Source of the DNA: Capsulimonadaceae bacterium
Lineage (GTDB): Bacteria; Armatimonadota; Armatimonadia; Armatimonadales; Capsulimonadaceae
DNA: 64,000 nucleotides
Reading direction: 5' to 3'
NCBI GenBank assembly: GCA_965215505.1
Contig: OZ244065.1
Coordinates: 4,608,001-4,672,000 of the forward strand
Each line of letters opens with the position of its first letter. The stretch's first letter is position 1. Positions 1-64,000 of this stretch are shown piece by piece. The position numbers and the translations under genes were made by a program. The notes under the pieces are model-generated. The model was given only the letters and a program-made list of their open reading frames with translations. It ran no database searches and had not been told where the DNA came from.

Positions 1-23
1 CTTCCCTTTCCGAGAGGTTTGTT

Positions 24-242
24 ATGACTCAACTGTTAGAACGCGCACACGCAGAAGTGGAACAGCTCGCGGAGCCGGATCAGGACGCGATTGCGGCCCT
101 GATCTTGGAGGAAGTGGAGGACGAGCGGCACTGGCAACGGTCATTCGCTCAGTCCCCGCAGGCATTAACGTGGCTGGCCGAGGAAGCATTGGCGGAGCAT
201 CGGGCGGGCTTGACCCAGCCTCTTGACCCGGAGCGGCTGTGA
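24..242 (+). CDS. Small acidic antitoxin-like protein (partner of a RelE/ParE-type toxin)
   Basis: 72 aa, GAGG RBS. The pattern DAIAALILEE..DERHWQRSFA..L..LAEEALAE resembles small type II antitoxins. Stop overlaps a toxin-like start (GTGA). Confidence 0.6.
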   Translation: MTQLLERAHAEVEQLAEPDQDAIAALILEEVEDERHWQRSFAQSPQALTWLAEEALAEHRAGLTQPLDPERL

Positions 243-343
243 CCTCCCGCACCACGGCGCGGTTCCGCGGAGCCTTCGCCGGGCTGCCGACGGCCGTACA
301 GGAGCAGGCGGTGACAGAAACGAATGACCCACAAACCTCCTAG
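239..343 (+). pseudogene. Truncated RelE/ParE-like toxin (N-terminal 34 aa)
   Basis: GTG start coupled to the upstream stop. MTSRTTARFRGAFAGLPTAVQEQA matches the start of RelE-like toxins, then unrelated sequence and TAG at 341-343. Confidence 0.6.
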
Positions 344-348
344 TTCGG

Positions 349-693
349 GTGGCGGACAACATGGCGACCTTCGAGGCGGGGATGCTCAACCGATGGACGC
401 CCTGCCGCCCTGATGAGCTGCCGACCATCCCGCTCGGCATCGCGCAGGTCCACGCCGACCTCCTGCTCATCCACCCATTCCGGGAGGGCAATGGACGATT
501 GGCACGGTGGCTGGCCGATCTGATGGCCGCCCAAGCGGGGATGTCGCCGCCCGAATACCGGTTTCGAGGGCGTGGTAGCCGGATGCAGAAAGCACGATAT
601 TTGGCTGCTGTCAAGGCCGGCTACAAAATGCGCTATGAAGAACTGGCTGCCTTTTTCGAGGCCGCCTTGCGCGTCGGTGCCTCCGGTCCCTGA
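349..693 (+). pseudogene. Fic-domain protein, C-terminal half (probably 5'-truncated)
   Basis: Intact Fic motif HPFREGNGRLAR. Only 114 aa, with an in-frame TGA at 325-327 upstream. Confidence 0.7.
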
Positions 694-818
694 ACCCCCG
701 ACGGCTTGATCCCCCGTGCCCCCTCAAAGGCGGAAGAGTCACGCGCATTGCGCTCCAGCAGGCGGCGGCGCACCTGTGGGTCGCGCAGGTAAGGGTTAGT
801 CTCAGACAGCGGCTTCAT
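633..818 (-). CDS. Small protein carrying the Fic-inhibitory (S/T)xxxE(G/N) motif; putative Fic antitoxin
   Basis: ATG at 818, 61 aa, ...ERNARDSSAFEGARG... Convergent with and overlapping the Fic gene. Confidence 0.55.
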   Translation of the reverse strand: MKPLSETNPYLRDPQVRRRLLERNARDSSAFEGARGIKPSGVQGPEAPTRKAASKKAASSS

Positions 819-968
819 ACTCAGATTATACCCGATGGGGCCACTGCTGACGATGAACTTGCTACGCGCCCACCTGCTCTGACGACACTGGCAGAGGCAT
901 CCACCCCTGAGACTGGCCGAGTTCCCCTCCTGGCCCACGAACACAGCAACCCCCCTCCACATCAAACG

Positions 969-1568
969 TCACCCGCCCAACACCCGCGACCGCTGTTCCC
1001 GGACCCGCTCGATGGCCTCGGCCAGCAGGGCGCGGTGGCCGGCGTCGTTGAGCCAGGTGCTGGCCCCCGACGAGTGGGGCAGGGGGATGTAGGTCGTGCC
1101 GTACAGGTCGAACGTGTGGCCGACGGCCTGTTCCAGCGACATGCGCGGCAGGAACGTGTCAACGGACATCTTGCCGAACAGGATCACGACGCGGGGCCGG
1201 ACGAGTTTCCACTGCGCGTCCAGCCATGGGCGGCAGTTCGCGCGCTCCTTCGGGGAGGGAGCGCGGTCCGTACTCTTGCCCGGCAGGCGGCCCGGAAAGC
1301 ACTTGGTCAGGGCCGTCATGTAGACCGTCGTGCCGATGTCTTCGGGCGTGAACCCGGCCTCGCACAGCCAGCCGATCAGCTTGCGGGCCGCCGGGCCGAG
1401 GTACATCCGGTCCCCGCGCAGGTCGCTCAGGCCGGGTGCCTGGCCGACGAGCAGGAAGGGGGCGGGGGCCTGTCCCCAGGCGAGCGGCGGCGGCGAGATG
1501 GGAAAGCCGTCCGCCTCGCAACGGCGGCAGGCGCGGATTTCGTCGTGGAGCAGTTCGAGTTCGATCAC
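969..1568 (-). CDS. Uracil-DNA glycosylase family protein (family 4/5-like)
   Basis: CRRC, GQAPG, TKCFPG, ERANCRPWL and LPHSSG motifs. GTG start at 1568 chosen over the longer ORF, which runs into a promoter. Confidence 0.85.
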   Translation of the reverse strand: MIELELLHDEIRACRRCEADGFPISPPPLAWGQAPAPFLLVGQAPGLSDLRGDRMYLGPAARKLIGWLCEAGFTPEDIGTTVYMTALTKCFPGRLPGKSTDRAPSPKERANCRPWLDAQWKLVRPRVVILFGKMSVDTFLPRMSLEQAVGHTFDLYGTTYIPLPHSSGASTWLNDAGHRALLAEAIERVREQRSRVLGG

Positions 1569-1603
1569 GAGAAGATTGTACCAGAAAGAATTCCGAGAAA
1601 CCG

Positions 1604-1648
1604 TTGACAGCGCATGTACGAACGTGCTACTATATTTTAACGCTGTTA
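1604..1648 (+). promoter_or_regulatory. Sigma70 promoter and TetR operator 1
   Basis: TTGACA 1604-1609, 18 bp spacer, TGnTACTAT 1625-1633, then palindrome TAAC-GCT-GTTA 1638-1648. Confidence 0.7.
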
Positions 1649-1670
1649 GAAAATAAACCGAGGTTAAGAG

Positions 1671-2285
1671 TTGGGCGTCAAAGAACGGCGGGAAAGGCAG
1701 AAACAAGAAACGCGCGAAGGCATCCTCGCCGCCGCGCGCAAAGTCGCCCGCGAGAGCGGATGGGGGGCGGTCACCATCCGCCGCGTGGCCGAGATGATCG
1801 AATACAGCCCCCCGATCATCTATGAATACTTCGCGAGTAAAGATGCTCTTTTGGGCGACGTTCAGCGGATCGGCTTCGACCTGCTGGCAGACGCGATGCG
1901 CGCGTCAGGGAATGGGGTTGCCGACCCGGCCGAGCGCATGGCGCAGATGGGCCGAGCCTACTGGCGGTTCGCCCACGAGTCCCCCGAACTTTTTCAGGTC
2001 ATGCACGGCTGGGACAGCACGGCCGTGCCGATGGAGCGAACGCTTGCCGGAGCGCGCAAGTCGGCCGCCGTCGTATATGAGGCCCTGGAAGACTGGGCGC
2101 GGGCGGAGGGAGTCACCCTGCACGACCCCCAGGGGGCGGTCGAGACGCTGTGGGCGCTGCTGCACGGCCTGATTACGGTGGGGATGTTGGACCGGGTGGG
2201 CGGAGGCCCGGAGCGGGCGGAGGGCCTGGCAGTGCAGGCGCTCCAGGATCTGCTATTCGCCTGGCGCAGCAGAGGCAGCCGGTAG
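1671..2285 (+). CDS. TetR/AcrR family regulator (WHG-type C-terminal domain)
   Basis: HTH VTIRRVAEMIEYSPPIIYEYFASKDALL; C-terminal WALLHG. Confidence 0.9.
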   Translation: MGVKERRERQKQETREGILAAARKVARESGWGAVTIRRVAEMIEYSPPIIYEYFASKDALLGDVQRIGFDLLADAMRASGNGVADPAERMAQMGRAYWRFAHESPELFQVMHGWDSTAVPMERTLAGARKSAAVVYEALEDWARAEGVTLHDPQGAVETLWALLHGLITVGMLDRVGGGPERAEGLAVQALQDLLFAWRSRGSR

Positions 2286-2308
2286 CCTCTTTTTATTTGC
2301 GCCTATAT

Positions 2309-2319
2309 TAACAGCGTTA
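2309..2319. promoter_or_regulatory. TetR operator 2
   Basis: TAACAGCGTTA, the exact reverse complement of the 1638-1648 site, in an AT-rich spacer before the epimerase. Confidence 0.65.
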
Positions 2320-2351
2320 GATTTTATTACTTCAATCAGAAGGAGAAGCAC

Positions 2352-3347
2352 ATGGACACCCTCAACAATCACCGAAGCGAACTGCACGTCATTTTCGGCA
2401 CCGGGCCGGTCGGCCTGACATTGGCCGATGAACTGCTGGCGCGGGGCAAAAAGGTCCGCATCGTCAGTCGCAGCGGCAAGGCTGCCACCCCTGCCGGTGC
2501 CGAGGTGCGGGCCGCCGACGCCACCGACCCCGACGCCGTGACGGAACTCTGCCGGGGCGCGGCCGTCGCCTATCACTGCATGAACGTCCCCTATGCCCAG
2601 CAGTACGAGGTCATCCCCCGGATGCAGCGGGCCATGATCGCGGGGGCCGGCGCGGCGGGGGCCATCCTCGTCATCACAGACACCCTGTACATGTACGGCG
2701 AGACGCACGGCAAAGTCATCACCGAGGACACCCCCCACGCCGGGACGACGCGCAAGGGGAGGATGCGCGGCCAGGTCGCCGCCGACTACCTCCGGGCGCA
2801 CCAAGAAGGCCAGGTGAAAGTCGCGCTGGGCCGGGCCGCCGACTTCTTCGGCCCGCGCGTATTCAACTCGTCGCTCGGCGACCGCGTTTTCCCGCCCGCG
2901 CTGGCCGGGAAGGCGGCCCAGGTGGTCGGCGATCCGGGCCTGCCGCACTCCTTCAGCTACATGAAGGACGTGGCGCGCGGCCTGGCGACATTGGGCGAGC
3001 GCCCCGAGGCCCTGGGGCGCGACTGGCTGCTGCCGGTCGCCCCCGCCGTTTCGACGCGCGAGATGATGCGCCTGATCGGGGAGGCCGCCGGGTGCCCGGC
3101 CCGCGTACAGGTCGTCCCGAAGTTCGTCATTCAGGCGATGGGGCTGTTCGACCCGCAGGCGCGCGAGTTCGTCGAGATGCTGTACCAATACACCGAGCCG
3201 CAGATCGTTGACTCCAGCCGGTTCGAGGCCGCCTTCGGCTGGAAGGCGACGCCGCTGGCCGAGGCCATCCCGGCGACGGTGGCCTGGTTCAAGGCGTCCG
3301 CCGCGCAGAAGGCACCGTCGGTGCCGGCCGCGGCGGCTACCCGTTGA
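2352..3347 (+). CDS. NAD-dependent epimerase/dehydratase (atypical SDR)
   Basis: VIFGTGPVG Rossmann motif, RAADFFGP, strong AAGGAG RBS. Confidence 0.85.
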   Translation: MDTLNNHRSELHVIFGTGPVGLTLADELLARGKKVRIVSRSGKAATPAGAEVRAADATDPDAVTELCRGAAVAYHCMNVPYAQQYEVIPRMQRAMIAGAGAAGAILVITDTLYMYGETHGKVITEDTPHAGTTRKGRMRGQVAADYLRAHQEGQVKVALGRAADFFGPRVFNSSLGDRVFPPALAGKAAQVVGDPGLPHSFSYMKDVARGLATLGERPEALGRDWLLPVAPAVSTREMMRLIGEAAGCPARVQVVPKFVIQAMGLFDPQAREFVEMLYQYTEPQIVDSSRFEAAFGWKATPLAEAIPATVAWFKASAAQKAPSVPAAAATR

Positions 3348-3409
3348 CCTGATCGAGCCGCCCGCGCCTTGCTAATCTGCCCCCTCTTGTGTTACACTAT
3401 GGATTGTCT

Positions 3410-4408
3410 ATGAACACGACCGGGGAAGAAGCAGAGCGCGTCCTGCGGGACGCGCTGGGCGACGCGCTCAAATGCGGCGAGCCGATGGCGCGGCACACGA
3501 CCCTGAAAGTCGGCGGCCCGGCCCGCTGGTTCTGGGGGGCTACGGACGTCGAGGCGCTGGCGCGTGTCCTGGGCGTCTGCGCCCGGCACTGCATCCCGTA
3601 CCTGTTCATCGGGCACGGGTCCAACCTGCTGATGAGCGATGCCGGGTACGACGGCCTGGTCATCCAGAACCGCTGCAAGGGGTGCGAGGTCGGCGAGGAG
3701 ACGCGGGCCGAGAGCGGCGTCTCCTTCGGGTCGCTGTTTTTGCAGACCGCGCGGGCCGGGTTCCGGGGCCTGGAGTGGGCCATCGGCATCCCCGGCACGG
3801 TGGGCGGCGCTCTGGTCAGCAATGCCGGGGCGTACCGGGGCAACATCGGGCCGCTCGTGCGCTCGGTGCGGGTCTTCGCGGACGGGGAGGACCAGACGGT
3901 CGGCCCCGAGTGGATGGAGTTTTCCTACCGCGACAGCCGCCTGCGCCGGGAGGGCGTCGGCAGCGCCGTCATACTCTCCTGCCTGCTGCACCTGTCCGAG
4001 CGGGGCGACCCGGACGCGATTTTGGCGCACGCCAAGGAATACCAGGCCCAGCGGCGGGCGAAGCAGCCCTACGCGCCCTCGGCGGGGTCCTTCTTCAAGA
4101 ACGTCATTGACCACGCCCTGGCCGAGAGCCTGCCGCACCTGCCTGCGGGCATGAAGGCGGCGGGAGTCGTCCCGGCGGGCTTCCTCAGCGAAGCCTGCGG
4201 CCTGAAGGGGCTGACCGTCGGCGGCGCGCAGGTGTCGGAGAAGCACGCGAACTTCCTCGTCAACGCCAATGGCGCGACCGCCTCGGATCTGCGGACACTG
4301 GCGGGCCGGGTCCGGGCGGCCGTGTCGGAGCGGTTCGGCGTGACCCTGGAAGAAGAAGTGCTTTACGTCGGCGATTGGAAGGATTGGTCCGAAAAGGCGA
4401 AAGAATGA
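3410..4408 (+). CDS. murB: UDP-N-acetylenolpyruvoylglucosamine reductase
   Basis: HTTLKVGGPA, GHGSNLL, GIPGTVGGA..NAGAY, SAGSFFKN, VSEKHANF and LEEEV motifs. Confidence 0.95.
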   Translation: MNTTGEEAERVLRDALGDALKCGEPMARHTTLKVGGPARWFWGATDVEALARVLGVCARHCIPYLFIGHGSNLLMSDAGYDGLVIQNRCKGCEVGEETRAESGVSFGSLFLQTARAGFRGLEWAIGIPGTVGGALVSNAGAYRGNIGPLVRSVRVFADGEDQTVGPEWMEFSYRDSRLRREGVGSAVILSCLLHLSERGDPDAILAHAKEYQAQRRAKQPYAPSAGSFFKNVIDHALAESLPHLPAGMKAAGVVPAGFLSEACGLKGLTVGGAQVSEKHANFLVNANGATASDLRTLAGRVRAAVSERFGVTLEEEVLYVGDWKDWSEKAKE

Positions 4409-5013
4409 TTGTACAAAGTCCCGAGCGAATAACCGATAGAGTATCCGTGGAGAACAAACCTTTCTTGAAACCTTACCTGGTTCGGCACGGCCGCGCCCTG
4501 ACGGGCGTCGTCTTCTGCGTCGCCGCCCTGCTGGCCGCCGCCCTCGCCGGCGGCTTCGACCGGCGGGTGAAGAGCGCGGACGTGCTGGGCGGCAAGTGGA
4601 GCGCCGACATCGCCTGGACCTCCGCCTCAGGCCGGGCCTACAACAAGACCATGCACACCGCCCTCTTCTTCCTGCCCGGCGGCGTGGCGGGGACGGTGAT
4701 CACCTTCCCGACCGGGGCGATCGGCGGGGCGGGGACCTACACGCTGAAGAACGGCCGCCTGACGATCCGCTGCACGGGCCTGAACCTCGACGGCCATTCC
4801 GTGCCTATGACCCCCTACGCCAAGTCGCCCTGGTTCCACGACACCGTCACCTACACCGTCCACGGAACCGGCGACAGCCTGATGCTTTCGCCGGTCGCCT
4901 ACGGCCCGACCTCGGCCCCCTGCTACCCCCTGCTGGCCTCCTCCTCGCCCCTGGTGTTCAGCCGCGTCGAGAGGTCTGACGTGCCGGAAGACGCGCCCGC
5001 GCCGAAGGAGTAG
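4405..5013 (+). CDS. Hypothetical membrane-anchored or exported protein
   Basis: ATGA-coupled to murB; N-terminal hydrophobic helix; GC3-rich codon use. Confidence 0.7.
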   Translation: MIVQSPERITDRVSVENKPFLKPYLVRHGRALTGVVFCVAALLAAALAGGFDRRVKSADVLGGKWSADIAWTSASGRAYNKTMHTALFFLPGGVAGTVITFPTGAIGGAGTYTLKNGRLTIRCTGLNLDGHSVPMTPYAKSPWFHDTVTYTVHGTGDSLMLSPVAYGPTSAPCYPLLASSSPLVFSRVERSDVPEDAPAPKE

Positions 5014-5041
5014 GGGAGAGAACCGGCGCTGAACCGCCGAT

Positions 5042-5102
5042 CTACACGGATGGGCCGCCCGCTTCGCGGCTTCGGACTTTAGGGGCACGATTCATCGCGC
5101 CC
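5042..5102. repeat. Degenerate palindromic repeat plus GTAG-type REP
   Basis: 5042-5076 resembles the arm at 8617-8650. 5079-5102 TTAGGGGCACGATTCATCGCGCCC resembles the REPs at 23830 and 47362. Confidence 0.65.
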
Positions 5103-5260
5103 ACTTTTCCTGCCGCGCCTTCTGCTGCCGCCGGGCCTTCTCCTGCCACCCGAACTTTCCCCCAGCCTCGCGTGTTCTCTCTGTGTTCCCTTGACCCGTT
5201 CGCCGGGTACAATGGAGCAAGTATTGCCCGCATTGACGCGGCGCATGGAAAGCAGGCACT

Positions 5261-6703
5261 TTGGCACTAGACAGCGTGGTCGGGACGCGGCGCGGGGGCG
5301 CGTCGGAGCATTCACAGGAGCATTCGGAAGACGGGATCGGGCCGCTGCCCGGCGTGACGGAGCCGGAAGAAACGGGCCGGAGCCTGCACCGGGCGGTGTG
5401 GATGCTGGCCTGGCCCTCCGTGCTGACCATGCTGCTCCAAACGCTCAACTCCTTCACGGATCGCTTCTTCGTCGGCCACCTCGGCTCGGACGCCCTGGCC
5501 GCCGTGGGCGTCGGCGGGCAGTTCATGTTCCTGCTGTTCTCGGTCGGCATGTCTATCTCGGTCGGCACGTCCGCCCTCGTCGCCCGGTTCACCGGCGCGA
5601 AGGAAGCCGACCAGGCGACCCTGGCGGCCAATCAGTCCGTCTGGATCGCCCTGCTGTCCGCCTTCGTCTGCATGGCGCTGGTCTGGCCGCTGCGGCATCT
5701 GGTCGTCGGCTGGATGGGAGTCAACTCCCACGCGGCGGGCCTGTGCGTCCAGTACCTCACCGTCACACTCCTCGGCATTCCCGCTCTGTTCCTGATGCTG
5801 ATCCTGAGCAGCGTCTTCCGTGGCCTGGGCGACACGGTGACGCCTCTGCGCGTCATGATCGGGGTCAACATCATCCACCTCGGCGGCGACTGGCTCCTGA
5901 TCTTCGGCAATTGGGGCTTCCCCCGGATGGGCCTGGTTGGCGGCGCGACCGCCCTGATCGCCTCGCAGGTCATCGGCGCGCTGCTCTACCTCTGGTTCCT
6001 GCGCGACTCGCCGGTGCGCGGGCTGATGACCCGGCTGAAGCGCCTGGACATGGAGTGGGCGCGGCGCATCCTGAACATTGGCCTGCCCGCCGCCGGTCAG
6101 AACCTTTCGCGCGTCCTGTCCATGATGATCTTCACCGGCGTTCTGGCCCGCTCCCCGCAAGCGACGGCGGCCGTGGCCGCCCTGACCATCGGGCTGACAT
6201 CCGAAAGCATCGCCTTCATGCCCGGCTTCGCCTTCTCCATGGCCGCCTCCACGCTGACCGGCCAGAACCTGGGCGCGGGCAAGCCGGACCGGGCCGAGCG
6301 GGCGGCCTGGGCCGCCCTGCTGCAAGGGCTGGTCGTGATGGTCTTCATGGGCGCGGTCTTCTTCACGTTCGCGACGCCCTTCGCGCACATCTTCACCCAT
6401 GACCCCAAGGTGGTCCCGCTCGCCGTCGCCTACCTCCGCATCGCCGCCCTGTCCGAGCCGTTCCTTGCCCTGGGCATGATCCTGACCGGCGCGCTCAACG
6501 GGGCGGGCGACACCAAAGCCCCCGCGCTGGCCGGCATCGTGACCATGTGGGTGGTCCGCCTGCCGGTCGCCTGGCTCGCCATCTATACCCTGGGCTACGG
6601 TGCCGTCGGCGCGTGGTGGGCGATGTCCCTCTCCACGGCCCTCAGCGGACTGGCCGCCCTCGCCCTGTTCAAGTGGGGGCGCTGGAAGCAGACGGTGGTG
6701 TAG
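5261..6703 (+). CDS. MATE family efflux transporter
   Basis: About 12 TM helices; LAWPSV..D.FFVGHLG.DALAAVG, RGLGDTVTP, GQNLGAGK, GAGDTK. Confidence 0.92.
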   Translation: MALDSVVGTRRGGASEHSQEHSEDGIGPLPGVTEPEETGRSLHRAVWMLAWPSVLTMLLQTLNSFTDRFFVGHLGSDALAAVGVGGQFMFLLFSVGMSISVGTSALVARFTGAKEADQATLAANQSVWIALLSAFVCMALVWPLRHLVVGWMGVNSHAAGLCVQYLTVTLLGIPALFLMLILSSVFRGLGDTVTPLRVMIGVNIIHLGGDWLLIFGNWGFPRMGLVGGATALIASQVIGALLYLWFLRDSPVRGLMTRLKRLDMEWARRILNIGLPAAGQNLSRVLSMMIFTGVLARSPQATAAVAALTIGLTSESIAFMPGFAFSMAASTLTGQNLGAGKPDRAERAAWAALLQGLVVMVFMGAVFFTFATPFAHIFTHDPKVVPLAVAYLRIAALSEPFLALGMILTGALNGAGDTKAPALAGIVTMWVVRLPVAWLAIYTLGYGAVGAWWAMSLSTALSGLAALALFKWGRWKQTVV

Positions 6704-6721
6704 AACACGTCTCTGAAGGGC

Positions 6722-6755
6722 AAAAAGCGGCCCGTCAGTCTTGCTGACGGGCCGC
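6722..6755 (-). terminator. Intrinsic terminator (U-tract on minus strand; possibly bidirectional)
   Basis: Perfect 12-bp stem GCGGCCCGTCAG/CTGACGGGCCGC preceded by A5. Confidence 0.75.
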
Positions 6756-7317
6756 CTCACGGAAGGGTATTCAGTTGCGAAAAGGGCCGAGGGAACAAAA
6801 GGACGTTTCCTACGCGGCCCGTCCCCGAGACGCTTGATTACGTCCCGCGTTAAACTCGGTGCCGGTGGGCCTCACGCCTTGGATGGTGCGCGGACGGCAG
6901 CGGCAAGGGACTGGGGCCAGGCCGGTCGGAAACCCTGGGGCGATTCCAGGGCGGTCATCTCAGGGCTGAGGCGGCCCGCGCTCCGGGAGCGGGGCATCGT
7001 AATGGAACTCTGAAAGCCGGTGAACGTGCATCTCATCCTCCGCAGCAGTCTGGAGCCGGCCCGTGGGGGCGGCGACAACACGACGGGATTTTCGGACGCT
7101 CGAACAACCTCCCTTTAATGGCGATGACACTACTGTACCCGAAAAACAATGTTTTGTTGTGATTGCGACAAAGATAACTTAAAGTCTCCACCCCTGGTAA
7201 ATGTGGGGGCGTTCGTGTCATAATGGATGTGGAATGAACAAGACCGGCACTGAAGCCGGCGCTCCGAGGGGGATGGGCCTCTTTCACTCGCTCCGCTTTT
7301 CCGAGAAAGGACCCAGA

Positions 7318-8331
7318 ATGACCAAGACCATCATCGCCGCCGCCGTGGCGGCCCTCTTCCTATCCGCCGGATTCTCCACCCGCGCTTCGGCGTGGGGGAA
7401 GACCGGGCACGTCTACGCCAACAGCGCCGCCGTCGGGACGCTGCCGCCGGACACCTCGCTCGCCAAGTTCTTCGGCGCGAACCAGGCCTTCCTCGCCGCC
7501 CACAGCAGCGACCCCGACGACTGGCGCGGGAAACTGCAAGTCGCGGGCGAAGGCCCACACCACTTCATTGACCTGGACGCCTACGGCACACCCTCCGACT
7601 TCGCCCTGCTCAACCTGCCCGTCAAGCGGGCGGACGCCGACGCCAAGTTCGGACACGACCTGGTGGAGAGCAAGGGCACGGTGGACTGGACCATTGAACT
7701 GTGGACCAGCCGCCTGGCCGACGCCATGAAGGGCACCGACCCCGACCTGATCCTGGCCGACGCCGCCGTACTGGGCCACTATGTCGCCGACTCCCACGTC
7801 CCCTTCCACGCCTCGGTCAACTATGACGGGCAGCAATCCGGTCAGCAGGGCATCCACGCCCGCTTCGAGTCGCAGATGGTCGAGAACACCATCAAGCTTT
7901 CCGACTTGACCCCTGCCCCGGCCCAGCCGATCACGGACATCCTCGGCGCGGCCCGCCTCTGGTCCGGCCAGAGCGTGGACCTCGTGCCGACGGTCTTGCA
8001 GGCCGACATCGAGGCCCGCGTCCAGGCGGCGATGGCCGGTAAAGCCGTCCCCGACGCCGGCCCACTGCCGGCCGCAAACGCCGGTGCGCGCCGCCCGCTT
8101 CCCAAAGACGGCAGCCCCGCCCCCGATTACTACACGGACAACCCCGTCTACTGGAAGACCTTCAGCGCCATCGCCCGCCCCATCGCGCTGGCCCGCCTGA
8201 ACGCCTCCGCCACGCACCTGGGCAGCGTCTGGCTTACCGCCTGGCAGCGCGCCGGCTCGCCCGACCTGTCCAAGCTGAAGGCCCCAACGGCAAATGTGCC
8301 GGTGCCTGTCGCGGACCCGGACGCGAAGTAG
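7318..8331 (+). CDS. Secreted S1/P1 nuclease / zinc-dependent phospholipase C family protein
   Basis: Signal peptide ending ASA, then WGKTGH; zinc-ligand motifs PDDWR, HHFIDLD, GHYVADSHVPFH, IHARFES. Confidence 0.85.
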   Translation: MTKTIIAAAVAALFLSAGFSTRASAWGKTGHVYANSAAVGTLPPDTSLAKFFGANQAFLAAHSSDPDDWRGKLQVAGEGPHHFIDLDAYGTPSDFALLNLPVKRADADAKFGHDLVESKGTVDWTIELWTSRLADAMKGTDPDLILADAAVLGHYVADSHVPFHASVNYDGQQSGQQGIHARFESQMVENTIKLSDLTPAPAQPITDILGAARLWSGQSVDLVPTVLQADIEARVQAAMAGKAVPDAGPLPAANAGARRPLPKDGSPAPDYYTDNPVYWKTFSAIARPIALARLNASATHLGSVWLTAWQRAGSPDLSKLKAPTANVPVPVADPDAK

Positions 8332-8450
8332 CATATAAAAAAGTAGCATATAAAAAAGAAGGCGGCCCCCCAATCTCGGGAGGCCGCCCGCTTTTTCTCT
8401 GCTATACTAGGCGCATGGCATCTGGGATTATCCCCAGCGACGGTTGGTAT

Positions 8451-8496
8451 TGGTGCAAGCGGTGCTTGCACCATGGTGCAAGCGGTGCTTGCACCA
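8451..8496. repeat. Tandem duplication of a 23-bp hairpin
   Basis: TGGTGCAAGC-GGT-GCTTGCACCA twice, exact (8451-8473, 8474-8496). Confidence 0.9.
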
Positions 8497-8616
8497 ATAT
8501 GGGCCTACCCTGCGTGGGACGCTGCCCTGCTCCCTTTAGTGCAGCAGGCGGCTGCACTAATCGGGTGCAAGCCGTCAGGCCCTTCGCCTGAGCCTCGCCT
8601 GGCCTTTAGGCAAGGC

Positions 8617-8750
8617 CTACTCGGATGGGCCGCCCCTTCGGGGCTTCGGAAGAAAAACGCAGAGAGGAAAAGAGGGCGCGGCAAACAGCGCCCCTACGAT
8701 CCCCCGGCAGGCATCATCCGAAGCCCCGTAGGGGCGGCCCATCCGAGTAG
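8617..8750. repeat. REPIN-like element: 34-bp inverted repeats enclosing a GTAG-type REP
   Basis: 8617-8650 and 8717-8750 are reverse complements with 1 mismatch. A reversed REP GTAGGGGCGCTGTTTGCCGCGCCC lies at 8674-8697. Confidence 0.8.
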
Positions 8751-8845
8751 ACCGGCGGTTCAGCGCCGGGACGATTCCGTGCGAGAGGTCCAATCACGCA
8801 ATAGCCTGTTGCGTGAACCCATAATGGAACCAACGCGCCCCGCCA

Positions 8846-9355
8846 TCACCCCTCAATCGCCGCCTTTATCCGCGCCTGCGTCGCGGCCACGTCCTCCCAT
8901 CCCAGTATCTTGACCTCGTGCTGCTCCAGCACCTGGTAGATCTCGAAGAAGTGCTGTATTTCCAAGAGCGTGTGGGCGGACAGGTCGTTCAGGGAGTGGA
9001 TGTGGTCGAAGCGCGGGTCGGCGACCGCGACCGAGAGGACCTTGTGGTCTTCCCCCCGGTGGTCGTTCATCAGCAGGGCACCGATGGGGCGGGCGACGAC
9101 GAGGCAGCCGCAGAAGGTGGGGTTGGACGACATCACCATGACGTTCAAAGGCTTGCGCTGGCCTTTGCCTTTCGTCCCGCAAACCCAGCCGTAGTCGCAG
9201 GGGTAATGCAGAGGCGAAAACAAGGTGTGGTCGTAGCGGAAGACGTTGGAGTCCGGGGTGTACTTGTACTTGTTGGAGGAGCCTTTCGGGACCTCGACGA
9301 TCGTGTTGACTTCGACCGGCGCGGCGGCCCCCGCCGGGATGTCTTCGTGCTGCAT
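8846..9355 (-). CDS. Family I inorganic pyrophosphatase homologue with a degenerate active site
   Basis: IVEVPKGSSNKY, YPCDYG, DHRGEDHKV, EIQHFFEIY. The DGDPLD motif is replaced by GQRKPLN. Confidence 0.85.
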   Translation of the reverse strand: MQHEDIPAGAAAPVEVNTIVEVPKGSSNKYKYTPDSNVFRYDHTLFSPLHYPCDYGWVCGTKGKGQRKPLNVMVMSSNPTFCGCLVVARPIGALLMNDHRGEDHKVLSVAVADPRFDHIHSLNDLSAHTLLEIQHFFEIYQVLEQHEVKILGWEDVAATQARIKAAIEG

Positions 9356-9475
9356 GGGTCGTGTCTCCTGCCTCTATTATAACGCTATTACACTCGGAGC
9401 GGGGCGGAATCGGGTATAATAAGGCGCTTTTATTTGCACTTCTTGTGCATCACTGCGCGCTTTCCAGGAGGACGC

Positions 9476-11149
9476 ATGAGCAACGAACACGAAACCCAGC
9501 CCCAGACACGGACCGAAATCCAAGACCTCGTCCCGGTCGAACCCGTCCACGACTTGACTTCCAGCGTCGCCCGCATCGAGGCGGCCCCGACGCTGGCCGA
9601 GAAGGGGAGCCTGCTGCGCGCCCTGTCCCCCGAGGCCCGGCACCAGACGCTGGCCGCCCTGCCCGCACCGGTCGTCGCCGCCCTGATCGAAGGCGACCCC
9701 GAGCAGAACACGGCCCTGATCGCGAACCTCCCCGCCGAGAAGTACCGGCAGGTCATCAACCTCGGCACGCCCGCCCAAGGGCGGTCCTGGCTGGAGCGCG
9801 CGGTCGGATCAGGGACACTGGCCGGGACGATCCTGCCCTCCCTGATGACCGCATCCGACCTCGCCGACATGCTCATCACCGACCCCAGCGTCCGCCGCGC
9901 CCTGCCCCGGCTGCTCAATTTCGAGCGGGCCGAGCGGTGGCGTCAGCTCCTGACCACCAACGAGTGGCACAAGAACATTGACGAGCTGCTGATGGCCGAC
10001 ACCGACGAGCTGCTCCGAAAAGCCCAGATCAAGAACAAGGCCGTCCGGGACGTCCTTCTGTCCCTGCTGGACTACGTCCCCGAGCTTTACCTGGAGGTGG
10101 TCAACCTCGCCCGCGACCGGGCCGCCCGCATGGACGAGCATACGGACGAGCTGGAAGACATCACCACCATGCCGTTCGGCATCCCCGAACTCGCCGGCAG
10201 CGGTGCATCCCCGCTGGGCGTCGGGGCGCGCGACCCGGAGGCACCCGTCTCGCCGCTCGCCGACCTGATCCCCGAGGGCGGCGACCCCGTGTTCGCCCTC
10301 GCCACGGCTGGCCTGGGCGCGGCGCGCAAGGCCGTACTCGAAGACCAGCTCAAGGTCCTGCTGCGCGACGAGATCGTCGCCACCGCCTCGTTCGCCACCG
10401 CCGACATGCAGCGGGCGGCGGGCCGGGTCCTGTTCTACCTGCGCGCCGGCTTGGAGTCGTTCGGCCCGACATTGGGCGATGCCACCCGCGCGCTGGACAC
10501 GCGCCCGCTTTCCGAGATCAGCGCCATCGGCGCGCGGCTGGCGGAAGGCTACCGGCAGCGTGCCCTGGCCCTGTCCGGCCTGCGCGACTGGCTGGACGGC
10601 CGCCAGCGGCAGTTCCTGGACGCCATGCGCCAGCCTGAGGCGGGCGTTGACGCCGCGACGCGCGAGCCGGTGATGTACCTCGCCGACCGCCCCAAACAGG
10701 AGCGGGCCGAGTGGCATCCCGCCCCACTCTCCGAGGTCGTGGGCCGCCTGGACGACATCGCTGCCTGGGGACCACTGGCCCGTGCCGCCTTCGGCTCCAC
10801 CGACCGCATGCACACGATCTACACCACGGCCCGGACGCGGACCTGGGACGAGGCCCTGCGCCGGACTGTCCTGGCCCTGGTCCTGTACCGCCGCTGGGAG
10901 CCGGAGCTGATCCGCCCCGCCGAGGACTACGCTGCCTTCCGCCGCCAGTACGGGACCGGCAAGAAGAACGGCATCGATGAGGCCCGCCAGATCCTCCTGG
11001 ACGCCCTCGACTCCACCCCCGACGCGGCCTGGAAGCCCTCCGACGCCAAGGCCCGCGCCCGCGAATTGCTGCTGCGGGCCGTCGCCGAGATCGAAACCAT
11101 GCCGCTGCCGGGCGCAGTGGCGGGGCGGCGGGGCGCGCAGAACGGGTGA
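9476..11149 (+). CDS. Hypothetical helical protein (557 aa)
   Basis: AGGAGG RBS; long ORF with strong GC3 bias; no motif I can name confidently. Confidence 0.8.
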   Translation: MSNEHETQPQTRTEIQDLVPVEPVHDLTSSVARIEAAPTLAEKGSLLRALSPEARHQTLAALPAPVVAALIEGDPEQNTALIANLPAEKYRQVINLGTPAQGRSWLERAVGSGTLAGTILPSLMTASDLADMLITDPSVRRALPRLLNFERAERWRQLLTTNEWHKNIDELLMADTDELLRKAQIKNKAVRDVLLSLLDYVPELYLEVVNLARDRAARMDEHTDELEDITTMPFGIPELAGSGASPLGVGARDPEAPVSPLADLIPEGGDPVFALATAGLGAARKAVLEDQLKVLLRDEIVATASFATADMQRAAGRVLFYLRAGLESFGPTLGDATRALDTRPLSEISAIGARLAEGYRQRALALSGLRDWLDGRQRQFLDAMRQPEAGVDAATREPVMYLADRPKQERAEWHPAPLSEVVGRLDDIAAWGPLARAAFGSTDRMHTIYTTARTRTWDEALRRTVLALVLYRRWEPELIRPAEDYAAFRRQYGTGKKNGIDEARQILLDALDSTPDAAWKPSDAKARARELLLRAVAEIETMPLPGAVAGRRGAQNG

Positions 11150-11156
11150 CATGCCG

Positions 11157-11969
11157 TTACGGGGGCGGTCCGAAGGGCGGCGGGGGGCCGAACGATGGGG
11201 AAGGGCCAAAGGGCGGGGGCGGCCCGAACGGCGGGCCGAAGCCATCCGGCCCGCCCGGCCCATCCGGGTGGTCGAAGTTCTTGACCTCCACGACCCCGTG
11301 ATAGCCGCCGAGGATGTACGGGTAGCCCGCCGTCACATGATAGTGGTAGCCTCGAACCTTGTCCTGATGCCCATTACAGGAGTCCAAGTCTTTCGGCGGC
11401 TGGCCGTTCTCCCCGTTCGGGCCGTAGATGGGGAAGCCGTCGAAGGCGTAGCCGATGAGCGCGGAATGCTTGCCCTTCGCGTCCTTGAACGGTGAATGCA
11501 GGCACACTGGGTACTTGTGATAGTGGTAGCGGCCCTGGGGGTCAGGGTGGCCGCAGCAGGAGTCGAAGGTCTCCAGTTTCACGGCGTCCTCCCCCTCGCC
11601 GTTGTACTGGTTATAGAACGGAATGCCGTTGACCGCGACCCCGATCGGGCCGAAGGGGGTCGGCGTGACCTTCGCGGCCAGGCGCGGGTGGCGGGGGATG
11701 AGGAAGCGGTAGTGCTGCTTCAGGATCGGGTTCGGGTTGTCGGCGTTCGGAAAGTCGCCGTGCGGGTGGTTCGGGATGCCGTCGCTCTCCACGATCATGT
11801 CGTCTCTGTCCGACGTCACCTTGACGTTGGCATCGAACGGCGTTTTTCCTGGCGCCGGGGCCGCCGGGGCGGGGCGGCCCGCTGGCGGCTCGGCGAGGGT
11901 GACGCCGGACAGCAGGAGTGTCCCCGCACAGAGCATTGGCCGGACGAGTCGGATGAGAGCGGTGTCCAT
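11157..11969 (-). CDS. Secreted YHYH-domain protein with Gly/Pro-rich tail
   Basis: Signal peptide; GIPNH, GPIGVAVNGIPF, GHP..G.YHYH, GYAFDGFPIYG, LD.CNGH..YHYH; C-terminal FGPPPP repeats. Confidence 0.9.
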   Translation of the reverse strand: MDTALIRLVRPMLCAGTLLLSGVTLAEPPAGRPAPAAPAPGKTPFDANVKVTSDRDDMIVESDGIPNHPHGDFPNADNPNPILKQHYRFLIPRHPRLAAKVTPTPFGPIGVAVNGIPFYNQYNGEGEDAVKLETFDSCCGHPDPQGRYHYHKYPVCLHSPFKDAKGKHSALIGYAFDGFPIYGPNGENGQPPKDLDSCNGHQDKVRGYHYHVTAGYPYILGGYHGVVEVKNFDHPDGPGGPDGFGPPFGPPPPFGPSPSFGPPPPFGPPP

Positions 11970-12458
11970 GTTTTCCCCTGACGCGGCACTGTAGCCGTAA
12001 GTGGAAGCCGCCGCGAATGGCGGAAGCCCCATCCATGCTTGTTCGCTAGGGACGGCCTGATTTCCTCCATTGCAGCCTTCGGAGACAGAGCGATGGCGTA
12101 TCGACGTTGCTTCCGTGCCATAACCCGACCATGCCATGAATGGTAGGGCTATTCCGCGAAGACGCTGCAAACCCCCGCTTCTGCACTGGTCAGAACTGGC
12201 TACTCGGAGGGCAGACCCGGAGGGCGTGGGGCTAGGGGAGGCCCCTCTCGGAGTGCCGCGAATCTGAGTGCCGCGAAGCGGTACTTCTTGGCGCCCTCGC
12301 CGCGTAGCCGTGCGTTTCAACGCATGGTTGGGGTATATGCGATTGCCCTGCCTTCGGAGAGGCGGCCCTTGTGTTCGCCCTCCGTTTGGCGTATAATACC
12401 TATATGACAACGGCCTGTCCCCTCCCAAGAGGGCGGGAGCGGGCACAGAGGAGACACC

Positions 12459-12884
12459 ATGAAACTCACAGCAGTTTATTCAGTTTCCACCCTCAGCGTC
12501 GGCCTCGCCCTGGCTGGCGGTCTTGGGCAGGGCGACACGCGGCTGCCGGCGGCATTTGTGCAGCCGCCGACACTGCGCCTCCCCGCCCCCAAGCCGCGCG
12601 CTTTGCCGCTTCCACGCATGGTCATTCCTAAAGCGCCGCCGTTGAGTGTGCCCGGCGACGTGATGCCGCACTCCTACATGGTCTACGGCCTGCGGACCGG
12701 GCCGGGCGGCATGGCCTTCACCGACCGTAGTGGGGCGGTCATCCCCGTGCCCTCCAACGCGCAGATCCAGATGGGGCCGTTCAACGCGCGCCCCTTCTCG
12801 CCGCAGATCTTCCCACCCACGTTCACCCTGCCGAAGCTCACAGTGCCTAAGCTTAACCTGCCGAAGATCACCCTTCCAAAATAG
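12459..12884 (+). CDS. Hypothetical exported Pro-rich protein
   Basis: GAGGAG RBS, signal-like N-terminus, C-terminal (T/N)LPK repeats. Confidence 0.6.
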   Translation: MKLTAVYSVSTLSVGLALAGGLGQGDTRLPAAFVQPPTLRLPAPKPRALPLPRMVIPKAPPLSVPGDVMPHSYMVYGLRTGPGGMAFTDRSGAVIPVPSNAQIQMGPFNARPFSPQIFPPTFTLPKLTVPKLNLPKITLPK

Positions 12885-12935
12885 ACCGAAGCAAACGCCG
12901 CCCGCCGCCGTTTATCTCAGTGGAGGTGACAGCGC

Positions 12936-13487
12936 GTGGATGATGTCCTGGATGATGACGCCCTGATGCGGCGGGCGGCGGACGGGGACGCGCAGGCGTT
13001 CGGCCTGATCGTGCGGGCGCACCAGGGCCGCCTGGTGCGCTTCGCCGCCCGCCTGCTCGGCGACGCCGAGGCGGCCCAGGATGCGGCCCAGGAGGCGTTC
13101 CTGCGCCTGTGGCGTCTGCGGTCCCGCTACCAGCCGCGCGGCTGCCTGCAAGCCTACCTCCTGCGGACGGTACGAACCGTCTGCCTCGACCGCGTCCGCG
13201 CCGCCCGCCCCTGGGAGGCGCTGGACGAGGGCGTTGACACGGCCGCCCCCGACCCTGCCGCCCTGGCCCAAGAGCGCGGCCTGGCCGATGCCGTCCGCCG
13301 GGCGGTGCTGTCCCTGCCTGAGCCGCAGCGTGCCGTCTTCCTCCTCAGCCACTACGAGGGGCTTTCCTACGCCGAGATCGCCGAGGCGCTGGACTGCCCC
13401 CTCGGCACGGTCGCCTCCCGCAAGCACCAGGCGACCGAAACCTTGCGGCGCAGACTCGCGCCCTGGAAGGACCCCCATGACTTGTGA
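12936..13487 (+). CDS. ECF RNA polymerase sigma factor
   Basis: AQDAAQEAFLRLW (region 2); LPEPQRAVFLL..YEGLSYAEIAEALDCPLGTVASR (region 4). Confidence 0.92.
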   Translation: MDDVLDDDALMRRAADGDAQAFGLIVRAHQGRLVRFAARLLGDAEAAQDAAQEAFLRLWRLRSRYQPRGCLQAYLLRTVRTVCLDRVRAARPWEALDEGVDTAAPDPAALAQERGLADAVRRAVLSLPEPQRAVFLLSHYEGLSYAEIAEALDCPLGTVASRKHQATETLRRRLAPWKDPHDL

Positions 13488-13872
13488 CATGCTACAGCCC
13501 CAGCTCACGGCCCTGCTGGACAGCGAGCTTACCCCCGAGATGGCTGCCGAGGCCGAGTATCACCTGGCCTCCTGCCCCGAATGTGCCGAACTCCGGGCCG
13601 GACTCGCGGCGACCGGGAAGATGGCCGACGCCTGGACCATCGCCGCGCCCGACATCGCCGGCCGCGTCCTGCGGGCCGTCGTGTCCGACGACAAAGCCCT
13701 CCTGCTCGACGAGATGCGCCTCCTGCGGGCCGAGATGCAGGACTTGCGCGCTGAAGTGGCTGCCTTGCGTGGACAGCTTGGGCGACGCCCCGGCCCGCCC
13801 GCGTGGACGCCACCGGCCCGGCCGGACTATGCACGAATGGAGAATGACCCATGGAACTCGACACGCTCTTAG
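13477..13872 (+). CDS. zf-HC2 anti-sigma factor (soluble, coiled-coil C-terminus)
   Basis: MTC...LLDSEL...HLASCPEC; overlaps the sigma gene stop. Confidence 0.88.
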   Translation: MTCDMLQPQLTALLDSELTPEMAAEAEYHLASCPECAELRAGLAATGKMADAWTIAAPDIAGRVLRAVVSDDKALLLDEMRLLRAEMQDLRAEVAALRGQLGRRPGPPAWTPPARPDYARMENDPWNSTRS

Positions 13873-14891
13873 CCGAAGTGACCGAACGCGGTGCCTCCGA
13901 CCTGCACCTGGCCGCCGGTCAGCCCCCCGTCTTCCGCGTCGCAGGCGAACTCCTGCCGGCCCCCCTGCCTCCGCTGACACCGGAAGCCGTAAACGCCTTG
14001 CTGCAAACCGCCCTGCCGGAAGATAAACTGGCCGGGGCGCGTCTCGGCAATGACTTTTCCGCCACCCTGCGCCACGATGGACACACCTTCCGGTGCCGGG
14101 TCTTCCGCGAGCGCGGCAACCTCGCCGCCGCCGTCCGCATCATCCCGGACAACATCCCGACGCTCGACGACCTGCACCTGCCGCCGGTCTTCGAGACGCT
14201 GACGCAGTGCAGGCGCGGCCTGATCCTGCTGTCCGGCCCGACCGGGAGCGGCAAGTCAACGACCCTGCTTTCCATGGTGGACCACATCAACCGGACACGG
14301 GCGGAGCGCATCTACACCGTCGAGGACCCGATGCTGTATGTCCTGCCCAGCCGCCTGAGCCTGGTCACGCAGCGCGTCGTCGGCGAGGACGTGGAAACCT
14401 ACGAGCGCGGGCTTCTGTCGGTCATGGACGCCGACCCGGACGTCATCCTGATCGGCGAGCTGCGGACGCCCGAAACGGCCCGGCTCGCGCTGGAACTGGC
14501 AAATTCAGGCCACCTGATCTTCTCGCAGATGACGGCGGAGACGGTCGCCGACGCCCTGGCCCGCCTGCTGACGCTGCTCGGCGAGCCGGCCGACCAGGCG
14601 CGGCGCCTGCTGGCCCGGACTGTCCAGGCGGTCATCGCCCAGAACCTGCTGCCCCGCGCCGCCCCCACGGGCCGCGTCGCCGCCAATGAGATCCTGATCG
14701 CGACCCCGCGCGTCCGCCGGATGATCGCCGATGGCCAGACCGACCCATCCCTGCTGGCCCTGGCGATGGAGGCATCCGCCCAGGACGGGATGCAGACGAT
14801 GGACGATGCGCTTCTGCGCCACTACGCCGACGGCGTCATCAGCCGCGCGGCGGCGGAGGGGTATTTGAAGGAGAAGGGGCGGCTGGTCTGA
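13851..14891 (+). CDS. PilT/PilU-family ATPase paralogue
   Basis: GASDLHL, GPTGSGKST, EDP, DPDVILIGELR, GMQTMD. Confidence 0.9.
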   Translation: MELDTLLAEVTERGASDLHLAAGQPPVFRVAGELLPAPLPPLTPEAVNALLQTALPEDKLAGARLGNDFSATLRHDGHTFRCRVFRERGNLAAAVRIIPDNIPTLDDLHLPPVFETLTQCRRGLILLSGPTGSGKSTTLLSMVDHINRTRAERIYTVEDPMLYVLPSRLSLVTQRVVGEDVETYERGLLSVMDADPDVILIGELRTPETARLALELANSGHLIFSQMTAETVADALARLLTLLGEPADQARRLLARTVQAVIAQNLLPRAAPTGRVAANEILIATPRVRRMIADGQTDPSLLALAMEASAQDGMQTMDDALLRHYADGVISRAAAEGYLKEKGRLV

Positions 14892-15061
14892 TCCTCTCCC
14901 GTCTCACAAGTTCGCCACCCTCCCCTCGGAGGGAAGGGTTCCGGAAGACAAGAAAGCCGCTGCCTCTTGCCGCATGTTTAGGCTTCCGCGTGTGACTGAG
15001 GCTTTCTGAGCCCCTTCCCTCCGAGGGGAGGGTGGCGAACTTGTGAGACGGGAGAGGATCA
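14889..15061. repeat. Palindromic MITE/REPIN-like element with perfect 50-bp inverted repeats
   Basis: 14889-14938 is the exact reverse complement of 15012-15061. Confidence 0.9.
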
Positions 15062-16216
15062 TCCCCACGCCACCCGCCCCCCGACCAGAGTCCACGCCAC
15101 CGCCCCCGTCGCCGGGTCCAAGATGACTAAATCCCCCGCCTTCCCCAGCGCGATCTCGCCAAACCGACCACCCAGCCCCAACTGCCGGGCCGCATTGCCG
15201 CTTGACAGCCGCGCCGCGTCTGGCAGGCTGACCCCGGCGAAGCGCCTGACGTTGGCGAACGCCCGGTTCATGGTCAGCACGCTGCCCGCCAATGTCCCGT
15301 CGGCGAAGGCCGCCGTGCCGTCCCGGACGAAGATCGGCTGGCCGCCCAGGGCGTACTCGCCGTCCGGCATGGCCGCGCCTTCAATGGCATCCGTAATCAG
15401 GACCGCCCCGGACGCGCCCTTGGCGGCGACGATCAGCTTGACGATAAGCGGGTCCAAATGAACGCCGTCCGCGATGATCTCGCAGACGACCTCCGGCTGG
15501 GCCAGGACCGCGCCGACCGTCCCCGGCTCCCGGTGGTGCAGCCCGCGCATGGCGTTGAAGGTGTGCGTCGCCTGCGCCGCCCCCCCCCCGATGGCCGTCA
15601 GCACGTCCGCCGCCGTCGCGTCCGTGTGGCCGAGGGATACGATGACGCCCTCAGCCCGCGCCAGCCGGATGACCCCCTCCGCCCCCGGCACTTCCGGTGC
15701 CAGCGTGATCTGCCGGACAGTCCGCCCCGACAGCGCGATCCAGTGCGCCAGTTCCTCCGCGTCCGGCGGGCGGACAAACGCGAGCGGCTGCGCGCCCCGC
15801 TTGGATGCACAGATGTACGGCCCTTCGAGGTGAATGCCGAGGATGCGCGCCTCGCCCTCGCCCGGCCCTGCCTCCTGAACCTCCCGCGCCGCCGCAATCG
15901 CCCGGTCGGTATCCTCCCGTGAGGCCGTCAGCGTCGTCGCCAGCAGCCCCGTCGTGCCGAACCGGGCATGGGTGCGGGCGACCTGCCGTGCCGCCTCAAC
16001 CGTCCCGTGCATGAAGTCCGCCCCGCCCCCGCCGTGGACGTGCATGTCTAGGAAGCCGGGCAGGACGAGCAGCCCCGAGGCGTTTATGTCCCCGCTCCGG
16101 GGCGGCGACGTGCGCCGCGCTCCGACCTCGGCGATGTCGCCCGCGTCGTCCAGGGTGACTGCCCCGCCGGGCAGGACGCCACCCGCCGTCACGATGTCGC
16201 CGGTGATTGTAAGCAT
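15059..16216 (-). CDS. nagA: N-acetylglucosamine-6-phosphate deacetylase
   Basis: PGFLDMHVHG, GIHLEGPY, TLAPE, GHT, THTFNAM, DGVH, TDA, LAGS. Confidence 0.95.
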   Translation of the reverse strand: MLTITGDIVTAGGVLPGGAVTLDDAGDIAEVGARRTSPPRSGDINASGLLVLPGFLDMHVHGGGGADFMHGTVEAARQVARTHARFGTTGLLATTLTASREDTDRAIAAAREVQEAGPGEGEARILGIHLEGPYICASKRGAQPLAFVRPPDAEELAHWIALSGRTVRQITLAPEVPGAEGVIRLARAEGVIVSLGHTDATAADVLTAIGGGAAQATHTFNAMRGLHHREPGTVGAVLAQPEVVCEIIADGVHLDPLIVKLIVAAKGASGAVLITDAIEGAAMPDGEYALGGQPIFVRDGTAAFADGTLAGSVLTMNRAFANVRRFAGVSLPDAARLSSGNAARQLGLGGRFGEIALGKAGDLVILDPATGAVAWTLVGGRVAWG

Positions 16217-16408
16217 GGGTGTCTATTGCTGAAAAGAGCCGGGGAGTCCTTCTTGATGCTCAGTCCCCCCCAGATTTCAATCCGGGAACACCATGCCCCC
16301 GCCGCCTCCTGCAAAATAACCCCGCACCCCGCCAACAAACGCCCCCGTTTCTGCCACTATCACTGTGAAGGCCAGCAACATGAAGGCCAGCGCCATGAGG
16401 AGCAGTGC

Positions 16409-16900
16409 TTGAAACCAGACCCGCGCGCCGACTTCCCGGCCTTCTACCGACAGCATGGCGACCAAATCTACCGGTTCTGCTACCGGCTGTCCGGCAGCGC
16501 CTCCGATGCGGAAGACCTGACGCAAGAGGTCTTCCTGGCCGCCTTCCAGGGCGCGGGCCGGTTCGAAGGCCGGGCCTCCGTCCAAACCTGGCTCTACCGC
16601 ATCGCCCTGAACTGCTGGCGGCAGACGCGCCGCGCGCCCCGCCTGGACACGACACCTTTGGAAGACGCGGCCCACGCGGGGCCGGGCTTGGAACAGTCCG
16701 TGACCGACGCCGCCTCCCTGACCTGTGCGCTGGCCGCCCTGCCGCCCGACCTGCGCGAAGCCTTCCTGCTGGTCAAGGCGGAGGGCCTGACCCACCGCGA
16801 GGCGGCGCAAATCCTTGACGCCCCGCTGGGGACCGTGCAGTTCCGGGTACACACCGCCGCCTGCCGCCTGCGTGTCCTGCTGACCGAGGAAAGAGACTGA
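16409..16900 (+). CDS. ECF RNA polymerase sigma factor
   Basis: TTG start after GAGGAG; DAEDLTQEVFL, TWLYRIALN, EGLTHREAAQIL..PLGTV. Confidence 0.9.
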   Translation: MKPDPRADFPAFYRQHGDQIYRFCYRLSGSASDAEDLTQEVFLAAFQGAGRFEGRASVQTWLYRIALNCWRQTRRAPRLDTTPLEDAAHAGPGLEQSVTDAASLTCALAALPPDLREAFLLVKAEGLTHREAAQILDAPLGTVQFRVHTAACRLRVLLTEERD

Positions 16901-16902
16901 CC

Positions 16903-18030
16903 ATGACCTGTGACCAAATACAGCCGCTTCTAGACGCCTTCACCGCCCATGAACTGGGGTGGGGGACGGCCTGGCGCGTCCGCCGCCACCTCGCCGCCTG
17001 CCCCGCCTGCACGGCGGAACTCGCCGAAATCCACCGCCTTGACAGCCGCGTCCGCGCCTGGCGCGACGTGCCCGCCCCGGCCCATCTGCAAAGCCGCATC
17101 GCCGCCGCGCTGCCCTCCGCCCCGCCTGTTTCTGCGCCCCGCCGCCGCCCGGTCACGGCCCGCCGCGTTGCCGTTGGGCTGGTGGGCATGGCCGCCGCCG
17201 GGGCTGCCTTCTTCTGGCTCACACCGGGTCAGCCTGGACGACCGACTATGGCCTTTGCCGACGTGGAGCAGGCCATGGAGCAGGTACAAACCGTCTCCTG
17301 GGATGAGACGATGATGTTCTATCGGGCCGGTCATCCAGTGGAGCGCAGTGCCTCTCGTTGGACCAAGTGGCTGCGACGGAACCCGCCCGCTCTAGCGTCG
17401 AACGGTGGGTTCCAAGACGTGCGGTTCCAAGACGTAGAGGATGCAAGGGGCGATCTCACCCGGATCGCGCCGGGCCGCTATGTGGTCTTTAAGTTGCGCG
17501 ACCGTAGGGACGGCAGCATCGCGACGAAAGTAGAAGCACATATCCGAGAGATCACCCAGCCGCAGAACGCCCAGCCGCCGATCGGCCACGGCCTCTTAGG
17601 TGCCGGTGCCGACCGCGTCGAATTTTCACCAACGCGGCAGCGGCATGTTACCCTCGACGGTCAGGATCGGATCTTATTCACCCGTGACCAGGATATGATC
17701 TCAGTGTCTCGGGACAAGTCTGAAAATCATTCCTACTTCCACATAAAAGTCTGGGCGGACCCGATCACCCATCGTGTCGTCCGCATAGAGGCACATAGCC
17801 CTGACGGCGGGGGTAAGACGGGGCCAGACGAAATGGTCCTCACACGAAATAACTTTCACTATAACCAGACGCCCCCGCCGGGCGTGTTCGACTGGTCCCC
17901 GCCTCTGGGGGCAAAGATATATGGTGAGATGGATGGCTTCAGCGCTATGATGCATGAGATAACTCATGCTATGCTTTCTCAGAGACGCCATGCTGCCGCC
18001 CCCGATACCCCTGCGCCGTCTCGCCGGTGA
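16903..18030 (+). CDS. Membrane-bound zf-HC2 anti-sigma factor with an extracytoplasmic domain
   Basis: MTC..HLAACPAC, one TM helix, AFADV motif, C-terminal YNQTPPPGVF (LolA-like ending). Confidence 0.85.
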   Translation: MTCDQIQPLLDAFTAHELGWGTAWRVRRHLAACPACTAELAEIHRLDSRVRAWRDVPAPAHLQSRIAAALPSAPPVSAPRRRPVTARRVAVGLVGMAAAGAAFFWLTPGQPGRPTMAFADVEQAMEQVQTVSWDETMMFYRAGHPVERSASRWTKWLRRNPPALASNGGFQDVRFQDVEDARGDLTRIAPGRYVVFKLRDRRDGSIATKVEAHIREITQPQNAQPPIGHGLLGAGADRVEFSPTRQRHVTLDGQDRILFTRDQDMISVSRDKSENHSYFHIKVWADPITHRVVRIEAHSPDGGGKTGPDEMVLTRNNFHYNQTPPPGVFDWSPPLGAKIYGEMDGFSAMMHEITHAMLSQRRHAAAPDTPAPSRR

Positions 18031-18862
18031 GCCGCCTGAACGTCGCGGCGAAATGCTGGGACGACGAGAACCCGAGTTCCAGGGCCAGGTCGGTGACGGC
18101 GATGTCGCTGCCGGTCAGCATCCCCTGGGCCAGACGGACGCGCACGGCGAGCAGGTAACGGTGGGGGGAGACGCCCACTTCGCGGGTGAAGCACTCGACC
18201 AGGTGGTGCGCCGATACGCCCGCCAGACGGGCCAGGTCGGGCAGCCGCCAGGGGCGCTCGGGCTGATGGTCCAATAGCTCTTTGGCCCGTCGGACGGCGG
18301 GGTGGCGCAGGGTCAGCGAATGAGTTTCGCCCGGCGCGGGCGTCTCCGCCAGCCGGGCGGCTTCCAGGACGACGGCGTCCAGGGCGAGCCGGATGCCCGA
18401 AGTGCGGTGGGGCAGGGCCAGGGAGACCTCCCGGATGAGCTGCCGGAAGGGGGCCGTCAGGGCCTCGCCGCGTGGACGGAAGATAGGGGTGTCCCGTTGC
18501 CAGGCGGAGGCGAGTGCGGGCAGACGCGCGCAGACGGCGGCGAGATCAACAGCGGCGAAGAAGAAGTGGTGCTTGTCGTCGGGCCGGTCGTGCATCCGGT
18601 GCGGGACGTGGGGCGGGGCGGCGAAGAACGCGCCGGGCGTCAGCGTGTAGGTTTCGCCCGGAGCGTCCCAGCGGCTCTCGCCGCTGATTTGGAGGTAGAA
18701 CTCCCAGACGGCGTGGCTGTGGCTAGGGATGAACAGCCGCCGCGAGGCCCACTGCTCGCCGATGTGCGCCAGTTCGGGCACGTCGGCGTCCGGCCGGTCC
18801 GCGTGGAAGCCTGCCAGCACATCGGGCGGGTGCCCATAATGGGTGAGTGGATTTGTGGGCAT
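17969..18862 (-). CDS. AraC family transcriptional regulator
   Basis: Cupin HSHAVWE..H; C-terminal LARLAGVS..HL..F..EVGVSP..Y and LGFSSSQHFAATFRR. Confidence 0.92.
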   Translation of the reverse strand: MPTNPLTHYGHPPDVLAGFHADRPDADVPELAHIGEQWASRRLFIPSHSHAVWEFYLQISGESRWDAPGETYTLTPGAFFAAPPHVPHRMHDRPDDKHHFFFAAVDLAAVCARLPALASAWQRDTPIFRPRGEALTAPFRQLIREVSLALPHRTSGIRLALDAVVLEAARLAETPAPGETHSLTLRHPAVRRAKELLDHQPERPWRLPDLARLAGVSAHHLVECFTREVGVSPHRYLLAVRVRLAQGMLTGSDIAVTDLALELGFSSSQHFAATFRRLTGETAQGYRGRQHGVSEKA

Positions 18863-18935
18863 CTGCCGAAGATTCCATACATTCGCCCGAAACTCCTGCA
18901 ATCGCGTTCGCCCGCCCAGCGCGTACAATGAGGGC

Positions 18936-19793
18936 ATGACACTCACCCCAGACCAGGCGGCGCTGCTGCCCACCGACGACGAAGTCCGCCTCTACCGCGA
19001 GCGCGGCTTTTACCTGTCCCGCCCCCTCTTCACCGAGGAGGAGATTGACGTTGCCAAAAACGGCAGCGAGCGGTTCTACGCCCGCGACCTGGACGACCCC
19101 CCCTTCGCGATGCCGGACCGGTGGCGGCCCACCGGCGAGTACGGGGACGGCCTGCGGAAGCACGACTACGCCTCGTTCTTCAGCCACGGCCTGAGCGCCC
19201 TAATCCACCACCCCCTGCTCGCCGCCGTCGCCGCCCGGCTGGCCGATACTCCCGAGGTGCGGCTGTGGCATGACCAGCTCCTTTACAAGCCCACCGACAA
19301 CCCCGACAAGAAGGCAAACGTCGGCTGGCACACCGACCGGGGCTACTGGAAGACCTGCTCCTCGCCGAACATGCTGACCGCCTGGATACCGTTCCACGAC
19401 TGCGACGAGGAACACGGCACGATCACCATGATCGAGGGCAGCCAGCATTGGCCGGACAACACCCAGACCCTGAACTTCTTCAGCAGTGACCTGGAGGGCC
19501 TGGAAAAGCGGTTCGACACGGGCGGTAAGCCGGTCGTCAAGGTGCCGATGAACATGACGAAGGGCCAGGTCAGTTTTCATCACTGCCTGACGATCCACGG
19601 CAGCGGCCCCAACCGCCGCCCGGACCCGCGCCGCGCCATCGCCGTCCACTTGCAGGACAGGCCGAACCACTGGCAGGAATACCACTTCCCCGACGGTCGC
19701 CTGGGCCACCACGACAACGACGACCTGTGCCGCAAGGCGGACGGCATCCCCGACTACACCGACCCGAACATCTGCCCGACGCTCTACCCATAA
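18936..19793 (+). CDS. Phytanoyl-CoA dioxygenase (PhyH) family Fe(II)/2OG enzyme
   Basis: WHTD...IHGSGPN...RRA facial triad pattern. Confidence 0.9.
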   Translation: MTLTPDQAALLPTDDEVRLYRERGFYLSRPLFTEEEIDVAKNGSERFYARDLDDPPFAMPDRWRPTGEYGDGLRKHDYASFFSHGLSALIHHPLLAAVAARLADTPEVRLWHDQLLYKPTDNPDKKANVGWHTDRGYWKTCSSPNMLTAWIPFHDCDEEHGTITMIEGSQHWPDNTQTLNFFSSDLEGLEKRFDTGGKPVVKVPMNMTKGQVSFHHCLTIHGSGPNRRPDPRRAIAVHLQDRPNHWQEYHFPDGRLGHHDNDDLCRKADGIPDYTDPNICPTLYP

Positions 19794-19818
19794 GGCTTGC
19801 GAATAAAGGACTCCGACC

Positions 19819-20613
19819 ATGACACTCCAGCCGACAATCACGCTCACCGAGGAGCAGATCGCGTTCTACCACGCGAACGGCTTCCTCGCCATCGACTCCA
19901 TCACGACCTCCGAAGAGATCGAGCGCCTGCGCGGCGTCTACGACCGCCTGTTCGAGCAGCGGGCCGGACGCGCCGAGGGCAACCAGTTCGACCTGGCCGG
20001 GACGGACGAGGAGGGAAAGCCAGCCGCCCTGCCGCAGATCCTCGGCCCGCGCAAGTACGCGCCGGAACTCGCCGAGACGGTGTACGAGGCGAACGCCCGC
20101 GCCATCTCGGAGCAGCTCTTGGGGCCGGGCCTCGCGTTCACGGGCGACCACGCTATCTTCAAACCCGCCGGGGTGGGTGCCCCGACGCCGTGGCATCAGG
20201 ACGAGGCGTATTGGGACCCCAACCTAGACTACCACTCCCTGAGTGTCTGGATGCCTTTGCAGGAGGCGACACTGGAAAACGGCTGCATGGTCTTCCTGCC
20301 GGGCAGCCACAAGCAGGAGATCACGCCGCATCACAGTATCGGTGGCGACCCGCGCGTCCACGGGCTGGAGATGCTGGACGCCGTGAACGAGGCGGAGGCC
20401 GTCGCCTGCCCCCTGCCGCCGGGCGGCGCGACCTTCCACGACGCGCGCACGATGCACTTCACCGGCGCGAACCGCTCCGCCGTCCCGCGCCGCGCCTACA
20501 TCATCGGCTTCGGCCGGCCCGCGACGCCGCGCGCCGAGGCCCGCTCCTTCCCCTGGAACGAGGCCAAGCGGACCGCCCGCGACGCGCGCAGCCGGGCGGC
20601 GGGCAAGGCATGA
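19819..20613 (+). CDS. PhyH family Fe(II)/2OG dioxygenase
   Basis: TPWHQD, ENGCM, MHFTGANRS..RRAY. Confidence 0.9.
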   Translation: MTLQPTITLTEEQIAFYHANGFLAIDSITTSEEIERLRGVYDRLFEQRAGRAEGNQFDLAGTDEEGKPAALPQILGPRKYAPELAETVYEANARAISEQLLGPGLAFTGDHAIFKPAGVGAPTPWHQDEAYWDPNLDYHSLSVWMPLQEATLENGCMVFLPGSHKQEITPHHSIGGDPRVHGLEMLDAVNEAEAVACPLPPGGATFHDARTMHFTGANRSAVPRRAYIIGFGRPATPRAEARSFPWNEAKRTARDARSRAAGKA

Positions 20614-20755
20614 ACCGGCACTGGAAGTGCCGGTCTACTCTTGTGTGAAAACCCCTACGGGTTGAAGACAAGTGTGAAGACTAACGGCAGGTGGCTTGTC
20701 TGTGGTCGCGGAGCGACTTTCATTCCAGAGTGGGCCGGCACTTCCAGTGCCGGTT
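20613..20755. repeat. REPIN-like doublet (29-bp inverted arms)
   Basis: 20613-20641 and 20727-20755 are reverse complements with 2 mismatches. Each arm is GTRG-RCCGGCAC-TTCCA-GTGCCGGT. Confidence 0.8.
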
Positions 20756-20772
20756 GCGACCGTCGCCGGCTC

Positions 20773-20967
20773 TCAGGCGCGGAAGGCGGCGAGCAGCCTG
20801 AGCAGGTCACGCGCCGTGAGGTCCACGACCCTGGTCTCGGCGTCTATCCCTGCCGGCAAGGCTAGGGAGGCGCGGGACTGAAGTGGGGTGGGTTCGGGCT
20901 GTGGGGGGCCGGGCGGGGCGGCGGCCACCGTGTCAGGCTCTGGGTCTGCTTTCCGTTTGCGCGCCAT
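20773..20967 (-). CDS. 64-aa protein sharing the N-terminal motif of the adjacent KD-repeat protein
   Basis: AAAGGA RBS. IDAETRVVDLTARDLLRLL aligns with VDMNAKVGDMTVRQLSDIL in 21043-21678. Confidence 0.7.
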   Translation of the reverse strand: MARKRKADPEPDTVAAAPPGPPQPEPTPLQSRASLALPAGIDAETRVVDLTARDLLRLLAAFRA

Positions 20968-20994
20968 GAGGGATTGTCCTTTCTCGGAGATCCT

Positions 20995-21032
20995 GGCGGC
21001 CATCCTATCCCTTACGGGGAAGGATGGCCGCC
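20995..21032 (-). terminator. Stem-loop after the KD-repeat gene (transcript stabiliser or partial terminator)
   Basis: GGCGGCCATCCT...AGGATGGCCGCC, 12-bp stem, no clear U-tract. Confidence 0.55.
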
Positions 21033-21042
21033 CGGCGGTGCA

Positions 21043-21678
21043 TCAGCTTCCTCCGCCCTGGCCGCCACCTTGCTGGAGGGCGGCGACCTGCTGCTCCAGG
21101 CCGGTGACGCGCTGGATGAGCTGGTCAATGCCCTGCGCGGGGTCGCCCGGATCGGTGGGGATGTTACCCTCGGCCAGCTCCTTCTCGTTTTTGAGGACTT
21201 CGGACGCGATCGCCTTCTGCTCGATGAGCTGATTTTTGTCCTGGACGCGATCCTTGATGTTGTCCTTGATGCCGTCCTTGATTGTGTCCTTGTGGTCCTT
21301 ATGGCCATCCTTGATGTGGTCCTTAAGGTCTTTGTGCTCTTTGTTGTCCTTGCCGTCCTTGCCGTCTTTTTGTTCTTTGTGTTCCTTGTTGTCCTTGGTG
21401 TCTTTGGTGTCCTTGGTGTCCTTGTGGTCTTTGTTGTCCTTGCCGTCCTTGTGATCCTTAACGAACTCTTTGACCGGCTCCTTGATGCTCTCCTTGGCCT
21501 GCTCCTTGATGATCTGCTTCTCGAACACCTGCTTCTCTTGGACTTCTTTGGCCTTCCGGGGCGCGCTGCTGCCCAGGATGTCGGAAAGCTGGCGCACGGT
21601 CATATCGCCGACTTTGGCGTTCATGTCAACGGTCAGGTCGGGGCGGCTCTCGCCGCCGATGAAAGGCTCGTCTGCCAT
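21043..21678 (-). CDS. Lys-Asp/Glu repeat protein; putative ATP-grasp substrate / RiPP precursor
   Basis: AGGAG RBS; 211 aa; 15 consecutive K[DE]x triplets flanked by K[DE]xx units; C-terminal heptad helix. Confidence 0.85.
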   Translation of the reverse strand: MADEPFIGGESRPDLTVDMNAKVGDMTVRQLSDILGSSAPRKAKEVQEKQVFEKQIIKEQAKESIKEPVKEFVKDHKDGKDNKDHKDTKDTKDTKDNKEHKEQKDGKDGKDNKEHKDLKDHIKDGHKDHKDTIKDGIKDNIKDRVQDKNQLIEQKAIASEVLKNEKELAEGNIPTDPGDPAQGIDQLIQRVTGLEQQVAALQQGGGQGGGS

Positions 21679-21767
21679 CGTGGTTTTCTCCTGCCGGCGG
21701 TCATCGCCGGCGCTGTGAGTGGGTCGTGCTTGGGGAGACCGGCAGAAGGCCGGTCGGACCGGCCCGA

Positions 21768-22727
21768 TTACCGGTCGTGCGTCTTTCCGTCAGCCCCCTC
21801 CAGGCTGCCGCGCAGTAGGTGGGCCACCGCCTCGCTGATGGGCTGGCCCGTGTTGCTCTCGTAGAAGATGAAGCCGGGGGACGGGTTGACCTCGAAGCAG
21901 TAGTAGCGCCCATCCGGGGTCCGCCGCAGGTCTACGCCCGAAAGGTGCAGGCCCAGGGCGCGCGCCATCCCTACACACGCCTGCGCCACCGCTTCGGGAA
22001 TCTCGGTCTCCTCCAAGGTGATCGCCGCGCCCTCGCGGCGCGCGTAGCGGTAGTCATTGGCCTCGGAGTGTATCTCCGTGGGGAAGACGCGGTCGCCGAC
22101 GGTGTGGACCCGGATGTCCACGCCCTCGACGCGCTCCTGGAACTGGGTCGGGCAGTTGCGGACGCGCTCCAGGCGCTCCCCCAGATCCTCATCGGTCAGG
22201 CGATGCACGATGGATCGGACTCCGGAAAGCGACTTGTAGATGACGTCCCCGCCCCGCGCCTCGTAGAAGGCGCGGGCCGCCTCGGGGTCGGTCGTCGCCA
22301 ATGTCCGGGGCGTGAGCAGGCCGAACTGCTCGGCGAGGAACCCCTGGTAGATCTTGGAGTCGTTGCTGACCGAGGTTCCCGCCCGGTTGACGACGGTGCA
22401 GGGCAGGATTTCCAGAAGCTGCATCAGCGAGAGCTGGTACTCGGCCTCCGCCATCTGCTTCTCCATCTCGGAGAACTCCGGCCGCTCCGCCCCGCCCTTG
22501 AAGCTGACATAGCGGGCATAAACCCCGGTCAGTTCCGACAGGTCCAGGGTGCCTGCCGGGGATGTGATGCTGCCCCGGACGCCGCCCGCCCCGAGCTCCC
22601 AGGTGAGGTCGTAGCGGCCCGGATACTGGGCCTGGTCGAGAAACAGGTAGGGGTAGCCCATGTCGTCCAGGCGGGAACACATCAGCTCGGTCATGGCGTC
22701 TGCCAAGACGCCGCAGATGAGAATCAT
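21768..22727 (-). CDS. ATP-grasp ligase, RimK/MvdC-MvdD-like, motifs intact
   Basis: NDSKIYQ, PRTLATTDPEAARAF, VIYKSLSG, PTQFQERV..DIRVHTVG, DYRY, GVDLRR, CFEVNPSPGF. ATGA-coupled to the upstream gene. Confidence 0.92.
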   Translation of the reverse strand: MILICGVLADAMTELMCSRLDDMGYPYLFLDQAQYPGRYDLTWELGAGGVRGSITSPAGTLDLSELTGVYARYVSFKGGAERPEFSEMEKQMAEAEYQLSLMQLLEILPCTVVNRAGTSVSNDSKIYQGFLAEQFGLLTPRTLATTDPEAARAFYEARGGDVIYKSLSGVRSIVHRLTDEDLGERLERVRNCPTQFQERVEGVDIRVHTVGDRVFPTEIHSEANDYRYARREGAAITLEETEIPEAVAQACVGMARALGLHLSGVDLRRTPDGRYYCFEVNPSPGFIFYESNTGQPISEAVAHLLRGSLEGADGKTHDR

Positions 22728-23638
22728 GCACAGCCCCTTTCCTGCCCATCCGGGCCTGTGAGAAGCGCGGCCAGGCGCTCGACGATCTCCGCCTGGGCCG
22801 CCGGGCCGCAGGCATAAAGCTGCGGGACGCGGTCCAGGCCCAGGCAGTGCCACTCGTCCCCTGCTCCGACCGCCAATGAGAGCCGGAAGAAGGCCAGCCC
22901 CAGGCGCGTCCCGACCCGGACGCAGCGGTCGGCCAGGCCGGAGGGCGGCGTCCCGCACACCGCGCCGTCCGGGCCGACCAGCGTGACCCGTCCGCCGACG
23001 ACGAACGCCTCACACCGCCGACCAGCGACCTCCTCGGTCAGATGCAGCGGCAGGGCACCGTTCAGGGCGAGCAGCTTCTCGAATTCTTCTTCACCCTGGA
23101 TAGGGTAGGGGGAGGATCCGCTCAGGGCGGTATAGGTGACGGTCCCGGACACCCTTCGTCGGAAGCTGCGCGCCGCGTCCGGCGATGTCGTCACCAGCGT
23201 TCGGGGACGTGCGAAGGGCAGGTCGGGCACGAGGGCGGCCAGCGCGGGGGCGTTGAGGGAGGTCTTGTACCACAGGTCGGGCCGGAGGCGGTTGATGACG
23301 GGGCAGGCCGAGGTCCGGCCGGGGCTGTTCAGCCAGGCCATCCACAGTGCGTTCCACTCGGAGCAGACATACCGCCCGTCCGCCGTCCCGAAGTCCTCGG
23401 CGGGGAGGGGGATGCCGTAGAACCGGTACAGGACGCCGTCTATCTCGGAGAACGATACGTCCCGCCCTTCAAAACAGATGCGGCCCGCGCCGTCGGCGGG
23501 GGTCCAGGCGAACTCCATCTGCGGCAGGAGCTTGTCTTCGGGCAGGAACAGCGTCTCCCGCCCGCCCCGCGCCAGCCGTTCGAGTGTCCCCTGGCAGCAG
23601 AGGTCTTCCGTCCGGCCCAGAATCAGGATCACACCCAT
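22724..23638 (-). CDS. ATP-grasp-fold protein with degenerate catalytic motifs
   Basis: Same architecture (IDGVLYR, CPVINR, PRTLVTTSPDAARSF), but YTALSG, LTEEV and CLGLDRVP replace YKSLSG, FQERV and FEVNPSP. AAAGGAG RBS. Confidence 0.82.
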   Translation of the reverse strand: MGVILILGRTEDLCCQGTLERLARGGRETLFLPEDKLLPQMEFAWTPADGAGRICFEGRDVSFSEIDGVLYRFYGIPLPAEDFGTADGRYVCSEWNALWMAWLNSPGRTSACPVINRLRPDLWYKTSLNAPALAALVPDLPFARPRTLVTTSPDAARSFRRRVSGTVTYTALSGSSPYPIQGEEEFEKLLALNGALPLHLTEEVAGRRCEAFVVGGRVTLVGPDGAVCGTPPSGLADRCVRVGTRLGLAFFRLSLAVGAGDEWHCLGLDRVPQLYACGPAAQAEIVERLAALLTGPDGQERGCA

Positions 23639-23758
23639 CAGGTCTCCTTTGCGCGGCCCGCTTCGGCGGCGACCAGGAACGAAGAGCAAAAGAACGAACA
23701 AAAACAGAAAGGGAAGTACATTCGCGGCGAGAGTGCTTACAGGAAACCGGAACAGAGC

Positions 23759-23788
23759 AGTGTAGCATACAAGCGGGGGAGTTGTCAA
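23759..23788 (-). promoter_or_regulatory. Sigma70-type promoter of the ATP-grasp operon
   Basis: Minus strand TTGACA-18 bp-TACACT with TGn extension, about 120 nt upstream of the start. Confidence 0.65.
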
Positions 23789-23829
23789 GCCGGAACCGGA
23801 GTTGAGGACTGTGTCCGAAGAGGGGACGG

Positions 23830-23853
23830 GTAGGGGCGCGATTCATCGCGCCC
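23830..23853 (+). repeat. GTAG-type REP
   Basis: GTAGGGGCGCGATTCATCGCGCCC, identical to 47362-47385. Confidence 0.85.
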
Positions 23854-23938
23854 TTGGTCATCATCGCGCCCTCTCCTAATGCCAGTCTATAATCCATGCT
23901 ATAATACAGAAGGCCAAACGCGCAAGGATCAACCCGCC

Positions 23939-24733
23939 ATGCTGCAACACGAACAAGAACAGTCCTCTGAAACGCCCGCCGCCCAGACCCCCGCCGCCCA
24001 GATCCGCGTCACGTCGGAGGAGCTGGCCCAGGCGATCAACGCCCTGGAAGCCAGTAGGGATGAGGCCGCCCGCCATCTGGCCGGGACGGTCCCCATCGGC
24101 GAGGTGGTGAAGGAACTCAAGCTGGAAGCGACGCCCGAGGAGATCTGGGCGCAGGTGCAGCGCCAGCGCGCCCGCAAGGCGGCGGACGAGGCCGCCGCGC
24201 AGGCCGCCGCGATCCAGAAGGAGCAGGCGAACGCCACGCAGAAGGAGCAGGCGAACGCGGCCCAGGCCGTCGCCGCCGCGCAGGCGGCTGCCGCCCAGGC
24301 CGTCGCCGCCGCCCGGTCCGCCGCCCAGTCGGCGCAGGCCGGCGCACAGGTGTATGCGCGCCCGAAACGCCGTGGGCGGTGGTGGGCACCTCTCGGGATC
24401 GGCCTGCTGATCTACGCCGGGGTCCACGGGAGTCAGGTGCGTATCCATACTCCCGCAAACACTCCGGGGGTAATCACCGGGTACAACCGGACGCTGACCT
24501 TCAGCACGCAGGGCAAGAACGTGGAAGTGGCCGGCGGCAAGGATACAGTCACTTTGCGGGGGGACTGCCCGACGCTGATAATCACGGGGGATGATAACCA
24601 CATCCGTATCGTCGGCACCGTCGGGCGGGTCATCGCCACCGGTGACAACAACTCGGTCGTCTACACCCAGGGCAATGAACCTACGCTCATCGGGACGGGC
24701 GTCGGGAACCACGTCGCCCCGAGCAAGCCGTAG
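23939..24733 (+). CDS. Membrane protein with Ala/Gln coiled coil and a DUF3060-like beta-repeat C-terminus
   Basis: One TM helix, then V.G..D.V...GDC..L.ITGDDN.I...G.V..V..TGDNNSV repeats. Confidence 0.7.
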   Translation: MLQHEQEQSSETPAAQTPAAQIRVTSEELAQAINALEASRDEAARHLAGTVPIGEVVKELKLEATPEEIWAQVQRQRARKAADEAAAQAAAIQKEQANATQKEQANAAQAVAAAQAAAAQAVAAARSAAQSAQAGAQVYARPKRRGRWWAPLGIGLLIYAGVHGSQVRIHTPANTPGVITGYNRTLTFSTQGKNVEVAGGKDTVTLRGDCPTLIITGDDNHIRIVGTVGRVIATGDNNSVVYTQGNEPTLIGTGVGNHVAPSKP

Positions 24734-24769
24734 CCAAAAATCGGGCGGTTTGAGGTATAATAGGGCGAT

Positions 24770-26599
24770 ATGTCTCAAACTGTAACACAAGACCACCTCC
24801 GGAATATCGCGATCATCGCGCACGTTGACCACGGCAAGACCACCCTCGTGGACGGGATGCTGAAGCAGGGCGGCGTCTTCCGCGCCAATCAGGCCGTCGC
24901 CGACCGCGTCATGGACAAGATGGACCTGGAGCGCGAGCGCGGCATCACCATCGTCTCCAAGCACACCGCGATCACCTACGAAGACATCAAGATCAATATC
25001 GTGGACACGCCCGGCCATGCTGACTTCGGCGGCGAGGTCGAGCGCGTGATGAGCCTTGTGGACGGCGTCCTGCTGCTGATTGATGCCGTCGAAGGCCCCA
25101 TGCCGCAGACCCGGTTCGTGCTGTCCAAGGCCCTCCAGGCCGGACACAAGGCCGTCGTCGTCGTCAACAAGATAGACCGCCCGATGGCGCGGCTGGACTA
25201 TGTGGTGGACCAGACCTTCGACCTCTTCGCCGCCCTAGGCGCGACCGAGGAGCAGCTCGACTTCCCCATCGTCTACACCATCGCCCTGCAAGGCACCGCG
25301 ACACTGGACCCGGAGACGCCCGGCGTGGACCTCCTGCCGCTGTTTAAAACCATCGTCAGCCACATCCCGCCCCCCACGGGCGACCCCAACGCCCCCTTGC
25401 AGCTCCGGGCGACGACGCTGGATTATGACGACTACAAGGGCCGCATCGCCATCGGGCGCGTCAATTCCGGCACGGTCAAGAGCGCCCAGAACATCACGGT
25501 CATCAACCGCGAAGGGATCAACATTCCCGGCAAGCTAGCCCAAGTCTTCATCTACCAGGGCCTGAACCGAGTCGAGGTCGAACAGGCCGAGGCAGGCGAG
25601 ATCGTCGCCATTTCCGGCCTGCCCGATGTCAACATCGGCGAGACCATCGCCTCGCGCGAAAGCCCGGTCGCCCTGCCCATCATGCAGGTGGACGAGCCGA
25701 CCCTGCGGATGACCTTCGGCGTCAACACCTCCCCGCTGACCGGGCGCGAGGGCCAGTGGTCCACGTCCCGCAAGCTGCGCGAGCGGCTGATGAAGGAACT
25801 CCAGACCAACGTCGCCCTGCGCGTCGAGGACACGGACTCGGCGGACCAGTTCAGCGTCTCGGGCCGGGGCGAGCTTCACCTGGCCGTCCTGATCGAGACC
25901 ATGCGGCGCGAGGGCTATGAGCTTCAGGTCTCGCAGCCTGAGGTCATCTTCCACGAGGAGGACGGACAGCGCATGGAGCCGCTGGAAGAAGTCGAGATTG
26001 ATGTCGCCGAGGAATACAGCGGCGTGGTCATCGAGCAGCTAGGGCGGCGGCGCGGCGACATGCTGGACATGAGATCGCCCGGTGACGGTCACGTCTACAT
26101 GCGTTTCAAGGTGCCGACGCGCGGCCTGCTCGGCTTCCGCAACCAGTTCCTTACCGAGACGCGCGGTACGGGCGTCTTGAACTCCTTGTTCGCGGGCTAC
26201 ATCGCCTACACCGGTGACATGACGACCGAGCGCAACGGCAGCCTGCTGGCAAGCGAGTCGGGGATCACGACGACCTTCGGCCTGGCCGCCGCCGAGGAGC
26301 GTGGCATCCTGTTCGTCCCGCACAACATCGAAGTCTACGAAGGCATGATCATCGGCAAGAACGCCCGCGATACGGACCTGGAAGTCAATGTCTGCCGCAA
26401 GAAGCACCTGACCTCCATGCGCGAGTCCAACAAAGAAACATTCATGCGACTGGCCCCGCCGACCGTCATGTCCCTGGACCGGGCCATCGAGTACATCGGC
26501 CCCGACGAACTCGTGGAAGTGACCCCCAAAAACATCCGCATGCGGAAGCGCGAGCTGAACCCCGACCTGCGCCGCCGCGCGACGAAGGCGGGGAAGTAG
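24770..26599 (+). CDS. typA: Translational GTPase TypA/BipA
   Basis: [64 protein letters not shown]. Confidence 0.97.
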
Positions 26600-26634
26600 G
26601 CGAGAGGGAAAAGACAGGGCGCGATTAGACAGAG

Positions 26635-26670
26635 AAAGACCGCCCCGGCCATTGGCCGGGGCGGTCTTTT
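26635..26670 (+). terminator. Intrinsic terminator of typA
   Basis: AAAGACCGCCCCGGCC-ATT-GGCCGGGGCGGTCTTTT. Confidence 0.85.
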
Positions 26671-27044
26671 TAGCGGATGGGTAGCGAAGGGCAGGGGGGA
26701 GAAGGCGAACGGGGAGAGGAAGGGCGAACACAAGGTTCGCCCCTACCGGGTGTGGCAGGAGCGGTGGCCGTGTCCTCGCCGGTAAGACAGATGATGCCAT
26801 GCAAATGATTAGGCATCATAATGAAGGCATCTGTCGCAAGAAAAGGGAAGCGGTCCGATAGATGTTCCCAATTTTCCTGTACCATGCCGCCTGCCGCGTT
26901 CAGCCGCATCTGACCATCATAGATCTCGCCGAACAGACATTGGCGTTGGTGCAAACAGATGGTGATGAAGTAAACGCCTTCTTGCGCGTAATCGTATCCT
27001 TCAAGGCGCTGGCTGCTTCGGTGCCACTCCCGGTACGTCGGCAT
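26670..27044 (-). mobile_element. Truncated REP-associated tyrosine transposase (RAYT, IS200/Y1 HUH superfamily)
   Basis: RLEGYDYAQEGVYFITIC...FIMMPNHLHGII with HUH motif; GGAGG RBS. Runs into a REP and lacks the C-terminal catalytic Tyr half. Confidence 0.85.
26722..26746 (-). repeat. GTAG-type REP at the RAYT 3' end
   Basis: Reverse complement of GTAGGGGCGAACCTTGTGTTCGCCC. Confidence 0.9.
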
Positions 27045-27089
27045 TCCACGGACCTCCATGTTTCTTGGCGCTCTCGCCAGTTCCTCCCC

Positions 27090-27229
27090 GTAGGGGCGAA
27101 CCTTGTGTTCGCCCTTCCTCTCTCGGTTCGCCCTTCCTCTCTCGGTTCGCCCTTCCTCTCTCGGTTCGCCCTTCCTCTCTCGGTTCGCCCTTCCTCTCTC
27201 GGTTCGCCCTTCCTCTCTCGGTTCGCCCT
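27090..27229 (+). repeat. REP followed by a 19-bp tandem repeat array
   Basis: REP at 27090-27114. GTTCGCCCTTCCTCTCTCG occurs 6 times from 27107, plus a partial seventh copy. Confidence 0.92.
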
Positions 27230-27238
27230 CTGTGAATC

Positions 27239-27272
27239 AAGAACCGCCCCGGCCACTGGCCGGGGCGGTCTT
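27239..27272 (-). terminator. Hairpin terminator, near-copy of the typA terminator
   Basis: ACCGCCCCGGCC-ACT-GGCCGGGGCGGT downstream of the lipoprotein gene. Confidence 0.7.
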
Positions 27273-27310
27273 CCTTTGTCCATCGCGTGTCTCTCACCCG
27301 AGGCTTTCGA

Positions 27311-28318
27311 CTAGCGATGCTTGACCATCGGATGGGGCTTGGAAACGCTGGCCGTCGTCGTCGCGGCAGGCGCAGGCACTGCATAGATGGTTGTGCCGGC
27401 GGCTGTGGTGGGGAGGGTGAACGTGGCCGTCTGAACGACCGTCGTGCCCTTCGTTTCAGTGACCGTGTGTGTGCCCGGCGTCGTGAATAAGACCACTGTG
27501 CCCTGCGCGTCCGCCGTAGTGGCGACATAGCCAGCAGGGTAGAAAGCGCCCGTCCCCGCTCCGCCGTCAACCGTCACCGTGTCACCCGGTGCGATCGCGT
27601 TGAAGATTTCTGCGGGGGGCGTTTTGGTGTTCTTAGTACCGGTGTCGAAGCTCTGGAGGAACAGTGTTACATCGGTCGGCTGGGCCACGACTACGCCTAG
27701 GGTTGTCGTCGTACTCTGCCCGCTGGCGTCGGAGACGGCGGCGGTGAACTGGTGGATGCCCGACGTAGTGAACGGCAGCGTGAATGCGGCCGAGGCATAC
27801 TGACCGTCATTTGGGACGTTCGCGACGCCCGAGCTGTCGAATGTCAACGCCTGAGAAAACCCCGTCACCTCCGGTGAGGTTAAGACGACGCTGGAAGGGA
27901 CGATGGCGCTGATGCCGTTGCCCGCGTTGCCGTTGGCGACGAGGGCGCGGAAGGTGACGTTCGCCTGACCCACGGGAACGGCCACTGACGCCGTCGCGCC
28001 GTCCGCCTCAAATCCACCGGCGGGAAAGCCAAGCGGAATAGCCCCTTCCAGCGGCTTGGCCGTGCTGGAAAGGGCACCCGTGAGTGCGCCCGTGTTAGTG
28101 GTGGTAGTCTTACCTGTCGCATCGGTAGTGGTCGCTGGGAACTGTAGGCCACTGCCGGTCGCCCCTGTGGTGGGATTGACGCCGTAGATGGTCGGGGTAG
28201 CGGCGGGCGCGGGGCCTTGGTTGTTGGTCGCCCCGCCACAGCCGCTCAGGAGGATGGCGGCGGAAGCGCCGAGGGCCGCTAGAAGGCCGACGCGGCCTTG
28301 GTTTTTATTCTGAAACAT
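27311..28318 (-). CDS. Thr-rich lipoprotein with Ig-like beta domains, TBDR-associated
   Basis: Lipobox AILLSG-C; follows the TonB-dependent receptor gene. Confidence 0.75.
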   Translation of the reverse strand: MFQNKNQGRVGLLAALGASAAILLSGCGGATNNQGPAPAATPTIYGVNPTTGATGSGLQFPATTTDATGKTTTTNTGALTGALSSTAKPLEGAIPLGFPAGGFEADGATASVAVPVGQANVTFRALVANGNAGNGISAIVPSSVVLTSPEVTGFSQALTFDSSGVANVPNDGQYASAAFTLPFTTSGIHQFTAAVSDASGQSTTTTLGVVVAQPTDVTLFLQSFDTGTKNTKTPPAEIFNAIAPGDTVTVDGGAGTGAFYPAGYVATTADAQGTVVLFTTPGTHTVTETKGTTVVQTATFTLPTTAAGTTIYAVPAPAATTTASVSKPHPMVKHR

Positions 28319-28394
28319 CAAGAAGAAAAAATCCTTTCGTGAGCGTGCAGCGGCAGGGAGCGCTTCGTCAGCGCCCCTGCCGCCTGCGTGCCGC

Positions 28395-31085
28395 TCAGAA
28401 CTTCGTGCGGAAGCCGAACGTGGCGAAGATCGGCGTGATGATGGTGGACGCGCCGTAGTAGATGCGCCCCTGCGGGAACGCCGCCGACGGGCCTTCATAG
28501 TACGGGGTCCCCGACTGCGTGGTGGTCGCGTAGTTCAGCACCGTCTGCTTGTCGAACACGTTGTCCACGTCGAAGAACAGCGACGTGGTCGGCGTCAGGT
28601 AGAAGTTGCTGTTGAGGCTGATCTTGTAGTGCCAGCCGGACCGGCCCGCCGTCGGGTTGAGCGGCTGGAGGGCCGTCCTGTCGAACAGCGTCACCGGCAC
28701 CTCCGAGAAGTTGCCCACGACCGTGTGCTGCGAGTCCGCGCCCTGCCCGCCGACAAGCCCTCCGGCACCGCCCGAGAAGGGGAATCCGCTGCCGGCGTCC
28801 AGAATGACCGACGTCTCGAACAGTTTGTTGAACCGCTTGGTCAGGTCCGCGCCGATGGTATGCCGCTGGTCGTAGGAGGTCGCGAACTCTTGATTGTCGC
28901 CGAAGCGGATGGCGGCGTCACTGATGCCCGAGCCGGCGAAGGCATTGTAGAAGTACGGGTTGTAGCCGGTGTCAAAGTCGCTGCTGGTGGCCCGCACGAC
29001 CTGGTTCGTGTAAGACACGAAGCCGTTGATCGCATAGGGGTCGCGCGCGCTCGGGGTTTTTGCCAGCTTGAACTCCAGGCCGCTGGCGTGTCCGTGGCCG
29101 CTGTTGTCATAACCGCGGACGCCCGCAAGGGGCGCGTAGCTGACGCGGGTGAGCTGGATCAGGTCGAACTGGTTGCGCTTGTAGCCGGTCAGCGAGGCGG
29201 AGTAGGTGCCGTTCAGGAAGCCCAGTCCGCTTGCGGTCAGCCCCTTCTCGACGCCCAGGTCGAAGTTGTTCGCGTGGGAGGCGCCCAGGTGATTGTACTG
29301 GGCGTAGCGGCCCTGCAAACCGGCGAGCTGCGTTGCGGAGTTGGTCGCGGTCGCGGCAGTGCCGGTGTTCTGCGGGAAGAGGATTTCCGGCAGGCGCGAA
29401 TCCGGGAATTGCGACTCGACCGCATAGGACGAGCGGATGGCGAGGTCCCGGACGGGCGAGTAGGTGATGCCAAGGCGCGGGTCCAGATAGTGGTCGTTGT
29501 AGGAATTGATGTCGGTGAGGCCGCCGCTGCCGTCGCCGTTCGCCACTTGCGAGAGGGACTGCAAGCCGTAGTGCATGTTGGCGTAGCGCAGGCCCGCCGT
29601 GATCGTCACCAGGTCGTTCAGTGTCTTGAGCTGATTGGACAGGTAAAGAACGGTCTGGTCCGGCTTCGCGGTACTGATGCGGTCCCCGATGTAGCCGCGC
29701 GCGGTCGTGTAAGGCGCCAGGGTCGCCGCCCCACTCTGGATCAGGTGGTAGAAGGTGTTGCTCGGCAGGTAAGCGACGCCGGCCTTGAGCTGGTAGGCGT
29801 CTGTGAGCTGGTTCGTGTAGTCCACCTGGTTGCCGAACGTGGTGGAATGCCGACTCTCAAAGAGGCCCGCCGTGTTCTCATTGTGGAAGGTCACGTCGTT
29901 CTTCAACTGGTAGGACCGGAAGTTCAGGAACGACTTCGCGCTGAAGTTGTGCTTGTAGCCGAGGTAGTTGAAGTCGTACTGCTGGTCGCTGTGGTCCTGC
30001 TGGTAGGAGCCGGTGTTGACCGAATTTGCGATGCTTGGGTCGAACTTCAATGTCTGCCCGGCAGCGAACTGCTGGTAGTTGTCGTACTGTTCGAAGCCGT
30101 GGCTGACGAAGGCGGTCACCTGGTTGTTCGGGTCGGCGTAGTAGTTGACCTTGGCGACGCCGTCGAAGGAGGCGCCCAGCCGCTGAATCTGGGTGTTCTG
30201 AGGGAAATTATTGGCGAACTGGATCGTCGAGACGTAGTAGTCCAGCTTGGGGCCGATGACGTTGCCGTACTGGCTGTTCGTACCGCGGTAGTTCCAGCCG
30301 TGATCCGGGCCGAACGTCCCCTCGATGATGCCGCCCTTCAGGTCGCGCCCGTTGTTGGTGACTTCGTTGATGAAGCCGCCCGTCGCGTTGCCGTAGGAGG
30401 CGTCCGCGCCGCCGGTATAGAGGTTCGCGCTCTTCAGGCCGACCGTGACGAGGTTGGTGGCGAAGGAGTTCGTCATCGGCTCGGTGATCTGGATGCCGTC
30501 CACGTCGAAGCCGACCTGGTTGAAGTCCGAGCCGCGGATGTGGACGTAGCCGGACGGGTCTGGCGTGATGCCGGGCTGGCCGAAGACGAGGCCGGGGAAC
30601 TGGTACAGGTTGTTCGGCTGGGACTTGGTCTGCTGCTCGACGGCGGCGCTGATGCCGTAGACGGTGTCCGTACCGCTGCGACGGACGACTTGACCGCGGA
30701 TGACCGAAGTGCCCGTGTTGATGGTGTTGAGCTGGAGGGTGACGTCAGCCCGGCTGGTGACATCCTGGGAAACATTGACCGTGGTCTCGGTAGACTTATA
30801 AGTCGGGCCGGAGATCCGGATTGCCTGGGCGGCGGGATCAACGCCGGTGAAAGTATAATTACCGCTGCTGTCGGTCTTGACGCTGGCCCCGGTGCTTTCC
30901 AGGGTGACGGTCGCCCCGACGACCGGCTGGCCGGCGGCGTTGGTGACGGTCCCCTGGATGGTGCCCGTGGTGGCCGCGCCGAAAGCCATCGGCGCGAGCA
31001 TCAGGGCGACGAGGGCGGACAGCGCCGTGGAGGAAACCGTCCGGGAACGGGCGGACCGAGGTCGGCGTGAGTGGTGTGTGTACAT
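28395..31085 (-). CDS. TonB-dependent receptor with N-terminal carboxypeptidase-regulatory-like domain
   Basis: Signal peptide, GTIQGTVT..G.PV.GATV, plug HIRGS..VDGI, YGNATGGFIN, NVFDK, terminal Phe. Confidence 0.9.
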   Translation of the reverse strand: MYTHHSRRPRSARSRTVSSTALSALVALMLAPMAFGAATTGTIQGTVTNAAGQPVVGATVTLESTGASVKTDSSGNYTFTGVDPAAQAIRISGPTYKSTETTVNVSQDVTSRADVTLQLNTINTGTSVIRGQVVRRSGTDTVYGISAAVEQQTKSQPNNLYQFPGLVFGQPGITPDPSGYVHIRGSDFNQVGFDVDGIQITEPMTNSFATNLVTVGLKSANLYTGGADASYGNATGGFINEVTNNGRDLKGGIIEGTFGPDHGWNYRGTNSQYGNVIGPKLDYYVSTIQFANNFPQNTQIQRLGASFDGVAKVNYYADPNNQVTAFVSHGFEQYDNYQQFAAGQTLKFDPSIANSVNTGSYQQDHSDQQYDFNYLGYKHNFSAKSFLNFRSYQLKNDVTFHNENTAGLFESRHSTTFGNQVDYTNQLTDAYQLKAGVAYLPSNTFYHLIQSGAATLAPYTTARGYIGDRISTAKPDQTVLYLSNQLKTLNDLVTITAGLRYANMHYGLQSLSQVANGDGSGGLTDINSYNDHYLDPRLGITYSPVRDLAIRSSYAVESQFPDSRLPEILFPQNTGTAATATNSATQLAGLQGRYAQYNHLGASHANNFDLGVEKGLTASGLGFLNGTYSASLTGYKRNQFDLIQLTRVSYAPLAGVRGYDNSGHGHASGLEFKLAKTPSARDPYAINGFVSYTNQVVRATSSDFDTGYNPYFYNAFAGSGISDAAIRFGDNQEFATSYDQRHTIGADLTKRFNKLFETSVILDAGSGFPFSGGAGGLVGGQGADSQHTVVGNFSEVPVTLFDRTALQPLNPTAGRSGWHYKISLNSNFYLTPTTSLFFDVDNVFDKQTVLNYATTTQSGTPYYEGPSAAFPQGRIYYGASTIITPIFATFGFRTKF

Positions 31086-31407
31086 GCTCTCCCTTTCTGA
31101 GCGTAAAGCGGTGCCGTGAATGTCTTGGGACAGCAGGAAACGGGTGGCGCGGAGGTGCAGGCGCGTCTAACCCAGGCTGTTGAGACTTTTTTGGATGATT
31201 ACCGGTGGCAGCATCGCCAGGGCTGGCTGCCGGGCGGTTGGAGGAATGCCCGGCAAGGAACGTGGGTTCATGGCATTATACAACAGGTTTTGAAAAAAAA
31301 CCAGGGGGTATGAAAATTAGGTGAAAAATGTATGCAAAGGGCGATGGGCGAAAAAAGAACCAGCCCCCCGGTATCGGGAGGCTGGGGCGGTGCTGGGTAG
31401 AGGCAGA

Positions 31408-32334
31408 TCAACTGCCGAGGGCGAACGTGTGTGACATCTGCGCCGTCTCCGCCACGCCGTTATGAACGGCCGGTTTGAAGCGGAAACCCTGGACGGCATT
31501 GCGGATCGCGCTGTCTACGTCCGAGTTGCCGGTCGGACGGAACTTGATGTTGCTCGGATGCCCGCGCTCGTCTACCTCCCACGTCACGGTCACGCTGGTC
31601 GTGTTCAGCGTGCTGGGATCGAACTCCGGCAGCGAGATGTCGCTGAAACTGCCCCTGATCTCCGGTTCGTCCCGATCCGGTATCTTCGGCTTTGGCGGCG
31701 GCGGTGGGGGCGGCGGCGGAGGCGGCGCGACATGGACCACCGGCGCGGGCGGCGGCGGGGCCGGCGGCTCGGGCTTGGGCGGCGGCGGCGCGGGTGGCTC
31801 CGGCGTTGGCGCGGGCGGCGTCGGCAGCGCGCTCTCACCGGACGCAGTCGGCTTCTGGTCCGTGTTGGGAGCCGTGTCCGGGACCGCGATCGGGCTTACC
31901 GCGTTCGTGTTGTGCGTCGTCGCCACGGCCACCCGGTGGACCGGCGTGGGCGTCCGCTGCGGCCGGGGCGGCGTCGGATGGGGGCGCGGGGGCGGCGGCT
32001 TGAGCGGCCTCTGCTTGGGGGGCGGCGGCTGGTGCTTGGGCGGCGGGGGCGGCGGCTCCTTCTTCTTGGGCTTGGGCTTCTGCGGGATCGGCGGCTTGAC
32101 GATCTTGATGAGCTGTGGCTTCAGGTCCGAAAGTGAGGCCGCGCCGCCGAACAGGTCGCTGTTGCCGACCCAGAGCAGCCAGCCGATGTTGATGAAGACG
32201 GAGCCAACGACGGAGTACGCGAGGATGCGGTCCGCCAGCGACCTCTGCTTGGCGAGGGACCGGGTTTCGGGCGATTGTATATCGGACGCCTGAGTCTCAG
32301 GCGTCCGGGGTGTGGGCGTTTGAGTTTCGTTCAT
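31408..32334 (-). CDS. tonB: Energy transducer TonB
   Basis: N-terminal TM, long Pro/Lys linker, C-terminal VDERG..D.AI.NAV..FRFKPA.HNG. Confidence 0.88.
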   Translation of the reverse strand: MNETQTPTPRTPETQASDIQSPETRSLAKQRSLADRILAYSVVGSVFINIGWLLWVGNSDLFGGAASLSDLKPQLIKIVKPPIPQKPKPKKKEPPPPPPKHQPPPPKQRPLKPPPPRPHPTPPRPQRTPTPVHRVAVATTHNTNAVSPIAVPDTAPNTDQKPTASGESALPTPPAPTPEPPAPPPPKPEPPAPPPPAPVVHVAPPPPPPPPPPPKPKIPDRDEPEIRGSFSDISLPEFDPSTLNTTSVTVTWEVDERGHPSNIKFRPTGNSDVDSAIRNAVQGFRFKPAVHNGVAETAQMSHTFALGS

Positions 32335-32357
32335 AGAAGGGCCTACCGACGAAAAAA

Positions 32358-32831
32358 CTAGGGTGCCGGAGTGGCGGCGGGCGGGCCATCCTGGCTGACC
32401 GCTTCGGTCGCGATCATGACGCCCACGGGGTCGTCGGGGTGGCCCGGTATCTTGACCGTGTTGACGGCGTCCATGACTGTGATGATGTCCTGGGTCGGGC
32501 GCTGCTTGTCCACGTTGACGATGAAGACCGTGTCGGGCTTTGCGTCCAGCCGGGTCTGCATCTGCGGCGCGAGGTCGGCCGCCGTGACCTGCGTTCGGTC
32601 CAGGAAGTAGGCACCAGCGTTGTCCACGGTGATGACCACCTGGGGCGGCGGCTTCTGGTCCGGGTTGTTGCTGTCTTTGGGCAGGCTGACGTCCAGGCCA
32701 TGCATCTTGACCATTGAGAGGCTTGTGAACATGAAGAAGACCAGCAGGAAGAAGATCGTGTCGATCATCGGGATGATCTCGATCCGCGCCTTCTTGAGCT
32801 GTGGCTTTTGGATATTGACCCGGTTTCTCAT
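32358..32831 (-). CDS. exbD: Biopolymer transporter ExbD
   Basis: IEIIPMIDTIFFLLVFFM. Confidence 0.92.
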   Translation of the reverse strand: MRNRVNIQKPQLKKARIEIIPMIDTIFFLLVFFMFTSLSMVKMHGLDVSLPKDSNNPDQKPPPQVVITVDNAGAYFLDRTQVTAADLAPQMQTRLDAKPDTVFIVNVDKQRPTQDIITVMDAVNTVKIPGHPDDPVGVMIATEAVSQDGPPAATPAP

Positions 32832-32865
32832 GGGTTACTTCAATTTACTTTCGGTCTTCTTCGGG

Positions 32866-33285
32866 CTAGAGGTCCGAAGCGGACTTGGGCGTCGTCGCGA
32901 TCATCAGGGCGGCGGGGTTCGCGCGCTTGGCGATGTCGAGCGCGTACTGGAACTGCTCCACGCGTTCGGTCTTATCGCAGTTGATGACGATCACCACGCT
33001 CGGGTCCCGCGTCACACGGTCCTGGAGGGCGGGCAGAACGTCCTTGTAGCTGTCGATGTGGCCCCGGTCTATATAGAACTCACCTTTGTCGTCCACGGTC
33101 AGCACGACCTTGTTCAGAGGTTTGCTCTGGGCGGTCGTGCTGGTGGGCAGCGCGACCTTCTTGGCAGACATCTGGACCATGGAGAGGCTGGTGATCATGA
33201 AATAGACCAGCAGGAAGAAGATCGTGTCGATCATCGGGATGATCTCGATCCGCGCCTTCTTAAGCTCGGCTCGCTGCAACTTCAC
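32866..33285 (-). CDS. exbD: Biopolymer transporter ExbD
   Basis: IEIIPMIDTIFFLLVYFM; GTG start. Confidence 0.92.
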   Translation of the reverse strand: MKLQRAELKKARIEIIPMIDTIFFLLVYFMITSLSMVQMSAKKVALPTSTTAQSKPLNKVVLTVDDKGEFYIDRGHIDSYKDVLPALQDRVTRDPSVVIVINCDKTERVEQFQYALDIAKRANPAALMIATTPKSASDL

Positions 33286-33919
33286 CGCGCAGTCCCTCCT
33301 TGCCGCGCAGCCCGGCCAGGATGTTCATGAGCTGGGTGGCGCGGATCTCCATGTCGGCGATGATCTCCTTGACCTTCTCGGTCAGAAAGTTGTAGCCGAC
33401 CAGGGTGACGATGGCGATGGCAAGCCCGGTCGCGGTCGCGAGCAAAGCCTCGGCGACGCCGCCGGTGATGGCGTTCGGGTTGTTCAGGCCCGTCGAGGAG
33501 CCGACGACGTGGAACGACTTGATCATGCCCGTGACCGTGCCGAGCAGGCCGAGCAGCGGGGCGATGGTGATAATAGTGTCCAGGACACCCAGGCGGCGGT
33601 AGAGCAGCGGGGTCTCACGGAGGGCCAACTCTTCCATCGCCCGCTCAATCGAGTCCGAGTCGAGGTTGCGGTTGCGGATGCCGTTGGCGAGCAGGCCCGA
33701 GACGGGGCCGGGGTGTTCGTCGCAGACGGTCAGGGCCTCGTTCACGCGGCCCGCGACCAGGTGTTCCCGCACCTGCTCGGAAAGCACCTCGTTGTCGGCG
33801 GACGCCTTGTAGATGGCGATGAACCGCTCGATCATGACGGCGACGGAAAAGATCGCGCAGAACAACAGCGGCCACATGACGGGGCCACCGTCATGGATGA
33901 ATTTCAACGGGCTGAACAT
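33260..33919 (-). CDS. exbB: MotA/TolQ/ExbB proton channel
   Basis: GGPVMWPL, APLLGLLGTVTGMI, GVAEALLATATGL; AAGGAG RBS. Confidence 0.93.
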   Translation of the reverse strand: MFSPLKFIHDGGPVMWPLLFCAIFSVAVMIERFIAIYKASADNEVLSEQVREHLVAGRVNEALTVCDEHPGPVSGLLANGIRNRNLDSDSIERAMEELALRETPLLYRRLGVLDTIITIAPLLGLLGTVTGMIKSFHVVGSSTGLNNPNAITGGVAEALLATATGLAIAIVTLVGYNFLTEKVKEIIADMEIRATQLMNILAGLRGKEGLRGEVAASRA

Positions 33920-34143
33920 GGTCTTATCTTTCGCTCCTTTACAGCTGAGAAAACGGAATGCGAAAAGACTCCCGCGCCGTGACCGGCACAACTTCGTGCG
34001 GTCCGCTGGGAGCCTTTAAATGAGAACAACGGCGTTCCTGATAACAACTGAACAATGACCGCCGAGAATCGGATTTTACGGGAGGCGGACGCCGGACGAC
34101 ACTGACGCGGCGATGCCACCTGGGAAGGCAGGCGGCAAGTCGT

Positions 34144-34173
34144 ATTATAGACCAAGCATTCCCGATTTGTCAA
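34144..34173 (-). promoter_or_regulatory. Consensus sigma70 promoter of the exbB operon
   Basis: Minus strand TTGACA-18 bp-TATAAT. Confidence 0.8.
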
Positions 34174-34274
34174 CGGAACGAAACCCAGGGCCGGAAACAA
34201 TCACGAAACATGGACGCGAAATATGGCTGCGGCATCCGGCGCAGGGGCGGAACACGGCTTCGCTTCGATTCGCG

Positions 34275-36467
34275 TCAAAAGGCAGCCTGGAGGGGAGAGT
34301 TCGGGGCGGCGACCAGCGAGGCGGCGTGGGTGACGCGGTCGCGGCCCGCCGTTTTGGCCGCGTAGAGGGCGCGGTCGGCGGCCGAGACCAGGGCGTCCTC
34401 GGTGGACATGCCGGGCAGGAGCGTGGCCGCGCCGATGCTTGCCGTGACGGCGCGGGCCGGCCAGGGGGCGGCCGAGATCGTCGCCCGCAGGCGTTCGGCG
34501 AGCGTGCGCGCGCCCTCGGCGTCGGTGTGCGGCAGGATTGCGACGAACTCCTCGCCGCCGTAGCGGGCGAAGAAGTCGGTCTCGCGGCCCTTGCCGGTCA
34601 GGAGCCGCGCGAGGGTGCGGAGGACCTCGTCGCCGGCGACGTGCCCGAAGGTGTCGTTGTACTCTTTGAAGTGGTCCACGTCCAGCAGCAGCAGCGACAG
34701 GGGCGTGCCGTAGCGAACGGCCCGGTTCATCTCCAGGGCGAGGCGCTGCCCGAAGGCGCGGCGGTTGCTCAGGCCGGTCAGCCCGTCGCGCAGGGCCAGC
34801 GTCTCCAACTCGGCATTGACGGCCACCAGCTCGCGCTTCTGGGCCTCCAGGACGGCGGCGTGTTCGCGGATCTGGATCATCTGCTCGGCGATCAGGTCCT
34901 CCTGACGCCGCCGTCCGCTGATGTCCGCGAAGGTCGCCACCGCCCCGTGGGGCGTGTCCTCGCCGGGCCGGAAGAGGGGCGTGGAGTTGATGGAGACCCA
35001 CAGCAGGCCGCCGCCCACGCGCGGCAGGCCCGCGACGATGTCGCGCTGCGGCCGGCCCTGGCGCAGCGAAACGACGAGCGGGTAGCTGCCCTGCGGGAAC
35101 GGCGTCCCGTCCTCGCGGTGCGCGACGTATTCCGGGTTGAGCGGGCGCCACGCCTCGATCTGGCTCTGCGTCACGCCCAGGATGCGCTCGGCACTCCCGT
35201 TGCAGACGCGGACCACGCCGTCCGCGTCCATCAGCAGCAGGCCCTCGGACATGGACTCGATGGCGGTGCGGAACCGGGCCTCGCTGGCCTGCACCGCCTC
35301 CTCGGCCTGCGTGCGGGCGATCTCTCCGCCGATCCACTGCGCCATCAGCCGGACCAGCTCGCGGTCACCACTGGTGAACATCCCCGACCGGGGCCGCCCG
35401 CACGCGAAGCAGAGAGTCCCCCAGACCGCGCCGTCCACGCGGATCGGGGTGCCGAGGTAGCCCCCCGTGTGGGGGCCGCCGGCCCGCTCCACCGCCTGGG
35501 CGCAGTAAGCCTCACAGGCCTCGAACGTCACGCCGCACGGGACGATGTCCTCTGGGGACCGCGCCTGCACTACCCGGCAGCGGTCCGTCTCGGCGCGCGC
35601 CAGGATGCCGATCTCCAGGCCGAACTGCGCGCACCCCATCTCCAGCAGAGCCGCCGTCTTTTCCTCGAACGACAGGTCCTGCTGCGAAGTCGTGTTATAA
35701 AGCGCGTGCAGACGCTCCTCGCTCTCGCGCCGGGCGTCCTCCGCTTCCCGCTGCGCGCTGACGTCCACGTCCGCCTCCAGCACCCCGGAGACCGCGCCGT
35801 CCGGCCCTCGCAGCGGGAAAAGGCTGGAGTGGACATGCACCGGCGCCCCGCCCGCGCGGTGGTGAGTCCATTCCACCCCCGCGCGCGCCTCGCCGCCCCG
35901 CGCGGCCTCCATCGCCTCGGCCAATTCGGGCACCCCTTCCGGGCCGCCCAGTGCTTGCACGACTCTTTCCCCCAGCGGGTTTTCCAGCCCGTGCAGCCGC
36001 GCCCAGGCGCGGTTCCACTCCATGACGCGGCCCTCGCGGTCGCAGGAGACGCAGGCCACGGGCAGGCCCTGGAAAAGCTCCTGGAAGCGGCCTGAAGCCT
36101 CGGCCAGCAGGGCGTTCATCTGGGAAAGGCTCCGCGCCCCCTCCTCCACCTCCTGCTGCTGTGCCGCCCGCTCGCCGTCCGCCCGCGCGCGCCGCGCGGC
36201 CTCCTCCCGCAGCGCCCGGTTGGTGGCCTCGGCCCGGCGCGAAGCCCAGGCCATGCGGGCGGCCCAAGCCAGGGCCAGCGCGAGCAGGACGCCCAGACCG
36301 AGCGCGACGGCCCACGACGCGCCGCGCCCGGCCGGTGCGGCCCCCGGTGCGGCCAGCGCGGGGCCGGCCTGTGTCAGTAGGGCACCCGCCGACAGGGGCA
36401 GCATGCGGCGCCAGGAGAGCCGCCCAGGACGGAGTGGGGCATGATAGGGGAAAGGTCGTGGCATCAT
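34275..36467 (-). CDS. Membrane-anchored PAS-GAF-PAS diguanylate cyclase
   Basis: DGLTGLSNRR, DVDHFKEYND.FGH.AGD, RETD I-site, RYGGEEF. Exact start uncertain. Confidence 0.92.
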   Translation of the reverse strand: MMPRPFPYHAPLRPGRLSWRRMLPLSAGALLTQAGPALAAPGAAPAGRGASWAVALGLGVLLALALAWAARMAWASRRAEATNRALREEAARRARADGERAAQQQEVEEGARSLSQMNALLAEASGRFQELFQGLPVACVSCDREGRVMEWNRAWARLHGLENPLGERVVQALGGPEGVPELAEAMEAARGGEARAGVEWTHHRAGGAPVHVHSSLFPLRGPDGAVSGVLEADVDVSAQREAEDARRESEERLHALYNTTSQQDLSFEEKTAALLEMGCAQFGLEIGILARAETDRCRVVQARSPEDIVPCGVTFEACEAYCAQAVERAGGPHTGGYLGTPIRVDGAVWGTLCFACGRPRSGMFTSGDRELVRLMAQWIGGEIARTQAEEAVQASEARFRTAIESMSEGLLLMDADGVVRVCNGSAERILGVTQSQIEAWRPLNPEYVAHREDGTPFPQGSYPLVVSLRQGRPQRDIVAGLPRVGGGLLWVSINSTPLFRPGEDTPHGAVATFADISGRRRQEDLIAEQMIQIREHAAVLEAQKRELVAVNAELETLALRDGLTGLSNRRAFGQRLALEMNRAVRYGTPLSLLLLDVDHFKEYNDTFGHVAGDEVLRTLARLLTGKGRETDFFARYGGEEFVAILPHTDAEGARTLAERLRATISAAPWPARAVTASIGAATLLPGMSTEDALVSAADRALYAAKTAGRDRVTHAASLVAAPNSPLQAAF

Positions 36468-36547
36468 TTGGGCTACAGTCTGCTCTCAATATCGGGCACG
36501 CCCCGGCAAATCTCTAGGGCCGCGAATCCTAGGCCGCCGCCCGCCCG

Positions 36548-36573
36548 GTTTAGCTTCGCGTGCCCGGCGGTAA
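36548..36573 (+). promoter_or_regulatory. SigB/SigF-like stress promoter
   Basis: GTTTAG-N14-CGGTAA; matches two further copies at 42.6-42.7 kb. Confidence 0.55.
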
Positions 36574-36611
36574 AGGACCACCACGCAATGGACACCGTGA
36601 AGGACACAATA

Positions 36612-36956
36612 ATGAGTGACACGACAGTGACAAAAGTAGATTCGGCCCACTCGCCGCGCGGCGAGATGGGGCAGAAGTACCTCGCCTCGGGCAAGAGCGT
36701 CGCCATGCGGCTGTGGGAGGAGACGCCGGTCGGGGACCCCAAGCCGATGACCGCGCGGGACTATGAGACGGTCGGCTACGTCATCGCAGGCCGCGCGGAG
36801 CTTCATCTGGAGGAAAGCCAGATGGTCGTTCTGGCCCCCGGCGATTCGTGGGTCGTGCCGCACGGTGCCTCGCACACCTACAAGATACTGGAGCCGTTCA
36901 GCGCCGTCGAGGCTACGCACCCGCCCGCGCAGGTGCATGGACGTGACGAGGGCTGA
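36612..36956 (+). CDS. Cupin domain protein
   Basis: GEMGQKYLASG..MRLWE..RDYETVGYVI.GRAEL..PGDSWVVP.GA.H.Y; alternative start at 36588. Confidence 0.88.
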   Translation: MSDTTVTKVDSAHSPRGEMGQKYLASGKSVAMRLWEETPVGDPKPMTARDYETVGYVIAGRAELHLEESQMVVLAPGDSWVVPHGASHTYKILEPFSAVEATHPPAQVHGRDEG

Positions 36957-36999
36957 AGCCCCTGTAAAAAGCTGAAGCCCTGTAGAAAGCAGCCAAGTC

Positions 37000-38337
37000 A
37001 TGCCGGGAGACTTCCTGGAGATCCTGAAAAGCCGTGGCGACGACGGTGGGAACGCGGGCGACGAGTTCGGCGGGGCGGCCTCGGGTTCGGGCGGCGGCCT
37101 GCCGACCGCGCTGCCAAACAATTTCTGGTTCGCAACCGGAATCGAGTGTTCCTACCCGACGATTGACGCCGGGAAGACGCGGCGGGACCTGCTGGCGGAG
37201 TGCGGCCACTACGAGAAGTGGCGTGAGGACCTGCATCTGGTCAAAGATTTAGGCCTGCGCTTCCTGCGCTACGGCCTGCCCTACCACAAAATTCACCTGG
37301 GACCGGGGCGCTATGACTGGGAGTTCGCCGACCTCGCGATGGCGGAGATGCATCGGCTGGGGATCGCGCCCATCCTGGACCTGCTGCACTTCGGCGTCCC
37401 GGACTGGCTGGGCGACTTCCAGAATCCGGAGCTGCCGGGCCACTTCGCCGATTACGCCGACGCCGTCTGCGCGCGCTACCCTTGGGTGCGCTTCTACACC
37501 CCCGTCAACGAGATCTACGTCACGGCCAAGGCCAGCGCCAAGCAGGGGATCTGGAACGAGCAGCTCAGGACCGACTCCGGCTTCATCACCGCCCTCAAGC
37601 ACCTGTGCGCGGCCTCCATCCTCGCGGGCCAGCGCATCGCCCGCCGCCGGCCCGACGTCATCATCGTGCAGAGCGAGTCGGCGGAATATATCCACCAGAT
37701 GAAGGCCGTCCCGGACCAGGAGGTCACGCTGAAGAACGACCTGCGTTTCCTGTCGCTGGACCTGCTGTACGCCGTCCGCCCCAACGCCGATGTCGGGCTG
37801 TACATGATGGACAACGGGCTGACGCGGGCGCAGTACGAGTGGTTCATGGCCGGCAAGCCGCCCGGCTATCAGGTCATGGGGAATGATTATTACGGGCGCA
37901 ATGAACACCTGCTGCTGCCGGACGGCAGGATGCTGGAGGCCGAGGACGTCATGGGCTGGTACGGGCTGACTCTGCTCTACTACCAGCGCTATTTCAAGCC
38001 CATCATGCACACCGAGACCAACGTCATGGACGCCGAGGCCGCCCCGACGTGGCTCTGGAAGCAGTTCCGCAACCTCCTGCGGATGCGCGGGGCCGGCATC
38101 CCCGTGCTGGGCTTCACCTGGTACAGCCTGATTGACCAGATGGACTGGGACATCGAGCTTGCCGAGAAGAAGGGCACGGTGAACCCCTGCGGCCTGTACG
38201 ACCTGGACCGCCGCCCGCGCCCCGTGGCGGGCGCGTACCGGCAGTTGTTAGAAGAGTTCGGCCAGATGGCCCTCGTGCCGCACGCCGAGCTGCTGGCCGT
38301 CAACGACGCCCCGGCCCGGCTCAAGACGGACGTCTGA
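37000..38337 (+). CDS. Family 1 glycoside hydrolase-like protein
   Basis: FATGIECS, GHYEKWREDL, YTPVNE (acid/base), HTETN (nucleophile), GFTWYSLIDQ.DW. Confidence 0.85.
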   Translation: MPGDFLEILKSRGDDGGNAGDEFGGAASGSGGGLPTALPNNFWFATGIECSYPTIDAGKTRRDLLAECGHYEKWREDLHLVKDLGLRFLRYGLPYHKIHLGPGRYDWEFADLAMAEMHRLGIAPILDLLHFGVPDWLGDFQNPELPGHFADYADAVCARYPWVRFYTPVNEIYVTAKASAKQGIWNEQLRTDSGFITALKHLCAASILAGQRIARRRPDVIIVQSESAEYIHQMKAVPDQEVTLKNDLRFLSLDLLYAVRPNADVGLYMMDNGLTRAQYEWFMAGKPPGYQVMGNDYYGRNEHLLLPDGRMLEAEDVMGWYGLTLLYYQRYFKPIMHTETNVMDAEAAPTWLWKQFRNLLRMRGAGIPVLGFTWYSLIDQMDWDIELAEKKGTVNPCGLYDLDRRPRPVAGAYRQLLEEFGQMALVPHAELLAVNDAPARLKTDV

Positions 38338-38373
38338 ATGACGCGATGGAACATGCAAGAGAAAGAGAACGAA

Positions 38374-39678
38374 ATGTCGGAAGAGACTCAAAATGACGAC
38401 CAAGTTTCGCGCCGCGCCTTCCTGAGAACGGCGGGGACGGGCCTTGTCGCCGCCGGCCTGCTCGGCGGGGCGGGGGCGAAGGCGATGGCCCAGGCACCCC
38501 CGGTGACGCCGCCCAATACGCCCGAAACTCGGCCCATCCCCCTGCCGCCCACCAGCGCCGCCACTGAGAGGCCGCCGGACCCGGCCCCGACGCCCCTGCC
38601 GCCCGGCCGGCGGCTCGGCGTCGCCGTGGTCGGCCTCGGGAATCTCGCCTTGGCCCAGATCATCCCCGCCTTCGGCGAAACCAAATACTGCAAGTTGACC
38701 GCCCTGGTCAGCGGAACGCCGGACAAGGCGGCCGAGGTCGCCGCCCAGCACGGCATTCCCGCCCGCAGCGTCTACTCGTATGCCAGTTATGACACAATCC
38801 GGGACAACCCGGATGTGGACATCATCTACATCGTCCTGCCAAACTCGATGCACGCCGAGTACACCGTGCGCGGCGCGCGGGCCGGCAAGCACATCCTCTG
38901 CGAGAAGCCGATGGCGACCTCCTCGGCGGAATGCAGGCAGATGATCGAGGCCTGCCGCACGGCGGGCAAAAAGCTGATGATCGCCTACCGAATCCAGTAC
39001 GAGCCGAACAACCGCCTGATGCGGCAGATGGTCCAAGCGCAGCAGTACGGCCCGGTCAAGGTGATTGAGGCCGTCAACGGGCAGAACCAGGGCGACCCGG
39101 ACCAGTGGCGTCAGAAGAAGGCCCTGGCCGGGGGCGGCGCGCTGCCGGATGTGGGCCTGTACTGCCTGAACACGACCCGGTTCCTGACCGGCGAGGAGCC
39201 GACCGAGGTGATCGCGACTACCTACAGCACGCCGGGCGACCCGCGCTTCAAGGAGGTCGAGGAGACAGTCACCTGGCAGATGCGCTTCCCCAGCGGCATC
39301 CAGTCCAACAACGTCACTTCCTACGGCTTCCACGAGGACCGCCGCTACCGCGTACACGCCGCGACCGGCTGGTTCGGCCTGGACCCGGCCTTTTCCTATA
39401 GCGGCCTGCGGCCCGAGCTGTCCTACACCCAGGGCAAGATCGAACACTGCGAGACGCCCCTCTTGGGCCAGAAGAACCAGTTCGCGCTGGAGATGGACCA
39501 CATGGCCCAGTGCGTTATGCAGGACAAAACGCCGTGGACGCCCGGCGAGGAGGGTTTGCAGGACCAGCGCATCATGGAGGCCATCTACGAGTCCGCCCGC
39601 ACCGGCAAGCCGGTGAGCCTGCCGCATATGGTCAAGCCGGATTACTTCCGTGGGTCGGAGCCGGCCAGCGAGGGGTAG
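38374..39678 (+). CDS. Tat-exported Gfo/Idh/MocA oxidoreductase (glucose-fructose oxidoreductase-like)
   Basis: SRRAFL Tat motif, Pro-rich arm, VVGLG, LCEKPMA, GGGALPDVGLY. Confidence 0.92.
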   Translation: MSEETQNDDQVSRRAFLRTAGTGLVAAGLLGGAGAKAMAQAPPVTPPNTPETRPIPLPPTSAATERPPDPAPTPLPPGRRLGVAVVGLGNLALAQIIPAFGETKYCKLTALVSGTPDKAAEVAAQHGIPARSVYSYASYDTIRDNPDVDIIYIVLPNSMHAEYTVRGARAGKHILCEKPMATSSAECRQMIEACRTAGKKLMIAYRIQYEPNNRLMRQMVQAQQYGPVKVIEAVNGQNQGDPDQWRQKKALAGGGALPDVGLYCLNTTRFLTGEEPTEVIATTYSTPGDPRFKEVEETVTWQMRFPSGIQSNNVTSYGFHEDRRYRVHAATGWFGLDPAFSYSGLRPELSYTQGKIEHCETPLLGQKNQFALEMDHMAQCVMQDKTPWTPGEEGLQDQRIMEAIYESARTGKPVSLPHMVKPDYFRGSEPASEG

Positions 39679-39715
39679 GCGGAGGGAAGAGGGAGGGCGG
39701 ACGGGACAGAAGGAA

Positions 39716-39890
39716 GGGCGAACACAAGGTTCGCGCCCTACGTTCATGTATCGGGCTGCCTTCCCCGTAGGGGCGAACCTTGTGTTCGCCCTTCTGCCCT
39801 CCGTCCGCCCTTCCGCCCTCCGTCCGCCCTTCCGCCCTCCGTCCGCCTTTCTGCCCTCCGTCCGCCCTTCCTTCTGTCCCGTCCGCCCTC
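39716..39890. repeat. Inverted REP doublet with adjacent CCGTCCGCCCT-type short repeats
   Basis: Reversed REP variant at 39716-39741, forward REP at 39767-39791, then degenerate short tandem repeats. Confidence 0.85.
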
Positions 39891-39891
39891 T

Positions 39892-40221
39892 TCAGCCGCC
39901 CGCCGACAGCCTCGGTAGATCCCCTACAGCGCACAACAGCCGGGGCTTGTCCGGGTCGCTCAGGTCCAGCTTGTCCCACGGCACACGGTGGCCCAGATCT
40001 TTGTCGGCCCCGAGCAGGCGGAACAGCGGGGCGGCGATGTGGAAGGCCGACAGGCGCGACAGCAGGGCAGTCGGCCCGATGTGGAACTCGGTGATGACCC
40101 ACTCGTCCCCCCGACGTTCCGCCTGCATCTCGTGGATGTGCCCGGCGTTTTTGCCGTCCTGTCCCAGCACCCTGCGGCCCAGCAGCAGCTCCAGGTTGAC
40201 CTCCGTCACGGCTTGCGTCAC
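39892..40221 (-). CDS. Hypothetical PRC-barrel-like protein
   Basis: LLGRRV...G..AG.I.E; VPWDKLD; GTGA-coupled to the upstream gene. Confidence 0.7.
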   Translation of the reverse strand: MTQAVTEVNLELLLGRRVLGQDGKNAGHIHEMQAERRGDEWVITEFHIGPTALLSRLSAFHIAAPLFRLLGADKDLGHRVPWDKLDLSDPDKPRLLCAVGDLPRLSAGG

Positions 40222-40598
40222 GGCTTGACTCCCGAGCCGGGGATGCGCCCGATGACGTGTCGGCGCAGCCACAGCTCCCAGTCCATCATCGGCGTCGCAT
40301 CCGCCTCGGCCCGCACCTGGACCGTGATGCCGACCTCCTCCACGTCCGCCCAGGCCACGCGGTACGGCCCGCTCGGGCGGACGCCGCGACGGTGACGCCA
40401 CGCGGTCAGCCGGTCGCCCAGGCGGCGCGAGAGGCGGCGGGCCAGGACGGGCGCACCCATCTCGACGAACGCCAGGCGCGGCGGCTGCCCCTCGCGGAGT
40501 TCCGCCGCCAGCCCGTCCACCTTTCCCATCTTGCTGCCCCAGCGGTCCACGACTTGGTTGTCCAGGACTTCGCGCACCAGCGCGAGTTTATTTTCCAC
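40218..40598 (-). CDS. Hypothetical PRC-barrel-like protein
   Basis: VLDNQVVDR.G..MGKVDG...RVAWADV...IGRIPGS; GGAGG RBS. Confidence 0.75.
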   Translation of the reverse strand: MENKLALVREVLDNQVVDRWGSKMGKVDGLAAELREGQPPRLAFVEMGAPVLARRLSRRLGDRLTAWRHRRGVRPSGPYRVAWADVEEVGITVQVRAEADATPMMDWELWLRRHVIGRIPGSGVKP

Positions 40599-40609
40599 CT
40601 TATTCCTCC

Positions 40610-41827
40610 TCAGCCCCCTCCGAGTATTTGCAGCGGGATCGCGACCATCGCCAGGATGCAGGCCAGAACCAATGTCAGGAGCAGGACCGTGTTGCTTATC
40701 CAGCCGTTGCGGTGCTTGCCAACGTACTGCGGGTCGTTCATCAGCAGCAGGAACGGCCCGATGACGACCGGCAGAAGCAGCGTGGTCAGGGCCAGCGTGT
40801 AGATCGTGAGCTGCAAGGGGTCAATGCCCGTGGTCATCATCAGCCCGGCGAACAGCAGGTACAGCGTGTAGACCAGGCTGAACCGGGCATTCTCGCGCGG
40901 TGGTGCGCTGACACCCCAGCGCCAGCCGAACGCCTGCGCGACGGTGTAGGAAACCTCAGAGCTGACCTCCAAAGCCGCACCGAAGCAGGCGACGCCCAAG
41001 GCTGCCGCGAAGGCGGGGACGCCCCAGCGGCCAAGAACCGGGGTCAGCATCGCCGCCGCCTGCGGGTAGTGGTCCACTTTAACGTGCTGGGGGTTCAGGA
41101 CTAGCGCGGCGACGACCAGCACACCCACCGAGATAACACTGCCGAACCCCATGCCCAGGGTCGCCGTCACTCTGTTCGAGCCGATGTAGCTCTCGTCCCA
41201 TTGCTCCTCCACCGCGCCCGAAGAGTAGAAGTAGAGCAAGTAGGGGCTGATGATCGCGCCGACGATGCCGACGACGATGAACAAATAGTGATACGGCTTC
41301 TCGTGGGGGAGAGTGGGCAGCAGGCAGCGCCCGACCTCGCCCCAATGCGGGTGCAGGTGCAGGGCGGCGTAGACGAAGACCAGTGTCACCAGGCCCAGCA
41401 GGGACACGCCGTTCTCGATCAGGCCGAAGGTCCCCTTCCAGAGCAGCAGCCAGACGCAGAAGGCGACCGGCATGGCCCAGACGGCGGCCCTGATCCCGGT
41501 CACGAGTTGGAGGGCGATGCTGACGCCGCCGATCTCGGCGGCCAGCGTCAGGAAGTCCACGATCAGCTCGGCGGCCAGCGGCCAGACGTAGAACCGGAAG
41601 CCCAGCTTGGCGCGCATGGCGTCCACGATGGTGTGTCGGCTGACGGCGGCCAGTCGGCCCGCCATCTCCACCAGGAAGATCACGCAGAGGGTTCCCAGTG
41701 CCACCGCCCAAAGCAGCCGGAAACGGTACTCGGCCCCGGCCTGCGCCGAGGTCGCGATGGCCCCGACATCCAGGAAGCCGCCGATGCTGGTCAATACCCC
41801 CAGCGTGATTTGCAGAAGCCGTTTCAT
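40610..41827 (-). CDS. NRAMP-family divalent metal transporter
   Basis: GGFLDVGAIAT..QAGA.Y, EMAGRL, GAIISPY; about 11 TM helices. Confidence 0.88.
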   Translation of the reverse strand: MKRLLQITLGVLTSIGGFLDVGAIATSAQAGAEYRFRLLWAVALGTLCVIFLVEMAGRLAAVSRHTIVDAMRAKLGFRFYVWPLAAELIVDFLTLAAEIGGVSIALQLVTGIRAAVWAMPVAFCVWLLLWKGTFGLIENGVSLLGLVTLVFVYAALHLHPHWGEVGRCLLPTLPHEKPYHYLFIVVGIVGAIISPYLLYFYSSGAVEEQWDESYIGSNRVTATLGMGFGSVISVGVLVVAALVLNPQHVKVDHYPQAAAMLTPVLGRWGVPAFAAALGVACFGAALEVSSEVSYTVAQAFGWRWGVSAPPRENARFSLVYTLYLLFAGLMMTTGIDPLQLTIYTLALTTLLLPVVIGPFLLLMNDPQYVGKHRNGWISNTVLLLTLVLACILAMVAIPLQILGGG

Positions 41828-41906
41828 AGAAGGAGTGCAGACGACAAGCGGCGGCTGAGAGCCTTTGGCCCTCAGCCGCCGTAGGGATCGGCGCGTACAG
41901 TCACGT

Positions 41907-42506
41907 CTAGTGGACGGCTTCCGAGTCCTGGGCGATCTCGAAGAGGAACCAGGTGCGCCGCTCGGCGTCGTCCAGCAGTGACTCCAGCAGATCGCTCGTG
42001 GCGAGGTCCTTGTTGTCGTCGGCGACCTCAGCAGCCGCGCGGATCTGCTGGGCGACGTGGCGGTTGTCCAGCAAAAGCCGCCGGACCATTTCCTGCGGGG
42101 CGACAAACTCGTCGTTGTCATCATGTAGGGTCTGGAGCTTGCCCGCGTGAGACAGTGAGCGGATGGAGGTGCCGCCGATCTTGCGGATGCGCTCCACCAT
42201 CGGGTCGATCCCCTCCAGTATCTGCGCTGCATGCTCATCGAACAACAGGTGCAGGTCACGGAAGCGCGGGCCGGACAGATGCCAGTGGAAATTCTTGGTC
42301 TTGGCGTACAGCGCGAGGGAGTCGGCGATGAGCGGGTTGACTGCATCGGTGACGGCCTTGGCCTGCTCCGGCGTCAGGTCCGTCGGGGTGGAAAGCTGGG
42401 GCGCGGCGGGGTAGGTCTTCGGGAAGCCCTCCGACCGGCTCTGGGCCGGGCTGCCGTCTGCGGTGACGCCGTTGCCCTTGCTGGGCTTGGGTGCTGTCAT
42501 TGTCAT
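41907..42506 (-). CDS. dps: Dps DNA-protection ferritin-like protein
   Basis: KTKNFHWH..GP.FRDLHLLFDE, ERIRKIGG, ERRTWFL. Confidence 0.93.
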   Translation of the reverse strand: MTMTAPKPSKGNGVTADGSPAQSRSEGFPKTYPAAPQLSTPTDLTPEQAKAVTDAVNPLIADSLALYAKTKNFHWHLSGPRFRDLHLLFDEHAAQILEGIDPMVERIRKIGGTSIRSLSHAGKLQTLHDDNDEFVAPQEMVRRLLLDNRHVAQQIRAAAEVADDNKDLATSDLLESLLDDAERRTWFLFEIAQDSEAVH

Positions 42507-42578
42507 CGGTTCAATGCCTTTCCGTGATAAACCCATGTGCCGGACGTGCTGCCGCCCGGCGTTTGGCTCAACCGGGGT

Positions 42579-42605
42579 TTACCCGACGTGGCGCACAAGA
42601 CAAAC
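42579..42605 (-). promoter_or_regulatory. SigB/SigF-like promoter of the dps operon
   Basis: Minus strand GTTTGT-N15-GGGTAA. Confidence 0.6.
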
Positions 42606-42690
42606 ACACGCATCATCGTCTTGTCATACATATTTAACTAGTTAAAGCAATACGTTAGCAGTTAAGCGCATCAGTTAATCGTCGGCTGAT

Positions 42691-42716
42691 GTTTAGCATC
42701 TTGTACGACAAGGTAA
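42691..42716 (+). promoter_or_regulatory. SigB/SigF-like promoter of the dehydrogenase operon
   Basis: GTTTAG-N14-AGGTAA. Confidence 0.6.
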
Positions 42717-42762
42717 CACTGAGGCGGATAAACGGCCCCGTAAAGCTACGAGGAGACAAGAA

Positions 42763-42879
42763 ATGGCAGACGACGAGACGACGGAAGAAGAGCAGGAAGA
42801 CACCGACCAGGAGACGAACGACCACAGCCCCGAGGCGGCTCAGGTGGGCACATCGGACGGCGACGGTGAGAGCAGCTAA
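42763..42879 (+). CDS. 38-aa highly acidic small protein
   Basis: GAGGAG RBS; MADDETTEEEQEDTDQETNDHSPEAAQVGTSDGDGESS; stop abuts the next RBS. Confidence 0.6.
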   Translation: MADDETTEEEQEDTDQETNDHSPEAAQVGTSDGDGESS

Positions 42880-42892
42880 GAAGGAAGACCAC

Positions 42893-44119
42893 ATGAAAGC
42901 AGTTGTCTGGCACGGCATCGGCGACATCCGCCTGGATGAAGTGCCCAAACCCACGATTAAAGACCCCTCGGACGCCATCATCCGGCTGACAGCCAGCGCG
43001 ATCTGCGGGACCGACCTGCATTTCATCCGCGGCACGTTCGCCGGCATGAAGCCCGGCACGATTTTGGGCCACGAGGGCGTCGGCGTGGTGGAGGAGGTGG
43101 GCAAAGACGTCCGCAACTTCAATATCGGCGACCGGGTCGTCATCGGCTCCACACTGGCCTGCGGGACTTGCCCCTTCTGCCGCAAGGGCGATTATTCTCA
43201 GTGCGACAAGGCCAACCCGAACGGTCCTGCGGCGGGCACGGCCTTCTTCGGCGGCCCGGTCCCGGCAGGCGGCTTTGACGGCTTGCAGGCGGAGTACGCC
43301 CGCGTTCCGTTCGCCCACACCACCCTGGTCAAGCTGCCCGACGAGGTGAGCGACGCCCAGGCGATCCTGATCTCGGACATCTTCCCCACCGCCTATTTCG
43401 GCGCGGACATCGCCGACATCAAGCCGGGCCACACCGTCGCCGTGTTCGGCTGCGGGCCGGTCGGCCAGTTCGTCATCGCCAGCGCCAAGCTGATGGGCGC
43501 GGGCCGCGTCTTCGCCGTGGACGCCGTGCCGTCCCGCCTGGACATGGCGCGGGCGCAGGGGGCCGAGGTCGTCAACTTCAACGAGGAGCATCCCGTCGAA
43601 ACCCTGATGCGGCTGACCGATGGGGCGGGCGTAGACTGTATCATTGACGCGGTCGGCGTGGACTCCTATCACGCCCATCAAGGCCCCGCCGCCAAGCTGG
43701 AGAAGGCGCAGGAGGGGCAGTTCAAGCAGGAGATGGAGCAGAACAACCCGGCGGGCTACAACCCGCAGGGCAGCGACTGGATTCCCGGCGACGCCCCCTC
43801 GCAGGCTTTGCAGTGGGAGGTCGAGTCGGTGGCAAAGGCCGGTACTATCTCGATCATCGGCGTCTACCCGCTGACCATGAACTCGTTCCCCATCGGCGCG
43901 GCCATGAACAAGAACTTGACCCTGCGGATGGGCAACTGCCCGCACCGCAAGTACATCCCGCTCCTCGTGGACCTGGTCCGCAGCGGCGTCATTGACCCGA
44001 CTATGATCCTGACCCAGCAGGAGCCGATGGCCTCGGCGATTGACGCCTACAAGTCGTTCGACGAGCGCAAGCCGGGCTGGATCAAGGTCGAGCTGGAGCC
44101 GCAGGCGATGGCGGCCTAG
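42893..44119 (+). CDS. Zinc-dependent alcohol/formaldehyde dehydrogenase-like MDR
   Basis: AICGTDLH, GHEGVG, CGTCPFC..C, SDIFPT, GCGPVG. Confidence 0.92.
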   Translation: MKAVVWHGIGDIRLDEVPKPTIKDPSDAIIRLTASAICGTDLHFIRGTFAGMKPGTILGHEGVGVVEEVGKDVRNFNIGDRVVIGSTLACGTCPFCRKGDYSQCDKANPNGPAAGTAFFGGPVPAGGFDGLQAEYARVPFAHTTLVKLPDEVSDAQAILISDIFPTAYFGADIADIKPGHTVAVFGCGPVGQFVIASAKLMGAGRVFAVDAVPSRLDMARAQGAEVVNFNEEHPVETLMRLTDGAGVDCIIDAVGVDSYHAHQGPAAKLEKAQEGQFKQEMEQNNPAGYNPQGSDWIPGDAPSQALQWEVESVAKAGTISIIGVYPLTMNSFPIGAAMNKNLTLRMGNCPHRKYIPLLVDLVRSGVIDPTMILTQQEPMASAIDAYKSFDERKPGWIKVELEPQAMAA

Positions 44120-44193
44120 ACTTGCACCCGGCGGGGGCCGTAGCCTGTCGCGGCCCCCGCACCCATCATGAAAAGGCGGCAGAAGGAAAACCT

Positions 44194-45078
44194 TTGAAAC
44201 TGACTTCCTCATCCGCCTGGCGGACCCTGGCGGCTGCCGCCGGACTCGCCCTGCCCCTCGCCGCGCACGCGCAGGGTCCGCAGTCCGGCTCCGTCAAGTC
44301 CGGCGGCGCGACTATCGCCTACCGCGTCCAGGGCCACGGCCCGGCCATGATGCTGATTCACGGCTACCCGCTGTCGGGTGAGCTGTTCGCCAAGAACCGG
44401 GCCGTTTTGTCGCACCGCTACACGGTCGTCACCCCAGACCTTCGCGGCTTCGGCAGCAGCACCACGCCGGACACCAAGGGCGGCGTCGAGCTGTATGCCA
44501 AGGACATGCTGGCCGTCATGGACCACCTGCACGTCAAGAAGGCGATCATCGGCGGCATGTCCATGGGTGGCCCCGTCGTCCTGGAGATGTACCGTGAGGC
44601 CCCGCAGCGGTTCCGCGGCATGATCCTGATCGACTCGGTCGCCGCGCCGGCCTCCCCGCCCGAGAAGGGGCAGTGGCCCGGCTTCGGCCAGCTCGCCGCC
44701 CAGAAGGGGACGGCGGCCATGATTCCCATCCTCATGCCGCAGATGCTGACCACGAAGACGCGCATGGCCGACCCCGCCCTGGTGACGTTCATCGGCGGCA
44801 TCGTCAAGAAAGGGTCCACGAAAGCCGCCGTGGGTGGCGGCGAGACCCTCGCCACCCGGCCCGACTCGCAGCCCACGCTGGCCCACATCAAGGTGCCGGT
44901 CCTGCTCCTGGTGGGCATGGATGACCCGATCTACGCCGTCGAGATGCAGAAGATGATGCAGAAGCTGGCCTACGGCTCCCGCATGGCGATCATCCCCGGC
45001 GCGGCCCATGCCGCCATCATCGAGAAGCCTGCCGCCTGTGACCGGGCAATCGAGAGCTTCGCCGCGAGCATCCGCTGA
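44194..45078 (+). CDS. Exported alpha/beta hydrolase
   Basis: Signal peptide ending AHA; HGYP, PDLRGFG, GMSMGG, D, GAAH. Confidence 0.88.
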   Translation: MKLTSSSAWRTLAAAAGLALPLAAHAQGPQSGSVKSGGATIAYRVQGHGPAMMLIHGYPLSGELFAKNRAVLSHRYTVVTPDLRGFGSSTTPDTKGGVELYAKDMLAVMDHLHVKKAIIGGMSMGGPVVLEMYREAPQRFRGMILIDSVAAPASPPEKGQWPGFGQLAAQKGTAAMIPILMPQMLTTKTRMADPALVTFIGGIVKKGSTKAAVGGGETLATRPDSQPTLAHIKVPVLLLVGMDDPIYAVEMQKMMQKLAYGSRMAIIPGAAHAAIIEKPAACDRAIESFAASIR

Positions 45079-45139
45079 CCTCCGACATCCGGGCGGGCGC
45101 AGAGCGCCCGCCCCCTCGTGCCGTGAAAGAACCAACACA

Positions 45140-45442
45140 ATGCCACTCACCGTGATCGCCAAGTTCCAGGCCAAGCCTGGTTCGGAAGATGAAGTCCGGC
45201 ACGCCCTCTTGGGCATGACCGCGCCCTCCCGCGCCGAAGAGGGCTGCCTGAACTACGACATTTATCAGTCCAATGACGACCCGACAATTCTCTTCACCTA
45301 TGAGAACTGGACCGGCAAGCCCGCCCTGGATGAACACATGGAGACGCCGCACTTCAAGAACCTCGGCGAGATTCTTAAGCCGCTCCTGGCCTCCCCGATG
45401 GTGATCGACCTCCTGACCATGCGGAGCGCCCCGGCGGCTTAG
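45140..45442 (+). CDS. ABM-family putative quinol monooxygenase
   Basis: SRAEEGCLNYD...YENW...LDEHM.TPHF. Confidence 0.88.
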   Translation: MPLTVIAKFQAKPGSEDEVRHALLGMTAPSRAEEGCLNYDIYQSNDDPTILFTYENWTGKPALDEHMETPHFKNLGEILKPLLASPMVIDLLTMRSAPAA

Positions 45443-45469
45443 TCGCCTGAAACCTATCGGAGTAGAAAC

Positions 45470-46597
45470 GTGCTATCGCTGAAACTATCATCCACCCTCG
45501 CCCTGCTGGCGCTCACCGCCCTCCCCGCCTGCGCGCAGCGCGTGGAGCAGGTCGCGACTTTTAATGGGCCGATGCTTACCGGCGTCACCACCTCCAAGTC
45601 GGGCCGCATCTTCGTGAACTACCCGCATTGGGGCGATCAGGTGCCCTTCACGGTGGCCGAGATCAAGAACGGCAAGGCGGTCGCCTACCCGAACGCTAAG
45701 ATCAACCGGATCAACAAGGCCGACCCCGGTGCCTGCCTGTACTCGGTGCAGAGCGTCGTCGTGGACCCCAAGGACCGCCTGTGGGCTTTGGACACGGGCA
45801 GCGTCAAGCTCGGCCCGAATGTCGCCAAAGGGCCTAAGATGGTCTGCATCGACCTGAAGACCAACACCGTGACGCGGACGATCTTCTTCCCGCGCTCGGT
45901 CGTCCCGCCCGCCACCTACCTCAACGACGTGCGCTTTGATCTGCGGCGCGGCAAGGCGGGCATGGCCTACATCACCGACTCGGGCGCGAAGGCCCCGAAC
46001 GGCATCATCATCGTGGACCTCGCGACCGGCGACAGCTTCCGGCGGCTCGGCGGGCATCCTTCCGTTAAGGCCGACCTCAGCCTGACGATGCACCCGGAAG
46101 GGCAGCCCCTGTTCGAGCGCAAGCACGGCCTGTCCCCGCAGAAGCCCAAGCTCGGCTCGGACGGCATCGCCCTCAGCGCGGACGGCAAGACGCTCTACTA
46201 CTGCCCGCTTATCAGCCGCAAGCTCTACAGCGTGGACGTTGACACCATGCTGGACCGGACCAAGAGCGAGGCCGACGTGGACGCCACGGTTAAGGACCTG
46301 GGCGTCAAGGGTGCCTCGGATGGCCTGGAAATGGACGCCAAAGGACGCCTATACGCGACCGACTACGAGAACGCCCGCGTCCTGGTCGGCCCGCCCGGCG
46401 GCCCGTACAAGACGCTGGCACAGGTGCCACGCATCTACTGGATGGATACGATGTCGGTGGGGGACGATGGGTATCTCTACTTCACCGCCAACGAACTGCA
46501 CCGGCAGCCCTCCTACCACAACGGCAAGGACCTGCGGGTCAAGCCCTACCGCCTGTACCGGGTGAAGGTGGGCGCGAAGCCGGTTTCGCTGAAATAA
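45470..46597 (+). CDS. Major royal jelly / yellow family secreted beta-propeller
   Basis: GRIFVNYP.W, SVQSV, LWALDTG, YLNDVRFD, AYITDS, GSDGIALS. Confidence 0.9.
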   Translation: MLSLKLSSTLALLALTALPACAQRVEQVATFNGPMLTGVTTSKSGRIFVNYPHWGDQVPFTVAEIKNGKAVAYPNAKINRINKADPGACLYSVQSVVVDPKDRLWALDTGSVKLGPNVAKGPKMVCIDLKTNTVTRTIFFPRSVVPPATYLNDVRFDLRRGKAGMAYITDSGAKAPNGIIIVDLATGDSFRRLGGHPSVKADLSLTMHPEGQPLFERKHGLSPQKPKLGSDGIALSADGKTLYYCPLISRKLYSVDVDTMLDRTKSEADVDATVKDLGVKGASDGLEMDAKGRLYATDYENARVLVGPPGGPYKTLAQVPRIYWMDTMSVGDDGYLYFTANELHRQPSYHNGKDLRVKPYRLYRVKVGAKPVSLK

Positions 46598-46624
46598 CCT
46601 AACATTCGGGAGAAGAAAACCATC

Positions 46625-47365
46625 ATGGCAGACGACACGACAACCAACGTCAGCAGCTCGGAGCGCTGGAGTACCGCCATCCTCGGCGGCGGCCTGGCGA
46701 CCTACGGCGCGCTGACCCGCACCCCGGCGGGCCTCGCCCTGGGCGCGGCGGGGCTTTACATGATCTACCGAGGCTCGACCGGCTACTGCCCTGCCTACGC
46801 CGCCGCAGGCGTCAACCCGGCCAAATCCACCGACAGCCAGCAGGGAATCCGCGAGAAGCTGGGCGACGTGGGCATCAAGGTCGTCCACTCGGTCACGATC
46901 CTGAAGCCCGCCGCCGACCTGTACGCCTTCTGGCGCGACTTTTCTAATCTGCCGCGCATAATGGACCACCTCGAAGCCGTGACGGTCCACGACGGCGGCA
47001 AGTCGCACTGGGTGGCTAAAGCGCCTCTGGGCAAGACCGTGGCCTGGGACGCCGAGATCATCAACGAGGTTCCGGGCGAGCTGATCGCCTGGCAGTCCCT
47101 CCCCGGCGGCGACGTGGACAACGCCGGCAGTGTCCAGTTCCTGCCTGCTCCGGGCGGGCGCGGGACCGAACTGCGCGTCGAAATCTCCTATGCCCCCCCG
47201 GCGGGCAAGGTCGGCGCGACGGTCGCCAAGCTGTTCGGCGAAGAGCCGAAGAAGCAGCTCGACGACGACCTGCGCCACTTCAAGAACCTCATGGAGACCG
47301 GCGAGCGGCCCACGACCGAAGGCCAGCCCTCCGGACGCGGCCCGGACAAAGACCAGGTAAAGTAG
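46625..47365 (+). CDS. SRPBCC (polyketide cyclase-like) protein with a DUF2892-like N-terminus
   Basis: TGYCPAY; LYAFWRDFSNLPRIM.HL; WDAEI; IAWQS; DDLRHFK.LMETGE. Confidence 0.9.
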   Translation: MADDTTTNVSSSERWSTAILGGGLATYGALTRTPAGLALGAAGLYMIYRGSTGYCPAYAAAGVNPAKSTDSQQGIREKLGDVGIKVVHSVTILKPAADLYAFWRDFSNLPRIMDHLEAVTVHDGGKSHWVAKAPLGKTVAWDAEIINEVPGELIAWQSLPGGDVDNAGSVQFLPAPGGRGTELRVEISYAPPAGKVGATVAKLFGEEPKKQLDDDLRHFKNLMETGERPTTEGQPSGRGPDKDQVK

Positions 47366-47470
47366 GGGCGCGATTCATCGCGCCCTTTATCCGAAACGCG
47401 CCCTCCATTCCAAACGCGCCCTTTGTCCGAAACGCGCCCCTGATCCGAACCGCGCCCCTGATCCGAACCG
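47362..47470 (+). repeat. REP followed by degenerate TCCGAAACGCGCCC repeats
   Basis: REP at 47362-47385, then about 5 variants derived from the REP tail. Confidence 0.8.
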
Positions 47471-47494
47471 GGGCACCCAAAAGAAAGACACACT

Positions 47495-48667
47495 ATGAAA
47501 GCGCTCTGCTGGTACGGCAAAAACGACGTGCAGGTCAGTCAGGTCCCCGACCCCAAGATCCTGAACCCGCGCGACGCCATCATCAAGGTCACCTCCACCG
47601 CCATCTGCGGCTCGGACCTGCACCTCTATAACGGTTTCATCCCCTCGATGGAAAAGGGCGACATCCTGGGACACGAGTTCATGGGCATCGTCGTCGAGTT
47701 GGGGGCCGAGGTCAAGAACCTCCAGATCGGCGACCGCGTTGTCGTCCCTTTCGACATCGCCTGCGGCAACTGCCACTACTGCCAGACCGACCGGTTCTCG
47801 CTCTGCGACAACTCCAACCCCAACTCGCTCATGGCCGAGGAGCTGTACGGCTACTCGCCCGCCGCCCTCTACGGCTACTCGCACCTGTACGGCGGCTATG
47901 CCGGCGGGCAGGCCGAGTACGTCCGCGTGCCCTTCGCCGATGTCGGCCCGATCAAGGTGCCCGAAGGGCTGACCGACGAGCAGGTGCTGTTCCTGACCGA
48001 CATCTTCCCGACTGGCTACATGGCGGCGGAGAACTGCGGCATCACGCCCGGCGACACCGTCGCCGTCTGGGGCTGCGGGCCGGTCGGCCAGTTCGCCATC
48101 CAGAGCGCCTACCTGCTCGGCGCGGACCGCGTCATCGCCATGGACCACATCCCCGAGCGTCTGGCGATGGCCCGCGACAAGAGCAAGGCGGATGTGGTGA
48201 ACTATGAGGAGCAGGACAATCTGTTTGAAACGCTCAAAGAGATGACCGGCGGGCGCGGCCCCGACCACTGCATTGACGCCGTCGGCCTGGAAGCGCACGG
48301 CACCGGCCTGGGCAACATCTACGACAAGACCAAGGAACTGGCACGGCTCGCCTCGGACCGCTCCAACGTGCTGCGTCAGGCAATCCAGTGCTGCGGCAAG
48401 GGCGGGACCGTCTCGCTGCCGGGCGTCTACGGCGGCTTCCTGGACAAGTTCCCGATGGGCGCGGCCTTCGCCAAGGGCCTGACCTTCAAGATGGGCCAGA
48501 CCCACACCCAGCGGTATCTGAAGCCGCTGCTGGCCCGCATCGAGAAGGGGGAGATCGACCCGACCTTCGTCATCACGCACCGCATGAAGCTGGACGATGC
48601 GCCGGAAGGGTACAAGATCTTCAAAGAGAAGAAGGACGACTGCATCAAGGTGGTGCTGACGCCGTGA
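47495..48667 (+). CDS. Zinc-dependent alcohol/formaldehyde dehydrogenase-like MDR
   Basis: [40 protein letters not shown]. Confidence 0.93.
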
Positions 48668-48790
48668 CCTCTCCCCGCCGCAAGCGGCGACCCTCCCCTG
48701 TTAAGGGAGGGTAAAAAGGGAAGCGTTCGTTTGCGCCTTCTTCACCCTTCCCTAACAGGGAAGGGTCGCCACTTGCGGCGGGGAGAGGTC
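48666..48790. repeat. Palindromic element with ~47-bp inverted repeats, related to 14889-15061
   Basis: 48666-48712 versus 48744-48790, about 4 mismatches; same CCTCTCCC...CCCTCCCCT...GG(G/A)AGGG layout. Confidence 0.85.
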
Positions 48791-48798
48791 CGCCACCC

Positions 48799-49845
48799 AT
48801 GAACAAAACCACCCGAAACATCCTGCTCCTCTCCGGCCTCGCCCTTGCCGCCCGCGCCCTGCTCCAGAAGAGCCGCGAGGCGGACCTGACCGATCAGGTC
48901 GTACTCATCACGGGCGGCTCGCGCGGCCTGGGCCTGGCCCTCGCCGCCGAGTTCGGGCGGAAGGGCGCGAAACTCGCCCTCTGTGCCCGCGATGCCGGGG
49001 AACTCCAGCGCGCGAAGGGGAAGCTGGCGGGGGAGGGGATAGACGCCTACACCGTCGTCTGCGACCTGACCGACACGGCCCAGGTGGGGCGGCTCATTTC
49101 GGACGTGACGGCCTACTACGAGCGCATTGACATACTGGTCAACAACGCTGGCATAATTGAGGTGGGGCCGGTGCAGAACATGGCCCGGTCGGATTTTGAA
49201 GACGCCCTGGCCGTGGACTTCTGGGGTGTTCTGGACCCCATCCTGGCCGTCCTGCCGCAGATGCGGGCACGAAGAAGCGGCCGTATCGTCAACATCACCT
49301 CCATCGGCGGTAAGGTCGCCTTCCCGCACTTGCTGCCGTATGTCGCCGCCAAGTTCGCCGCCACGGGTCTGTCCGAGGGCCTGCACGCCGAGCTGAAGCG
49401 CGACGGCATCACCGTCACGACCATTGTCCCCGGCCTGCTGCGGACCGGCTCCTATGGGAACGCCCTGTTCAAGGGGAAGAAGGCCGGCGAGTACGCCTGG
49501 TTCAGCCTCGGCGACAACCTGCCCGGCGGCTCCATCTCCGCCGCACGCGCGGCGTGCGAGATCGTCACGGCGACCCGGCGCGGCGAAGCGGAGCGCATCC
49601 TGTCCATACCCGCGAACCTTTTGGCCCGCCTGCACGGCCTGGCCCCCGCGAATACGGGCGGCCTGCTGACATTGATAAACAACCTCGCCCTGCCCGCGCC
49701 CACCGAGGAGCCGGAAGGCTTCGCGACTTCCAAAGGCGAGGATGTAGACCCGGACGTCCCCGCCCGCCCGCTGTTTGAAGCGGCGACCGTCCTGGGCCGG
49801 GCGGCGGCGGAGGGGCTGAACCAGAAGACCGACCAAGACCAGTAG
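48799..49845 (+). CDS. Short-chain dehydrogenase/reductase
   Basis: TGGSRGLG, NNAG, S, YVAAK. Confidence 0.92.
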   Translation: MNKTTRNILLLSGLALAARALLQKSREADLTDQVVLITGGSRGLGLALAAEFGRKGAKLALCARDAGELQRAKGKLAGEGIDAYTVVCDLTDTAQVGRLISDVTAYYERIDILVNNAGIIEVGPVQNMARSDFEDALAVDFWGVLDPILAVLPQMRARRSGRIVNITSIGGKVAFPHLLPYVAAKFAATGLSEGLHAELKRDGITVTTIVPGLLRTGSYGNALFKGKKAGEYAWFSLGDNLPGGSISAARAACEIVTATRRGEAERILSIPANLLARLHGLAPANTGGLLTLINNLALPAPTEEPEGFATSKGEDVDPDVPARPLFEAATVLGRAAAEGLNQKTDQDQ

Positions 49846-49853
49846 TGGGAACG

Positions 49854-51014
49854 TCAACGATAGACGCTGCGCGTCAGGGCAACGTCTCGGGGCAAGGCCG
49901 GTCGCGCATCCGGTGTAAGCCCCTGGTTACGACGCAGGATGGCGGCGAGGGCGGGACGCATCCTGCCTTCCAGAAGAAGACGGCACAGGTGCGTGTTGGC
50001 CGCCAGCGCGTCGGCCAGAGTTTCCTGGCCCTTGTCCGAGATGCCGTTGCCGCGCAGGTCCAATGATTGGAGCCTTGGGTTCCGCGCCAGCGCGGACGCC
50101 AGCGCCGCCGCGCCCGCATCGCCCAGATTGTTTGGCGATGCCCCCAAGACGCGGGTTGAAGGGCTATGTCCCAGGTCAAGTGTAGTGAGCGTGGGGTGTA
50201 CGCCGATCACTTGCGCGAGGACTTCCCCAGACCGAGCCGTCAGCCCGTTGCTCGCCAGCCCTAGCTCCTCCAGCCCCGCGTTCTCCCGCAAGGCTCCAGC
50301 GATCAACGCCGCGCCTTCATCCCCCAGATGACCGACATTCAGCAGCAGTGCTTTAATGCTCTGGTTGGCCCGCAGGAGGGCCACCAGCCGGGGCGCGTCG
50401 CCCGGCCCCAGCCCGTTCCCGCCCAGGTACAGGCGCTCCACCGTCCGGTTCCCCTCCGTCAAAGCGTCCAGCAGGGCGGCGGCCCCGTCCGGCCCGATCT
50501 GCGTGTTGACAAGGTCCAGCGTCCGCAGGGTCCGGTTACGCCGCAGCATGTCGGCCAGCATCCGGGCACCCTCCGCGCCGAGGGGGTTGCGCTTGAGCCA
50601 CAGCCCGCGAACGGCCGCATCGGCGGACAGGGGCCGGGCCAGTGCGAAGGCCCCGTCGGGTCCGATCTTGTTGCAACCGAGGTAGAGCGTTTCCAGGGCG
50701 GCGTTCTGCCCGACCAGCCCGGCGACGTCCGCCGCGCCCGCGTCGCCGATGCCGTCCGTGCCCAGCATCAGGCTGACCACCGATGTGTTCCCGGCCAGGG
50801 CGGCGACGATCGTCCGGCACCCGGCGGGTCCCAAGGACTGCTTGCATAGGTCCAGCCGACCGTCCAGCGTCAGGGTGCCGCGCGGGAACGTGATCGGCGC
50901 GTCCGAGCGCGCACCGCCCCGCAAATGGTCTACGAGGGGCCACAGTTCGGCGGGGTCGCACGGGACGATATCGGCCACGGTATAAAGGGGGCAGTGCGGG
51001 GCGTCGTGTGTCAT
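49854..51014 (-). CDS. Ribonuclease-inhibitor-type (28-residue) leucine-rich repeat protein
   Basis: About 9 repeats of L..L.L..N.IG..GA..LA..L..N; N-terminal FPRGTL..DGRLDLCKQ.LG. Confidence 0.88.
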   Translation of the reverse strand: MTHDAPHCPLYTVADIVPCDPAELWPLVDHLRGGARSDAPITFPRGTLTLDGRLDLCKQSLGPAGCRTIVAALAGNTSVVSLMLGTDGIGDAGAADVAGLVGQNAALETLYLGCNKIGPDGAFALARPLSADAAVRGLWLKRNPLGAEGARMLADMLRRNRTLRTLDLVNTQIGPDGAAALLDALTEGNRTVERLYLGGNGLGPGDAPRLVALLRANQSIKALLLNVGHLGDEGAALIAGALRENAGLEELGLASNGLTARSGEVLAQVIGVHPTLTTLDLGHSPSTRVLGASPNNLGDAGAAALASALARNPRLQSLDLRGNGISDKGQETLADALAANTHLCRLLLEGRMRPALAAILRRNQGLTPDARPALPRDVALTRSVYR

Positions 51015-51030
51015 AGCCTTATCGATAGTC

Positions 51031-52356
51031 TTACCAAGGGTGGGGCGCGTAGTCTTTGAGGAAGTGTCCGAACGGGGGCGTGGCTTCTTCGGTCAGGCCC
51101 CGCACGATGGGGTCGTAGATGCGCGCCATGCCGTCCGTGCTGTCGAGCGGCGTCCAGACCCCCCGTTTCTCCTGGAGGTGCGTCCTGCGCGGGTGCGGGT
51201 TCTCGTCCGTCACCCAGCCCGTGTCCACGCTGTTCATGTAGATGCCGTCCCGCGCGTAGTCGGCGGCCGAGGTGCGCGTCATCATGTTCAGAGCGGCCTT
51301 CGCCATGTTCGTGTGCGGGTGGAAGACCGTCTTGCTTTCGCGCCCGAACTGGCCTTCCATCGCGGACACGTTGACGATGAACCGGCGCGCGAATGGGGAC
51401 CGCAGCAGCAGCGGTTTCAGGCGGGCGTTCAAGAGGAACGGCGCGACGGCGTTGACGACCTGGACTTCCAGCATCTCGACCGTCTCGATCTCATCCAGGC
51501 GCAGACGCCAGCTATTCGTGGGCCGCGTGTCAACCTGCTGGCCGTCCCGGTCATAGCGGCCCGGCGGGAAGTGGTCCATCAGTTCCAGCCCCGCGCCCGC
51601 CGCCTCCGGCCCCGCCTCTAGCTGCGGCAGTGCCCGCTCCTCTGCCAGCAGATGCCGGTAGAAGGCGGGCGGTCGCCGGATGGTCTGGGCGGCGTTGTTG
51701 ATCAGGATGTCCAGGGCCGGCTCCGAGGCGAGCAGATCGCGGGTGAACTCCTCGACGGCGGGCAGGCGGCGCAGGTCCAGCCCTTCCAACCGGAGCCGGT
51801 CCTGCCACTGCGGCCGGTCAGATTCGGCCTCGAAGCGCCGGGCGGCGTCGGCCGGGAACCGCGTCGTGACGATGACCCGCGCCCCGTCGCGCAGCAGGCG
51901 CAGGGCGACCTGATAGCCGATCTTGATCCTGCCGCCCGTGACCAGGGCGACGTGGCCCGTCAGGTCCGCCGTTTGGAGCCGCTTGCGGGCGTTCAGCGCG
52001 GCGCACGCCGGACACAGCAGGTGGTAGAACGGGTGAACGGCGGAGTAGGCCGCCTTGCAGACGTAGCACCGCGCCGGAGTGTTCAGCGTCCCCAGCGTCG
52101 TCACGGCCCCATCCGTCAGGGCGGGCAGGACTTGTGCGTCCTGATGCGCCTGCACCATGGCCGTGCCCGCCTTGAGCCGCCGGTCTTCGGCCCGCCCGTC
52201 CTCCTGCGCGGCCCGGCGTGCGCCCTTCTTGCCGCCCCTGTGGATTTTGGCGATCAGGCCCTTCATCCGGTCATGGTCGCGGATCAGGTCCGGGTCCTCG
52301 GAGACTCGCTGCAAGACGCGCAGGCACGCCTCCATCTCGTCGGGCGCGATGCTCAT
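51031..52356 (-). CDS. Atypical SDR oxidoreductase with an N-terminal CxxC-CxxC zinc ribbon
   Basis: CYVC..CPAC, TGGRIKIG, TTRFP, INNAAQT, HPHTNMAKAALNM, VDTGW. Confidence 0.88.
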   Translation of the reverse strand: MSIAPDEMEACLRVLQRVSEDPDLIRDHDRMKGLIAKIHRGGKKGARRAAQEDGRAEDRRLKAGTAMVQAHQDAQVLPALTDGAVTTLGTLNTPARCYVCKAAYSAVHPFYHLLCPACAALNARKRLQTADLTGHVALVTGGRIKIGYQVALRLLRDGARVIVTTRFPADAARRFEAESDRPQWQDRLRLEGLDLRRLPAVEEFTRDLLASEPALDILINNAAQTIRRPPAFYRHLLAEERALPQLEAGPEAAGAGLELMDHFPPGRYDRDGQQVDTRPTNSWRLRLDEIETVEMLEVQVVNAVAPFLLNARLKPLLLRSPFARRFIVNVSAMEGQFGRESKTVFHPHTNMAKAALNMMTRTSAADYARDGIYMNSVDTGWVTDENPHPRRTHLQEKRGVWTPLDSTDGMARIYDPIVRGLTEEATPPFGHFLKDYAPHPW

Positions 52357-52380
52357 GGTTCCGCCTCATCGGGGGTAAAT

Positions 52381-52453
52381 GGGGGCCGGAAGGAATCGAA
52401 CCTTCATCCTCGGGATTTGCAGTCCCGCGCTCTTCCTTTGAGCTACGGCCCCC
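52381..52453 (-). tRNA. tRNA with GCA (Cys) anticodon and atypical acceptor end
   Basis: (G)GGGGCCG-TA-GCTC AAAGGAA GAGC-G-CGGGA CTGCAAA TCCCG-AGGAT-GAAGG TTCGATT CCTTC-CGGCCCC(C); no encoded CCA. Confidence 0.85.
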
Positions 52454-52474
52454 ACGAGGGAAAAGAGGCTTGCT

Positions 52475-52547
52475 GGAAACGGGCGGGACTCGAACCCGCA
52501 TCTCCCCCATGAAGTGGGGGGCGTTTTTCCGCTAAACTACCGTTTCC
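52475..52547 (-). tRNA. tRNA-like gene with a non-canonical anticodon arm
   Basis: (G)GAAACGG-TA-GTTT AGCGGAA AAAC-G-CCCCCC ACTTCAT GGGGG-AGAT-GCGGG TTCGAGT CCCGC-CCGTTTC(C). Confidence 0.7.
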
Positions 52548-52695
52548 GCAGCCACAATGCTCTTTCGACGGCCGCCGTCCGATGACCTCCCTGCTGCTCG
52601 TCCTGCCCCTTGTGGCGAGCTGGCTTTCGTGATACAATGGCAACAGTCTCGTGTTCCGAAGGGATCTGCCCGCCATGAACCACGGATTTTCTCAG

Positions 52696-53283
52696 ATGTC
52701 CACACCGCCTCCGGGCTACGGCGCTCCGCCCCCCGGCTATGTCCCCCCGCCCGGCTATGGGTATCCCCCGCCCAAGAAGAACAACACGGCGACCGTGGTC
52801 ATTATCGTGATTGCGTCCATCTTTGGGGGCGGCATCTTCGTCGTCGCCATCCTCGCCGCGATCCTCTTCCCGGTCTTCCAGAAGGTGCGCGGCAACGCCC
52901 GGCTGACCTCCTGCGAGTCCAACGTCAAGCAGATCGAGCTTGGCCTGATCCAGTATGCCTACGACAACAACAACAAGTTCCCGGCGGGCGACTACAAGGC
53001 GGCCATCATGCCATATACCAAGAGCGAGTCGCTGTTCCACTGCCCCGCCGACACTGTCACGGGGGGTGCCTCGGACTACTCGCTCAACCCAAGCCTCCAG
53101 GGCGTCAGCCTGGCGAAGCTCTCCGACCCGGCGAACACCGTCGCGATCTATGAGGGCAGCAACCGGACGCTCGACTTCCGCCACGAACACACGGGCGGCA
53201 ATGTCGCGGTGGTTGGGTTCGCGGACGGCCATGTCAGAGCCGTCTCCGCGCAGCAGGCGAAGTCCCTGCGCTGGCGGCCCTGA
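52696..53283 (+). CDS. DUF1559-like protein with an H-X9-DG motif
   Basis: AILAAILFPVFQKVR.NAR..SC.SN.KQI.LG..QY..D; RH...NVAVVGFADGHV; PPPGYG N-terminus. Confidence 0.88.
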   Translation: MSTPPPGYGAPPPGYVPPPGYGYPPPKKNNTATVVIIVIASIFGGGIFVVAILAAILFPVFQKVRGNARLTSCESNVKQIELGLIQYAYDNNNKFPAGDYKAAIMPYTKSESLFHCPADTVTGGASDYSLNPSLQGVSLAKLSDPANTVAIYEGSNRTLDFRHEHTGGNVAVVGFADGHVRAVSAQQAKSLRWRP

Positions 53284-53354
53284 GCGGCACAGACAGAGAA
53301 GGCCCGGAGGGATAAAAAGCCGGTGGGATGAGCAGAACAAACGGGAACAGATGA

Positions 53355-53434
53355 GGGCGAACACAAGGTTCGCCCCTACGGGGCAGGCGGACAGGACAGA
53401 TGGGCGGGTGTAGGGGCGAACCTTGTGTTCGCCC
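53355..53434. repeat. Inverted REP doublet (REPIN)
   Basis: Exact GTAGGGGCGAACCTTGTGTTCGCCC at 53410-53434 and its reverse complement at 53355-53379. Confidence 0.9.
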
Positions 53435-53471
53435 TTTTCCCACGGTGTACGCCCGGTTTCTCCTCTTGGCG

Positions 53472-53526
53472 TCACTCCGCTCCGGCAACATCACTCCGCC
53501 CCGGCAACATCACTCCGCCCCCGGCA
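53472..53526. repeat. 19-bp tandem triplication of the histidine kinase gene end
   Basis: TCACTCCGC(T/C)CCGGCA(ACA) at 53472, 53491 and 53510. Confidence 0.8.
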
Positions 53527-54994
53527 GTGTCACCGTCACGGTCGTGCCTGCGCCCAGGGCGCTGGCGAACGCTATCGTCCCCCCGTGCGCCTCGGCGATG
53601 CTCCGGGCGATGGACAGGCCCAGGCCCGTCCCGCCGTCGAGCCGGGCGCGGGCGCTGTCCACGCGGTAGAACCGCTCGCCCAGGTGCGGCAGGTGTTCGG
53701 GCGCGATGCCGTCCCCGGTGTCCGCGACCGCGACGACGATCTGCTCGCCGTCGCGCCGGGCGCTCAGGCTGATCCGCCCCCCGGCGGGCGTGTGCCGGGC
53801 CGCATTCGTCAGCAGGTTCGTGAACAGGCGCACCAGCTCTTCCTCGTTCCCCGGAACGGACAGCGCCTCGTCTTGGAGCGAGAGGCAGACGGCGGCCTCG
53901 GGGCGCGGGACGCGGGCGACGGCCCGCTCCAGCACCTCGCGCAGCAGCAATTCGATCCGGCCCTGGCCGAGCCGCCCCGCGTCCGACTGCGCCAGCAGGA
54001 TCAGGTCCCGCACCAGCCGCGACATCGTCTCCGCCGCCATCCCGATCTCCCCCATGGCGGAATGATACTCGGACAGGTCGGGGTGGCCCGAGAGGGCGAG
54101 GCTGGTGTTGCCCTGGATGATCGTCAGCGGCGTCTTCAGCTCATGGGAGGCGTCGGCGGTGAAACGCCGCTGCTGCTCGATCAGGCGCTGCTGCCGCCCG
54201 AAGGCGGTTTCGAGCCGCCCCAGCAGGCCGTTGAAGGTGTCGGCAAGCTCCGAGAACTCGTCACTGCCCGTCACCGGCAGCCGCTCGGACAGGTCGCGCG
54301 CCCCGATCTTCCCCGCCGCCTGCGTCAGCCGCCGCACCCGCAGCAGCACGCGGTCGGTCAGCAGGGCACCGACCAGGCCCGCACACAGGAGGGCGACGGG
54401 CAGCAGCAGGAGCAGGGCGCGGTCCAGCCCGCGCAGGGCGCGGCCCACGTCGGCCAGCGGGTAGGGGACCTGGATGACGCCCTCGGCCGGCCCTTGCCGG
54501 GGGAACGGGCGGGACAGAATTCGAACCGGGTCGCCATTCAAAACAACCGTAGAGTAGTTCATCTTCCCCCCTGCGGCGGCGAGGAAGGCGGGCGGGTCCC
54601 AGAGCGGTTCCTCCGACTGATCGGGGTTCAGGGAGCGCCCGGTCAAGTCGAACCGGCGCGGTCGGTAGGGGTTGTTGTCGAAGCGCGGGGCGCGGTTCTC
54701 GTGCGGCCCTCCCCCGCGCCCTTCCTGGGGGGGGCGTTGGTCGGACCGCTCCCCCGACGGGCGGGGGGGCGGTCCGGGGGGCTGGCCCCCGCGCCCCCGG
54801 TCCATCATCGGGCGCGTGCGCGCCTCCAGTTCGCGGTCCACGGAGGCCATGATGGTGGAGCGGACGAGGGTGCGGACGACGACGCCCAGCGCCCCGAGGA
54901 GCAGGGCCAGGGCGACGATGTTCCACCAGACGAGCTGGGTGCGGACGGACTGCCGCCGGCGCGGCATGACTGTGGGATGGGGTACGGCTGTCAC
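53510..54994 (-). CDS. HAMP-domain sensor histidine kinase
   Basis: Two TM helices, HAMP, DASHELKTPL, NLLTNA, DTGDGI, GTGLGL. Confidence 0.95.
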   Translation of the reverse strand: MTAVPHPTVMPRRRQSVRTQLVWWNIVALALLLGALGVVVRTLVRSTIMASVDRELEARTRPMMDRGRGGQPPGPPPRPSGERSDQRPPQEGRGGGPHENRAPRFDNNPYRPRRFDLTGRSLNPDQSEEPLWDPPAFLAAAGGKMNYSTVVLNGDPVRILSRPFPRQGPAEGVIQVPYPLADVGRALRGLDRALLLLLPVALLCAGLVGALLTDRVLLRVRRLTQAAGKIGARDLSERLPVTGSDEFSELADTFNGLLGRLETAFGRQQRLIEQQRRFTADASHELKTPLTIIQGNTSLALSGHPDLSEYHSAMGEIGMAAETMSRLVRDLILLAQSDAGRLGQGRIELLLREVLERAVARVPRPEAAVCLSLQDEALSVPGNEEELVRLFTNLLTNAARHTPAGGRISLSARRDGEQIVVAVADTGDGIAPEHLPHLGERFYRVDSARARLDGGTGLGLSIARSIAEAHGGTIAFASALGAGTTVTVTLPGAE

Positions 54995-55677
54995 TGCCCC
55001 GCCTCCACGTCCGGCACGCGCAGGGTGTAGCCCAGGCCGCGCACCGTCTGGATCAGCTTGCGCGCGTGCCCGGCGTCTATCTTCTTGCGGAGCATCCCGA
55101 TGTAGACGTCCACGGTGTTGGAGTACGAGTCCTCGTCCATCCAGATGCGCTCCTGGATGACCTCGCGGGTCAGCACCTGGCTTTCGTGGGCGGCCAATGC
55201 CTCCAGAAGCTCGTACTCCCGGTGGCTCAGGCCGACCTCGACGCCCGCCCGCGTCACCAGCCGCTGACCGGTGTCAATCACCAGGTCGTCCACCTGGATG
55301 ACGCGCGCGCGATGCACCCGGTCCCGCCGCAGCAGGGCGCGGACTCGCGCCAGCAGCTCGGGGAACTCGAACGGCTTGGGCAGATAGTCGTCCGCCCCCA
55401 GGTCCAGGCCCCGGACCCTATCGGGCACCGAGTCGCGCGCCGTCAGCATCAGGATGGGGATCTGACTGCCCTGCGCCCGCAGAGCCTCGCACACCTGCCA
55501 GCCGTCCAGGCCGGGCACCATCAGGTCCAGGAGCAGGAGGTTGTAGGTCTTCTCCTGAGCCATCTCCAGGCCCTGACGCCCGTTCGCCGTCGCCTCCACC
55601 GAATAGCCGGCGTCTTCCAGGCCCCGGCGGATCAGGCGCGCGATGCCCGGCTCGTCCTCGATCAGCAGGATTTTCAT
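54991..55677 (-). CDS. OmpR/PhoB-family response regulator
   Basis: IEDE, LDLMVPG, LTARD, GADDYLPKPF, QTVRGLGY. Confidence 0.95.
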   Translation of the reverse strand: MKILLIEDEPGIARLIRRGLEDAGYSVEATANGRQGLEMAQEKTYNLLLLDLMVPGLDGWQVCEALRAQGSQIPILMLTARDSVPDRVRGLDLGADDYLPKPFEFPELLARVRALLRRDRVHRARVIQVDDLVIDTGQRLVTRAGVEVGLSHREYELLEALAAHESQVLTREVIQERIWMDEDSYSNTVDVYIGMLRKKIDAGHARKLIQTVRGLGYTLRVPDVEAGQ

Positions 55678-55699
55678 GGCGTGATTGTGCCTGGGCAAG

Positions 55700-55763
55700 A
55701 TGAAAGGAACATGAAAGCCGTTTTGCGGCCGTTTCGACGGGGCCGCTTTCATGCGGTTTTCAT
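55700..55763. promoter_or_regulatory. Two oppositely oriented OmpR-type tandem boxes
   Basis: ATGAAA-N5-ATGAAA at 55700-55716 and TTTCAT-N5-TTTCAT at 55747-55763. Confidence 0.65.
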
Positions 55764-55817
55764 GTGCTTGCCTGATACTGTTTCCAGCGCACCCGAGGCG
55801 CAGCAGAGGAGAACACA

Positions 55818-56648
55818 ATGCACCGAAGACCAAATGACAGACTGACGGGAACACGCACCGCACGCACGGCGGCGCTGACGGCGCTCATTGGCGTGATGCT
55901 CGGCACCGCCGCCCTGGCACAGTTCGGGGGACCGCCCCCACCCGGAGGCCCGCGGTTCGGCGGCCCCAGGGGCGGCAGTCCCGGTGGTGGCGGGCCGGGG
56001 CGCGGGATGCGCGGCCCGCGCGCATCCACCGCCGCCACCGCTCCTCTACCCGCGCTGACCGCGGGCCTGAGACTGACAGCGGAACAGCAGGCGAAGATCG
56101 CCCGGATTCAATCCACGTTCAGCGGCCAGCGCCGGAGCATGATGCCCCCGCCGCCCCCGCCCGGCGGCCCGCCGCCCGACTTCAGGGCCATGGGCGCGGC
56201 CTTCGACCGGATGCGTGCAATGGAGCAGAGCGCCGACGCCAGTGTCCAGGCTGTCCTGACCGCCCAACAGCGCGCCGCCCTGCCGGGCCTGCTCCGGACT
56301 CTGGACGACCTGCGGACGGCCGGCATTCCTCCCGCCACCTATGGCGCGCTGCACCTGACCACGGCCCAGACCGCGCGCATCACCGGCATGGCCCAGGCCT
56401 TGCAGCAGGCCACGCGCCAGGCGATGGCCGCCCCGCCCGCAGGCGGCGACCCCCGCTCGGCGATGCGGGCGGGGCGTGACCGCCTGGCGGCCCAGGCCGC
56501 CGCCGTGCTGACGCCGACCCAGCGGGCAATCGTGGACAAGTACAAAGCCGCCCACCCGCGCCCCGCCTTCGGCGAACCCGGCGGCCCGCGCGGCGGCGGT
56601 TTCGGCGGCCCACCGGGAGGCCCGCCGCCCTTCGAGCGGCGGTCGTAG
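55818..56648 (+). CDS. Spy/CpxP-like periplasmic protein with Gly/Pro-rich ends
   Basis: Signal peptide; LTxxQ motifs LTAEQ, LTAQQ, LTTAQ, LTPTQ; divergent from the two-component genes. Confidence 0.8.
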   Translation: MHRRPNDRLTGTRTARTAALTALIGVMLGTAALAQFGGPPPPGGPRFGGPRGGSPGGGGPGRGMRGPRASTAATAPLPALTAGLRLTAEQQAKIARIQSTFSGQRRSMMPPPPPPGGPPPDFRAMGAAFDRMRAMEQSADASVQAVLTAQQRAALPGLLRTLDDLRTAGIPPATYGALHLTTAQTARITGMAQALQQATRQAMAAPPAGGDPRSAMRAGRDRLAAQAAAVLTPTQRAIVDKYKAAHPRPAFGEPGGPRGGGFGGPPGGPPPFERRS

Positions 56649-56678
56649 GAGCGTCTGCATCGGGGTATACTCCTCCCC

Positions 56679-57731
56679 ATGCACGAGACGCTGAACGCGA
56701 CACTGCTGAACGGGACGCTCTGGAAAAACATCGCCGCCGCCTACGACCTCGGGGCGTGGGACGAACCGCCCCGCGCCGTCACGGGAGGCCTGAAGCACCG
56801 GCTCTACCACGCCCGAACGGCGCGGGGCGAGTACGCCGTCAAGGTGCTTAACCCGCGCCTTTTGCGAGGGATGGGCCGGCTCGCGCGCTACAAGCGGGCG
56901 GAACAGATCGCGCAGGAGGCGGCGCGGGCGGGCCTGCCCGCCGTCTGTGCCCTGCCCGGCCCCGACGGGCCGGTGCAGAGGGTCGGCCCCGACACGGTCA
57001 TGGTGTTCCCCTGGCTCTCGGGGACCATCCTGCCTCCCGGCCCCGCCTCCCCCGAGGCGGCCCGGCAGATGGGCGTCCTGCTGGGGCGGCTGCACTCCCT
57101 GGCACCGGACGTCCCCGGCCTGGAGCCTCCCCCGTCGCTGCACTTCTCCGACGCCTACTGGGCGAGGCTGGTCCGGCAGGGTCGGGAGGACGGCGTGATC
57201 TGGGCCGACCCGGTCGGGGACGCCCTGCCGGAGCTGAAGTGCTGGAGCGCGGCGGTCCGCCATGCGCGGGAGGCCCTGGGGCCGGGTTGGACGGCGACGC
57301 ACCGGGATATGGACCAGAAGAACATCCTGTGGAGCGACCCGCACACGCCCCACCTGCTGGACTGGGAGGAGGCCGGGGCGATGCCTTCCGCCCTGGAGGT
57401 CATGGGGACCGCCCTCAACTGGGCCGGTCAGTCGGCAGGACCGCCTGACGCCCAGGCGTTCGCGGCCTTCCTTGACGGCTACCGCGTTGCCGCCCCCCTG
57501 GACCCGGATGCCCTGAGACACGCCGCCGTCGCCGTGCTGGACAAGTGGCTGGTCTGGCTCGACTTCAACCTGCAACGCTCCCTGCGCGCCGCCCGGACGC
57601 CGCCCGACGAGCTGGCGACCGCAAACGGGGCGGTCTCACACGCCCTCGCCACCCTGCATTCGCTGGACGCCGACACGCCGCGCCGGCTGGCCTGGTGCGA
57701 TGCCGTCACGGCTTCCAGCCCAGATCCGTAG
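56679..57731 (+). CDS. Aminoglycoside phosphotransferase-like (APH/ChoK) kinase
   Basis: YAVK, HRDMDQKNIL, LLDWEEAG. Confidence 0.85.
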   Translation: MHETLNATLLNGTLWKNIAAAYDLGAWDEPPRAVTGGLKHRLYHARTARGEYAVKVLNPRLLRGMGRLARYKRAEQIAQEAARAGLPAVCALPGPDGPVQRVGPDTVMVFPWLSGTILPPGPASPEAARQMGVLLGRLHSLAPDVPGLEPPPSLHFSDAYWARLVRQGREDGVIWADPVGDALPELKCWSAAVRHAREALGPGWTATHRDMDQKNILWSDPHTPHLLDWEEAGAMPSALEVMGTALNWAGQSAGPPDAQAFAAFLDGYRVAAPLDPDALRHAAVAVLDKWLVWLDFNLQRSLRAARTPPDELATANGAVSHALATLHSLDADTPRRLAWCDAVTASSPDP

Positions 57732-58860
57732 CCAGCGCCGCTTCCAGCTTCTCCGCCATCAGTGCGTCCGTTTTGACGCTCGGGTGCCAGTCCGCCCCGA
57801 AGCCGTTCTTCCCGCCGTCCTGCGTCTCGAAGACGAGCAGCCGAACATTCTTGTCCCCCGCCGCGTTCTCGTCCGCCACGACCTGCGAGAGATATGACTT
57901 AGCGATGGCCCCAGCCTCGCCCCCCATCATGGGGCTGGTAGCGCAATAAACGGCCGCGCGCGGGTAGTTCGCGCGGACGCGCGTCAGGAACGCCTCGTAC
58001 CCGCCCGTCCAGCCTTTGCGGTCGGGAGTGCCGCCGTTGAAGTCGTTCGTGCTGAGGGTGATGACGACGGCATCCGGCGTCCAGCGCGCGAAGTCCCACC
58101 GGCTGCCCGGATCGAGCGGCAGGGCCAGGTCGTAGATCTCGCCCATCGTGTTCTTCGGCCACATGGTCCGCCCCGACCAGGCGAGGCAGGCGTAGTCCGC
58201 ATTCAGCGCGCGGGCGGCGACGGCCCCGTAGCTGAGGAAGGCGTTCTCGGTCGCGGCCGTGAACTTCTCGTGCTGGTCTTTGGCCTCGTTGCCGTAGCCG
58301 CAGCTGATCGAGTCGCCGATCACCTCCAATCTGTGCTTGGGCCTGGGCGGAGGTGGAAGCAGCCTGCCGCCCCGCGCGACCTGGAAGCCTAAAAACTGCG
58401 TCGTCCCGAAGAACGCCTCGGTGCGCTTGACCAGCGTGACCGTGTGCGGGGCGTCGTCGGTGCTGTGGTAAACGCCGTAAAGGTGCGCTCCACCCCTCGT
58501 CACCAGCACGGCGGACGGCTTGCCGTCCACGGTGACCTCGTACTCGTCGTTGTTCGTGTCTGCCAGCCTGACGTTCAGCCCCGTTCCCGTAAGTCGCAGC
58601 GTCACCGCGCTGGCGGGCCAGGCACAGCGCGGCCCGTCAATGTCGCGCAGGTCGAAGCGGCCTTCATACCGGATGCGCGGGTCGGTGGGCGCGACGGCGT
58701 AGGCCAGCGGCGCGGCGTCCCCGGCGGCGGGAGTGGGCGCAGGCGCGGCCTGCTGGGCGCGGCCCGCCGCGCCTAGGGTGAAGAGCGCTCCCGCCAGCAG
58801 CAGGGCAGGGGAACGAAAAGCGGGCGGGGGAACCCCGCCCCTACGCATTGTGGTCGTCAT
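57706..58860 (-). CDS. SGNH/GDSL carbohydrate esterase (CE2-like)
   Basis: IRYEGRF, KRTE, IGDSISCGYG, AWSG, TND, DWHPS. Confidence 0.88.
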   Translation of the reverse strand: MTTTMRRGGVPPPAFRSPALLLAGALFTLGAAGRAQQAAPAPTPAAGDAAPLAYAVAPTDPRIRYEGRFDLRDIDGPRCAWPASAVTLRLTGTGLNVRLADTNNDEYEVTVDGKPSAVLVTRGGAHLYGVYHSTDDAPHTVTLVKRTEAFFGTTQFLGFQVARGGRLLPPPPRPKHRLEVIGDSISCGYGNEAKDQHEKFTAATENAFLSYGAVAARALNADYACLAWSGRTMWPKNTMGEIYDLALPLDPGSRWDFARWTPDAVVITLSTNDFNGGTPDRKGWTGGYEAFLTRVRANYPRAAVYCATSPMMGGEAGAIAKSYLSQVVADENAAGDKNVRLLVFETQDGGKNGFGADWHPSVKTDALMAEKLEAALATDLGWKP

Positions 58861-60947
58861 GGCGATGTCTGTCTCCCGTAATAAACCCCGCGCCCGTTCG
58901 TGCCCACGAAGACCAGCCCGAACGTGTCAAAACTCGCCGCCATCGCGTTCGGCGCATCGCCGACCGGCTCGCGAGGATCGTTGATCCCCTCCCAGGAGAC
59001 CCCGCCGTCCAGCGACCGGAAGAGGCCCTGCCGCCCGTCGGCCAGCGCGCCGTCCAAATACAGCGCCGCGCCCGTGTGCCCCGGCGCGGCCTTGCCGACG
59101 GCGAACAAAGATGCCTGTTTGACGGCGGGCATTGAATGGAACGTCAGGCCGCCGTCGGCTGAGTGGGACAGGCCCGCATCGCCGAAGGCCAGCCACACGT
59201 CGCCCGCCTGCCCTGGCACGGTCACAAGGGCCTGGCCGCCGTTCGGCAGGTCCGAAGCGGTGACGGTGAAAGACGCGCCGCCGTCCACGCTCTTGTAGAC
59301 CTTGCCATTGTGATAGACATAGAAGACGTCCGCCAAGGCCCCGTCGGCGGCCAGCGGCGTCTGCCAGTTCCAGACGCCGCCGATCAGGCCATCCGGCAGG
59401 CCCGCCACGTTCTGCCAGGAGTGGCCGCCGTCGCGAGTCACCAGGGCTGGGCCTGCCCCGACGCGCAGGACGACCATGATGTCCGGGTCAGTGGCCGAGA
59501 CGGCGACGCGCGCCGCCAGTATCTTCGCGTCCCAGGCCGGGAAGCTTTCCCAGGTCCGCCCGCCGTCACGCGAGAGCGCGCCGCCCCCCGTCTTGTTCCA
59601 CGGCACCACGCCCGCCCGCGCGACGCGGCCCGGCTGGGAGGCGCACCAGGCGATGCCTTCCGTATACCCGAACGTCGGCCCCTTGCCGCCGAAGTAGCCG
59701 CCGAACCCGTGCGTGGGGAACGTGTCCAGGGCATCATGGACGAACCCGTCCACGTCCGCCGTCCCCGATAGCAGGGGCGGGCCGCCGGGCGGGCAGGCCA
59801 GGGTGAACACGACAAGCTCCTCGTGCCCGCGCTCGTGGTTCGTCAGGACAATGGGGTCGGCATTAACGTCCTCGGTGCGGTAGGTGGCGTACCAGTCGGT
59901 GAGCCAAACGCGGCCCTTCGCGGCGGGACTGAAAGCCACCCCGGCGACATACTGGATACGCTTCATGCCGTCCGCGTACCACGGCACGGAGCTTCGCGTC
60001 ACCGTCTTCTTCTCGGCCCAGGTCGCCCCGCCGTCGCGCGAGCGGAACAGGCGTAGGTGATCGGTCTGCGTCGTCGCCAGCAGATCATGCGGGTCCTGCG
60101 GGTCTACGGAAACGCCGCCAAAGGCCACGGCGACGCCGGGCGGGGTCACGTCCGCCCACGCCGCGCCGTCGTACTTACCAACCCCGTGCGCGTGGGTCGC
60201 ATACAGCGCCCCGTCCGGCGAGGCCGCCAGCCTCTCCACTTCGGCGGGGCCGCCCACCGTCTTGTGCCAGGTCAGGCCGTCATCGCCGGACTCGTACACG
60301 CCCTCTCCGAACGCAGCGGCATAGGCCGCACCGGGTTTTCTCGCCCCGAATGCGACTGCCGAAATGCCCACGCCCTCCTTCCCCGCGCCGGGGGTGGGGA
60401 CGCGCGCCCAGGAGGCCCCGGCGTCCGCGCTCCGCCACAGGCCGTCGTGGCGCGAGCCGAAGAGGAGGACGGACGGGTGGAACGGCGAGACGACCAGGCG
60501 CGGCCCGCCAAAGCGGTGGTCCTCGTTGCCGCCCATTTTAAGGTTTATCGGGAGCTTCTTCCATGTCCGCCCCCTGTCGCCCGACTTGAAGATCGTCCCC
60601 GGCGTCGCCCACTCGTACTCGCCCGCCGCGATATAGACGACGTCGGGGTCGCTCGGGTCGAGTGCCAGCCCCTCGCCGCCGTAGTAGTTGCTCTGATCGC
60701 GCCGCACCCAGTCCATGAGTGGGACCCAGTGCGAGGTCGGGGCGTCCCAGCGGTAGAACCCGCCGACATCGGTGCGGATGTAGACCAAATCTTTCTGCTT
60801 CGGATGGCAGTAGATGTCCGTCACATACCCCCCGCCGCCGATGGCGACGTTCTTCCAGACATAAGGAACGGCAGCAGGAGGAGCGGCGTGGGCACAAGGA
60901 GCGAGGAAGAGCAACGGAAGAAGATAAAGGAGCGGGCGCGTATTCAT
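58857..60947 (-). CDS. GH74 xyloglucanase-like BNR-repeat protein
   Basis: WKNVAIGGGGYV, YIRTDVGG.YRWD, multiple S.D.G.TW Asp boxes, VFVGTNGRGVYYG. Confidence 0.88.
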   Translation of the reverse strand: MNTRPLLYLLPLLFLAPCAHAAPPAAVPYVWKNVAIGGGGYVTDIYCHPKQKDLVYIRTDVGGFYRWDAPTSHWVPLMDWVRRDQSNYYGGEGLALDPSDPDVVYIAAGEYEWATPGTIFKSGDRGRTWKKLPINLKMGGNEDHRFGGPRLVVSPFHPSVLLFGSRHDGLWRSADAGASWARVPTPGAGKEGVGISAVAFGARKPGAAYAAAFGEGVYESGDDGLTWHKTVGGPAEVERLAASPDGALYATHAHGVGKYDGAAWADVTPPGVAVAFGGVSVDPQDPHDLLATTQTDHLRLFRSRDGGATWAEKKTVTRSSVPWYADGMKRIQYVAGVAFSPAAKGRVWLTDWYATYRTEDVNADPIVLTNHERGHEELVVFTLACPPGGPPLLSGTADVDGFVHDALDTFPTHGFGGYFGGKGPTFGYTEGIAWCASQPGRVARAGVVPWNKTGGGALSRDGGRTWESFPAWDAKILAARVAVSATDPDIMVVLRVGAGPALVTRDGGHSWQNVAGLPDGLIGGVWNWQTPLAADGALADVFYVYHNGKVYKSVDGGASFTVTASDLPNGGQALVTVPGQAGDVWLAFGDAGLSHSADGGLTFHSMPAVKQASLFAVGKAAPGHTGAALYLDGALADGRQGLFRSLDGGVSWEGINDPREPVGDAPNAMAASFDTFGLVFVGTNGRGVYYGRQTSP

Positions 60948-60996
60948 CAGCGTTAGTATACCTCTGCGGCAAAAGAACCGGACACTGACCTCCTCC

Positions 60997-61117
60997 GTAG
61001 GGGCGAACCTTGTGTTCGCCCATGCCATACAGGAACCGAATGCCAGGGCAACCACAGGGGGTTGCCCCTACCGGTCAGTCACGCGGTCACCGTAGGGGCA
61101 GGCCCCCGTGCCTGCCC
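60997..61117. repeat. Cluster of three GTAG-type REP variants
   Basis: Forward 60997-61021, reversed 61046-61071, forward 61092-61117. All begin GTAGGGGC and have different palindromic stems. Confidence 0.85.
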
Positions 61118-61263
61118 TTCCTTGCTCCGTGCCTGCCGTTCATCTGCGACGATGCTGACCGGACGCCGGGCATTGACAAACGGGGCCGGCTGTGCTAGAG
61201 TTCCGTACCAATCGCGGTGCCCCGGCTCCTCGCAGCCCCGGCATACGCCCGACGGAAAAACCC

Positions 61264-63750
61264 ATGCCCACCCCTAACCTCACGCCCGCCGCCGACACGG
61301 CCGCCCTGATGCCCCGCCACGGGACCGTCAGCATCAAGCCTGCCGATAATTGGGAAGACGCCCTGGCCGCCGGGAACGGCACGATGGGCGCGCTGCTCTA
61401 CGGGGACCCGCGCCGTGACACGCTCATCGCCGACCACTGCCGACTTTGGCTGCCCGCTGGGTCGCGCGAGGTCCTGCCCGACATGGGACCGGTCCTGCCC
61501 GAGATGCGGCGTATCATCGGCGAACAGGGGTACGACGCCGGGCAGAAGTTCTTCCTGAAGACCGCCCGCGAACAGGGCTGGGGCGGCAGCCTGGTCTGGA
61601 CGGATGCCTTCCACCCCGGCTTCTTCCTCCGAATAGACCAGCCCGAGCCGGGCGCGATCACGGAGTATGCCCGCGTCGAGGACTTCGCGACCGGCGAGGT
61701 CTGGGCGCGCTGGCACACCGAGGCGGGCAATTTTACGCGCCGCCTGTTCGTCTCCAAGACCGATAACGTCATCGTCGTCACGACGACCGGCCCGAAAGGC
61801 AAGGTGTCCCTGAGCGCGGTGATGCAGGAAGTGGACAATGCCCTGATCAAGTCAATGGCCGTCCACGAGGTCGGCTTGATCACCTGCCACAGCGTCTATG
61901 TCCACGGCAAGGGCGGCTACGATGGGGCCATTCGGGTTGTCGCCGAGGGCGGCGTACAGATCAGCGACGGCCACTCCGTCTCCGTCACGGGTGCCGACTC
62001 GGTGACGCTCCTCCTGCATATCATGCCCTGGAAAACGCCCCTGTCGGGCAGCCAGGCGTGGCCCAACTCGCCCGACAACCCGGACTTCACCCGCGCCGCG
62101 CCTCCCACGCGGAATACAGTTCAGGCCGCCGGCACAGCCTACGACCCTCAGTGGATGGAGGCCCTGACGCGCGACCTGAACGCGCTGCCGTCCGGCTACG
62201 ATGCCCTACTGAAGCCCCATGCCGCCGCTTGGGGCGTGCTGTTCGGTCGCGTCTCGGTTGACCTGGGCGGGACGCCCGCCGAGCGCAGCATGTCTTCCGA
62301 GGGCCTGCTGGACCTGGCCCAGAAGGAGCAGCGGCTGCCGCCCGCCCTCCTGGAGCGGATGTACGACGCGGGCCGCTACGTCTTCCTCTGCTCGGCGGGG
62401 CCGGAGACGCCGCCCAACCTGTTCGGCATCTGGACCGGGACATGGCACCCGGCCTGGTCGGGCGACTACACGACCGACACTAACTTGCAACTGGACACGG
62501 AGCTTGCCTACAGCGCCAACCTGGCCGAGTGCATGGACGGCTATTTCAACCTCTGGGACAGCTACGTCCCCGACTTCCAGAGGAACGCACGCGACCTCTA
62601 CGGCTGCCGGGGCATCCTGACCGGCAGCCGCGCCTCGAACAACGGCCTGGCCCTGCACTGGGACGATAGCTGGCCCGGCAACCTGTGGACGCCCGGTGCC
62701 CCCTGGATCGCGCACTGGTACTACGACCACTATTTGTATACGGGTGACAAAGCCTTCCTGCGTGACCGCGCCCTGCCCTGGATGGAGCAGTGCGCGCTCT
62801 TCTATGAAGACTTCCTGATGGGGACCGAGGATGACAGCGGCCACTACACCTTCCGCCCCTCCTTCTCCGCCGAGAACGGCTGGGGGGACAATGCCGCCCA
62901 GGACATCGAGATCGCGCACGAGCTTCTGACAAACCTCATCGCCGGGTGCGAGACGTTGCACGTCAACCCAGAGGGCGTCGCGCGCTGGAAGGCGCTGCTG
63001 GCGAAGCTGCCGCCGCTGCTGATCAACGAGGAGGGGCAGCTCAAGGAGTGGGCGAACCCGACCCAGGGCGAGAAGAACGATCACCGCCACCTGATGCACC
63101 TCTACGGCGCGTTCGAGAGCGGGCAGTTCGGCGAGGAGGCCGACCCAACATTGTTCGAGGCCGCCCGAGTCGCCCTGCACAACCGCGTGGAGGCAAGCAC
63201 CGAAGACGCCACCCACGGCTTCATGCACACGGGCCTTGCGGCGGTCGGCCTGGGCCTGGGCGACCTCGCCTTCGCCCGCGTCGAGCTGCTGGCGAAGCAC
63301 CGCTCGGTCTACCCGAGCCTAGTGGCCGCCCACTTCGGCGGCCCGCGCACGCTCTGCGACGACGGCAACGGCACGACGCCGGAGATCGTCAACCGCATGA
63401 TCGTCCAGTCGAAAATGGGCCGCCTGGAACTCCTGCCCGCCCTCCCCGCTGCACTGCCGAAGGGCACTCTGAGCGGCACGCGGGCGCGCGGCGCTCTCCT
63501 CGTCAACCATGTGACCTGGGACATGAAGGCCGGCACCCTCTCCGCCGTCCTGACCTCGGACGCGGCCCAGACGCTGGCCCTCGTGCTGCCGCCCGACGCG
63601 ACGATAGACAGCCTGACCGTGGACGGCACGGTTCGCCCCGCGACAATGCAGGGCGTCCGCAAGCAGGGCTGCACCCTGCATCTACCCGAAGGCGAGGCCG
63701 TGACGGTCCACGCCCGGTTCCACTTCACGGGGGCCGATGATGCGGCCTAG
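61264..63750 (+). CDS. GH95 alpha-L-fucosidase-like glycoside hydrolase
   Basis: WEDALAAGNG.MGA, GRY, PNL.GIW, W.GDYT.D.N.Q, GQLKEW, HRHLMHLYG, LLPALP. TTGACA promoter at 61173. Confidence 0.9.
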   Translation: MPTPNLTPAADTAALMPRHGTVSIKPADNWEDALAAGNGTMGALLYGDPRRDTLIADHCRLWLPAGSREVLPDMGPVLPEMRRIIGEQGYDAGQKFFLKTAREQGWGGSLVWTDAFHPGFFLRIDQPEPGAITEYARVEDFATGEVWARWHTEAGNFTRRLFVSKTDNVIVVTTTGPKGKVSLSAVMQEVDNALIKSMAVHEVGLITCHSVYVHGKGGYDGAIRVVAEGGVQISDGHSVSVTGADSVTLLLHIMPWKTPLSGSQAWPNSPDNPDFTRAAPPTRNTVQAAGTAYDPQWMEALTRDLNALPSGYDALLKPHAAAWGVLFGRVSVDLGGTPAERSMSSEGLLDLAQKEQRLPPALLERMYDAGRYVFLCSAGPETPPNLFGIWTGTWHPAWSGDYTTDTNLQLDTELAYSANLAECMDGYFNLWDSYVPDFQRNARDLYGCRGILTGSRASNNGLALHWDDSWPGNLWTPGAPWIAHWYYDHYLYTGDKAFLRDRALPWMEQCALFYEDFLMGTEDDSGHYTFRPSFSAENGWGDNAAQDIEIAHELLTNLIAGCETLHVNPEGVARWKALLAKLPPLLINEEGQLKEWANPTQGEKNDHRHLMHLYGAFESGQFGEEADPTLFEAARVALHNRVEASTEDATHGFMHTGLAAVGLGLGDLAFARVELLAKHRSVYPSLVAAHFGGPRTLCDDGNGTTPEIVNRMIVQSKMGRLELLPALPAALPKGTLSGTRARGALLVNHVTWDMKAGTLSAVLTSDAAQTLALVLPPDATIDSLTVDGTVRPATMQGVRKQGCTLHLPEGEAVTVHARFHFTGADDAA

Positions 63751-64000
63751 AACATTTGGCCTCGCCTGTGCCCTCGCCGCCTTGACCATCATCTGCGGCT
63801 GCCGAAACCCCGCCCGCTGTGCCCCCACCTTCGTCCGCAGCCAGGGGACGCGGATGATGCTCGGCAAGACTCCGTTCCAGCCCCGAGGCGTCAACCTGGG
63901 CAACTGGCTGGTGCCGGAGCCTTACATGATGGGCGGCGGCCACTCCAACGAGCAGATCCGACTGGCGCTCCGATCCGCCGCCGGGAGCGAGGCGAACTAT
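63737..64000 (+). CDS. GH5-family glycoside hydrolase, N-terminal part (runs off the window)
   Basis: My translation: signal peptide, then FVRSQGT...RGVNLGNWLVPEPYM; open to the window end. Confidence 0.8.
   Translation, partial: MMRPRTFGLACALAALTIICGCRNPARCAPTFVRSQGTRMMLGKTPFQPRGVNLGNWLVPEPYMMGGGHSNEQIRLALRSAAGSEANY

Follow-up and report, generated by a model that had tools for sequence, protein, structure and literature searches.

The window, i.e. the whole 64-kb stretch of DNA that was analysed, contains a compact minus-strand operon of four genes in the order gene A, gene B, KD-repeat protein and small ORF (Table 1). The small ORF encodes a product of 64 aa, MARKRK...AAFRA, and its position as the last gene of the operon, as described in the first-pass annotation, is correct for this window. 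The pair of PhyH genes that converges with the operon is syntenic in G011 (L033), a single PhyH gene lies at the same place in L031, and no PhyH gene was found at this side of the operon in L020, L024 or L032. Furthermore, comparison of L020, L024, L031 and L032 showed no conservation of flanking genes other than A, B and KD. As the flanking genes differ among these four loci, recognition of the small protein's motif by a protease, transporter or oxygenase was left unsupported beyond the genus-level synteny of PhyH, and Lys hydroxylation by the neighbouring PhyH enzymes, by analogy with corallotide, is conceivable but unsupported.

Table 1. Positions, in window coordinates, of the genes and sequence features of the operon and its surroundings.
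Feature	Position	Strand	Evidence or remark
Promoter-like site upstream of gene A: TTGACA, 18 nt, TACACT, with TG	23759..23788	-	consensus scan only
Gene A, predicted pseudo-ligase, 304 aa	22724..23638	-	full graspetide ATP-grasp fold; directly upstream of B
Gene B, graspetide-type ATP-grasp ligase, 320 aa	21768..22730	-	TIGR04187, PDB sequence matches, DYR loop
KD-repeat protein, predicted graspetide precursor, 211 aa	21043..21678	-	orthologue alignment
Leader block 1 of KD, EPFI, residues 4-7	21658..21669	-	12/12 KD proteins versus 0/20 small proteins
Leader block 2 of KD, residues 17-36, VDMNAKVGDMTVRQLSDILG, common to the small protein	21571..21630	-	
Stable RNA hairpin in the gap that separates the stop codon of KD from the start of the small gene, no U-tract	20995..21032	-	MFE -40.5 kcal/mol, z -4.5
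AAAGGA, Shine-Dalgarno-like, ahead of the ATG at 20967	20977..20982	-	kept in homologous loci
Small protein gene, 64 aa	20773..20967	-	ORF and called gene in public collections
Motif copy 2 of the small protein, residues 41-59, IDAETRVVDLTARDLLRLL, homologous to KD residues 17-35	20791..20847	-	hhalign, KD-only HMM, shuffle test
Palindromic hairpin of 19 nt, shortly past the 3' end of the small gene	20735..20753		reverse complement at 20615-20633
Two PhyH-type 2OG oxygenase genes, convergent with the operon	18843-19793 and 19819-20613	+	

The B protein matched TIGR04187 with an E value of 3.3e-45 and 154.6 bits (the curated cut-off is 350) and MvdD with an E value of 2.4e-35, and its PDB sequence matches were led by PsnB, MdnC, PruB (9bou) and CdnC. 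By sequence, B is clearly related to the graspetide ligases and falls outside the curated equivalogs. Residues D226-Y227-R228, K166, E280 and N282 were invariant or nearly so across 117 B-family sequences, and K166, E280 and N282 are those that we take to bind ATP and Mg. B thus has both the D(F/W)R-type loop and the ATP/Mg-binding residues of a graspetide system, the importance of the ligase loop being drawn from work on PsnB (bioRxiv 10.1101/2021.03.09.434688). The B family is large in metagenomes, with at least 3323 proteins at E values up to 1e-20 among 8000 candidates scored.

An AF2 model of A (pLDDT 81.5, pTM 0.82) found its best Foldseek matches in CdnC, AMdnB, MdnC, PsnB and PruB, with E values of 1e-15 to 1e-17. 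When 18 positions that are invariant in B were checked in A, 16 were replaced or deleted, one was kept in all A sequences and one in half of them, and the losses include the Lys of YKSLSG, the DYR loop and E-x-N. Because 16 of the 18 positions are lost despite a full ATP-grasp fold, we regard A as a pseudo-ligase. In 12 of 13 loci, B is immediately preceded by an A-type gene, which suggests that A and B form an obligate pseudo-ligase/ligase pair. Of the two ATP-grasp genes on which the first-pass annotation had drawn, B therefore stands as a graspetide-type ligase, whereas A is better described as a pseudo-enzyme.

Some variation was observed around the ligase genes. At L030 (995-1270) the ligase B gene is cut after ~72 residues with no A gene detectable upstream, and this locus looks degenerate. 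In G011, a MAG, an IS1-like transposase directly follows ligase B on contig C499 (L010/L019, 2390-3244), and contig C32 (L033, 1-250) begins with the 3' end of B carrying a tandem 12-nt repeat expansion, followed by KD, the small gene and two PhyH genes; the difference between the two contigs reflects either a mixed population or an assembly that was interrupted at the IS.

Alignment of orthologues showed that the KD protein opens with a leader, carries K/D/H triplet repeats and has a conserved helix at its C-terminus, and it had no Pfam or NCBIfam match. The window's KD protein contains 20 Kxxx[DE] positions, and the number ranges from 18 to 34 across 12 KD proteins. As expected of the precursor in a graspetide system, KD is adjacent to the ligase and combines a Phh-type leader with a core rich in Lys and Asp/Glu. 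A word-indexed search with the KD N-terminus returned 6 proteins. Two different KD precursors, P0139 (206 aa) and P0141 (204 aa), are reported with longest contigs of equal length, 12,755 nt, and some loci may hold two KD paralogues. On a 2.3-kb metagenome contig (L025, 1151-2314), the ligase ORF runs stop-free into KD repeats and the C-terminal helix, and this represents either a natural ligase-precursor fusion that has no leader or an assembly artefact.

The KD leader is built of two blocks, both of which were present in all 12 KD precursors at a constant distance from each other. Block 1, EPFI, stands at residues 4-7 in 10 of the 12, at 3-6 in L031 and at 14-17 in G348, and block 2 follows the pattern VD....KVGD[LM][ST]VR[QE]L..[IV]LG (17-36 in the numbering of the window's protein). 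Previous studies described a 'Phhx(1,2)h' motif akin to the microviridin PFFARFL in graspetide leaders (PMC8939145), an RPFG tetrapeptide as the ligase anchor of ThfA (PMC13003496) and Phe15 as the ligase anchor of the PsnA2 leader (bioRxiv 10.1101/2021.03.09.434688). By analogy, EPFI corresponds to this Phh/RPFG/Phe anchor, the key ligase-recognition element of the literature.

Several lines of evidence bear on the reality of the small gene. An AAAGGA sequence lies 8-10 nt before its ATG and is kept in 3 homologous loci whose products have a MARKR start, at the same distance in L031 and L020 and also in L033, and in public collections the 64-aa product, not a 76-aa alternative, is the called gene. 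The conserved Shine-Dalgarno sequence and the recorded gene call together favour the start at 20967. Relative to its orthologue in L031, the small gene has 34 differences at third codon positions versus 17 and 14 at positions 1 and 2. From these sequence comparisons, we conclude that the 64-aa ORF is a real, conserved gene. A tblastn search of its own genome with the small protein found only the protein itself, and Pfam and NCBIfam contained no family for it or for three homologues at E values up to 0.1 or 0.01, nor was it by sequence a member of the RRE/PqqD-like, MirC or CorC families. In the window, the small protein has a basic N-terminus, MARKRK, a disordered Pro/Ala-rich linker and a single C-terminal leader-helix motif, and its AF2 model (mean pLDDT 65.7) was disordered except for a helix at residues 52-63.

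The first-pass annotation had reported that the C-terminus of the small protein aligns without gaps to the N-terminus of the KD protein. This alignment exists: residues 41-59 of the small protein and 17-35 of KD are identical at 7 of 19 ungapped positions, and their BLOSUM62 score is 35. The window pair by itself gave a BLASTP E value of 0.18, which is not significant, and 2 of 1000 shuffles equalled its best ungapped score. An HMM built from five KD N-termini ranked the small ORF 5th of 118,184 six-frame genome segments (E 6.4), and the same HMM scored the orthologues of the small protein at 7e-10 (L031), 9e-8 and 1.6e-7 and the window's own protein at 3.2e-5 (Z=1). In hhalign comparisons, 10 KD N-termini matched motif copy 1 of the small-protein family with a probability of 96.3% (E 1.7e-9) and matched motif copy 2, the copy present in the window, with 94.3% (E 1e-7) in the register originally proposed, and the two motif copies matched each other with 97.2% (E 4.5e-11). 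In the reverse direction, a profile of the small-protein family searched against the whole genome returned the KD protein as its next-best match (E 3.6e-5). Thus, the window pair alone is suggestive, and it is the profile comparisons with relatives that settle the matter and confirm, at the level of sequence, the homology of the small protein's motif to KD leader block 2.

What is shared is the helical second block. EPFI was found in none of the 20 small proteins, one of which has EPAV within its Pro-rich linker, and because the block that is invariant in KD is missing from all 20 members, the small protein is a partial mimic: as judged by sequence, it reproduces only the helical one of the leader's two parts. 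The description of the protein as a copy of the leader motif therefore applies to block 2 and does not extend to block 1. It was also said to contain no KD core, which is correct, as neither KD repeats nor any other repeat core is present. Of the features of a RiPP leader, the small protein has the helical block but neither an EP-hh/Phh motif nor a core on the same polypeptide.

The small-protein family was assembled from genome relatives, metagenome loci, a word-indexed search and a profile search of 1.84 billion representatives, and comprises 20 members. The profile search (E up to 0.001) yielded 17 matches, 15 of which are small proteins of 53-103 aa; the other two, P0135 (2286 aa) and P0137 (934 aa), are repetitive, match weakly and partially at many places, and were excluded as unrelated. 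No fusion of the small protein to a core occurred among the matches in these representatives. The family layout consists of a basic N-terminus, a Pro/Ala-rich linker, motif copy 1 (KV.DM.VR.LL.LLG), a second linker and motif copy 2 (..E.KV.DLTVG.LL.LL). All 20 members have at least one motif core and 16 have two; two others start within copy 1, probably because the gene was called too short, and the window's protein and P0129 carry copy 2 only. Among the 16 two-copy proteins, 13 have their cores 39-41 residues apart, across a linker of poorly conserved sequence, such that the two motif copies and their spacing are the best-conserved features of the family. From this distribution of motifs, the two-copy form is taken as ancestral and the window's protein as a reduced, one-copy variant. 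The basic N-terminus reads MARK[RKHTQ] in 16 of the 20 members, and all 17 members with a basic start have a Lys at position 3-4; the L022 protein has no basic N-terminus.

The context around the KD gene was readable in eight lineages. In five of these, the next gene after KD is the small gene, namely in the window, G011 contig C32, L031, G035 (L020/L021) and L022, whose B ligases are 100, 91, 87, 80-81 and 69% identical to that of the window, respectively. The KD-small pair lies upstream of A-B in L022 and downstream elsewhere. No homologue of the small gene was found in L024, in the L026/L027/L032 group or in G348 (B 63, 59 and 58% identical). As it was not found in three of the eight lineages, the small gene is accessory and not needed for the core chemistry, i.e. 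a lineage-specific addition to the A-B-KD core as far as gene content tells.

Among 401 sampled genomes of the phylum, three (G000, G011 and G348) have a close ligase, and credible matches to the small protein were confined to G000 and G011, with none in G348. A further match, in G132 (E 4.8e-5), had an internal stop and an unrelated ORF context and was discarded. A search of genome contigs for the locus with very specific patterns found 2 loci. No credible small protein was found away from the A-B-KD system in the 401 genomes or in the loci with readable context. The first-pass annotation had proposed that a profile of the motif should co-occur with the ligase and that the ORF should be present at homologous loci. 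The co-occurrence was borne out, in that small proteins were seen only in ligase-bearing genomes, in 2 of the 3 such genomes among the 401; presence at homologous loci held for the five lineages named above and did not extend to the remaining three.

Two kinds of hairpin flank the small gene. The one that separates it from the KD gene has counterparts of other sequence at the same intergenic place in L020 (~6740-6770, z -3.2), L031 (~6677-6715, z -2.2) and L033 (~870-905, z -2.3), and is possibly an attenuator or a stabiliser of the mRNA 3' end. Its occurrence in four lineages suggests that the small gene is expressed below the level of the precursor. The second, palindromic hairpin consists of CCGGCACT, 3 nt and AGTGCCGG, is perfect, and is present in both orientations at the 3' ends of two convergent genes, the copy at 20615-20633 lying just 3' of the convergent PhyH gene. 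As 12 copies of this 19-nt type occur in the 6.18-Mb genome, it is a small dispersed palindromic repeat.

To account for these observations, we propose, with a probability of roughly 45%, that the small protein mimics the leader helix, binds in trans to the paired A and B ligases and thereby tunes processing. According to this proposal, its amphipathic helices would dock on the A/B site that reads leader block 2, docking would modulate processing of the KD precursor, and the ancestral two-copy form would dock bivalently, with one helix per protomer of the dimer. With neither the EPFI anchor nor a core, the small protein would more likely act by gating, competition or loading of the pseudo-ligase than by full leader-type activation. 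The premise of the first-pass annotation, that RiPP ATP-grasp enzymes are activated by leaders and that leaders can act in trans, agrees with in vitro work in which leader peptides activated graspetide ligases, also when supplied in trans (bioRxiv 10.1101/2021.03.09.434688; PMC13003496).

No genes other than A, B and KD are conserved around the small gene, which leaves their products as the only plausible receptors of the small protein. The choice of A/B among them is favoured by the duplicated helix at ruler-like spacing, the disordered remainder of the protein, the existence of a pseudo-ligase protomer and the precedent of PsnB, which acts as an asymmetric dimer (bioRxiv 10.1101/2021.03.09.434688). 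It is also favoured by the hairpin that follows the precursor gene in four lineages, which would fit the lower expression of a factor directed at the enzyme. Complex prediction for A, B and the small protein, run with alignments and no controls, gave a score of 0.01 against a mark of 0.32 and was weighed neither way. Other observations speak against docking on A/B. The window's own protein has lost one of its two motifs, the conserved basic MARKR N-terminus is left unexplained, and the tightest linkage of the small gene is to the KD gene and not to A-B, which fits action on KD or a local duplication equally well. The gene was also not found in L024, the L026 group or G348, so that the system works without it. 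Moreover, as EPFI, the counterpart of the main anchor, is missing, the small protein may bind the catalytic ligase weakly or not at all.

The linkage to KD is the starting point for a different explanation, which we consider unlikely, in which the small protein targets KD rather than the enzymes, through helix-helix pairing, as a cap, chaperone or stoichiometry controller. The small gene stays beside the KD gene even where the pair has moved relative to A-B (L022), and the conserved, coiled-coil-like C-terminal helix of KD suggests that KD oligomerises. Homologous amphipathic helices can self-associate, and this was also counted in favour of action on KD. However, the helices span only ~10-12 residues, which is short for stable pairing, the ~40-residue spacing of the motif copies is better explained by two sites on a folded dimer, and the intergenic hairpin suggests that the small protein is made in sub-stoichiometric amounts relative to KD.

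The unexplained N-terminus raises the question of a function apart from the leader, e.g. as a basic nucleic-acid-binding or regulatory protein that obtained its motif by partial duplication of the KD 5' region. To this we assign a lower probability than to action on KD. The MARK[RKHTQ] sequence in 16 of the 20 members is not accounted for by the leader-mimic models, and the protein matches no Pfam or NCBIfam family, but the features that are best conserved in the family are the motif copies and their spacing rather than the N-terminus, and outside the ligase system no credible copy was seen.

The small gene could also be a decaying remnant of a second precursor gene from which leader fragments alone survive and which has no function. 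RiPP loci often have several precursor paralogues, and group-39 rows with two precursors per locus are present in the PMC13097080 survey; in addition, motif 1 is lost in the window's copy, and the gene was not found in three of the eight lineages. Such a remnant would hardly be expected to persist down to 69% ligase identity and across 15 clusters at 50% identity, nor to retain intact frames, a conserved start and Shine-Dalgarno sequence, a fixed motif spacing and an excess of third-position differences, and we place decay below both preceding alternatives.

Improbable, in our estimate, is a role of the small protein as a substrate with a 'follower' architecture, whose N-terminal Lys would become linked to an acidic residue of its own or of KD. 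The Lys at position 3-4 is conserved in all 17 basic-start members, a leader placed C-terminal to the core still directed a graspetide ligase in engineered substrates (PMC13003496), and group-39 cores are rich in Lys, Asp and Glu (PMC13097080). Nevertheless, no acidic partner stands at a conserved distance from the N-terminal Lys, the L022 protein has no basic N-terminus, and EPFI is absent. We give still less credence to a scheme in which the C-terminal helices recruit A/B and the N-terminal Lys is ligated to KD aspartates, which would produce a protein-protein isopeptide conjugate. Such a conjugate, if real, would imply a tagging or cross-linking chemistry that is not known for graspetide ligases. 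Finally, a chance match of two generic amphipathic helices, which the BLASTP result for the window pair (E 0.18) and the genome-wide HMM result (E 6.4) would permit, is scarcely credible given the profile-profile E values of 1e-7 to 2e-9, the score of 7e-10 for the L031 homologue with the KD-only HMM, the reciprocal genome-wide match and the adjacency of the genes in 5 of 5 contexts.

RiPP leaders are regarded as address labels within the substrate, and in the graspetide literature a leader supplied in trans is a laboratory trick. If docking of the small protein on the A/B pair is correct, it would represent a natural trans-acting leader mimic that has neither the main anchor nor a core, and would serve a ligase with a pseudo-ligase partner as an integral regulator, gate or subunit-loader. 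This bears on how two-part leaders are read, on the purpose of pseudo-ligases and on the processing of a precursor with ~20 repeats, and it could be of practical use as a genetically encoded switch for ATP-grasp macrocyclases. Even if the small protein is inert, it would still provide a clean example of the duplication and drift of a leader module. Literature searches, judged by titles and abstracts, turned up no natural stand-alone leader protein or pseudo-ligase partner of this kind.

With respect to known systems, the A-B-KD system matches 'graspetide group 39' of a 2026 RODEO survey (PMC13097080), the number 39 being read from a presumed group-number column, and supplement file 2 of that survey lists the KD orthologue of G035 among its predicted precursors of graspetides, next to two synthetase-like accessions. 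Group 39 is a predicted, uncharacterised graspetide group. Its other rows contain short precursors in which EP-hh is followed almost at once by an ELLRD..TG-type helix, and by eye KD block 2 resembles this helix, shifted by ~20 residues from EP-hh. The sequences MARKRN, MARKRK and VRDLL were not found in the searched part of supplement file 2. The pairing of A with B resembles that in 'branch 8' (PMC8939145), in which an inactive ATP-grasp paralogue lies beside an active one; however, the branch 8 proteins are truncated to two N-terminal domains, whereas A is full length and has a complete predicted fold.

The first report of partner proteins for graspetide ligases dates from 2026 (PMC13097080). 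In corallotide, a TIGR04187 ligase, itself activated by a 2OG oxygenase, forms isopeptide rings from the KxxxD motifs, and the precursor, of ~22 kDa with repeated Lys...Asp (KxxxD) rings, is similar to KD, which has Kxxx[DE] spacing too (PMC13097080). MirC of rosaritide and CorC of corallotide are extra cluster-encoded proteins that modulate a TIGR04187-type ligase, and in this respect they are the precedent for the small protein. Both are folded and unrelated to their precursors, MirC being SurA-like and CorC a 2OG oxygenase (PMC13097080), whereas the small protein is a disordered mimic, of 64-106 aa, of the precursor's own leader and belongs to no Pfam family.

The closest likeness is to the trans and fused leaders of the MdnC, PsnB and ThfB work, in which a short leader element apart from the core engages and activates the ligase, as here a leader-derived helix is carried on a polypeptide separate from the core. 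Those leaders are laboratory constructs that retain the full recognition element (PFFARFL, the Phe15 region or RPFG). In contrast, the small protein, known from sequence, is natural and separately encoded, consists of block 2 only, usually in duplicate, and has no EPFI.

Follow-up and report, generated by a model that had tools for sequence, protein, structure and literature searches.

What is made by a locus in which a protein of lysine-aspartate triplets is encoded beside two ATP-grasp genes? The locus lies in the window, the 64,000-nucleotide stretch of a Capsulimonadaceae contig (OZ244065.1) analysed here, and forms a cassette of four genes, namely, grasp1, grasp2, the gene for the KD-repeat protein (KD protein), and a gene for a small protein of 64 aa. 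The KD protein (21043..21678, minus strand; 211 aa), a predicted precursor or substrate, combines a conserved N-terminal region of 38 aa with 28 K[D/E] units and, toward the C terminus, an amphipathic helix that is likewise conserved. In the translated ORF, the repeat core (aa 58 to 144; 21247..21507, minus strand) starts with four 4-mers, KEQA KESI KEPV KEFV (aa 58 to 73), continues with 15 triplets from KDH to KDL (aa 74 to 118), and closes with seven mixed 4- and 3-mers, KDHI KDGH KDH KDTI KDGI KDNI KDR (aa 119 to 144), so that the 4-mer/3-mer/4-mer sequence layout given in the original prediction is exact. Residues 183 to 203 form a heptad-patterned C-terminal segment, GIDQLIQRVTGLEQQVAALQQ. 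Neither the KD protein nor the small protein had a match in Pfam, NCBIfam, or PADLOC, and a protein atlas gave no usable match. Searches for fused or longer forms of the KD protein returned two weak matches of low-complexity appearance.

The repeat is far more regular than its composition would produce. The 28 K[DE] dipeptides are spaced by 3 residues in sixteen cases and by 4 in nine. Up to 16 units follow one another at period 3, whereas 5,000 shuffles of the same residues never gave more than 3 (mean, 1.2). Lys and acidic residues are exactly balanced in the 87-residue core (counted over aa 57 to 143), with 26 Lys and 26 Asp plus Glu residues. The protein contains 20 mutually overlapping positions with Lys at i and Asp or Glu at i+4, and the KDx register places an Asp at i+4 from every Lys. 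At the DNA level, periods of 9, 27, and 36 match at just 72 to 75% (TRF) and the codons are mixed (24 AAG and 11 AAA for Lys; 23 GAC and 5 GAT for Asp), which indicates that the repeats are old and not recent slippage copies. In a contig from a close strain (run X3, covering 21069 to 23900), all 19 differences lie at or beyond 21933 and none falls in the KD gene. No insertion or deletion in this gene is listed for the close strains, which are represented by DNA contigs from four runs and at most three studies.

The KD family was taken as the first 76 of 93 proteins returned by a word-indexed search (E of 6.6e-13 or better, window protein included). A comparison of repeat number among homologues, which the original prediction had proposed, gave 16 to 37 K[DE] dipeptides per protein with a median of 31, and period-3 runs reach 31. 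Among 1,780 third residues counted, His (515), Gln (399), Pro (291), and Thr (129) are common, and Asn and Ser also occur; Cys is absent from 74 of the 76 proteins. Conservation within the core is limited to Lys and Asp/Glu, which occur 1:1. About 75 homologues, drawn from two or more phyla, keep Lys and the acidic residue but vary the third, which bears out the earlier view that the constraint acts on the protein and does not reflect DNA slippage. The pattern is not collagen-like; the period is 3, but Lys and Asp/Glu are the fixed residues, and Gly is the third residue in only 17 of the 1,780 cases. The 4-mer/3-mer/4-mer layout holds for the window protein but does not extend to the family as a general plan, since the 4-mer flanks are confined to the clade of the window protein and most relatives have 20 to 31 uninterrupted triplets. 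The wider family, which includes cousins with other repeats, is sporadic and occurs in soil-type Armatimonadota and Acidobacteriota. A scan of a genome collection with the full KD alignment matched at least 600 stretches, and at least 16 passed tblastn; L001 and L002 match from the leader onward, and most of the other matches cover repeat residues only.

The two ends of the protein are also conserved. The N-terminal region, which had been described as a leader-like stretch of about 40 aa, proved to be 38 aa long and highly conserved among homologues (aa 1 to 38; 21565..21678, minus strand; EPFI..RPDLTVD..KVGD-TVRQLS-ILG). Residues P5, F6, R12, P13, D14, L15, T16, G24, R29, L31, L35, and G36 are invariant in all 10 locus-derived leaders, and P5, R12, P13, T16, and R29 are invariant in an alignment of 32 KD proteins. 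We take the leader to resemble, loosely, the double-glycine leader pattern. The C-terminal helix (aa 183 to 203; 21070..21132, minus strand), defined by conservation and an AlphaFold2 model, has a V-(S/T)-G-L-E core and carries hydrophobic residues at a/d spacing across three heptads. R190, L194, and E195 are conserved in at least 90% of the 32 aligned proteins, and the strict helix pattern is found in 61 of the 76 family proteins. As originally proposed, this segment has a heptad pattern, is predicted to be helical, and is conserved in homologues, but, given the Gly of V-S-G-L, it resembles a recognition motif more closely than it does a generic coiled coil. AlphaFold2 with the family alignment predicted an ordered leader (pLDDT of 85 to 90 over aa 11 to 30) with two short strands and a helix at aa 28 to 35, and a C-terminal helix at aa 180 to 204 (pLDDT of 81 to 84). 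The 4-mer regions were modelled as low-confidence helices and aa 67 to 116 as coil with a pLDDT of <50. The extended conformation with separate Lys and Asp faces that had been suggested for the triplets is not borne out by the model, in which this region is a low-confidence coil.

A profile of the 38-aa leader alone, searched against 1.84 billion representative sequences, retrieved 60 proteins at E values of ≤1e-3, of which 27 were at ≤1e-10, and 38 of the 60 were inspected by sequence. The cousins found in this way carry K-hydrophobic-E (KxE) triplets (P0142), KPExx 5-mers (P0131), or KDR/KDF triplets (P0105), and in some of them irregular Lys/acid-rich stretches stand in place of a regular repeat. 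Accepted cousins all end in a helix with a V/I-(S/G)-G-L core, which is longer (4 to 5 heptads) than that of the KD protein. P0114, a 435-aa repeat protein, was rejected as an evident false positive, and P0143 is doubtful. The distance from Lys to the acidic residue varies, being +1/+4 in KDx, +2/+5 in KxE, and +2/+7 in KPExx. By sequence, the constants of the wider family are therefore the leader, the presence of Lys with an acidic residue, and the C-terminal helix, and the Lys-acid spacing is not among them. Among 401 genomes from the L002 phylum, 2 matched the leader profile.

The enzymes encoded next to the KD protein belong to the graspetide branch of the ATP-grasp fold, and they differ sharply in their catalytic residues. 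The genes grasp1 (22724..23638, minus strand; 304 aa) and grasp2 (21768..22727, minus strand; 319 aa) overlap by 4 nt (ATGA); the start codon of grasp1 was chosen by alignment of homologues. The best-scoring family models for grasp2 are TIGR04187 (3e-45), MvdD (2e-35), and MvdC (2e-30), all below their curated cutoffs, and its score of 154.6 bits against a cutoff of 350 illustrates that it falls far under those of all graspetide NCBIfam models. Among PDB sequences, grasp2 matched PsnB best (8e-23), followed by MdnC (5e-22) and a PruB-like enzyme (3e-19), and it also matched CdnC and AMdnB. All 19 homologues compared share K165, D225-Y226-R227, D266, and N281, and at least 90% of them share E279. 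We take K165, D266, E279, and N281 to be ATP/Mg ligands, as in ATP-grasp enzymes generally. Thus, grasp2 is a RiPP-maturase-clade ATP-grasp protein beside a precursor candidate that keeps both the ATP/Mg residues and the D-[F/Y]-R motif, features that characterize graspetide synthetases. The accessible text of Carter et al. (2026, PMC13097080) describes the D-[F/Y]-R motif as critical in such enzymes.

Protein grasp1 has no Pfam match and matches TIGR04187 weakly (E of 8e-5). Its AlphaFold2 model (pLDDT of 89.5) is closest to the PDB folds of MdnC, CdnC, AMdnB, PruB, and PsnB (E of about 4e-17), and a profile alignment with grasp2 gave a probability of 99.95% (hhalign). In that alignment, K165 of grasp2 is replaced by T170 in grasp1, R206 by E210, H208 by F212, D266 by S254, E279 by G267, and N281 by D269, and the D-Y-R-Y-A segment of grasp2 is deleted. 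The loss of this set predicts that grasp1 is a non-catalytic paralogue. The KD protein had been placed beside ligases, a description that suits grasp2, which looks catalytic, but not grasp1, which lacks the ATP/Mg and D-Y-R residues. A complex prediction of grasp1, grasp2, and residues 1 to 60 of the KD protein scored 0.01 against a mark of 0.32, which in a run without controls speaks neither for nor against a complex.

Linkage of the KD gene to these enzymes was assessed from the enzyme side. Metagenome contigs were scanned by alignment to grasp1, independently of KD repeats, which gave 123 pattern matches and 32 loci. In half of the loci (16 of 32), a KD gene lies directly beside the grasp1-grasp2 pair, and two gene orders are found, KD-(small ORF)-grasp1-grasp2 in 10 and grasp1-grasp2-KD in 6. 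The latter order is also that of the named genomes L001 (an Armatimonadota MAG), L002 (an Acidobacteriota MAG), and L029 (G324). Synteny between L001 and the window is complete and extends to the small ORF, an AraC gene, and two PhyH genes. The C-terminal helix of the L002 protein is encoded in another frame, probably by a frameshift. The 4-nt grasp1/grasp2 overlap recurs in L032, L036, L038, L039, L043, L048, and L066. In L066 (G623), whose protein is a repeat cousin, the gene directly follows a grasp1-like/grasp2-like pair with the same 4-nt overlap. Synteny in two gene orders supports the view that the KD protein is functionally tied to the neighboring ATP-grasp genes, and because of this tie it is the likely substrate of the ATP-grasp enzymes.

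The enzyme pair also occurs without a KD gene. In 11 of the 32 loci, the contig ends are too near the genes to judge whether one is present. Five loci (L047 and L049 to L052) form one clade, about 40% identical to grasp1, and their available flanks contain nothing like a KD gene; three of the five are nearly identical, and their neighbors encode a cation-efflux protein and a DUF3500 protein. In the phylum of the window, grasp1 was found with strong support in 4 of 401 genomes, with two more near the threshold. The locus of G336 has an IS-like transposase after grasp2, and the 12 kb inspected there contain no KD gene (none within about 5 kb). The pair of G023 is distant and lies in a lasso-peptide-like cluster, where the small candidate precursor is a different one. 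Both the KD-less pairs of the five-locus clade and the KD-less G336 locus count against the KD protein as the substrate.

Neighboring genes offer little further processing. No protease or exporter is present in the window cassette, and Peptidase_C39 (PF03412) was not found in the genome of the window (one contig, 96% complete) by a search that was positive in 7 of 14 control genomes, which rules out PCAT export for this genome. The lack of evident machinery for the usual leader cleavage and export is also counted against the substrate reading. It suggests that the product may stay in the cell, perhaps with its termini attached. Two PhyH (PF05721) genes lie near the cassette on the opposite strand and convergent to it. 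A role for them as conserved tailoring enzymes, by analogy with corallotide, was ruled out since they are shared with L001 only; elsewhere, one 37-residue partial match was found (L031).

The fourth gene of the cassette encodes the small protein (20773..20967, minus strand; 64 aa). Its start was set at the second Met by alignment with relatives. It has a basic N terminus, MARKRK, after which the latter half of the KD leader is repeated, and members of this group, 64 to 94 aa long, contain one or two copies of that half. The match to the leader profile has a probability of 88.7% and an E value of 2.5e-6 over 20 columns (hhalign). In 9 of 37 sources (the window, L001, L031, L033, L034, L036, L037, L039, and L055), all in the subclade closest to the window, the small protein directly follows the KD gene, and just 8 close database relatives were found. 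In contigs of close strains (at most three studies), this ORF is longer by an in-frame insertion of 9 nt, which fits a coding sequence. The small protein may act in trans as a mimic of the leader, either as an activator or as a competitor at the enzyme.

Taken together, the KD protein is probably a large repeat-type graspetide precursor that is predicted to receive Lys-Asp/Glu isopeptide bonds. It has the composition of such a precursor, with an RPDLT-type leader motif conserved in 71 of the 76 family proteins and a core of Lys donors and Asp/Glu acceptors. Points in favor of its being the substrate are the placement of grasp2 in the graspetide clade, the linkage established from the enzyme side, the 1:1 Lys/acid core, the leader cousins, the recurrent gene overlap, and the corallotide precedent. 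Besides the KD-less loci and the missing processing machinery, the sub-cutoff NCBIfam scores of grasp2 and the differing Lys-acid spacing among subfamilies, with no single conserved ring size, count against it. From the gene linkage, the folds, the kept and lost catalytic residues, and the conservation, all observed here, we infer the chemical steps, the heterocomplex, and the roles of the termini as follows. The non-catalytic grasp1 and the catalytic grasp2 would be made in a fixed ratio from their overlapping genes and would act together. The 38-aa leader would dock the KD substrate on the enzyme, and the C-terminal V-S-G-L-E helix may share in docking. Asp/Glu side-chain carboxylates would then be activated by grasp2 with ATP and attacked by Lys epsilon-amines to give isopeptide (omega-amide) bonds, possibly many per molecule.

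A lactam between Lys at i and Asp at i+4 is a classic helix staple of peptide chemistry. Local lactams are the leading guess for the KD protein because the KDx register puts Asp at i+4 and because the same KxxxD spacing is cyclized in corallotide. Since the cousins have no common Lys-acid spacing, long-range or inter-chain bonding is also possible. A bolder and doubtful proposal is that the cassette makes no small secreted inhibitor but a covalently reinforced structural polypeptide, in which a ribosomal (Lys-Asp-X)n polyampholyte would be zipped into either a continuous ladder of overlapping i-to-i+4 lactams (a hyper-stapled rod) or an inter-chain isopeptide assembly, in which the V-S-G-L-E helix would set the register, the dead ATP-grasp protein would hold the substrate, and the leader mimic would tune the enzyme.

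Three other explanations were weighed against the graspetide precursor. One that we consider rather unlikely, although it was put forward in the original prediction, is that bonds form between chains, with the C-terminal helix registering several KD proteins and the ATP-grasp enzyme joining Lys to Asp/Glu across them to give a covalent oligomer or material in place of a cyclized monomer. The conservation of the amphipathic helix across the whole superfamily and its extension to 4 to 5 heptads in cousins would suit such a role, as would the missing exporter and protease, and a core in which only the Lys/acid alternation is kept, and not the spacing, fits contacts between chains better than it fits one ring size. 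The corallotide core aggregates, as stated in the accessible text on that system (PMC13097080). Against this stand the conserved Gly of V-S-G-L, which looks like a recognition motif and less like part of a generic coiled coil, and the intramolecular nature of all characterized graspetide linkages cited in the literature as far as its accessible text goes.

The two remaining explanations dispense with Lys-acid bonds altogether. Improbably, grasp2 could decorate side chains, with Asp/Glu receiving a free amino acid or amine, or Lys a free acid, so that the KD protein would serve as a carrier or scaffold in a RimK- or LysX/LysW-like manner. The matches of grasp2 to RimK-family (1.6e-18) and LysX (3.6e-11) models and to RimK and LysX structures point in this direction, but its matches to graspetide models and structures are far stronger, and a reaction of one residue type alone would not account for the strict 1:1 match between Lys and Asp/Glu that all subfamilies show. 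Least probable of all is an unmodified, disordered polyampholyte, such as a desiccation hydrophilin or a His/Asp metal binder, that merely travels with ATP-grasp genes acting elsewhere. Its repeat region is indeed predicted to be disordered, His is the commonest third residue, one homologue (P0043) is labelled as Zn-transport/adhesin-type in one source, and the loci come mostly from soil-type metagenome records. However, tight adjacency to the enzymes in two gene orders, the conserved and ordered leader and C-terminal motifs, which are atypical of plain hydrophilins, and a leader-mimic gene in the same cassette all argue against a passenger.

The closest characterized case is corallotide, a group 15 graspetide of Corallococcus, which according to the accessible text of Carter et al. 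(2026, PMC13097080) has a precursor of about 22 kDa with five KxxxD lactams and is made by a TIGR04187-type synthetase that needs a partner protein, a 2OG oxygenase. Its function is given there as unassigned, with no bioactivity found. As far as that text describes it, corallotide is like the KD system in having a large precursor, a structured N-terminal region, a repeat core, and a TIGR04187-type synthetase. Only Lys-Asp macrolactams at KxxxD are reported there, and repeated KxxxD motifs (20 pairs) are present in the KD protein as well. In contrast to the five spaced KxxxD motifs of the corallotide described, the KD protein has 28 contiguous K[D/E] units, and the place of the 2OG oxygenase partner is taken in the KD cassette by a dead ATP-grasp paralogue. 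The divergent 2OG-Fe(II) oxygenase (PF13640) and the beta-lactamase that strictly co-occur with group 15 graspetides are not conserved at KD loci, where no beta-lactamase is encoded, and the phyla differ.

Microviridin clusters (MdnB/MdnC and MvdC/MvdD) resemble the KD cassette in that two paralogous graspetide-fold ATP-grasp enzymes adjoin the precursor, which has an N-terminal leader with a hydrophobic P-F motif and a Lys-acid lactam among its linkages. In the accessible text of Makarova et al. (2022, PMC8939145), both microviridin enzymes are catalytic, whereas grasp1 lacks the catalytic residues. Microviridin cores, at about 14 aa and with Thr/Ser esters, are unlike the KD core. The repeat-core graspetides (plesiocin, thuringinin, and multi-core microviridins) share with the KD protein the plan of one leader and several core units served by a single enzyme. 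Repeats in those graspetides are longer, ester-forming, and Thr/Glu- or Asp-containing, whereas the KD unit has 3 residues with Lys as the sole conserved nucleophile.

In the one-sentence description available from Carter et al. (PMC13097080), the new graspetide groups 34 and 35 are often associated with long precursors in which linkage-forming motifs recur, and judged by that description alone the KD family may be one of them. Group 34 is said in the same accessible text to have extra proteins without a Pfam or TIGRFAM match (PMC13097080), and grasp1 likewise has no Pfam match. The branch 8 loci of Makarova et al. place an inactive ATP-grasp paralogue beside an active one, as in the grasp1/grasp2 pair. 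In the text seen of that paper (PMC8939145), the inactive branch 8 protein is truncated to two N-terminal domains, the loci contain peptidases, and no precursor is predicted, whereas grasp1 is full length. The same text gives an upper limit of 150 aa for precursor candidates (PMC8939145), so that the 211-aa KD protein was excluded. Searches of openly available full-text articles found neither a Lys-Asp triplet-repeat precursor nor a full-length dead ATP-grasp partner.

The KD cassette is unusual in three ways, namely, the Lys-Asp repeat of 3 residues, an ATP-grasp partner that is dead although full length, and the gene for a leader mimic. If the chemistry proposed for the graspetide precursor is true, no other ribosomal product would carry so dense an array of enzyme-installed isopeptide bonds (up to about 26 Lys/acid pairs per 87 residues), and a minimal set of three or four genes would make it. 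The cassette would then allow a direct test of a graspetide synthetase on a 3-residue repeat and would be a naturally occurring case of RiPP biosynthesis with a pseudo-enzyme as partner, and it might offer a way to encode stapled or crosslinked polypeptides genetically. A wider, unnamed family is defined as well, whose members share a plan in which a leader precedes Lys/acid repeats, of several periods, and a C-terminal helix.

The 12-bp hairpin proposed after the KD gene is real and strong. It lies between the KD gene and the small ORF (20992..21035, minus strand), with arms at 20992 to 21011 and 21016 to 21035, 12 consecutive perfect pairs, and no U-tract; its dG is -37.9 kcal/mol (z of -4.6), and none of 200 shuffles folded as well. 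A terminator scan did not call it, and it is not a canonical terminator, nor did Rfam give a match in 20400 to 24000. No significant hairpin follows the KD gene in L033, L036, L029, L032, or L002, and that of L066 is borderline (z of -1.9). A comparable hairpin is present in L001 only (z of -2.75), the nearest relative of the window, and canonical terminators follow the KD gene in L048 and L058, where it is the last gene. The suggestion that the hairpin makes substrate mRNA more abundant is not supported by this distribution. Upstream, a sigma-70-like promoter candidate 5' of grasp1 (23759..23788, minus strand), called by consensus match alone, consists of TTGACA, an 18-nt spacer, and TACACT and is the sole promoter-like site in 20500 to 24200 (shuffle mean, 0.3).

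Genes for two PhyH-family dioxygenases and for an AraC-type regulator (18843 to 20613, plus strand, and 17969 to 18973, minus strand) lie convergent to the cassette in the window, and the same PhyH pair and AraC-type regulator adjoin the cassette in the Armatimonadota metagenome-assembled genome (MAG) of locus L001. AraC-family genes also adjoin the cassette, in divergent orientation, at four further loci (L036, L037, L044, and L046), where the match is confined to the DNA-binding part; the AraC-family gene may be a recurrent regulator near the cassette. On the other side, a gene encoding a DUF3060 protein (23879 to 24733, plus strand) is divergent from the cassette. This protein is rich in Ala and Gln in its N-terminal half. 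At locus L057, a weak partial match to the DUF3060 protein adjoins the Lys-Asp repeat (KD) gene, which probably results from low complexity.

In the Acidobacteriota MAG of L002 (7001 to 7544), the KD gene reaches a stop at 145 amino acids, and the conserved C-terminal helix is found in another frame (7452 to 7544), which points to a frameshift or to an error in sequencing. At L042, the grasp2 frame stays open into the KD repeats and the C-terminal helix, with no stop between them (1151 to 2316), and this continuous frame stems either from a fusion or deletion in nature or from chimerism of the contig. At L028 of genome G336, an insertion sequence (IS)-like transposase ORF (7031 to 7885) directly follows grasp2 at the place expected for the KD gene, which could mean either that the substrate gene was lost or that the junction was created during assembly.

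A distant grasp1/grasp2 pair resides in a lasso-peptide-like cluster of genome G023 (L030, 920 to 8200). The cluster ORFs, named from a reading of their translations, include PqqD-like, transglutaminase-like, HPr-kinase-like, and ABC transporter ORFs, as well as a 49-amino-acid candidate precursor rich in Ser, Glu, Lys, and Gly.

Between the convergent PhyH gene and the small-ORF gene of the window lies an element of 143 nt (20613 to 20755), in which a 19-nt hairpin (CCGGCACT-3 nt-AGTGCCGG) is present twice, with the copies inverted. In contigs from four metagenome runs, positions 20705 to 20755 are covered approximately 20-fold more deeply than the flanks, and the element therefore resembles a widespread REP/MITE-like repeat or a terminator module that is shared. 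The window also contains a perfect tandem repeat (27107 to 27229) of a 19-nt unit, with 6.5 copies at 100% identity, in a region with long repetitive ORFs on both strands.
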